Shown piece after piece: positions 1 through 25,985 of a stretch of 25,985 nt of DNA. The notes below the pieces were generated by a model. The model was not told the DNA's origin and did not search any database. It was given only the letters and a program-made list of their open reading frames with translations. How positions within the stretch are numbered: the stretch's first letter is position 1; each line of letters begins with the position of its first letter. Origin of the DNA: Nitriliruptoraceae bacterium (GTDB lineage Bacteria; Actinomycetota; Nitriliruptoria; Nitriliruptorales; Nitriliruptoraceae); the NCBI GenBank assembly GCA_046545715.1, contig JBKGZF010000001.1, positions 1 to 25,985 of the forward strand, read 5' to 3'. The translations under genes and the position numbers were made by a program.

Positions 1-55
1 TGGCTCCCATCCACCGGTTCACGTCAGGGCGTCGTGCACCCTCGCTCCCCACAGA

Positions 56-83
56 ACACTACTACGAACGAAGACAGTTGCAA
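56..83 (-). promoter_or_regulatory. Possible sigma70-type promoter for a gene starting at or beyond the left edge
   Basis: Minus strand reads TTGCAA (83-78), 16 nt, TAGTGT (61-56, fits TANNNT) in an AT-richer patch. A minus-strand ATG lies at 10-8. The spacer is short and the downstream gene cannot be seen. Confidence 0.25.
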
Positions 84-131
84 GCCCGACAGGCCAGACG
101 AGACCGTCCACGGCAGCTCACGTCGAGCCGC

Positions 132-1847
132 TCAGCCGGTGGTGACCTCCTCGGCGACCTGGTCGCGCAGGTCGCGCTTGAGGATCTTGCCGACCGGGTT
201 GCGGGGTAGCTGCTCGACGATCTCGAGGCGCTCGGGAAGCTTGTAGGAGGCCACCTGCTGCTCACGCAGGTGGTCGACGAGCTCAGCGAGCGTCGGTGGC
301 TCGTCACCCGCGGGCACGACCACCACGCACGTGCGCTCACCCAGCTCCTGGTCCGGCAGTCCGATCGCGGCCACCTCGGCGACCTTCGGGTGGGAGAGCA
401 CGAGCCCCTCGACCTCAGCCGGCGAGATGTTGTAGCCGCCACGCACGATCAGGTCCTTGGCGCGATCGACGAACCGCAGCAACGTGAGCTCGCCCGCGTC
501 GTCCGGCACGATCTCGAAGACATCGCCGGTGCGCAGATAGCCCTGGTCGTCGAAGGCCTGCAGGCCCTGCTCCTCGGCACGCCAGTAGCCGGCGAACACC
601 GTGGGACCGGTGATCCGCAGCTCACCGGGGTAGCCGGGCTCGGTGATCTCGCGACCGGTGATGACGTCCACCAGCCGGGTGCGCGTCCCCTGGCTCACCC
701 CGTTGGGCCAGGACAGCCCCTCAGCACCGAACCACGGGAAGTACTGCGCGCGGTTGGCGGGGTCGGGCACGGTCGCGGGGTCGCCGATCAGCGCGATCCC
801 CTCGTTGGAGCCGAAGAAGTTGGTGACCTCGATGCCGTAGCGGTCCTTCCAACCCTCGACCATCCAGGTCGACAGCGGGGCCGAGCCGGAGCCGATCACC
901 TTCAGCGAGGACACATCGGCCTGCTCGAGCAGCTCCTCCTTGGCGAGCAGGAGGTTGAGCACGGCGGGCGGCGCCACGGTGTAGGTCGGCCGCTCGACGG
1001 CGATCTGCTTGAGGAAGGTGGGCAGATCGAACGGGTGGTGCATGATCAGCTGTGCGCCCGTCATCAGCCACGGCACCATCATCCCGCCGATGCCGGCCAT
1101 GTTGACCATCGGGAAGGGGTTGAGCAGCACGTCGCTGGCGTCCAGCGGCGGCGCATCGGTCGTCGCCCGGGCGATGGCCATCCAGTCCGCCGAGGTCCGC
1201 GGCACCCCCTTGGGCGCGGACTCGGTCCCCGAGGTCCAGCACAGCGTCACCGCGTCGTTGGCGTGGTGGCTCCACTCACCGACACGCTGCTGCAGCGTGG
1301 CACGATCCGGGGCGCCTTCGACATCGAGGGCGACGACCTGGTCGTGCTCCTCGGCACCGAGCGCCAGCACGGTGTGCACCGACGGCGTGCGGTCACGGAT
1401 GGCGACCAGCTCCTCGGCGTCGGCGCGCTCGCCGATTCGCGCGGCGGTGACCATGGCGACCATGCCACCGATGTCGGCGAGCTGGATGATCTCGTGCGCC
1501 CGGAACTGGACGGGGAACGGCGAGGCGATCGCGCCGATCCGCATGATGGCGAGCAATGTCGCCGGCAGCTCCACGATGTTGGGCAGCTGGACCCCGACGA
1601 CGTCGTCACGCTGGATGCCGGCGGCGAGCAGCGCCGAGGCGATCGAGTCGACGCGCGCGTCGAGGTCGCGCCAGGCCCAGCGCTTGGGCTGCCCACCGAC
1701 CAGCTCGTCGCGGTTGGGCGGGTCGGCGACGGCGAGCTCGTCGCCGCGTTCGCGGACCTGACGGTCCAGCACGTCGAGGAGGGTCTCCTGCGACCACCAG
1801 CCCGCCTCGACGTAGGCGTCGTACACGTCCTGTCCATGCAGCCTCAT
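132..1847 (-). CDS. Acyl-CoA synthetase / AMP-forming ligase (ANL superfamily), ~571 aa
   Basis: Motifs CWTSGTESAPKG (P-loop), FGSNEG, YLRTGD, RAKDLIVRGG and PRNPVGKILK. SD GAGAAGG lies 6 nt before ATG 1847 (alternative GTG 1853). Substrate cannot be assigned. Confidence 0.9.
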   Translation of the reverse strand: MRLHGQDVYDAYVEAGWWSQETLLDVLDRQVRERGDELAVADPPNRDELVGGQPKRWAWRDLDARVDSIASALLAAGIQRDDVVGVQLPNIVELPATLLAIMRIGAIASPFPVQFRAHEIIQLADIGGMVAMVTAARIGERADAEELVAIRDRTPSVHTVLALGAEEHDQVVALDVEGAPDRATLQQRVGEWSHHANDAVTLCWTSGTESAPKGVPRTSADWMAIARATTDAPPLDASDVLLNPFPMVNMAGIGGMMVPWLMTGAQLIMHHPFDLPTFLKQIAVERPTYTVAPPAVLNLLLAKEELLEQADVSSLKVIGSGSAPLSTWMVEGWKDRYGIEVTNFFGSNEGIALIGDPATVPDPANRAQYFPWFGAEGLSWPNGVSQGTRTRLVDVITGREITEPGYPGELRITGPTVFAGYWRAEEQGLQAFDDQGYLRTGDVFEIVPDDAGELTLLRFVDRAKDLIVRGGYNISPAEVEGLVLSHPKVAEVAAIGLPDQELGERTCVVVVPAGDEPPTLAELVDHLREQQVASYKLPERLEIVEQLPRNPVGKILKRDLRDQVAEEVTTG

Positions 1848-2017
1848 GCTCACCCTTCTCGATCCTCAGCCGACACCGGACCCCGTGGCGCATCGGATGA
1901 TCGGCCCCCGACCACGACGGACGGACCGTGGTCAGCGCCGCCCGGCACCTGGCCGAGACGAGGACCACCGTCTCCCTCCACCGTCGACGGACCTGCCTCC
2001 CACCATCGACGCAGGAA

Positions 2018-2036
2018 CGCTTCGTTGGGCGAAGCG
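2018..2036 (-). terminator. 7-bp hairpin downstream of the DGC/B12 operon (possible terminator or operator)
   Basis: CGCTTCG-ttggg-CGAAGCG is a perfect inverted repeat. Only TTCC follows on the minus strand, so the U-tract is weak. Confidence 0.25.
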
Positions 2037-2133
2037 CTACTGGAAGTGAAGTCAACAACCTGGCCGCGCCTAGGTCAAGCGGCGGCGCGCCCTGCTGAGC
2101 CAACCGGTCACCGACGAAGCGAGGCCCATCGGC

Positions 2134-3150
2134 TCAGGCGCGCGGCTTGGACATCCCGGCAGCGACCAGCCGGTACGCGTCCTCGTCGCTGTCGCGCACT
2201 AGGTGGGCGAGGCTCTCGAGCCCGGCCGTGAGCGCGCTTTCGGGCACGCCCCGTGCAGCGAGCAGCGGCTCGAGCCATCCGAGGAACTCGGTGTACACCG
2301 CGGGATCGTCGACCAGCCGTGCCGCCGCGAGATAGCGCACGATGTAGACCAGATCCTCACGGGTACGGGCGCGCTGGCGTTTGTCGTAGGCCTGCAGTTC
2401 CGGGAAGCGCCGCTCCAGGTCGACGAAGGCGACATCAGCCAGATCGCCCGAACGCTGATCGAGCTCCAGGGCACCCTGATCGAGCCCGACCGGCTCACCG
2501 GAGACGGTGGGCGGCGCCTCGCGCCAGGCGCGCAGGATCTCCAACGCCTCGGCGACGTCGCTTCCGTAGGCGTCGGCACCGAGCACGGCGGCCCGGGCGG
2601 GGGTCAGCGCGCGGCCACCCACGAGGACCGCGACACCTTGACGATGTGCTGCATCCACGAGACGGGCAGTGCCGAGGTAGGACAGCGCGAGGTTGCAGGT
2701 CACCGCCAGCGCGTCTGGGCGACGCCTGGCGAGGAAGGCAGCGACGTCGTCCGCCGGCGTCGAGGCCCCGAGGTAGTCCACCCCCGCACCTCGCGCGCGC
2801 AGCAGCTCGGCGAACATCTGCGAGGCCAGTGCATGCCAGTCGCCCTCCGCACAAGCGACGACGACCTGACCCTGTGGCTCGACCGGGGTGGCGGTGCTGG
2901 TGGCGAGGGCCTCGAGGGCGGCCTGGGACACGCCGGTGACCAGGTGCTCGTCGGCGGTCGTCCACTGCGCGCGCTGCCAGCGCTCACCGACCTCGTGCTG
3001 CGCCGCACCCAGCAGGTCGGTGATCAGAACTGCGGGCGGCATGCCCTCGTCGACGAGGTCGAGGACCCGGCGCACTGCGCGACGGCGGTCCCCGGCGATG
3101 GCCAGCTCGAGGTAGTGCTCGACGTCCGCGGCCGCGATCGTCGCGCTCAT
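2134..3150 (-). CDS. Photocobilin-like B12 photoreceptor: four-helix cap, Rossmann B12-binding domain and C-terminal phycobiliprotein-like globin domain; no DNA-binding domain; 338 aa
   Basis: CarH-type W-x9-EH motif (W-QRAQWTTAD-EH), base-off D/E-x-H motif (EGDWH), and VDYLGASTP. The C-terminal RTREDLVYIVRYLAAARLVDDPAVYTE...ARGVP aligns by eye to phycobiliprotein CxRDxxYYLRYxxYAxxAGDxxxLDE...LGVP. Confidence 0.8.
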   Translation of the reverse strand: MSATIAAADVEHYLELAIAGDRRRAVRRVLDLVDEGMPPAVLITDLLGAAQHEVGERWQRAQWTTADEHLVTGVSQAALEALATSTATPVEPQGQVVVACAEGDWHALASQMFAELLRARGAGVDYLGASTPADDVAAFLARRRPDALAVTCNLALSYLGTARLVDAAHRQGVAVLVGGRALTPARAAVLGADAYGSDVAEALEILRAWREAPPTVSGEPVGLDQGALELDQRSGDLADVAFVDLERRFPELQAYDKRQRARTREDLVYIVRYLAAARLVDDPAVYTEFLGWLEPLLAARGVPESALTAGLESLAHLVRDSDEDAYRLVAAGMSKPRA

Positions 3151-4352
3151 CGTGCGACGATCTCGAAGCGGTGGAACGTCTCCGGTCGTGGCCGCAGCTC
3201 ACCACCCGGGATCCGCGCGTGGGAACGGCGGTGATCCTCCGAGGCCATGTAGGCCCGGAAGTCCTCCTCGCGGTTCCACCACGACACCATGACGAACTCG
3301 GTCGGGTCCTGACGGTCGGCCCAGACCTCCAGGTGCTTGAAGCCAGGCCAGCGCTCGACCAGCCGCAGGCGCTCGTCGAAGGCAGAGACGAGCTCGTCGC
3401 GACCACCTTCCGGCACCGACAGACGGCTGTGGGCAACGAACCCGCCCGTGCTCGGTCGCTCTACGACCTGCGTCGCCCGATCGGTGGTGGTCGTAGGGCG
3501 CGAGCCCGCCTCGGCCCACGCCCATCGGTCACGTCCGGCCGTCTTGGCGGCGTAGAGGGCCACATCGACCACCCGCATCACATCGTCGACCTCGCCCTCC
3601 ACCCGGGCGATCCCCGCCGAGAAGCTCACCGGCTGCGGCCGCGTGCGTTCCCAGGTCGAGCGCAGCCGCGCGAGCAGCGCCTCCGGGTCCGGCGGCGCCG
3701 GTTCGCTGCCTGGCAGCACGATCAGGAACTCCTCACCGCCGTAGCGGCCGGCGAGGTCGCGCGCCCGCACCGTGTCGGTGATCGCGCGACCGAAGGCTCT
3801 GAGCACCCGGTCTCCCTCGATGTGGCCGTGGGTGTCGTTGAGCTCCTTGAAGTGGTCGAGGTCGAGCATGACGACCACGTCCCCGCGTGTCAGACGCCCC
3901 AGGACACGCCCGAGCACCCGGCGGGTGGCAAGCCCCGAGAGCGGATCGGTCTCAGCCTCCTCGACCAGCCGCGAGGTCCGCTCGGCCAGCTCCAATGCGC
4001 GGTTGGCGTCACGGACGAACGCGGGCAGGTGGCGCGCGAGGTGCAGGTGGGCGAGGCTCACCGCCGGCGCCGCCGGCAGCACGGGCTCACCCACCCCGAA
4101 GGAGACGTCGACCGGCAAGGCGTCCTCGCCTACCTGCGCCGCGGGCGTCAACCGTCCGCCCAACGCCTTCACCAGTTCGCTGGCAACGACGCGTGCATCC
4201 TCAGGGCCGGCGATTCGCAACAGCTCGCGCGTCGCGGCCAGCACCACCTGCTCCACGGCGCCATCGCTGGCGTCCTGACGCTCGGGCTGTGCTGGCGCGT
4301 GCTCGTCCCCATCGCTGCGACTATCCGCACCGGTGGAGGAGGAGATGCGCAT
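3147..4352 (-). CDS. Diguanylate cyclase (GGEEF) with an uncharacterised N-terminal domain and a C-terminal ABM (IsdG/MhuD-like) domain, ~401 aa
   Basis: DPLSGL, MLDLDHFKELNDTHGHIEGD, RARD-LAGRY-GGEEF (I-site and A-site) and LYAAK..GRD. C-terminal FVAHSRLSV...WPGF..LEV...VMVSWWNREEDF...SH. ATG 4352 has an AGGA SD (alternative GTG 4385). The stop overlaps the next start (ATGA). Confidence 0.88.
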   Translation of the reverse strand: MRISSSTGADSRSDGDEHAPAQPERQDASDGAVEQVVLAATRELLRIAGPEDARVVASELVKALGGRLTPAAQVGEDALPVDVSFGVGEPVLPAAPAVSLAHLHLARHLPAFVRDANRALELAERTSRLVEEAETDPLSGLATRRVLGRVLGRLTRGDVVVMLDLDHFKELNDTHGHIEGDRVLRAFGRAITDTVRARDLAGRYGGEEFLIVLPGSEPAPPDPEALLARLRSTWERTRPQPVSFSAGIARVEGEVDDVMRVVDVALYAAKTAGRDRWAWAEAGSRPTTTTDRATQVVERPSTGGFVAHSRLSVPEGGRDELVSAFDERLRLVERWPGFKHLEVWADRQDPTEFVMVSWWNREEDFRAYMASEDHRRSHARIPGGELRPRPETFHRFEIVAR

Positions 4353-4458
4353 CCGGGTCCTGACGACCTCTGACGGTCGAGCCACGCCATGGCGGCGAGA
4401 CCGTCAGGGTACCGCCGGTGGGATGCGTGCACCGGGGCGTCCACCCCTCGGCCGCGAC

Positions 4459-5303
4459 TCAGTGATTGGACCTGGAGGGCCCACCCGGGTCGGACTGCAG
4501 CCAGGGACCGCCACGCAGCCTTGCCAGCCAGGGAACCGGGGCTTCGTCGGCCTCCTCGGCTCCGCTGGGGCGCATGAGCGAGCGTCGGTAGTCGCGGTTG
4601 AGCTGGCCGATCACGTCAAGCCCGATGTCGGCCGGGCAGGCCGGCACGCATTCGCCCATGCTGGTGCACGAACCGAACGACGCTTCCATCGTGCGCACCA
4701 TGGAGCGGACCCGGTCGTAGCGCTCGATCTGTCCCTGCGGGAGGGTGGCGAGGTGGGCCACCTTCGCGCCGGTGAACAGCTGCGCCGCAGCGTTCGGACA
4801 GGCGGCGACACAGGCTCCGCAGCCGATGCATGCCGCATGGTCCATGGCGGCCTCGGCCTCGCGCTTGCTCACCGGGTGGGTGTGCGCCTCGGGTGCCGCG
4901 TTGGTCGCGGTGGAGACGAACCCACCCGAGGCGATGATCCGATCCAGCGCGGAGCGATCGACGACGAGGTCCCGGACGACGGGGAACGCCCGCGCACGGA
5001 ACGGTTCGAGCGTGACGACGTCACCGTCGTCGAAGCTGCGCACCCGCTGCAGGCAGGCGGGCGTGGTGTCCACCGGCCCGTGAGGACGGCCGTTGACCAT
5101 CACCCCGCACGACCCGCAGATCCCCTCCCGACAGTCATGGTCGAAGGCGACCGGCTCACGTCCCTCGGCGACCAGCCGTGCGTTGAGCATGTCGAGCAGC
5201 TCGAGCACGCTCGTCTGGGGTTCGACCTCGTCGACCTCGTAGCGTTCGAACCCACCGGGCTCCTGCGGGGCGGATTGCCGCCAGACCAGCAGCGTCAGGC
5301 GCA

Positions 5304-5304
<1 letters not shown>
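4459..5304 (-). CDS. sdhB: Succinate dehydrogenase/fumarate reductase iron-sulfur subunit, ~281 aa
   Basis: CREGICGSC...C (2Fe-2S), CIGCGACVAAC (4Fe-4S) and CTSMGECVPAC (3Fe-4S). ATG 5304 overlaps the sdhA stop (TGATG). Confidence 0.93.
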
Positions 5305-7256
<1,952 letters not shown>

Positions 7257-7338
7257 CGTGGCTCCTGTCGGCCGTCCGGGACCCTGCACCGGCGGCATCG
7301 TCCGGCCCGGCTGCGGAGCAGCCGGGCCGGACCACCGG

Positions 7339-8829
7339 TCAGTAGATGCCCACCAGCCCCATCCACAGCGCGCCGATGACGCCGAAGATCAGCACGTTGA
7401 TCACGCTGGAGACGAACCCGTACTGCCACCACTTGCCGAGGCTGTTGTAGCCGGAGCCGAACAGCACCGGTGCAGGGCCGGTCGAGTACTGGGTGAGGCC
7501 ACCCATCAGGTTGGAGGCGAAGGCCAGCAGGAAGGTGGCGAGCAGCGGCGGGGCACCCGTCGCCAGTGCGGCGACCAGGAAGGTGGGGAACAGCGCGGTG
7601 ACGTGGGCGGTGTTGGAGGCGAAGAAGTAGTGGATGTAGAGGTAGGCGAGCAGCAGGATCGCCAGTGCCGGCGGCCAGCTCATACCACCTGTGAAGCCCT
7701 CGATCGACTCACTGATCCAGCCGATGACGCCGTACTCGGTGAGGAATGACGCCATCGTCACCAGCACCGCGAACCACACCAGGGTGTCCCAGGCCGACTG
7801 CTCCTTCTTGACGTCGTCCCAGGTCAGCACCGTGGTCAGCAGCAGCACCGACAGTCCGATCATCGCCGCGAGGGTGGCGCCGATCCCGAAGGCGTTGTCG
7901 CCGAAGATCCACAGGGCGATCAGGAGCACGAAGACCCCGAGCGTGATCCTCTCCACCTGCTGCAGCGGACCGAGCTCCGCGAGCTTCTCCCGGGCGATCT
8001 CGGTCGCCGCTGGGGTCTCGGTAACCGTCGGCTTGGACAGCTTGAACAGCACGTAGGGCAGGACGATGAGGGCGACCAGCCCCGGCACGCTGGCGGCCAG
8101 TGCCCACTGCCCCCAGGTCAGCTCGACCCCTTCGGCCGCGGCGAGCTCGGCGGCCAACGGGTTGGCCGCCATCGCCGTGAGGAACATCGCCGAGGTGACG
8201 GCGTTGACCTGGAACGCCGAGGCCATCAGGAACGAGCCGATGCGCTCGGGCCCCGCATCCGGCTCGCTGTCGTAGGCCACGGCGAGTGAGCGCGCGACGG
8301 GGAAGATGATCCCGCCGGCGCGCGCGGTGTTGGAGGGGGTCGCCGGTGCGATGACCAGGTCGGTCGCGGCCAGTCCGTAGCTCAGCCCAAGTGTCTTCTT
8401 GCCGAGCATGCGGACGAACAGGTAGGCGATCCGCGTCCCGAGGCCGGTCTTGATGACCGCGCGCGAGATGAGGAACGCGATCACGATGAGCCAGATCACG
8501 CTGTTGCTGAAGCCCGACAGCGCATCATCGAGCGTCAGCGCCTGGAGCACGGTCGCGATCGTCAGCCCGATCAGCGCGATGGCGCCCATCGGCAGAGGCT
8601 TGGCGATGATCGCGACGATCGTGGCGACGAAGACCGCCAGCAGCACCCATCCCTCGGGCTCCACCGCCGCTGGGGTGGGGATCAGGAAGATGAGCACGCC
8701 GATCACGGGCGGGACCAGCCAGCGCATCAGCGTCTTGCCCAACGGCTCCTCGTGTGTCTGGGGACCGGGGGGCGGTTCGCCTCCGACCGAGCCGGAGCGG
8801 CTCTGTCCCTGTGCGGATCCGACCGACAT
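7339..8829 (-). CDS. DASS-family anion permease (CitT/TtdT/DiT-like exchanger clade), ~496 aa
   Basis: Multi-pass hydrophobic protein with two SNT motifs (PATPSNTARAGG, FASNTAH), SAMFLTAMAANPL and TQYSTGPAP. SD GGAGG lies 6 nt before ATG 8829. Confidence 0.92.
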   Translation of the reverse strand: MSVGSAQGQSRSGSVGGEPPPGPQTHEEPLGKTLMRWLVPPVIGVLIFLIPTPAAVEPEGWVLLAVFVATIVAIIAKPLPMGAIALIGLTIATVLQALTLDDALSGFSNSVIWLIVIAFLISRAVIKTGLGTRIAYLFVRMLGKKTLGLSYGLAATDLVIAPATPSNTARAGGIIFPVARSLAVAYDSEPDAGPERIGSFLMASAFQVNAVTSAMFLTAMAANPLAAELAAAEGVELTWGQWALAASVPGLVALIVLPYVLFKLSKPTVTETPAATEIAREKLAELGPLQQVERITLGVFVLLIALWIFGDNAFGIGATLAAMIGLSVLLLTTVLTWDDVKKEQSAWDTLVWFAVLVTMASFLTEYGVIGWISESIEGFTGGMSWPPALAILLLAYLYIHYFFASNTAHVTALFPTFLVAALATGAPPLLATFLLAFASNLMGGLTQYSTGPAPVLFGSGYNSLGKWWQYGFVSSVINVLIFGVIGALWMGLVGIY

Positions 8830-8898
8830 CATCGACCTCCTCGCCCGTCACGATCGGGCGCGACGTCCACGCGACACGGCGCTGTGGGGTGGGGTGGG

Positions 8899-8919
8899 GC
8901 GCAGGTGTGCCACCTGCGC
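8899..8919. promoter_or_regulatory. Perfect 9-3-9 palindrome upstream of the DASS-sdhAB operon (candidate operator)
   Basis: GCGCAGGTG-tgc-CACCTGCGC, about 70 nt upstream of the DASS start and next to a minus-strand GATGCT hexamer (8925-8920). Confidence 0.4.
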
Positions 8920-9144
8920 AGCATCGTGATTGACGCTACGCCCATGCGTGCTGGCCGGGTACACGCAGAGGTCACCGCCTGAGCCGCACTTGGACCAGAG
9001 ATGAGGGTGTACGAATCCCCTAGCCGCGGATCCCCTGACGCCAGCAGCTGTCCGGTTGGCGGTCACCGGACCGTGCCCACCGGCCGACGACAGACGCCGA
9101 ACTCCCCTGATGTGAGCAGCACCGGGCCACACCGTCAGGACCCT

Positions 9145-9190
9145 GCCGGGACCTTCGCCCCTCGCGGACGAACGGGGGCGGTCCCAGACT
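9145..9190 (+). promoter_or_regulatory. DosR/DevR/OsdR-like box plus -10 element upstream of the P-type ATPase
   Basis: GCCGGGACCTTCGCCCCTCG (9145-9164) keeps G4-G5-G6-C8 in both half-sites. CAGACT (9185-9190) lies 20 nt downstream. Confidence 0.5.
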
Positions 9191-9241
9191 GACACATGCG
9201 GTGCCGTGCTCCCGCGGCCACGGGCCGCTGCAGGGACCGAT

Positions 9242-12019
9242 ATGGCCCGAACCCCCGCCCCGACAGACACCGCCTCACCACCGCCTGCCGAGGATGGCTC
9301 CGCACAGGTCTCCTGGCACGCGCTGTCACCGGACGAGGTGGCCGCACAGCTTGACGCCGATCTCGGTGGACTCACCCGACAGCAGGCCGCCAGCCGCCTC
9401 GAGCGCTTCGGACCCAACCGCTTGGAGCCACCCAAGCCCACACCGAGGTGGCGGATCCTGCTGCGGCAGTTCCAGAGCCCGCTGATCTACATCCTGCTGA
9501 TCGCCACCGTGATCGCGGCAGCGCTAGGAGAGTTCCAGGACGCGGCCTTCATCGTGGCCGTGCTGCTGCTCAACGCGATCATCGGCTACTTCAACGAGAG
9601 CCGCGCAGAGCAGGCGGTGATGGCGCTGGCCAGCGCCGTGCGCGCCCGCGCACGCGTCCGTCGCAATGGACACGCCATGGACGTCGATGGCGAGGAGGTC
9701 GTCCCCGGCGACGTCCTGCTGCTCGAGTCCGGGATGCGGGTCAGCGCTGATGTGCGGCTGCTGACCACACGTGGCCTGCAGATCGACGAGTCCCTGCTGA
9801 CCGGGGAGTCGCTACCGGTCGACAAGGAGGCCGCCGAGCCCCTCGCCCAGGAGACAGCGCTCGCCGATCGGCGCAACCTCGCCTTCGCCGGCACGGTGGT
9901 GACCTCCGGACGCGCGTCCGGTCTGGTGGTGGCCACCGCCGATTCGACGGCCGTCGGCCACATCGCTGCACGGCTGGCGGCCACACCACCCCAGCCGCCG
10001 CCGCTGGTGGTCAGCCTCGAGCGCTTCGCCCGCGTCATCGGCTGGGTCGCACTGGGCTTGATCGGGGTCATCCTCGTCGTCGGCCTGCTGCGCGGCGAGG
10101 AGTTCGGTGAGCTGCTCCTCGGTGCCGTAGCCCTCGCGGTCTCGGCGGTGCCCGAGGGCCTACCGATCGCCCTGACGGTCGCCCTCGCCGTCGCGGTGTC
10201 CCGCATGGCCAAGCGCCGGGTGGTGATCCGCCACCTGCCCGCGGTGGAGGGGCTTGGCAGCTGCGGAGTGATCTGCACGGACAAGACCGGCACGCTCACC
10301 CGCAACGAGCTGACGGCCGAGCAGGTCGTCGCCGGTGGCGAGCGCTACACGGCAACGGGGACCGGCTACGTGCCCGAGGGTGAGCTGCGCCATGACGGCC
10401 GACCCGTCGTAGCCGCGGAGCACGAAGGGCTGTGGCGGCTGTTGCGTGCCGCCAGCCTGGCCAACGAGAGCTCACTGGCCGCGGACGAGGAGGCACCCGA
10501 GGGCTGGACGTGGTCGGGCGATCCCACCGACGTCGCGCTGCTCGCGCTCGCGCTCAAGGGCGACCTCGACCCGGAGCGGTTCCAGGCCGAGCACCCGCAA
10601 CGCACGGCCGTCCCCTTCGAGCCCGTGCGTCGCTACGGGGCCAGCTACCACCTGGCCGACGGCAGCGGCGGACTGGTCTGCGTCAAAGGAGCGCCAGAGC
10701 GCGTCCTGGCGATGTGCGATCGCGAGTTCGACGCTGCCACGCAGACCACCCGTCCCCTCGACCGCGACGCCTGGAACACGGCGATCGAGGAGCTGATGGG
10801 CGCGGGGCAGCGGGTCATCGGCATCGCCGACGACCACACCCCCGAGCCCGTCGAGGAGGGCTCCACGCCGCCCGAGCCGACCGAACTGGTCTTCCTGGGA
10901 CTGGTGGGCATGGCCGACCCGCCACGTGACGGGGTGGCCGAGGCCGTGGAGAGCTGCCGCATGGCAGGCATCCGGGTGGTGATGGTCACCGGGGACCATG
11001 CCACGACCGCACGGGTCATCGCCCAGCGGGTACGGCTCGCCGACGTCGACGCGCCGGTGCTCGAAGGGGAGGCCCTCCAGGCACTCGACGAGGACGCACT
11101 ACGTGCCGCGGTCGAGCGCCACGACATCGTCGCCCGGGTGGCCCCGGAGGACAAGCTGCGCGTGGTCGAGGCCTGCCAACTCAACGGCGACTACGTGGCG
11201 GTGACCGGCGACGGGGTCAACGACGCACCCGCCCTGCGCCAGGCGAACCTCGGCATCGCCATGGGGCGCTCCGGCAGCGACGTCGCCCGAGAGGCTTCCG
11301 AGCTGGTCATCACCGACGACAACTTCGCCAGCATCGTCGCCGGTGTCGAGGAGGGCCGCACCGCCTACGACAACGTCCGCAAGGTGATCTACCTGCTCAT
11401 CTCGACCGGCGCCGCCGAGGTCACCTTGATGCTCTCGGCACTGCTACTCGGCTTGGGCGTCCCGCTCACGGCTGTCCAGCTGCTGTGGCTCAACCTGGTG
11501 ACCAACGGCATCCAGGACGTCGCGCTCGGCTTCGAGCCCGGCGAGCGAGGGGTGCTGCGTCGCCCTCCGCGTCCACCGCAGGAGCCCATCTTCGATCGCG
11601 TCATGATCGAGCGGACGCTGGTCGCCGCGGTGGTGATGGGCGGGATCAGCCTGTGGCTGTGGGCATCGAACCAGGATCTGCCGGTGGCCGACGCCCGCAA
11701 CCTGGTGATGCAGCTGTTCGTGCTGTTCGAGATCCTGCACATCGGCAACGCCCGCTCCGAGCGCATCTCGCTGTTCCGCCTCAGCCCGCTGCGCAACCCC
11801 GTGCTGCTCGGCGGCACCAGCCTGGCCCTCGCCGTGCACCTGCTGGCGACCTACACGCCGCTGCTGCAGAACGTCCTCGGGGTGGAGCCGATCTCGCTCA
11901 TGCAGTGGGCGGAGCTGTTGCTGCTGGCCTCGAGCATCGTGGTGGTCATGGAGCTCCACAAGTGGCTGCGGGGATCCGCAGGTGCGAGACGCACTGCTCC
12001 GGCTGCGCCCACGGGATGA
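9242..12019 (+). CDS. Cation-transporting P-type ATPase, P2A-like (PacL/CtpF class), ~925 aa
   Basis: TGES, PEGL, DKTGTLT, KGAPE, TGD, GDGVNDAPAL and a ten-TM pattern. SD AGGGA precedes ATG 9242. Confidence 0.95.
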   Translation: MARTPAPTDTASPPPAEDGSAQVSWHALSPDEVAAQLDADLGGLTRQQAASRLERFGPNRLEPPKPTPRWRILLRQFQSPLIYILLIATVIAAALGEFQDAAFIVAVLLLNAIIGYFNESRAEQAVMALASAVRARARVRRNGHAMDVDGEEVVPGDVLLLESGMRVSADVRLLTTRGLQIDESLLTGESLPVDKEAAEPLAQETALADRRNLAFAGTVVTSGRASGLVVATADSTAVGHIAARLAATPPQPPPLVVSLERFARVIGWVALGLIGVILVVGLLRGEEFGELLLGAVALAVSAVPEGLPIALTVALAVAVSRMAKRRVVIRHLPAVEGLGSCGVICTDKTGTLTRNELTAEQVVAGGERYTATGTGYVPEGELRHDGRPVVAAEHEGLWRLLRAASLANESSLAADEEAPEGWTWSGDPTDVALLALALKGDLDPERFQAEHPQRTAVPFEPVRRYGASYHLADGSGGLVCVKGAPERVLAMCDREFDAATQTTRPLDRDAWNTAIEELMGAGQRVIGIADDHTPEPVEEGSTPPEPTELVFLGLVGMADPPRDGVAEAVESCRMAGIRVVMVTGDHATTARVIAQRVRLADVDAPVLEGEALQALDEDALRAAVERHDIVARVAPEDKLRVVEACQLNGDYVAVTGDGVNDAPALRQANLGIAMGRSGSDVAREASELVITDDNFASIVAGVEEGRTAYDNVRKVIYLLISTGAAEVTLMLSALLLGLGVPLTAVQLLWLNLVTNGIQDVALGFEPGERGVLRRPPRPPQEPIFDRVMIERTLVAAVVMGGISLWLWASNQDLPVADARNLVMQLFVLFEILHIGNARSERISLFRLSPLRNPVLLGGTSLALAVHLLATYTPLLQNVLGVEPISLMQWAELLLLASSIVVVMELHKWLRGSAGARRTAPAAPTG

Positions 12020-12671
12020 GATCCTCGGCCTCGACATCCGCACCGAGCTCCCCGAGTGCGCCGCGCATGAGCCCGAGGTGGACCGAGCAGACGACCTGCT
12101 GGTGCTCCTGAGCGACCTCGAGGAAGGGGCAGCGCCGCAGCAGCAGCCGCGGTCGGGCGGGATCGTCCTCGTCGAGCCGCGGCTCGAAGCCGAGCTCATC
12201 GAGCAGCGCCACCAGCCGCTCGATCGCAGCGGCGGGCTCCAGCTTGGTGAACGGCGCCGGGGATCCGACCACGTAGCTGCCCCAGCCGGCCCCGGCCGCC
12301 TCGGCCGCGTTTGCGCCGTCCTCCACGGTCGCGTCGAGGTAGCTCGCCAGGATCCCAGCGAGGAAGCGGTAGCCGTGCTCCTCGTCGCCCGCTGACGCGA
12401 CCCTGTCCGGCTCGACGGCGCGGTAGAGCAGCCTCGGGCGGCCCGGCCGCTCGCGCTGCTCGACCACCGGCTCCACGAGCCCGGCCTCCTCCAGGACCCC
12501 GAGATGCGTGCGCACGGTGTTGACGTGCAGCCCGACCCGCTCGGCGAGCGTGGACGCATCGAGGTCGGGCTCAGCGCCCAGCACCTCGAGCAGGCGCGTG
12601 CGGACCTCGTTGGACAGGGCACGGTGAACGCGGGTCTCGGGCGGACCCAAGCGGTCCGGTGTCCTGGTCAT
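11946..12671 (-). CDS. ArsR-type HTH regulator with a C-terminal three-Cys sensor domain (ArnR/SufR-like), 241 aa
   Basis: N-terminal HTH (ALSNEVRTRLL...LAERVGLHVNTVRTHLGVLEEAGLV, GRPRLLY) and C-terminal CPF-x11-C-x2-H...C. Its start overlaps the upstream stop (ATGA). Confidence 0.8.
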   Translation of the reverse strand: MTRTPDRLGPPETRVHRALSNEVRTRLLEVLGAEPDLDASTLAERVGLHVNTVRTHLGVLEEAGLVEPVVEQRERPGRPRLLYRAVEPDRVASAGDEEHGYRFLAGILASYLDATVEDGANAAEAAGAGWGSYVVGSPAPFTKLEPAAAIERLVALLDELGFEPRLDEDDPARPRLLLRRCPFLEVAQEHQQVVCSVHLGLMRGALGELGADVEAEDLIPWAQPEQCVSHLRIPAATCGAP

Positions 12672-13687
12672 GGTCCGATCCCTCCCTGCACGGCCAGCCG
12701 CCGTCGGCCGGGATCCCGCGTGTCGTCGGTGTCCGCGCTGGCAGCCCCCGCGGTCGGGACCACGCCCGCAAGCTCCTCGGTGATCGCCGCAGCCACCTCA
12801 GCACCCACGGTACGCAGGAGTCGGTCGCGCTCGTGCTTGTCGAGCCGGTTCAGACTGAGGTCGTAGCCCGGTGGCCGCGCGGCGAGCACCGCCAGCCGCG
12901 CTCCACCGTCCTGGGCCTCGACGTCCAGCACGAGCTCCAGGTCGGGCCAGCCGGTCGCCTCCTCGTCACTGCACCAGCGCAGGCGCATGACGCCGACCTC
13001 GCCGGGATCGGCGGTACGCACCACCACCTGCGGGTCGGCGACCGCACGGAACCGCCCTGCGGCCAGGACCTCGCGCGACCGGTCGAGCGCGAGGCGGGTC
13101 GCGCGTCGTGCCAGGCCGTGGCCGTCACGGGCGAGCGTCACGGCGATGCCCTCGGGGTCACCGGCGGTGGCACGCAGGTGGTGGACGAACATCGGGGTGC
13201 GCTCGAAGGTCCCCGCCGCTGGCCCGCTCGGTGTGGCCGCTGCTCCATCGAGGTGGCGGCCGAGGTCATGGAGGAAGCGCTGCACGGCCACGTCCACCAC
13301 GCGACGACGGTGGTGTGGCTCCAGCCGCGAAGTGTCGAGCTCACCACTCGGCGACCGCGGGGAGACCAGCACGAGTCGACTGCCACCCGTCGGCCGCGCC
13401 ACGACAAGCACGCGCGCGAGCAGCGACGGCCAGCCACCAGCCGCCTCGTCACCGTGCCACCTCAGCTCGACGGCGCCGAGCTCGTCGGGCTCGGTCGCAC
13501 GGGCCGTGACACCCGGCAGCGCCGAGGCGGTCAGCCCCCAGTCCGTCAGATGTGGGGCCAGCGTGGTCAGCGCATCCGCGGTGGCCTTGGCGACCAGCGC
13601 ATCGGGCTGTGCTGTGAGCCGCGCGTGCGCCGTGGCGGCGTGCACCACCAGAGCGACCGAGGCGTACTGGTGGAACGGGATCGCCAT
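12668..13687 (-). CDS. Hypothetical protein made of two tandem ~140-aa homologous domains, ~339 aa
   Basis: Repeats ELGAVELRWHGDEAAGGWPSL..RLVLVSPRSP..RLEPHHRRR and EVGVMRLRWCSDEEATGWPDL..RLAVLAARPP..RLDKHERDR. SD GGAG precedes ATG 13687, 11 nt after the cupin stop. Confidence 0.75.
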   Translation of the reverse strand: MAIPFHQYASVALVVHAATAHARLTAQPDALVAKATADALTTLAPHLTDWGLTASALPGVTARATEPDELGAVELRWHGDEAAGGWPSLLARVLVVARPTGGSRLVLVSPRSPSGELDTSRLEPHHRRRVVDVAVQRFLHDLGRHLDGAAATPSGPAAGTFERTPMFVHHLRATAGDPEGIAVTLARDGHGLARRATRLALDRSREVLAAGRFRAVADPQVVVRTADPGEVGVMRLRWCSDEEATGWPDLELVLDVEAQDGGARLAVLAARPPGYDLSLNRLDKHERDRLLRTVGAEVAAAITEELAGVVPTAGAASADTDDTRDPGRRRLAVQGGIGP

Positions 13688-13698
13688 GGCGGCTCCGC

Positions 13699-14097
13699 TC
13701 AGGCGGCCGCCGCCGGTTGCGGGTCGGGGACGACCGTGATGAGCACGACCGCATCCGACACCGCCTCCAACGAGTGGGGACCGGTGGGACAGGGGATCCA
13801 CACGCCCTTGGTGAGCGTGACGCGCTGCTCGTCGTCGCTGAGCACCGCCGTACCGCTGACCCCGAGCAGGGTGGTCGGGCCGGGGGCCACGTGGTCCTGG
13901 AGCCGCTCTCCCGCCTTGAGCGCGAGCAGCGTCTGCTTGAGCGCCACCCCGGCGCCGGGGGTCAGCGTGCGTGCCGAGCGACGGGAGGCGAGCGCCTCTG
14001 CCTCCCTGAGCAGCTCGTCGGCCACGGCCTCGAGGTCCAACGGTCGGCTGGGCTCAGCCGGTGTGCGCCGCGGAGCATGTACCTGGGTGGGCGTCAT
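13699..14097 (-). CDS. Small cupin-domain protein, 132 aa
   Basis: LKQTLLALKAGERLQDHVAPGPTTLLGVSG...PHSLEAVSDAVVLITV cupin pattern. SD AGGAAGG and a promoter lie directly upstream. Confidence 0.8.
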   Translation of the reverse strand: MTPTQVHAPRRTPAEPSRPLDLEAVADELLREAEALASRRSARTLTPGAGVALKQTLLALKAGERLQDHVAPGPTTLLGVSGTAVLSDDEQRVTLTKGVWIPCPTGPHSLEAVSDAVVLITVVPDPQPAAAA

Positions 14098-14124
14098 CGT
14101 CGCGCCTTCCTGTGTTGTATCTAA

Positions 14125-14152
14125 ACCCTAAACTATTCATGGAAAAAGTCAA
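14125..14152 (-). promoter_or_regulatory. Sigma70/HrdB-type promoter of the cupin operon
   Basis: TTGACT (14152-14147), 16 nt, TAGGGT (14130-14125) in the most AT-rich stretch of the window. Confidence 0.55.
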
Positions 14153-14194
14153 CAGCGCCGTGGCGGGCATGGCTAGCTCAGAAGGTCGAGGGGC

Positions 14195-14749
14195 CTAACG
14201 CGATGCGAGGATGCTGCCGACCAGCCATCCGCCCGCGAAGGTCACCAGCAACAGCAAGGTCCCGACGACCCAGCCCGGCTTGTAGACCATCAGCGCGACC
14301 TCGCCGATACCGACGCCGACCAAGGAGTGCACCGGCCCCCACAGCGCGGGCGCACGAGCCTCGCCGCGCAACGCATCCGGCGCCGCCGCGTCACCGACGT
14401 CCTCGGCCGTGGCAGCCAGCCGCCGCAGACGTGCACCGCCCATCATCGGGCCGATCGGGGCCAGCACCAGCAGCCCCAGCGTGCCGAGGGTGATGAACGG
14501 ATTGGCGAAGCCGCCGGCCTCACCACCCCACACCGCGCCAGCGAGGTGGCCTCCCGTCAGCAGCGAGAGCACGGCGGCGACCACGATCAACGCACCAGCG
14601 CCGCGGGTGAACCGGGCCCAGGAGGCGATGTCACGGCCGGTTCCGGCGGCGCGCACGCGCGCCCCTGCGTGGACCTGCACGATCCCGCCCCCGACCAGGC
14701 CGATGGCCGCGAGCACATGGAGGAACAGCGAGGTGGTATCGATCAACAT
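14195..14749 (-). CDS. Membrane protein, DUF2269-like four-TM, ~184 aa
   Basis: LFLHVLAAIGLVGG start, four hydrophobic segments and C-terminal LMVYKP. The longer ORF to 15211 overlaps the opposite-strand gene and was trimmed. Confidence 0.7.
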   Translation of the reverse strand: MLIDTTSLFLHVLAAIGLVGGGIVQVHAGARVRAAGTGRDIASWARFTRGAGALIVVAAVLSLLTGGHLAGAVWGGEAGGFANPFITLGTLGLLVLAPIGPMMGGARLRRLAATAEDVGDAAAPDALRGEARAPALWGPVHSLVGVGIGEVALMVYKPGWVVGTLLLLVTFAGGWLVGSILASR

Positions 14750-14860
14750 CAGGACCTGTCGACGGGGCGGGGTAGCCTGCCACCTCGACGAGCGCGAAGC
14801 ATCCTCGAGCCGTCGACCGACTCCCTCCACCGCTCCTGTTCGCCGGATGCTGAGGTGATC

Positions 14861-16141
14861 GTGGCCACGCGCAACCTGTTCGTGATCGGGCTCGACGCCT
14901 TCAACCGGGACACGCTGCAGGCGTGGCTGGACGAGCACGCCATCACCGTGCACGCGCTGCTCGAGACCGAGGACGTCCGACGCGCGGACTCCTACCGGTT
15001 CGCTGAGCTGCTCGACCGCGCCAGGCAGCAGCTGCATGGCTTCCGGGGCACGATCGACGGGATCACGACCTGGTGGGACTTCCCCTCCACCTCGCTGTGG
15101 CCGATCCTGGCAGCCGAGCACGGCTGCGCCGCGCCGAGCCTGGCGGCGGTGCTGCGCTGCGAGCACAAGTACTGGAGCCGCCTCGTGCAGGCGCGGCTGG
15201 CCGGCGATCACGTTCCGCGCTTCCAGCCCGTCGACCCGTTCGACGACGAGACCGTCGCGGCGATCGACGTCGGTATCCCCTACTGGCTCAAGCCGGTGAA
15301 GTCAGTCGCCTCCAACCTCGCCTTCCTTATCAGCAACCAGGGCGACCTCGAGCACGCCCTGCCGCTGATCCGCGCGGAGATCGGGCGCTTCGGCGAGCCC
15401 TTCGACGAGGTGCTCGAGCTCGTCGAGCTGCCCGACGAGGTCGCCGCGGTCACCGGCACGTGGTGCCTCGCCGAGGAGCTGCTCAGCGGTGAGATGGTCA
15501 CCGTGGAGGGCTACGTCCACGCGGGCGAGGCGACCACCTACGGGGTGGTCCACTCCGTGCGCGAGCCCGGCATGAGCTCCTTCGCGCGCTACCAGTACCC
15601 CTCACGCCTCGACGAGGACCTGCAGCGACGCATGACCGAGCTCGCCGAGCGGTTGATGACCCACCTCGGCTACGACCACGGCGCGTTCAACGTGGAGATG
15701 TTCCACGACCCAGAGACCGACCGGATCCACCTGCTGGAGATCAACCCGCGCGCCTCGCAGTCCCACGCGGACCTGTTCGAGAAGGTCGACGGCACGCCCA
15801 GCACCGCGGCGACGGTGGAGTTGGCGCTCGGCGAACGGCCGACCCGCGGACACCGGCAGGGCCCGTTCGGCTGCGCGGCGAAGTTCTTCGTGCGCCTTCA
15901 CGACGACGCTCGCGTGGTGGCCGTACCGACGTCGCAGCAGGTGGCGGCCATCGAGGACCAGATCCCCGGTGCCCGGATCGAGATCACCGTCGAGCCCGGC
16001 ATGCGGCTCTCCGAGCTGCACGACCAGGACAGCTACAGCTACGAGCTGGCCGTGGTCTACCTCGGCGCGGATGACGAGGAGCAGCTACTCAAGCGTTACG
16101 CCTCCATCGAGCAGCGGCTGCGCTTCGAGCTCGACCGCTGA
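14861..16141 (+). CDS. ATP-grasp domain protein, ~426 aa
   Basis: CEHKYWSR, WLKPVKSVAS, LAEELLSG, FNVEMF and LLEINPR. SD GAGGTG precedes GTG 14861. Confidence 0.85.
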   Translation: MATRNLFVIGLDAFNRDTLQAWLDEHAITVHALLETEDVRRADSYRFAELLDRARQQLHGFRGTIDGITTWWDFPSTSLWPILAAEHGCAAPSLAAVLRCEHKYWSRLVQARLAGDHVPRFQPVDPFDDETVAAIDVGIPYWLKPVKSVASNLAFLISNQGDLEHALPLIRAEIGRFGEPFDEVLELVELPDEVAAVTGTWCLAEELLSGEMVTVEGYVHAGEATTYGVVHSVREPGMSSFARYQYPSRLDEDLQRRMTELAERLMTHLGYDHGAFNVEMFHDPETDRIHLLEINPRASQSHADLFEKVDGTPSTAATVELALGERPTRGHRQGPFGCAAKFFVRLHDDARVVAVPTSQQVAAIEDQIPGARIEITVEPGMRLSELHDQDSYSYELAVVYLGADDEEQLLKRYASIEQRLRFELDR

Positions 16142-16144
16142 GCT

Positions 16145-16177
16145 GCTGCGCCCTCGACGCTGCTCCGAGGTCGCAGC
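16145..16177 (+). terminator. GC hairpin right after the ATP-grasp stop
   Basis: GCTGCG-c-CCTCG, 9-nt loop, CGAGG-t-CGCAGC. No U-tract. Confidence 0.35.
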
Positions 16178-16380
16178 CCAACCCAGCGTGACGGGTCACC
16201 GATCCACCCATCCGGGCCGGGGAACTCCAGCAAGCGGGTCAGGGTGCGCATCCGTGCTCCCTTCGTTCGATGATGTGATGTAGTACGCACCGCAGCGACG
16301 CAACGGTTCAATAGCCCCGCGTTCTGGAGCCGACGGTCGACACGGACACGTTCGCGACGAGCCTGCGACTACGGACGGGG

Positions 16381-16851
16381 GTGCCACGCGTCCGTGCAGC
16401 GGCGATCGCCCCCGAGACGTGGCTGCCGTCGTGGCGCCACGTGCGGACCCTTGAGGTCATCGCGGCCGGGGAGCAGTCGGGGCTGGGTCGGCGCTACCGA
16501 ACGACCGTGCGAGCTGCAGCGCCGTACTCGCTGCAGTGGGAGATGGAGGTGGTGGGTGCTTCCCCACGGCTGCTCGCGTGGCGGGCGACCGGCGATCTCG
16601 TGGGGGCCGCCCGATGGGAACTCGATGAGCATGACGGGGTGACGCGGATCGATTCTATCTGGACCGTGCGCCCAACACCCCGCTGGATGGTCCTGCTCCT
16701 GCCGGTGGCCCGAGGCTGGTTCGTGCGCAACCACGACGTGCTGATACGGCGGGGGGCACGGCATCTGGCCGACCACCTCGGCGTCGAGCTGGTCGGTGAG
16801 GTGAGCCCACGCAGGGTAGGGCCCGTACCCGTTGATGAGCTGCTGCGGTGA
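16381..16851 (+). CDS. SRPBCC/START-fold protein (polyketide cyclase/dehydrase-like); start uncertain
   Basis: PETW.SW..V, YSLQWEMEV, GDLVGAARWEL, W.VRPTPRWM and F..NHDVL..RG..HLA..LG fit SRPBCC. The frame is open upstream to 16315. Confidence 0.65.
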   Translation: MPRVRAAAIAPETWLPSWRHVRTLEVIAAGEQSGLGRRYRTTVRAAAPYSLQWEMEVVGASPRLLAWRATGDLVGAARWELDEHDGVTRIDSIWTVRPTPRWMVLLLPVARGWFVRNHDVLIRRGARHLADHLGVELVGEVSPRRVGPVPVDELLR

Positions 16852-16944
16852 GGCCGCGGCGGTGAGGCCGACGAGATGGCATCGCCTCCCGCCCCGCGCG
16901 TCCGTGCGGCGCGGTCGAGCTGGGCTCAAGCTCATCCTCTACGA

Positions 16945-16990
16945 CGTGGGACCCTCGGCCCTGTCATGGGCCGCCACGAGCGCGGATGCT
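16945..16990 (+). promoter_or_regulatory. Second DosR/OsdR-like box plus -10 element, upstream of the zf-HC2 gene
   Basis: CGTGGGACCCTCGGCCCTGT (16945-16964) and GATGCT (16985-16990), with the same spacing as at 9145. Confidence 0.5.
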
Positions 16991-17041
16991 GTGCCCGGGC
17001 GATCCGATCGACCGCGCGGCCCAGCACGAGAGGGACCGGAG

Positions 17042-17275
17042 ATGAGCCTGCCGACCGACTGCTCGTACATCCAGCCACGTCTCGCGCCGTACCTCACTGG
17101 TGACCTGGACCTGATCGACCAACGCGCCGTGGAGATGCACGTCGGGATCTGCCCAAGCTGCTGCGACGAGCTGAAGCGAGCCCGCGACATCGATCACCTG
17201 CTGCGATCCAGCGCGAGGACCTCGACCCTCGGAGCCCGGCTCCTCGTCGCCCAGGCGCGTCCGTCGGTGAACTGA
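17042..17275 (+). CDS. Stand-alone zf-HC2 (zinc-binding anti-sigma-type) protein, 77 aa
   Basis: C..IQPRLAPYLTGDL....RAVEMHVGICPSC (HxxxCxxC). SD GAGGGA/GGAG precedes ATG 17042. Confidence 0.7.
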   Translation: MSLPTDCSYIQPRLAPYLTGDLDLIDQRAVEMHVGICPSCCDELKRARDIDHLLRSSARTSTLGARLLVAQARPSVN

Positions 17276-17328
17276 GCTCGTACCCCAGCATCCCGAGCCG
17301 TCACCAGGAGAGGGTCTGCCCAGCCCCG

Positions 17329-18018
17329 TCAGCGCTTCGCGGTCTGCTCGGGCAGGTCGAGTGTGGCGATCTGGAAGGCGCCGGCACCTGAGACCAGCTG
17401 ACCGACAGCTTCCAGCAGTGGACCGAGGCGGGCAACGCCAGGGAAGCCGCCCGGCGCGTACAACGCAGCCGTGACCTGTAGCCGTCCTCGTTCGGTGAGC
17501 AGCTCACGCAACTCGCCTGGTGTGCGTAGGCACGCCTGTGACCAGGGTGGCTGGCGCAGCTTGCGGTGATGGGCCAAACCCCAGGGGCTGCGCGGGTTCA
17601 GGGTCGCCACGACGATGCGGCCACCGGGTCGGGTGACACGGACGAGCTCGTCTATCACCTGCTCGGCTCGTTCGGCGAACTCGAGCAGCGTCACCGCGAC
17701 GGCCAGATCGAAGCTGTCGTCGGGCAGCGGCAACGCGCCTGCGTCAGCGTGTAGCAGCTGGGCTCCGGTACGTCGACGCGCGAGGCTGAGCATCGCCGGG
17801 TCCGCATCGACACCGGTCACCGTCGCGCCGGCTGCTTCGAAGGCAGCGGTGAACCTGCCGGTCCCACACCCCGCGTCCAGCAGGTCGCGACCGTCGAGTG
17901 GGCCGACCGCGTCCAGCAACGCGTCGCGCTCGACCGCGAACGCGTAGCTACCCCATCGCGTCTCGAACCAGCGGTCGTAGTCGGCTGCCCTCAGCGCCGG
18001 TTCGGGCTGCTCGCTCAT
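17329..18018 (-). CDS. Class I SAM-dependent methyltransferase, 229 aa
   Basis: LLDAGCGTG, VTGVD, DAGALPLPDDSFDL and VTRPGGRIV. Confidence 0.9.
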   Translation of the reverse strand: MSEQPEPALRAADYDRWFETRWGSYAFAVERDALLDAVGPLDGRDLLDAGCGTGRFTAAFEAAGATVTGVDADPAMLSLARRRTGAQLLHADAGALPLPDDSFDLAVAVTLLEFAERAEQVIDELVRVTRPGGRIVVATLNPRSPWGLAHHRKLRQPPWSQACLRTPGELRELLTERGRLQVTAALYAPGGFPGVARLGPLLEAVGQLVSGAGAFQIATLDLPEQTAKR

Positions 18019-18150
18019 CGGGACCTCGACCTGGCGGGTGAAGGTGGAGCGCGCTGATGCGAGGCGTCACGACCTCCCCGCTGGCCCCGACGACGGTACC
18101 CAAGCTGGTCCTCGCGAGCGTGGGGCTGACCCGGCCGCCTCGGTCCTTCG

Positions 18151-18181
18151 GAAGGTTCTTGGAAGGGCGGCCTCGCAACCT
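18151..18181 (+). promoter_or_regulatory. 11-bp-phased direct repeat plus -10 (SARP/OmpR-type site) upstream of the secreted-protein gene
   Basis: GAAGGTT-cttg-GAAGGG (18151-18167), 8 nt, CAACCT (18176-18181). An overlapping palindrome CCTTCGGAAGG lies at 18145-18155. Confidence 0.5.
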
Positions 18182-18220
18182 CTGCCACGTCCGCTACCCG
18201 TCATCGAGAAGGGAACCTCC

Positions 18221-18785
18221 GTGTCGCCGATCCGCACCACGTCAAGCGGCCTGATCCGCCTGCTGGCGGCCCTCGCCGCCCTGCTGCTCGCCACCACCAC
18301 ACTCGCTACACCGGCGTTCGCCCACGATGGGGTCCACGCGTCCGGCGAGCCCGGACAGGCTATCGGCGGGACCGCGCCCGGACTCGGCGCCGAGCTCGCC
18401 GAGGTCCGCGCCGCGACCGCCAGGTACCACGACGTCGAGACGGCGCTAGCCGATGGGTTCGTGCCACCCCCAGATGGGCACTGCGTATACAGCGAGACCG
18501 GCGCGATGGGCTACCACTACGTCAACTTCGGGCGGGTCCCGGCGCCGACCGGCGAGCTCGATCCGACGCAGCCACAGGCCCTGCTCTACGCCCCCCAGCG
18601 GCGATGGTCAGCTGCGGCTGGTCGGCGTGGAGTACCTGCACCCGGCTGGCGGTGAGCTGTTCGGCCAGCCGCTCGCCGACTTCAGCCCACCCTTCGGCCC
18701 GGCCACCGCGCTGCACGTGTGGTTGTGGCAGGCCAACCCGCTCGGCATGTTCGCCCCGTACAACCCCAACGTCAGCTGCGGGTAG
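18221..18785 (+). pseudogene. Secreted protein gene split by a +1 frameshift in a C6 run (187 aa if repaired)
   Basis: Signal peptide ending PAFA-HD. One frame reads ...MGYHYVN..LDPTQPQALLYAP. Removing one C at 18591-18596 continues SGDGQLRLVGVEY...LHVWLWQANPLGMFAPYNPNVSCG to TAG 18785. Could be a sequencing error. Confidence 0.75.
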
Positions 18786-18800
18786 GCGGCTGCGCCGTGT

Positions 18801-18878
18801 GCACGGGTCCCCCACGGGGGGAAGGCGGGGCCCGTGCGGTGCACCGGGCCGCCCCACGATCCTCGGGGCGGCCCGGTG
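18801..18878. terminator. Two tandem GC-rich hairpins after the secreted-protein gene
   Basis: GCACGGGTCCC/GGGGCCCGTGC (18801-18837, one G-U pair) and a perfect 14-bp stem CACCGGGCCGCCCC-N9-GGGGCGGCCCGGTG (18842-18878). Confidence 0.55.
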
Positions 18879-18912
18879 TAGTCTCCCCTCGCCGACGGGA
18901 GACGAGGGCGAG

Positions 18913-20451
18913 GTGGCGCTGCACGACCTGCCGCAGACACGCTTCGCCCCTGCGCGTGGCGCGCGGCTCGCCTACCAGCTGTTCGGCTCCGGCGACCACA
19001 CGGTGGTCGCCATCCCGCCCACCGCGCAGAACATCGAGCTGGCCTGGGAGCAGCCCGCGGTCCGTGCGATGCTGGAGCGCTTCGCCTCCTTCTGCCGCTA
19101 CCTCCACTTCGACAAGCGTGGGACCGGCTGTTCCGACCGCAACGGCCGGATCGCCGACCTCGACGAGCGCGTGGAGGATCTGCGGGCCGTGATGGATCAC
19201 GCCGAGATCGAGCACGCCCACCTGTTCGGCAACTCCGAGGGCGGGCCGATGAGCCTGCTGTTCGCCGCGACCTACCCACAGCGGGTCGACGGCCTCATCC
19301 TGTTCGGCACGGGCGCGACCCTGCTCCCGCCCGACATCACGCCCACCCAGCTCGCTGAGCAGCGCGAGGGCGCCGTGCGCTACGCCGCTCGCTGGGGCAC
19401 CGAGGACTCGCCGGTCGCCGCGGGGATGGCCCCGACCCTCGCGGCCGAGGACCCGGACTTCGCCGCCTGGCACCGACGCTACGAGCGCTACGCGGCCAGC
19501 CAGGACTCGCTGTTGGAGCTGCTGGAGCTGAGCTTCGCAGCGGACGTGCGTGAGCTGGCACCCGCGATCCACCAACCGGCGCTGGTGATCCACCGCACCG
19601 ATGACCGCGTGATCCCCATCGGGCGTGCGCGCGAGCTCGCAGCGGCGCTACCCAACAGCCGGCTCATCGAACAGCCCGGTGTCGATCACTTCTCCTACGC
19701 CGGCGACGTGGACGGGTGGATCGACGAGGTCGAGCGCTTCGTGACCGGGACGGTGCGCTCCGCTCCCGCGCGTTCCGTCGCACGGCCGAACGTTCGAATC
19801 ACCACCCTCGGACGCTTCGCCGTCACGGTCGACGGCCACGAGCTACCGGCAGCCGCGTGGGGCTCGCGCCGTGCTCGTCAGCTGTGCAAGCGCCTCGTCG
19901 CGGCCCGTGGCTGGCCGGTGACCCGGGACGAGCTCTTCGAGCAGCTGTGGCCGGGTGAGACCGACCGCAGCCGTCTCGGTGCGAGGCTCTCGGTCCAGCT
20001 CTCGGGGGTCCGACGCGTGCTGCACGGTGGGGTGATCGCTGACCGCCAGACCGTGCGGCTCGATCTCGAGGAGCTCGAGACCGACCTCGAGGAGCTGTTC
20101 GAGGCTGACGGTGACGCGGCGATCGTCGCGGCCTACCCCGGTGCGTTCCTCCCCGAGGACCGCTACGAGTCCTGGACCGAAGGCGCCAGGGCCGAGGCAC
20201 AGGCACGCTTCGTTCCGAGCGCTCGCCGCGAGGCACACCGGCTGCTCGACGACGGCGAGCTGCAAGGGGCCGTCAAGCTCGCGCTCCGCCTGCGCGAGAT
20301 CGATCGCTACGACGAGGACGCCCACCAGCTGCTGATCTTCGCGCTCGATCGAGCCGGGGCGGCGACGGAGGCAGAGCGTGCCCGCGCGGCCTACCGCGCG
20401 GCGATGGCGGAGCTGCGCATGCCCGACGGGGGGTCACAGCCGGTCGCCTAG
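18913..20451 (+). CDS. Alpha/beta-hydrolase fused to an OmpR-type wHTH and a BTAD/TPR domain (SARP-like), ~512 aa
   Basis: FDKRGTGCSD, GNSEG nucleophile elbow, HRTDD and GVDH. Then ITTLGRFAV..RRARQL...VTRDELFEQLWP...LSGVRRVL, and GAFLPED.YESW...R...DRYDEDAH. SD GAGGG precedes GTG 18913. Confidence 0.85.
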   Translation: MALHDLPQTRFAPARGARLAYQLFGSGDHTVVAIPPTAQNIELAWEQPAVRAMLERFASFCRYLHFDKRGTGCSDRNGRIADLDERVEDLRAVMDHAEIEHAHLFGNSEGGPMSLLFAATYPQRVDGLILFGTGATLLPPDITPTQLAEQREGAVRYAARWGTEDSPVAAGMAPTLAAEDPDFAAWHRRYERYAASQDSLLELLELSFAADVRELAPAIHQPALVIHRTDDRVIPIGRARELAAALPNSRLIEQPGVDHFSYAGDVDGWIDEVERFVTGTVRSAPARSVARPNVRITTLGRFAVTVDGHELPAAAWGSRRARQLCKRLVAARGWPVTRDELFEQLWPGETDRSRLGARLSVQLSGVRRVLHGGVIADRQTVRLDLEELETDLEELFEADGDAAIVAAYPGAFLPEDRYESWTEGARAEAQARFVPSARREAHRLLDDGELQGAVKLALRLREIDRYDEDAHQLLIFALDRAGAATEAERARAAYRAAMAELRMPDGGSQPVA

Positions 20452-20481
20452 CACCGATGTCGCCAGACCCGCGGGCGGTCT

Positions 20482-20511
20482 GAAGGTTGTCCGAAGGGGC
20501 CTGGCGATAGT
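20482..20511 (+). promoter_or_regulatory. Second copy of the direct repeat plus -10; probable leaderless promoter of the cupin gene
   Basis: GAAGGTT-gtcc-GAAGGG (20482-20498), then GATAGT (20506-20511) 7 nt before ATG 20519. No SD. Confidence 0.55.
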
Positions 20512-20518
20512 TCCCGCC

Positions 20519-21028
20519 ATGTCCACCAACACCGCGCCCAACCGAGTCCCCGAGGTCATCGCACCCGGCTCGGGCCACCACCTCCACTTCCTCAACCACC
20601 TCGCGACCGTGAAGGTCCGTGGCGGTGAGGACGCAGCGCTCAGCGTCGTCGAGTTCACCGCACCCCGCGGTCTGGGTCCGCCGCTTCACCAGCACGAGGA
20701 CGAGGATGAGCTGTTCATCGTCCTCCAAGGCGAGGTCGCCTTCCACACCGGCGACCAGCGTCTGGTCACCGGTGCGGGCGGCCTCGCCTTCCTGCCCCAC
20801 GGCATCCCCCACACCTTCCAGGTCCACTCAGCGTCGGCCAGCTTCGTGTGCGTGACCGGCTCCGATGTGCGCTCACCCCGGTTCGACCGGATGGTCACGG
20901 AGCTCGGTGCGCCCACCAGCACAGCCTCCCTGCCCGAGCCCGGTCCGATCGACCCGGGCCGGGTCGCCGAGGTCTGCTTCGAGCACGGCATCCAGGTGCT
21001 CGGACCGCCGCCGAGCCCCTTGGATTGA
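20519..21028 (+). CDS. Cupin-2 protein (quercetin 2,3-dioxygenase-like), ~169 aa
   Basis: Metal-binding motifs PPLHQHEDEDELFIVLQG and FLPHGIPHTF. Confidence 0.85.
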   Translation: MSTNTAPNRVPEVIAPGSGHHLHFLNHLATVKVRGGEDAALSVVEFTAPRGLGPPLHQHEDEDELFIVLQGEVAFHTGDQRLVTGAGGLAFLPHGIPHTFQVHSASASFVCVTGSDVRSPRFDRMVTELGAPTSTASLPEPGPIDPGRVAEVCFEHGIQVLGPPPSPLD

Positions 21029-21103
21029 CCACCTCCGGGATCTCACGTCAGGCTGCGGCAGACCGATGTCCGCGTGGGCCGACAGGCCGTCGCGGGCAAC
21101 GCA

Positions 21104-22603
21104 TCACGCGGGGCCGACCGGCCCGTCGTGGAAGGTGGGTGCCAGCGCCGGATAGAGCCCCTGGTAGCGGCGGTGACCCTCGAGGTAGACCTCCCGGTCG
21201 GGCCCGGGCTCAGCAGCCGGCTGGGTGCGCACGGTGGCGGCGACCGCATCCCCCGCCGTGGCGAACCAGCCCGCACCGACGGCGGCCAGCAGGGAGGCGC
21301 CGAAGGCTGCCCCCTCGCTGGTGTTGACGGTCACGATCTCGGTGTCGAGGACGTCGGCGAGGATCTGGCGCCACACCGGGCTGCGCGCGCCACCGCCCGA
21401 GACACGGATCTCGCTGGGCGCAGGCATGCCCGCGGCGGTCATCAGGTCCATCCCGTCCCGCAGCCCGAAGGCGACCCCTTCGAGGACCGAACGGACCAGG
21501 TGACGACGCTCGTGCTGGACGGTCAGACCCACGAAGGCACCGCGTGCCTGCGGATCGGGGTGGGGGGTGCGCTCGCCGGTGAGGTAGGGCAGGAACAACA
21601 GCCCCTCGCTGCCGGCCGCGGCGTCCCCGGCCTCGGCGCTGAGCTCGGCGAAGTCCACTCCAGGCGCCAACGCATCGCGGAACCAGCGCAGACTGCCGGC
21701 CGCCGAGAGCATCACGCCCATCAGGTGCCAGCGATCCGGCACCGCATGGCAGAACGCATGCACCCGGCCGGCGGGCTCGATGACCGGGGCGTCGGTCGCA
21801 GCGAAGACCACGCCGGAGGTTCCCAACGAGAGCGCCACCACCCCCGGATCGACCGCACCGACGCCCACCCCGGTCGCAGCCTGGTCCCCGCCACCGGCCA
21901 CCACCGGGGTCCCGGCGGCGAGCCCGGTCGCCTCAGCGGCCGAGGACGACACCTCGCCGGTGATCTGTGTGCCCTCGAACGTGGGCGGGAACCAGCTGGG
22001 GTCGAGCTCCAGATCGGCGAACAGCTCCTGCGACCAGTCACGCGCGGCGAGGTCGAACAGCAGCGTGCCGGCACCGTCCGCCTTGTCGAGGGCGTACTCG
22101 CCGGTGAGCGCGTAACGGACGAGATCCTTCGGCAGCAGCACGTGCGCGGTGCGGGTGTAGATCTCCGGCTCGTGCTCGCGGACCCAGAGCAGCTTCGGTG
22201 CGGTGAAGCCGGTCAGCGCGTCGTTGCCGGAGATCTCGATCAGACGACGCGGTCCGACGCGGTGGCGGATCTGGTCACACGCGGCCTGGGTGCGTTGGTC
22301 GTTCCAGAGGATGGCGGGGCGTAGCACCTCGCCGTCGGCGTCGAGCAGCACCAGCCCGTGCATCTGCCCGGTGAGCCCGACCGCCGCGACCGCATCGCCG
22401 CCGATGCCGGCCCCGTCGAGGGCCGAGCGCACGGCCGCCACCGTGCCATCCCACCACAGCGACGGATCCTGCTCACTCCATAGAGGGTGCGGGGTCTGGT
22501 AGTCGTACTCGCTGGTGCCGACGGCCACCACCTCGCCGTCGCCGTCGACCACCACCGCCTTGGTCGCGGTGGTCGAGACGTCGATGCCGATGACGTAGCT
22601 CAC
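21104..22603 (-). CDS. xylB: Xylulokinase (FGGY family), 499 aa
   Basis: IGIDVSTT, GLTGQMHG, ILWNDQR, GGGDQAA, SLGTSG, PYLTGERTP and SGGGARS. Directly downstream of xylA. Confidence 0.93.
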   Translation of the reverse strand: MSYVIGIDVSTTATKAVVVDGDGEVVAVGTSEYDYQTPHPLWSEQDPSLWWDGTVAAVRSALDGAGIGGDAVAAVGLTGQMHGLVLLDADGEVLRPAILWNDQRTQAACDQIRHRVGPRRLIEISGNDALTGFTAPKLLWVREHEPEIYTRTAHVLLPKDLVRYALTGEYALDKADGAGTLLFDLAARDWSQELFADLELDPSWFPPTFEGTQITGEVSSSAAEATGLAAGTPVVAGGGDQAATGVGVGAVDPGVVALSLGTSGVVFAATDAPVIEPAGRVHAFCHAVPDRWHLMGVMLSAAGSLRWFRDALAPGVDFAELSAEAGDAAAGSEGLLFLPYLTGERTPHPDPQARGAFVGLTVQHERRHLVRSVLEGVAFGLRDGMDLMTAAGMPAPSEIRVSGGGARSPVWRQILADVLDTEIVTVNTSEGAAFGASLLAAVGAGWFATAGDAVAATVRTQPAAEPGPDREVYLEGHRRYQGLYPALAPTFHDGPVGPA

Positions 22604-22647
22604 GTCCGGCCTTTCGTTGCTCGTCGCCTCAGATCGCCTCGTCCGCC

Positions 22648-23988
22648 TCAGTCCGTGGCCGCCCGCCAGATGTGGCGGTTGACGCGGTTCTCGAGCAGCT
22701 CCTGCTGCCCCGAGCGGGGGGCTGGGTCGATCCCACCGTCGGCCACTTGGTCGGCCAAGGCGGCCAAGGACGTGCCGCCATCGATGATGGTGCGACCGAG
22801 CTCACCATCCCAGTCCGCGTAGCGATCGGCGCGGGCCCCGGTCAACGTCCCCTGCTCGAGCATCTCCGCCGCGACGAGCAGTGCCTGAGCGAGCGCGTCG
22901 ATCCCACCGATGTGCCCGTGGAAGAGATCGACACGGTCGAGGCTCTGGCGCCGCAGCTTGGTGTCGAAGTTGAACCCACCGGTGGTGAACCCCCCACCAC
23001 GCAGGATCTCGTGGAGCACCAGCGACAGCTCGTCGACCGAGGTGGGGAACTGGTCGGTGTCCCAGCCGTTCTGTGGGTCCCCACGGTTGGCATCGACGCT
23101 GCCGAAGATGCCCTGGTCGACGGCGTAGGTGACCTCGTGGTGGAAGCTGTGGCCGGCCAAGGTCGCGTGGTTCCCCTCGATGTTGACCTTGTACTCCCCC
23201 TCCAGGTCATACCGCTGCAGGAACCCATGGACGGCTGCGCAGTCGAAGTCGTACTGGTGCTTGGTCGGCTCCGCGGGCTTGGGCTCGATCAGCAGCGTCC
23301 CCTCGAAGCCGATGTCGCGCTTGTGCTCGGCGACCAACGTGAGGAACCGAGCGAGCTGTGCCTCCTCACGGGCCATATCGGTGTTGAGCAGGGTCTCGTA
23401 GCCCTCACGGCCGCCCCACAGCACGTAGTTCACACCGCCGAGGCGCTGGGTGGCCTCCATCGCGTGGCGGACCTGGGCGGCTGCGTAGGCGAAGACCTCG
23501 GGGTCGGGGTTGGTGGCCGCGCCCGCGGCGTAGCGGGGGTGACCGAACAGGTTGGCTGTCCCCCACAGCAGTCGCACCCCGGTCTCCTCCATGTGCCGCT
23601 CGGCCTCGGCCACCATGGCCTCGAGGTTGCGGGCGGTCTCGACGAAGGTGTCGCCTGGCGGCGCGATGTCGACGTCGTGGAAGCAGAAGAACGGCACGCC
23701 GAGCTTGCTGAAGAACTCGAAGGCCGCGTCCATCTTGCGGCGCGCTGCGTCCATCGGTTCGACTGCCGGATCGAGCCAAGGGCGGTCGAACGTGCCAGCC
23801 CCGAAGATGTCAGCGCCCGACCACGAGAAGGAGTGCCAGTAGCACACCGCCGGCCGCAGGTGGTCCTCCATCCGCTTGCCGAGCACGAGGCGGTCGGGGT
23901 CGTAGACCTTGAAGGAGAGCGGGTCCTCGTCCGTGAGCCCGCCCTTACGGATCGGCTCAGGGACGTCGGCGAAGAACTGGCCGGACAT
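22648..23988 (-). CDS. xylA: Xylose isomerase, class II, 446 aa
   Basis: [58 protein letters not shown] and NFD.K. Confidence 0.97.
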
Positions 23989-24052
23989 CTGCTACACACC
24001 GCCTGTTCGGGCGCCCCTTCGGGCACATGTTCGGGTCGCACCGAGCATACAC

Positions 24053-24076
24053 ATTTTGGTTGTCTACACCTACAAT
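24053..24076. promoter_or_regulatory. AT-rich imperfect palindrome, candidate ROK (XylR) operator
   Basis: ATTTTGGTTGTC|TACACCTACAAT has 8 of 12 positions symmetric and sits just upstream of a minus-strand TATGCT -10 (24049-24044) for xylA. Confidence 0.45.
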
Positions 24077-24123
24077 TGCGCTGCCGGCGTCAGCCCGGTA
24101 CCGCACCACACCGAGGCACACCG

Positions 24124-25371
24124 ATGGCAGACACCGGTCCGGGAACGGCTCCCACCGCCGACGGACGGGGGACCCGAGGCGCTGAGTTGCGCCGTCACAA
24201 CCTCTCTGCGGTGCTGACACAGCTCCACCTGGCGGGACCCAGCTCACGTTCTCAGCTCGCCAGCCACACCGGCCTCAACCGCTCGACGATCGCCGACCTC
24301 GTCGAGGAGCTGATGACCCTCGGCCTCGCCGAGGAGTCCGGTGTCGCCACCGGCCCGGGCCCCGGACGACCATCACCGATCGTGCGGGCCCGTCCGCAGA
24401 GCGCAGCCGTGCTCGCGATCGAGGTGGTGGTCGACTCCTTCGCGATGGCCCTCATCGGTCTCGGAGGCTCCGTGCTCGCCGAGCGGCGCACCAGCCGCTC
24501 GATGCCAGCCGACTCAGCCAGTGACGTGATCGACGAGATCGTCCGCCTGGCCGAGCAGATGCTCTCACAGCACCTCGGCTCAGTGGTGGGCGTCGGCGTC
24601 GCGGTCGCTGGGCTCACCCGTCGCACCGACGGCTACGTCCACCTCGCTCCCAACCTCGGCTGGCGTGACGTGGCCGTCGGCGAGCTCCTGCGCGACACGC
24701 TCGGGGCCCTGGTACCTCCCGGCACGCCGATCCAGGTCGCCAACGAGGCCGACCTCGGCGCGCTGGGGGAACATCGCCGCGGGGCCGGCCGCGGCGCCTC
24801 CGACCTGCTGTTCATCTCCGGTGAGGTGGGGATCGGGGCCGGGATCATCTCGCGGGGCCTCCCGCTGCTGGGAACCGCCGGCTACGCCGGCGAGGCCGGA
24901 CACATGCTGATCGACCCCCTCGGCCACCAGTGCGCCTGCGGGGCACGTGGCTGCTGGGAGGCGGAGGCCGGGGAGCACGCGCTGATGCGCCGGGCCGGCA
25001 TCCCGAGCGGCCTCCACGGCCACGACGCGGTCGGGGAGCTGTTGACCCGTGCCGACCAGGGCGAGGCGAGGGCGCAAGCCGCGCTGGAGGAGACCGGCTG
25101 GCGCTTGGGGCTGGGGACGGGGTCGCTGGTGAACCTGTTCAACCCCGAGCTGGTCGTCTTCGGGGGGCTCTACCATCGTCTGTTGCCGTGGATGGAGGAG
25201 CCGCTCCGAGCGGGGCTCGCATCACACGCACTGCGAGTCGCACGTGAGCTGGTGACCATCGTCCCGAGCGAGCTCAGCGAGGACGCGGTGCTCGTGGGGG
25301 CCGGTGAGCTGGCCTTCGAGGGCCTGCTCACCGACCCCGCCGGTGTCACGCCACCGGCCGTGAGCGCCTGA
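24124..25371 (+). CDS. xylR: ROK-family transcriptional regulator, XylR-like, ~415 aa
   Basis: N-terminal HTH (SRSQLASHTGLNRSTIADLVEEL), NEADLGALGE and GEAGH...CACGARGCWE zinc motif. Divergent from xylAB; the symbol rests on context. Confidence 0.85.
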   Translation: MADTGPGTAPTADGRGTRGAELRRHNLSAVLTQLHLAGPSSRSQLASHTGLNRSTIADLVEELMTLGLAEESGVATGPGPGRPSPIVRARPQSAAVLAIEVVVDSFAMALIGLGGSVLAERRTSRSMPADSASDVIDEIVRLAEQMLSQHLGSVVGVGVAVAGLTRRTDGYVHLAPNLGWRDVAVGELLRDTLGALVPPGTPIQVANEADLGALGEHRRGAGRGASDLLFISGEVGIGAGIISRGLPLLGTAGYAGEAGHMLIDPLGHQCACGARGCWEAEAGEHALMRRAGIPSGLHGHDAVGELLTRADQGEARAQAALEETGWRLGLGTGSLVNLFNPELVVFGGLYHRLLPWMEEPLRAGLASHALRVARELVTIVPSELSEDAVLVGAGELAFEGLLTDPAGVTPPAVSA

Positions 25372-25389
25372 ACGCGCGGATCCGACGGC

Positions 25390-25985
25390 TCAGTCCGCCT
25401 CGTGGATGCTCCGCATCGACCACAGCAGGGTCCGCATCGACCGGGGCTGGCGAAGCACGGTCACCACGGCCTCGGCGACGTCCTCGGGGCGCAGCATCTC
25501 GGCAAGCCCCGGCATGTCCGGGGTGCGACCCGCCCCCATCGCGAACTCGGTGGCCGTCCCGCCCGGGCACAACGTGCTCACGCGGATCTGCTTCTCACGC
25601 AGCTCACGATCCAGCGCTCCAGCCAGCCCGACCTGCGCGAACTTGGTGGCGGCGTAGACCGCCTCATCGTCCGCGCCGCGCAGACCTGCCACGGACGCGA
25701 CGATGACGATGTCGCCCGCCCCCTGCTCGAGGAAGTGGGGCACGGCAGCCCGGATCGGCCACACCGTGCCGGCGATGTTGGTGTCCATCATCTCGCGCAG
25801 GGTGTCGTCATCGAGGTCCATGATCCCCCCGTACGCACCGATGCCGGCGTTGGCCACCAGGGCGTCGAGACGCCCGAAGCGTTCGAGGGCGGTCTCGACG
25901 AGCTGCTTCGCCCCCGCCGGGTCGCGCACGTCCATCTCCACGACCGCGGCTTGATCACCCAGCTCCTCGACGAGCTCCTCGAGGC
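25390..25985 (-). CDS. SDR-family oxidoreductase, 5' end outside the window
   Basis: LVANAG, IVIVAS and YAATK (YxxxK). The frame stays open to the window end (LEELVEELGDQAAVVEMDV). Confidence 0.9.
   Translation of the reverse strand, partial: LEELVEELGDQAAVVEMDVRDPAGAKQLVETALERFGRLDALVANAGIGAYGGIMDLDDDTLREMMDTNIAGTVWPIRAAVPHFLEQGAGDIVIVASVAGLRGADDEAVYAATKFAQVGLAGALDRELREKQIRVSTLCPGGTATEFAMGAGRTPDMPGLAEMLRPEDVAEAVVTVLRQPRSMRTLLWSMRSIHEAD

What the first reader, a model, noticed from the sequence alone, without database searches (positions are those of the whole stretch)
2134..4352. Split photocobilin / diguanylate cyclase operon with a built-in heme-oxygenase-like domain
Seen: two genes coupled by an ATGA overlap (3147-3150). 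Gene 1 is an intact GGEEF cyclase ending in an ABM domain. Gene 2 has the CarH W-x9-EH and D-x-H motifs plus a phycobiliprotein-like domain and no HTH. Known (from memory): photocobilins combine AdoB12 and biliverdin domains, and one characterised form is fused to a diguanylate cyclase. Inference: here receptor and cyclase are separate chains that form a light-switched complex, and the ABM domain supplies or senses the tetrapyrrole. That would be a self-contained heme/bilin/B12-controlled c-di-GMP switch. I do not know of a described GGDEF-ABM fusion.
Basis: partly seen in the sequence, partly recalled or inferred. Interest (0 to 1): 0.85.

Follow-up and report, generated by a model that had tools for sequence, protein, structure and literature searches.

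The report
Split photocobilin light switch operon
Two overlapping genes encode a vitamin-B12-plus-bile-pigment light sensor and the c-di-GMP-making enzyme it most likely controls; the enzyme also carries a heme-oxygenase-like domain of a special type, with unknown function, that accompanied B12 light sensors wherever I looked.

Summary
Two minus-strand genes share an ATGA overlap at 3147-3150. Gene A (3147-4352) encodes a small GAF-like N-domain, an intact GGDEF cyclase and an ABM domain. Gene B (2134-3150) is a full-length stand-alone photocobilin (PDB 8J2Y, E=1e-80) that keeps W-x9-EH, DxH and the biliverdin-binding Asp.

The "split photocobilin/cyclase" reading is well supported. The pair is collinear with the characterised fusion AbDPcob. 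It recurs in dozens of Actinomycetota genomes among unrelated neighbours, and the three modules occur fused or split in at least six arrangements.

The "built-in heme oxygenase" reading is only partly supported. The ABM domain is closest to IsdG/MhuD but has Ser at the catalytic Asn position. It belongs to a wider "S-type" clade fused to GGDEF, EAL or histidine-kinase outputs. In 401 sampled genomes, 7 of 7 S-type copies lie beside a B12 photoreceptor gene, including a CarH and a B12-only module that have no bilin domain. None of 23 Asn-type copies does. The N-domain is equally sensor-linked (9 of 9).

This is a natural two-chain variant of a known photoreceptor system with two uncharacterised companion modules. 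Earlier follow-ups in this scan found the same system on other DNA.

The parts
3147..4352 (-). Gene A: N-domain, GGDEF and S-type ABM protein (401 aa from the ATG at 4352; an alternative GTG at 4385 gives 412 aa, the numbering used here)
3960..4256 (-). N-domain (residues 44-142): small alpha/beta module with a long C-terminal helix leading into GGDEF. Weakly GAF-like. A photocobilin-specific companion module.
   Evidence: AF2 pLDDT 96. Foldseek gives only KdpD GAF at E=0.026. Atlas structure hits are GAF-type. 9 of 9 hits in 401 genomes lie beside a Pcob gene.
3525..3956 (-). GGDEF diguanylate cyclase domain (residues 144-287). GGEEF at 3726-3740 and RxxD I-site at 3756-3767. The metal- and GTP-binding Asp, Asn and Lys residues are conserved in the family alignment.
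3150..3440 (-). S-type ABM domain (residues 316-412). Ser320 (3426-3428) replaces the IsdG Asn7. Arg339, Trp369/370 and His389 (3219-3221) are kept.
3147..3150 (-). ATGA stop/start overlap that couples gene A to gene B
   Evidence: The same 4-nt overlaps occur in L001, L002, L003 and at both junctions of the three-gene form.
2134..3150 (-). Gene B: stand-alone photocobilin (338 aa)
2905..3120 (-). B12-binding_2 four-helix bundle, with W58-x9-E68H69 at 2944-2979
2542..2868 (-). Rossmann B12-binding domain. D104-x-H106 at 2833-2841 holds the lower axial His.
2149..2508 (-). Photoglobin (bilin-binding, phycobiliprotein-like) domain. Asp266 (2353-2355) matches SasPcob Asp270 and Trp292 matches Trp296. 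There is no Cys for covalent attachment.
   Evidence: alignments read against PMC10979010 section 7

Best explanation
This is a naturally split, two-chain version of the photocobilin-diguanylate cyclase photoreceptor. Gene B makes a stand-alone photocobilin that should bind adenosylcobalamin (green light) and a non-covalent bilin (red/far-red light). Gene A makes the output enzyme. The overlapping stop and start give coupled translation of the two chains. By analogy with AbDPcob, I infer the following: in the dark the AdoCbl-bound sensor dimer holds the cyclase in a low-activity state, and Co-C photolysis rearranges the sensor so that c-di-GMP synthesis rises. Contact is most likely made through two companion modules on gene A. 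The first is the GAF-like N-domain in front of GGDEF. The second is the C-terminal S-type ABM domain. The ABM domain most likely binds a tetrapyrrole or otherwise partners the B12 photoreceptor, and is probably not an ordinary heme oxygenase. Shown here: domain identities, motif conservation, collinearity with the fusion, conservation of the module in several fusion states, and the exclusive genomic linkage of both companion modules to B12 photoreceptors. Inferred: light control, the direction of regulation, contact sites and any ligand of the ABM domain.
For: Gene B is a full-length homologue of AbPcob and SasPcob, with all light-sensing residues and the BV-binding Asp and Trp. Gene A has an intact GGEEF motif, I-site and substrate residues. 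The fusion P0098 is collinear with the two genes: N-domain plus GGDEF at 22-277 (56% identity to gene A), then Pcob at 276-595 (43% identity to gene B). AbDPcob has the same domain order. It is activated more than 10-fold by light, and isolated AbDGC is activated in trans by light-state Pcob. Of 79 species-representative loci, 61 have the cyclase adjacent or fused, and 35 of those also have a full ABM. The arrangements seen are DGC-ABM|Pcob, DGC|ABM|Pcob with (A/G)TGA overlaps at both junctions, ABM|DGC-Pcob, DGC-Pcob and DGC|Pcob, spread over three major clades of the Pcob tree. Flanking genes differ in every locus. S-type ABM is also fused to an EAL protein whose gene overlaps a Pcob gene, and to a histidine kinase that directly follows a domain-permuted Pcob. 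In 401 Actinomycetota genomes, 7 of 7 S-type ABM loci lie beside a W-x9-EH B12 photoreceptor gene, against 0 of 23 Asn-type loci. 9 of 9 N-domain loci lie beside a Pcob gene. The genome has a PduO-type adenosyltransferase to make AdoCbl.
Against: There are no experimental data for this organism or for any split pair. The sign of regulation could differ: BV-free SasPcob activated AbDGC in the dark. About 40% of cyclase-linked loci lack ABM and some hold only ABM remnants, so ABM is dispensable in some lineages. Two S-type ABMs next to Pcob have lost the conserved His, which argues against an obligatory His-ligated ligand. The N-domain fold assignment is weak. Genomes in the samples are related, so the 7/7 and 9/9 counts overstate independence; the S-type loci come from three families. 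Flanks in those tests were only 1.5 kb. The module is patchy even among close relatives (9 of 41 genomes).
Confidence: 0.6

Rival explanations
1. The ABM domain is a dedicated bilin-producing heme oxygenase that supplies the chromophore for the photoglobin domain of gene B, playing the role that BphO plays for bacteriophytochromes.
For: After TT1380, the closest solved relatives by profile are heme-degrading HmoB, MhuD, IsdI and IsdG, ahead of polyketide ABMs. The heme-ligand His, the Trp and the MhuD Arg26 equivalent are conserved. Canonical heme oxygenase PF01126 was found in only 4 of 50 module-bearing genomes and not in this genome. The bilin-binding Asp is kept in nearly all these Pcobs. 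One active-site substitution in MhuD (R26S) switches its product to biliverdin, and MhuD holds biliverdin at nM affinity. Photoglobin fused to canonical HO is a known architecture.
Against: The catalytic Asn7 position is Ser throughout the clade, and Asn7 is critical for IsdG/MhuD activity (PMC6018153). S-type ABM also accompanies a CarH (MerR plus B12 domain, no photoglobin) and a B12-only module, where no bilin is needed. Its position at the N-terminus of histidine kinases suits a sensory or coupling domain. Presence of ABM does not correlate with the bilin-binding Asp. This genome has a separate canonical MhuD-like gene with the full N-W-H triad.
Confidence: 0.22
2. The ABM domain is an independent heme, O2 or redox sensor that gives the cyclase a second input unrelated to the photocobilin.
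For: A His-ligated heme pocket could be retained while catalysis is lost. The domain is fused to signalling outputs: GGDEF, EAL and HisKA.
Against: An independent sensor would not be expected to lie beside a B12 photoreceptor gene in 7 of 7 sampled loci. Nor would it be expected as a free-standing ~110-aa protein inside Pcob or CarH operons with no output of its own.
Confidence: 0.1
3. The ABM domain is only a dimerisation scaffold that brings two GGDEF domains together, with no ligand.
For: ABM domains form alpha+beta barrel dimers, and GGDEF catalysis needs two domains. The model shows the standard ABM fold.
Against: The domain occurs as a separate small gene in 16 three-gene operons and upstream of fused DGC-Pcob genes, where it cannot tether the cyclase. 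The pocket residues Ser, Arg, Trp and His are nearly invariant over a wide clade, which is more than a scaffold needs.
Confidence: 0.05
4. Gene B is an ordinary corrinoid carrier, as in JGI's automatic name 'methanogenic corrinoid protein MtbC1', and its adjacency to the cyclase is incidental.
For: NCBIfam gives weak sub-threshold hits to corrinoid proteins. JGI uses that name for homologues.
Against: All corrinoid-protein scores are far below their cut-offs (52 against 215 bits). The protein matches photocobilin structures over its full length, including the photoglobin domain. It carries the W-x9-EH photoreceptor signature. The pairing with the cyclase is conserved and also occurs as a fusion.
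Confidence: 0.02

Closest known systems
AbDPcob, the photocobilin-diguanylate cyclase fusion of an Acidimicrobiaceae bacterium (PDB 8J2Y for the sensor part; Zhang et al. 2024, PMC10979010)
   Same: Same modules in the same order: N-domain plus GGDEF, then B12 four-helix bundle, Rossmann domain and photoglobin. Gene B matches 8J2Y at E=1e-80 over its full length. The relative P0098 aligns to both window genes end to end.
   Different: Here the chain is cut between cyclase and sensor into two overlapping genes, and an S-type ABM domain sits at the cut. Gene B keeps the biliverdin-binding Asp, whereas AbPcob has His there and binds BV weakly.
SasPcob, the stand-alone photocobilin of Saccharothrix syringae (PDB 8J2W dark, 8J2X light)
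   Same: A stand-alone B12 plus photoglobin protein of about 340 aa with W-x9-EH, DxH, Asp270 and Trp296 equivalents. It is proposed to act through protein-protein contacts.
   Different: Identity is lower (E=2e-48). The partners proposed for SasPcob are STAS, SpoIIE and PP2C proteins, not a cyclase.
IsdG/IsdI/MhuD/HmoB heme-degrading ABM monooxygenases
   Same: Same ABM ferredoxin-like fold (TM about 0.8). These are the best characterised sequence relatives. The His ligand, the Trp and the MhuD Arg26 equivalents are conserved.
   Different: The catalytic Asn is Ser. All heme-oxygenase NCBIfam models score far below cut-off. The domain is genomically tied to B12 photoreceptors, unlike the Asn-type paralogues in the same genomes.
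CarH/LitR AdoCbl-dependent light-sensing repressors (PDB 5C8D)
   Same: Same B12 photosensory core and motifs. A CarH homologue in another actinobacterium is followed by an S-type ABM gene.
   Different: Gene B has no MerR DNA-binding domain. It has a photoglobin domain, and its output is enzymatic rather than transcriptional.
Bacteriophytochrome-diguanylate cyclases with an operon-encoded heme oxygenase (bphO-bphP type; from general knowledge)
   Same: A functional analogy: a light sensor using a tetrapyrrole-derived chromophore, a GGDEF output, and a heme-oxygenase-like gene in the same operon.
   Different: The sensor fold is unrelated (PAS-GAF-PHY against B12 plus globin). The helper here is not a canonical HO and its function is unproven.

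Membership tests
Photocobilin (B12 + photoglobin photoreceptor) | B12-binding_2 four-helix bundle followed by a Rossmann B12-binding domain | tested here: met
   Pfam PF02607 (E=2e-12) and PF02310 (E=6e-18)
Photocobilin (B12 + photoglobin photoreceptor) | Light-sensing signature W-x9-EH plus D/E-x-H (lower axial His) | tested here: met
   W58, E68, H69, D104 and H106. The same residues occur in 8J2Y and 8J2W in the alignments.
Photocobilin (B12 + photoglobin photoreceptor) | C-terminal five-helix photoglobin domain homologous to those of SasPcob and AbPcob | tested here: met
   phmmer alignment covers residues 7-334 of 338 against 8J2Y and 6-323 against 8J2W
Photocobilin (B12 + photoglobin photoreceptor) | Bilin-contact residues (SasPcob Asp270, Trp296) | tested here: met
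   Asp266 and Trp292 by alignment
Photocobilin (B12 + photoglobin photoreceptor) | Binds AdoCbl and biliverdin and photoconverts | not testable with these tools
   Needs purified protein and spectroscopy
GGDEF diguanylate cyclase | GG(D/E)EF active-site motif with metal- and GTP-binding residues; RxxD I-site | tested here: met
   GGEEF at residues 216-220 and RARD at 207-210. D175, D177, K180, N183 and D192 are invariant or nearly so in A1. Pfam E=3e-29.
GGDEF diguanylate cyclase | Makes c-di-GMP | not testable with these tools
   Needs an enzyme assay
IsdG/MhuD-type heme oxygenase | ABM ferredoxin-like fold | tested here: met
   Pfam ABM E=8e-14. AF2 pLDDT 90.6. Foldseek TM 0.77-0.84 to IsdI, IsdG and TT1380.
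IsdG/MhuD-type heme oxygenase | Catalytic triad Asn7 / Trp67 / His77 (IsdG numbering; PMC6018153) | tested here: not met
   Trp and His are present, but the Asn position is Ser320. It is Ser in 121 of the 148 best representative hits; of the other 27, 18 are gapped at that position in the alignment.
IsdG/MhuD-type heme oxygenase | Reaches the curated NCBIfam cut-off of a heme-oxygenase model | tested here: not met
   Best score is PRK13315 at 29.9 bits against a cut-off of 119; HmuQ scores 25.4 against 130
CarH/LitR light-dependent repressor | N-terminal MerR-type DNA-binding domain | tested here: not met
   No HTH family hit in Pfam. The NCBIfam CarH model matches only the B12 part, at 53 bits against a cut-off of 400.

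The most novel reading that the evidence does not exclude
The Ser-type ABM domain, together with the small GAF-like N-domain, is a dedicated and so far uncharacterised accessory of adenosylcobalamin photoreceptors in general, covering photocobilins of both domain orders, CarH and B12-only modules. On this reading its job is tied to the B12 centre or to passing the signal on, for example as a second tetrapyrrole/corrinoid site or as the docking surface that lets one stand-alone sensor drive cyclases, phosphodiesterases and kinases. It would not be there to make biliverdin.
Probability: 0.4. Interest if true: 0.75.

Novelty: new variant of a known kind. Interest (0 to 1): 0.55.

Why it matters
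Photocobilins were described only in 2024, and how stand-alone members reach their targets is an open question. This locus is a natural version of the experiment done in vitro with a cut-apart AbDPcob: sensor and cyclase as two co-translated chains. It points to two conserved modules on the partner that travel with the sensor. If the S-type ABM domain and the N-domain are the coupling or cofactor-handling parts, they would explain how one B12 sensor can be wired to different outputs. They would also give new parts for green/red optogenetic tools. The S-type versus Asn-type distinction gives annotators a simple rule for not calling these domains heme oxygenases.

Tried and rejected
1. Correlation of ABM presence with the bilin-binding Asp of the photoglobin. 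The Asp is near-universal with or without ABM, so the test is uninformative. One of the three search patterns contained EDL, which biases the sample towards Asp.

2. The idea that ABM supplies the upper His ligand that TtCarH provides with His132. The residue after W58 is His in 24 of 87 Pcobs, with no link to ABM presence. Two Pcob-linked ABMs lack the His. The idea has no support.

3. Fold search to tell IsdG-like from cofactor-free ABM oxygenases. Foldseek ranks SnoaB, IsdI and generic ABMs alike, so the fold does not discriminate.

4. Identity of the N-domain. There is only a weak GAF-like signal, so it stays unassigned.

5. Promoter and terminator scan of 1700-4700. Nothing was found, as expected for a 71% GC actinobacterium.

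6. The search for related loci on metagenome contigs with broad S-type ABM alignments A5 and A6. I used the genome search instead.

8. Supplementary files of PMC10979010 hold no mention of ABM, monooxygenase or heme oxygenase.

9. No paper in the searchable library links CarH/LitR with ABM/IsdG.
Full report
**Observation.** The window is a 25,985-bp, ~70% GC contig. It comes from a 76%-complete Nitriliruptoraceae-type MAG. The same-genus genome G051 appears to be the one that holds locus L009, whose record is titled Nitriliruptoraceae; I infer this from matching contig positions.

Two minus-strand ORFs with strong GC3 bias fill 2134-4385. Gene A ends and gene B starts in an ATGA at 3147-3150.

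Pfam finds GGDEF (residues 144-287) and ABM (316-390) in gene A. In gene B it finds B12-binding_2 (11-82) and B12-binding (95-203), with no HTH.

**Gene B is a photocobilin.** Against PDB sequences, the whole protein (residues 7-334) aligns to 8J2Y, the sensor part of the photocobilin-cyclase fusion AbDPcob, at E=1e-80. It aligns to the stand-alone SasPcob (8J2W/8J2X) at E=2e-48. CarH and corrinoid proteins match only the B12 part.

I read the alignments against the published description (PMC10979010). Gene B keeps Trp58 and Glu68-His69 (adenosine pocket), His106 (lower ligand), Asp266 (SasPcob Asp270, the key biliverdin contact, which is His in the weakly binding AbPcob) and Trp292 (Trp296). 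There is no Cys for covalent attachment. The genome has a PduO-type adenosyltransferase, so AdoCbl can be made.

**Gene A is a competent-looking cyclase with two extra modules.** GGEEF, the RxxD I-site and the metal- and guanine-binding residues are conserved in an alignment of 25 homologues.

In front of GGDEF lies a conserved ~95-aa domain (residues 44-142) that no library names. Its AlphaFold model is confident (pLDDT 96). It resembles GAF domains only weakly.

Behind GGDEF lies the ABM domain (model pLDDT 90.6, standard ABM fold).

**The pair is one system.** AbDPcob has the order DGC, B12 domain, bilin domain (PMC11796333). A fused relative, P0098, aligns end to end with gene A (N-domain plus GGDEF, 56% identity) and then gene B (43% identity). 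The window is therefore the fusion cut in two, with ABM inserted at the cut.

Homologues of both proteins are numerous and repeatedly share contigs. In three distant loci the same two genes overlap by 4 nt amid unrelated neighbours.

I fetched 79 species-representative loci and scored them with my own HMMs:
- 61 have the cyclase adjacent or fused.
- 35 of those also have a full ABM, and a few more have ABM remnants.
- The arrangements are DGC-ABM|Pcob (as here), DGC|ABM|Pcob, ABM|DGC-Pcob, DGC-Pcob, DGC|Pcob and rarer ones.
- In 15 of the 16 three-gene loci, both junctions are (A/G)TGA overlaps, so they are real genes and not frameshifts. L025 is the exception: its ABM frame has no start codon and looks frameshifted.

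On a Pcob tree, the ABM link appears in all three major clades and the DGC-ABM fusion appears in at least two places. This is Rosetta-stone evidence that the three modules work together.

Published experiments provide the mechanism by analogy. AbDPcob is activated more than 10-fold by light, and the isolated cyclase is activated in trans by light-state photocobilin, with SEC-MALS evidence of contact.

**What the ABM domain is.** By profile search, the nearest solved relatives after TT1380 are the heme-degrading HmoB, MhuD, IsdI and IsdG (E from 3e-11 to 1e-5), ahead of polyketide ABMs. The equivalents of MhuD Arg26, Trp66 and His75 are conserved.

The catalytic Asn7 position, however, is Ser320. 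Asn7 is critical in IsdG and MhuD (PMC6018153). No heme-oxygenase model reaches its cut-off. I therefore do not file the domain as a heme oxygenase.

A search of 1.84 billion representatives found 736 relatives. Of the 148 best, 121 carry Ser at that position together with Arg, Trp and His; of the other 27, 18 are gapped at that position in the alignment. I call this clade S-type. S-type domains are fused to:
- EAL;
- GGDEF;
- a REC-like/B12-binding domain;
- the N-terminus of PAS-histidine kinases.

The EAL-N-domain-ABM gene overlaps a Pcob gene. The ABM-kinase gene directly follows a photocobilin of the permuted order, photoglobin first.

**Test from the ABM side.** In an even sample of 401 Actinomycetota genomes, the seven S-type loci all lie beside a W-x9-EH B12 photoreceptor gene. 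None of the 23 Asn-type (MhuD-like) loci examined does.

Two of the seven partners have no photoglobin. One is a true CarH (TtCarH, E=6e-31), with the ABM gene about 35 nt downstream. The other is a 226-aa B12-only module.

The window's own genome also has a separate MhuD-like gene with the full Asn-Trp-His triad.

**What this means for bilin supply.** These results weaken the idea that the domain exists to make biliverdin for the photoglobin. Three points still speak for it:
- Canonical heme oxygenase was found in only 4 of 50 module-bearing genomes.
- It was not found in this genome, which is 76% complete.
- A single MhuD substitution can switch the product to biliverdin.

I keep bilin supply as the main rival at about 0.2.

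**The N-domain is equally sensor-specific.** All nine hits in the same 401 genomes lie beside a Pcob gene, twice without any GGDEF. I ran this test after reading earlier notes of this scan that called it a docking module.

**Caveats.**
- The sampled genomes are related; the S-type loci come from three families.
- Flanks in the sampling tests were 1.5 kb.
- Many genomes are MAGs, so absences are soft.
- One unpublished genome (G396) was in the sample.
- ABM is missing or decayed in about 40% of cyclase-linked loci, and two S-type copies lack the His.
- The module is patchy among relatives: 9 of 41 genomes.

**Comparison with the literature.** Photocobilins, their cyclase fusion and in-trans activation are published (PMC10979010). 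GGDEF outputs and "ABM monooxygenase" in photoglobin operons are listed without analysis (PMC8717448). I found no paper describing any of the following:
- the split cyclase/sensor operon;
- the GGDEF-ABM fusion;
- the S-type clade;
- its link to CarH-type sensors.

Earlier follow-ups in this scan reached similar readings on other genomes. This is therefore a recurring system and not a one-off.

**Verdict.** This is a real, conserved, natural two-chain variant of a known photoreceptor system. It most likely acts as a light-switched c-di-GMP synthase. It carries two uncharacterised sensor-linked modules whose roles are the interesting open part.

Noticed in passing
window 4459-8832 (-): Directly upstream on the same strand lie an SdhB/FrdB-like Fe-S protein (4459-5415), an SdhA/FrdA-like flavoprotein (5304-7298) and a DASS-family dicarboxylate transporter (7339-8832). 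Only 74 nt separate sdhB from gene A, so co-transcription cannot be excluded. These neighbours are not conserved at other loci.
   Followed up: partly
own genome G000:C62:6355-6597 (-): A separate MhuD-like ABM gene with the full Asn-Trp-His triad. Similar Asn-type paralogues occur in many module-bearing genomes and are never next to B12 photoreceptor genes.
   Followed up: yes
L120, L122, L124, L125: In one actinobacterial family, Asn-type ABM genes lie next to genes with weak GGDEF matches. This is a different ABM/c-di-GMP pairing that I did not examine.
   Followed up: no
L114/L128 and L117/L129: S-type ABM genes next to Pcob genes in which the otherwise invariant His is replaced (SAARIP, SSERIP).
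   Followed up: partly
L004/L022, L048, L053: Only the C-terminal half of the ABM domain remains between or upstream of the cyclase and sensor genes. This looks like decay of the ABM gene in some lineages.
   Followed up: partly
P0303: A protein with a REC-like/B12-binding domain (QxHxxG in place of DxHxxG) and a C-terminal S-type ABM domain. This is a further B12-ABM fusion, without a photoglobin.
   Followed up: partly
L104, L105: Stand-alone photocobilin paralogues of Nitriliruptor-type genomes lie beside unannotated 461-aa and 439-aa proteins instead of a cyclase.
   Followed up: no
one search list: JGI's automatic annotation names dozens of these photocobilins 'methanogenic corrinoid protein MtbC1', which is misleading.
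   Followed up: yes
L158, L159, L160: The GAF-like N-domain occurs beside Pcob genes without a GGDEF domain: as a short protein, at the C-terminal end of a 284-aa open frame, and at the C-terminus of a long protein (>596 aa) on the opposite strand.
   Followed up: partly

What the first reader, a model, noticed from the sequence alone, without database searches (positions are those of the whole stretch)
3150..3446. ABM domain keeps three of four IsdG/MhuD heme-site residues but has Asn7 replaced by Ser
Seen: FVAHSRLSV aligns with IsdG FMAENRLTL. FDER, VSWW and RRSH match the MhuD Arg26, Trp66 and His75 positions by eye. Known: Asn7 is needed for IsdG catalysis, and these enzymes mainly yield staphylobilin or mycobilin. 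Inference: the domain may be a heme sensor, carrier or dimerisation module rather than an oxygenase. ABM domains dimerise, and cyclases need dimerisation.
Basis: partly seen in the sequence, partly recalled or inferred. Interest (0 to 1): 0.6.

Follow-up and report, generated by a model that had tools for sequence, protein, structure and literature searches.

The report
Ser-type heme-oxygenase-like domain of photocobilin operons
The tail of this c-di-GMP cyclase is a real heme-oxygenase-like (IsdG/MhuD-type) domain that has lost two of the three catalytic-triad residues, not one. It belongs to an unstudied branch of that family that travels with vitamin-B12/bilin light sensors, so it may be how those sensors get or sense their tetrapyrrole.

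Summary
The ABM domain is real. It spans window 3150-3440 on the minus strand, residues 316-412 of the 412-aa GGDEF protein (Pfam E 8e-14). Among solved structures it sits with IsdG, IsdI, MhuD, HmoB and TT1380, not with quinol- or polyketide-type ABMs.

Asn7 to Ser (S320) is correct, and Arg26 (R339) and the axial His (H389) are kept. The Trp of VSWW (W370) is the structural Trp (MhuD W57). The catalytic Trp66/67 aligns with Tyr379. So the N/W/H triad reads S/Y/H.

This pattern is fixed across about 150 homologues, which form one Ser-type clade separate from canonical NWH enzymes. The same genome also has a canonical MhuD-like paralogue.

The domain follows photocobilin genes rather than cyclases. 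In 45 of 60 non-redundant metagenome loci it lies next to a photocobilin, either standalone or fused. Here the photocobilin gene (2134-3150) overlaps the cyclase stop codon by ATGA.

Most likely it is a heme-binding accessory that makes or hands over the bilin for the photocobilin. A heme-sensor role is a close rival. Nothing was tested biochemically.

The scan has flagged this operon type before on other DNA.

The parts
3147..4385 (-). Gene for the 412-aa cyclase: N-terminal module, GGDEF domain, linker and ABM domain (P0001). The true start may lie downstream of 4385, because homologues are about 380 aa.
   Evidence: ORF list and translation. Pfam GGDEF 2.8e-29 and ABM 8.1e-14. 67 full-length homologues at 42-65% identity.
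3150..3440 (-). Ser-type IsdG/MhuD-like ABM domain, residues 316-412. [quoted passage not shown]
   Evidence: Pfam. PDB sequence and profile searches. AlphaFold model at pLDDT 93. Foldseek hits to ABM folds including IsdI and IsdG.
3426..3428 (-). Ser320 codon, at the position of the catalytic Asn7 of IsdG and MhuD.
   Evidence: Alignments. Ser in 65/67 fusions, invariant in the 87-row alignment, 61/61 in metagenome copies.
3369..3371 (-). Arg339 codon, equivalent to MhuD Arg26.
   Evidence: Equal-length (presumably ungapped) profile alignment to MhuD. 66/67, invariant, 61/61.
3276..3278 (-). Trp370 codon. This is the structural Trp (MhuD W57, LFO1 W91), not the catalytic Trp.
   Evidence: PMC5557675 for LFO1 W91. 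Invariant.
3249..3251 (-). Tyr379 codon, at the position of the heme-ruffling Trp66 (MhuD, IsdI) or Trp67 (IsdG).
   Evidence: The IsdI W66Y entry 4fnh outscores wild type. 65/67 Tyr. In metagenome copies: Tyr 50, Trp 7, His 4.
3219..3233 (-). The His385-Arg-Arg-Ser-His389 helix segment. His389 is at the axial-ligand position (IsdG His77, MhuD His75).
   Evidence: Alignments with TT1380 and HmoB. His389 65/67 and His385 62/67. His389 58/61 and His385 54/61.
3441..3515 (-). Low-complexity, poorly conserved linker (residues 291-315) between the GGDEF and ABM domains.
   Evidence: Full-length model has pLDDT below 50 for residues 300-312. No consensus residues in the family alignment across this stretch.
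3525..3956 (-). GGDEF diguanylate cyclase domain (residues 144-287) with an intact GGEEF motif (216-220) and an RxxD site (207-210).
   Evidence: Pfam and NCBIfam. Motifs read in the translation. R207, G216, G217 and F220 invariant.
3957..4283 (-). N-terminal module (residues about 35-143) with no Pfam match. It is a small alpha/beta domain plus a long helix leading into the GGDEF domain.
   Evidence: No Pfam hit. Model. The same module is fused to photocobilins or to other proteins in other loci.
2134..3150 (-). Stand-alone photocobilin gene (B12-binding_2, B12-binding and a bilin-binding photoglobin domain; P0002). Its ATG overlaps the cyclase stop codon (ATGA at 3147-3150).
   Evidence: Pfam. 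PDB 8j2y (AbDPcob photocobilin domain) E 1.2e-80 and 8j2x/8j2w (SasPcob) about 1.5e-48. Overlap read.

Best explanation
**What is shown**
- Residues 316-412 form an independently folding ABM domain of a distinct Ser-type clade within the IsdG/MhuD heme-degrading branch.
- It is a mobile accessory of photocobilin (B12 plus bilin) light-sensor operons, not a cyclase-specific part.
- In this gene it is tied to the cyclase C-terminus by a disordered linker. The cyclase gene is translationally coupled to a stand-alone photocobilin gene.

**What is inferred**
- The domain dimerises like other ABM domains and binds heme through His389, with Arg339 near a propionate.
- Ser320 and Tyr379 replace the Asn and Trp that distort heme in IsdG-type enzymes. 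The heme would therefore sit flatter, in a more polar pocket.

**Most likely role (inferred from context)**
- It converts heme into the linear tetrapyrrole needed by the photoglobin domain of the neighbouring photocobilin. It may hold and hand over that pigment inside the complex.
- This is the job the canonical heme oxygenase does in bphO-bphP operons and in HO-photoglobin fusions.
- A slow, roughly stoichiometric enzyme would suffice.
- The light-activated photocobilin would then control the cyclase, probably through the cyclase's N-terminal module.
For: **Clade membership**
- The profile of 87 homologues hits only IsdG-family structures at the top: TT1380 4e-15, HmoB 6e-13, MhuD 4e-10, IsdI 6e-8, IsdG 9e-7.
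- One tree split (support 0.935) separates 70 of 71 Ser-type sequences from all 20 canonical N/W-type sequences.

**Site under selection**
- Ser, Arg, Tyr and His are near-invariant.

**Association with photocobilin**
- The neighbour gene is a photocobilin.
- 45 of 60 non-redundant metagenome loci holding this ABM type have a photocobilin within 1.6 kb. All gene orders and fusion states occur: cyclase-ABM then Pcob; cyclase, ABM, Pcob; ABM then Pcob; ABM then cyclase-Pcob fusion; Pcob then ABM.
- The same holds in related genomes.
- Close homologues of the characterised AbDPcob (E 4e-106 and 3e-100 to 8j2y) have this ABM gene directly upstream.
- In two genomes the ABM gene is followed by a small protein that matches the photoglobin domain (hhalign probability 76%, E 2e-5).

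**Precedents**
- Photoglobin fused to canonical heme oxygenase, with 'ABM monooxygenase' noted in photoglobin operons (PMC8717448).
- Bilin reductases clustered with photocobilin-like proteins (PMC13446030).

**Genome content**
- No canonical heme oxygenase (PF01126) was found in any of the 6 genomes carrying the Ser-type ABM. Five of them are at least 95% complete.
- A canonical MhuD-like paralogue with Asn is present separately, so the Ser-type copy is a specialised extra.

**Residual activity is plausible**
- IsdI W66Y binds heme via His76 and keeps about 30% of the wild-type rate, with spectra like classic heme oxygenases (PMC3464526).
- AbDPcob bound biliverdin poorly in vitro, about 20% occupancy (PMC10979010). 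This leaves room for a missing partner or a different native bilin.
Against: - No biochemistry exists for any member of the clade. Heme binding itself is inferred.
- The family-defining Asn and Trp are both missing. Lojek et al. counted only NWH-bearing sequences as IsdG-like (PMC5557675).
- IsdG-type enzymes normally give staphylobilin or mycobilin, not biliverdin.
- The domain is not needed by photocobilins in general. Only 4 of 26 photocobilin-like loci in a 401-genome phylum sample have it within 1.5 kb.
- 12 of 19 photocobilin genomes without it also lack PF01126, so the distribution is not cleanly complementary.
- Two photocobilin-adjacent copies have lost both His residues (L088, L089).
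- Sister sequences sit at the N-terminus of PAS histidine kinases, a position typical of sensor domains.
Confidence: 0.42

Rival explanations
1. **Heme (or heme-bound O2/NO/CO/redox) sensor.** The domain binds heme stably through His389 without degrading it. It feeds a second input, alongside light, into the cyclase/photocobilin complex. The Asn-to-Ser and Trp-to-Tyr changes exist to stop turnover.
For: - Two of the three catalytic-triad residues are replaced.
- The wider Ser-type clade includes ABM-PAS-HisKA-HATPase kinases, ABM-PAS proteins, an ABM-GGDEF and an EAL-ABM.
- Heme-binding ABM proteins that do not degrade heme are known (PA0709 and PA3390, PMC7857532).
Against: - Strict conservation of Ser, rather than any small residue, argues for a working hydroxyl and not mere inactivation.
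- The domain is usually a separate gene of about 100 codons. It tracks the photocobilin whatever the output.
- It is fused at either end of different outputs. Here the linker is disordered, which is a poor arrangement for allosteric control.
- An earlier scan note reports the kinase fusion inside a photocobilin operon as well. I did not test this. If true, the kinase fusions are not independent evidence for a sensor role.
Confidence: 0.3
2. **Tetrapyrrole carrier or chaperone without catalysis.** The domain binds a bilin (or heme) made elsewhere, for example by the MhuD-like paralogue, and loads it into the photoglobin domain.
For: - Photocobilin adjacency.
- A canonical MhuD-like enzyme is present in the same genomes.
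- His-less copies still sit next to photocobilins, which a bilin binder could tolerate.
- The abstract list includes a report of a MhuD structure in complex with its product (bioRxiv 10.1101/731950). I did not read that paper.
Against: - The His pair is conserved in over 90% of members. A bilin binder would not need it.
- There is no direct evidence for bilin binding.
Confidence: 0.13
3. **Ligand-free dimerisation or docking module.** It only holds two cyclase chains together, or docks the photocobilin.
For: - ABM domains are obligate dimers, and GGDEF catalysis needs two chains (established knowledge).
- Some members have lost the His residues.
Against: - The pocket residues (Ser, Arg, Tyr, two His, two further Ser, Arg391) are the most conserved part of the domain.
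- About 85 stand-alone copies were found against 67 fusions.
- Related cyclases work without it, as do cyclase-photocobilin fusions.
Confidence: 0.1
4. **Ordinary ABM enzyme.** It is either an iron-scavenging IsdG/MhuD-type heme degrader or a cofactor-less quinol/polyketide monooxygenase, fused here by accident.
For: - The Pfam family name, and source annotations such as 'heme oxygenase (mycobilin-producing)' and 'HmoA' on homologues.
Against: - The NWH triad is not met.
- A separate canonical MhuD-like gene exists.
- Quinol- and polyketide-type ABMs score at least five orders of magnitude worse.
- The fusion and the operon are conserved across many lineages.
Confidence: 0.05

Closest known systems
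IsdG/IsdI (S. aureus), MhuD (M. tuberculosis), HmoB (B. subtilis): IsdG-family non-canonical heme oxygenases
   Same: - ABM ferredoxin-like fold.
- Best sequence and profile matches among solved structures.
- Axial His position, the Arg26 equivalent, the PGF motif and the structural Trp are all kept.
   Different: - The distal Asn is Ser and the ruffling Trp is Tyr, both fixed across the clade.
- It forms a separate clade.
- It lies in signalling and photoreceptor operons, not heme-uptake operons.
- Product and activity are unknown.
IsdI W66Y variant (PDB 4FNH/4FNI; PMC3464526)
   Same: - Tyr at the Trp66 position.
- It is a better sequence match than wild-type IsdI.
- It shows that such a site still binds heme through His, with a flatter heme and reduced but real activity.
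   Different: - It is an engineered single mutant that still has Asn6.
- The natural clade also has Ser in place of Asn.
AbDPcob and SasPcob photocobilins (Zhang et al. 2024, PMC10979010; PDB 8J2Y, 8J2W, 8J2X)
   Same: - The neighbour gene is a photocobilin (E 1e-80 to 8j2y).
- The cyclase is of the same family as the cyclase part of AbDPcob-type fusions.
   Different: - Here the cyclase and the photocobilin are separate, translationally coupled genes.
- The ABM partner is not mentioned in that paper's text or in its searchable supplements.
bphO-bphP operons and photoglobin-heme oxygenase (PF01126) fusions (PMC8717448)
   Same: - A heme-cleaving enzyme is encoded next to, or fused with, the bilin-binding photoreceptor it serves.
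   Different: - Those use the all-helical canonical HO fold, which yields biliverdin and CO.
- This is an IsdG-fold protein with an altered site.
- Its function is inferred only by position.
PA0709 and PA3390 of P. aeruginosa (PMC7857532; PDB 8ECX/8EIF)
   Same: - ABM proteins that bind heme but do not degrade it. They are a precedent for a regulatory or chaperone role.
   Different: - They are only distant ABM relatives (E about 0.1).
- They are linked to glyoxal detoxification, not to photoreceptors.

Membership tests
IsdG-family heme oxygenase (NWH type) | [quoted passage not shown] | tested here: met
   Pfam PF03992 at 8.1e-14. AlphaFold model at pLDDT 93 with that element order. Foldseek TM 0.75-0.79 to TT1380, IsdI and IsdG.
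IsdG-family heme oxygenase (NWH type) | Distal catalytic Asn (IsdG Asn7, IsdI Asn6, MhuD Asn7) | tested here: not met
   Ser320 is at that column. Ser in 65/67, invariant in the 87-row alignment, and 61/61.
IsdG-family heme oxygenase (NWH type) | Heme-ruffling Trp (IsdG Trp67, IsdI and MhuD Trp66) | tested here: not met
   Tyr379 is at that column. The W66Y mutant entry 4fnh outscores wild type. Tyr in 65/67. A minority subgroup keeps Trp (7 of 61).
IsdG-family heme oxygenase (NWH type) | Axial His ligand (IsdG His77, MhuD His75) | tested here: met
   His389 aligns with the His of TT1380 and HmoB, 10 residues after the Trp-equivalent column. 65/67 and 58/61.
IsdG-family heme oxygenase (NWH type) | Additional conserved Phe-Gly and structural Trp (LFO1 F69, G70, W91; PMC5557675) | tested here: met
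   G348, F349 and W370 are invariant in 67 homologues.
IsdG-family heme oxygenase (NWH type) | Binds heme and degrades it with an electron donor | not testable with these tools
   Needs purified protein.
Quinol/polyketide-type cofactor-less ABM monooxygenases (ActVA-Orf6, SnoaB, YgiN type) | Closest sequence relatives are of this type | tested here: not met
   With the family profile, SnoaB reaches 9e-4 and the others 3e-3 or worse. IsdG-family entries reach 4e-15 to 1e-6.
Photocobilin-operon accessory ABM (Ser-type clade defined here) | Encoded next to, or fused within, an operon holding a B12-binding plus photoglobin protein | tested here: met
   ATGA overlap with the photocobilin gene 2134-3150. 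45 of 60 non-redundant loci.
Photocobilin-operon accessory ABM (Ser-type clade defined here) | Ser / Arg / Trp / Tyr (or Trp) / His-x3-His signature, and placement in the Ser-type clade | tested here: met
   Residue typing. Tree split with support 0.935.
GGDEF diguanylate cyclase (host protein) | GG(D/E)EF active-site motif and RxxD inhibitory site | tested here: met
   GGEEF at 216-220 and RARD at 207-210 in the translation. Pfam GGDEF 2.8e-29.

The most novel reading that the evidence does not exclude
The Ser/Tyr/His ABM is an IsdG-fold heme oxygenase with altered chemistry. It makes the true native chromophore of photocobilins, either biliverdin or a different bilin, and passes it directly to the photoglobin domain. 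This would explain how HO-less actinobacteria load these sensors. It would also explain why AbDPcob bound biliverdin poorly in vitro.
Probability: 0.3. Interest if true: 0.8.

Novelty: new variant of a known kind. Interest (0 to 1): 0.55.

Why it matters
Photocobilins were described in 2024 as B12-plus-biliverdin photoreceptors with optogenetic promise. Where their bilin comes from in the native hosts has not been addressed, and one of the two characterised proteins bound biliverdin weakly.

The clade defined here is a conserved, uncharacterised, heme-oxygenase-like partner. It sits in the operons of the closest relatives of that protein.

- **If it makes or delivers the pigment:** it fills a gap in the pathway, could improve heterologous reconstitution, and would show that the IsdG fold can work with a Ser/Tyr second sphere.
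- **If it is a heme sensor instead:** it would be a new class of heme input domain for kinases and c-di-GMP enzymes.

Either answer needs only standard protein biochemistry.

Tried and rejected
- **Genome-contig scan.** I ran the search for related loci with the full-length alignment.
- **The look-up of encoding contigs.** I could not fetch the contigs of the listed homologues or of the ABM-PAS-kinase proteins. Their neighbourhood is therefore untested here.
- **Foldseek on the domain model.** It confirms the ABM fold but does not separate IsdG-type from SnoaB-type. The sequence profile was needed for that.
- **Complementary distribution with canonical heme oxygenase.** PF01126 was found in 0 of 6 Ser-ABM genomes and in 7 of 19 photocobilin genomes without the Ser-ABM. 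That is only 3 of 10 genera, the genomes are related, and 12 lack both. This is weak evidence, and I rejected it as a decisive argument.
- **'Longer' protein search with the domain.** It found only GGDEF fusions and no direct ABM-photocobilin fusion.
- **PDB sequence search with the small protein downstream of the ABM in L086.** No hit. hhalign against photoglobin domains gave moderate support only.
- **Promoter and terminator scan of 1800-4700.** Nothing found.
- **Residue-level alignment to IsdG itself.** The tools did not print it. Equivalence to IsdG Asn7, Trp67 and His77 rests on MhuD, HmoB, TT1380 and the IsdI W66Y score difference.
Full report
**1. What is at the coordinates**

The window is high-GC (about 70%). 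It comes from a 76%-complete, 432-contig genome assembly.

Positions 3150-3446 lie at the 3' end of a minus-strand ORF, 3147-4385, of 412 codons. Pfam finds a GGDEF domain at residues 144-287 (E 2.8e-29) and an ABM domain at 316-390 (E 8.1e-14, 52 bits against a cut-off of 23.1). The translation shows an intact GGEEF motif and an RxxD site.

NCBIfam gives only sub-threshold hits of the tail to heme oxygenase models: PRK13315 at 29.9 bits against 119, and HmuQ at 25.4 against 130.

The next gene downstream, 2134-3150 on the minus strand, starts with an ATG that overlaps the cyclase stop codon (ATGA). [quoted passage not shown]

Upstream are sdhB- and sdhA-like genes. Downstream is an AMP-binding ligase. 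All are on the minus strand.

**2. Checking the residue claims**

A phmmer search of the tail against PDB sequences gives these best hits:

| Protein | E-value |
|---|---|
| TT1380 | 5e-8 |
| B. subtilis HmoB | 5e-5 |
| IsdI | about 1e-3 |
| MhuD | about 1e-3 |
| IsdG | 0.16 |

In the printed alignments, Ser320 of FVAHS lies on the Asn of TT1380. It also lies on the first Asn of the HmoB 'NN' pair, the residue that is Ala in entry 4fvc.

The canonical MhuD-like paralogue of the same genome (contig C62) matches MhuD entries at E 1e-22. That search printed the MhuD sequence. Numbering it shows that Trp57 is the Trp of 'vvthW' and Trp66 is the Trp of 'afqaW'.

The family profile aligns to MhuD over equal lengths, so presumably without gaps (profile 11-78 to chain 4-71). 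This gives the following equivalences:

| MhuD residue | Residue here |
|---|---|
| Asn7 | Ser320 |
| Phe23 | Phe336 |
| Arg26 | Arg339 |
| Trp57 | Trp370 |
| Trp66 | Tyr379 |

His389 lies 10 residues after Tyr379, as His77 does after Trp67 in IsdG. It aligns with the His of TT1380 and HmoB.

An independent check comes from the IsdI W66Y mutant entry (4fnh, title). It outscores wild-type IsdI (2zdp) with the single sequence (22.5 vs 20.2 bits) and with the profile (36.0 vs 32.4 bits).

The VSWW Trp is the structural Trp that Lojek et al. call W91 in LFO1 (PMC5557675). The catalytic Trp is a Tyr. The N/W/H triad that defines the family (PMC5557675, PMC4835899, PMC6018153) reads S/Y/H here.

**3. 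Is it selected?**

Sixty-six GGDEF-ABM homologues at 42-65% identity, aligned with this protein (67 rows), keep the key residues as follows:

| Residue | Conservation |
|---|---|
| Ser320 | 65/67 |
| Arg339 | 66/67 |
| Trp370 | 67/67 |
| Tyr379 | 65/67 |
| His385 | 62/67 |
| His389 | 65/67 |

A search with the domain alone found 85 stand-alone proteins of about 100-140 aa. An 87-row alignment was built from most of these, four stand-alone copies from related genomes and this domain. In it, Ser, Arg, Trp370, Tyr, Ser382, Ser388 and Arg391 are invariant. Both His residues are at least 90% conserved.

In 61 metagenome copies, Ser is 61/61. The Trp66 column is Tyr 50, Trp 7 and His 4. His389 is 58/61.

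**4. Which kind of ABM?**

The 87-row profile hits only IsdG-family structures at the top (TT1380 4e-15 down to IsdG about 1e-6). SnoaB and other cofactor-less oxygenases reach 9e-4 or worse.

The AlphaFold model (pLDDT 93) has the expected fold. Foldseek confirms an ABM fold but does not discriminate subtypes.

A profile search of 1.84 billion representatives gives 927 clusters at E 1e-3 or better and 221 at 1e-10 or better. Residue typing of the best 150 shows an S/Y/H core followed by an S/W/H group. In a FastTree of 99 domains, one split (support 0.935) puts 70 of 71 Ser-type sequences apart from all 20 canonical N/W-type sequences.

In a 401-genome sample of the phylum, the profile separates two groups with a wide score gap:
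- Six genomes have Ser-type copies at 112-160 bits.
- About 100 genomes have N/R/W/W/F/H MhuD-like copies at 67 bits or less.
- One stand-alone S/W copy scores 67.5 bits.

Five of the six genomes with the Ser-type copy, this one included, also have a second, lower-scoring match, which in this genome is a canonical MhuD-like copy. The tally of 104/401 and the typing of locus L215 include four genomes flagged as unpublished (G018, G239, G318, G082). No specific claim rests on them.

**5. Context**

The neighbour protein matches the AbDPcob photocobilin domain (8j2y) at E 1.2e-80 and SasPcob (8j2x/8j2w) at about 1.5e-48 over its full length. It is a stand-alone photocobilin (Zhang et al. 2024, PMC10979010).

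*Related genomes*
- One has cyclase, stand-alone Ser-ABM and photocobilin as three consecutive genes.
- Two have ABM followed by photocobilin.
- Two have the ABM beside a B12-binding protein. There the ABM is followed by a small protein that matches photoglobin domains (hhalign probability 76%, E 2e-5).

*Metagenome scan*

A scan with the domain alignment returned 78 loci, 60 of them non-redundant. Forty-five have a photocobilin within 1.6 kb. The arrangements seen are:
- cyclase-ABM fusion then photocobilin
- cyclase, ABM, photocobilin
- ABM then photocobilin
- ABM then cyclase-photocobilin fusion
- cyclase, photocobilin, ABM
- N-terminal module fused to photocobilin, then ABM

Most exceptions are cut by contig ends. 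The one clear exception with 5 kb on both sides (L179) has also lost both His residues.

The cyclase-photocobilin fusions in L164 and L194 match 8j2y at 4e-106 and 3e-100, and have the ABM gene directly upstream. AbDPcob has the same cyclase-CBD-BBD domain order (PMC11796333).

*Limits of the association*
- Only 4 of 26 photocobilin-like loci in the phylum sample have the ABM within 1.5 kb.
- Canonical heme oxygenase (PF01126) was found in none of the six Ser-ABM genomes.
- It was found in 7 of 19 photocobilin genomes lacking the ABM. That is suggestive but not clean.

**6. Wider clade**

Ten representatives were scanned with Pfam:
- Three are ABM-PAS-HisKA-HATPase kinases.
- Four are ABM-PAS proteins.
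- One is an ABM-GGDEF.
- One is an EAL-ABM (S/Y type).

JGI names some of these 'signal transduction histidine kinase/heme-degrading monooxygenase HmoA'.

So the Ser-type domain is a signalling-associated module. An earlier scan note reports such a kinase inside a photocobilin operon. That is a lead I did not test.

**7. Architecture of this protein**

The full-length model (pLDDT 88.5) shows, in order:
- a small N-terminal alpha/beta module
- a long helix leading into the GGDEF domain
- a linker with pLDDT below 50 (residues 300-312)
- the ABM domain

The linker is unconserved in the family. This looks like a tether created by fusing neighbouring genes, not a rigid allosteric coupling.

The N-terminal module has no Pfam match. 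Elsewhere it is fused directly to photocobilins or to other proteins. That makes it a candidate contact point for the photocobilin.

**8. Literature**

- IsdI W66Y binds heme through His76, holds it flatter, and has spectra like classic heme oxygenases. Its rate is 0.020 per min against 0.066 for wild type (PMC3464526).
- Asn7 is critical in IsdG, and MhuD N7A has decreased activity (PMC6018153).
- PA0709 and PA3390 bind heme without degrading it (PMC7857532).
- The photocobilin paper and its searchable supplements do not mention an ABM or a heme oxygenase.
- The photoglobin paper lists 'ABM monooxygenase' and heme oxygenase among operon neighbours in one sentence. It also shows photoglobin fused to PF01126 (PMC8717448).
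- Pre-2 bilin reductases cluster with photocobilin-like proteins (PMC13446030).
- No paper in the library links IsdG-type domains with diguanylate cyclases.

**9. Interpretation**

*Shown*
- This is a distinct Ser-type clade of IsdG-like ABM domains with an S/Y/H site under strong selection.
- It is tied by gene order and gene fusion to photocobilin signalling operons.

*Inferred*
- The domain binds heme through His389.

*Most likely role (about 0.4)*
- It makes or hands over the bilin for the photoglobin domain.
- It occupies the operon slot that canonical heme oxygenase fills next to other bilin photoreceptors.
- A slow enzyme would be enough for stoichiometric loading.

*Close rival (about 0.3)*
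- It is a non-degrading heme sensor that adds a second input.

*Less likely*
- A pure dimerisation role for the cyclase is unlikely, because the domain follows the photocobilin and not the cyclase.
- An ordinary iron-scavenging role is unlikely, because a canonical paralogue exists.

**10. Novelty and prior notes**

The operon type has been flagged by this scan in at least six other genomes. The ABM neighbour was noted in passing in 2022.

What is added here:
- the corrected site (S/Y/H, not S/W/H)
- the definition of a separate Ser-type clade
- its quantified linkage to photocobilins
- its fusions to other signalling outputs

This is a new variant of a known kind. It has no experimental characterisation and there is a clear set of tests.

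Noticed in passing
window 3957-4283 (-), residues about 35-143 of P0001: This N-terminal module has no Pfam match. It is a small alpha/beta domain plus a long helix. In other loci the same module is fused directly to photocobilins without a GGDEF domain (L143, L168, L172). It also forms the C-terminal part of larger proteins next to photocobilins (L088 627 aa, L129, L153, L173). It may be the adaptor that couples outputs to the photocobilin.
   Followed up: partly
L093:6184-6600 (-) (own genome, contig C62): This is a canonical MhuD-like paralogue with Asn, both Trp residues and His, matching MhuD at E 1e-22. It carries a Gly/His-rich insertion of repeated GHG(E/G) units before the last strand, which MhuD lacks.
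   Followed up: partly
L088:7993-8328 (+) and L089:7092-7919 (+): Two related genomes of one genus have Ser-type ABM genes directly upstream of photocobilins. Both conserved His residues are replaced (Phe and Ala, or Phe and Ser). Two other genomes of the same genus have the photocobilin but no adjacent ABM. This may reflect decay of the partner in that lineage.
   Followed up: partly
L179 (metagenome contig Ga0182013_10000769) and L180: This cyclase-ABM fusion has no photocobilin within 5 kb on either side. Its ABM has lost both His residues, Ser382, Ser388 and Arg391, but keeps Ser320, Arg339, Trp370 and Tyr379.
   Followed up: no
L091:7416-8822 and L092 (genomes G311, G145): This is a split arrangement. 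A B12-binding protein without a photoglobin domain is encoded divergently. The Ser-ABM gene is followed, about 27 nt later, by a helical protein of about 117 aa. That protein matches photoglobin domains by hhalign (probability 76%).
   Followed up: partly
G190:C89:18378-19373 (L095): This is the closest photocobilin homologue in the phylum sample (64% identity to P0002). It has one in-frame TGA and no ABM within 1.5 kb. The same genome has a second photocobilin in a cyclase, ABM, photocobilin operon.
   Followed up: no
L140:300-1361 and L141:380-1568: In these loci the B12-binding part and the photoglobin part of the photocobilin lie in separate consecutive reading frames downstream of the ABM. 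This could be a true gene split or a frameshift.
   Followed up: no
window 4459-7298 (-): sdhA- and sdhB-like genes lie directly upstream on the same strand, only 73 nt from the cyclase ORF. No promoter-like or terminator-like site was found between 1800 and 4700, so co-transcription cannot be excluded.
   Followed up: no
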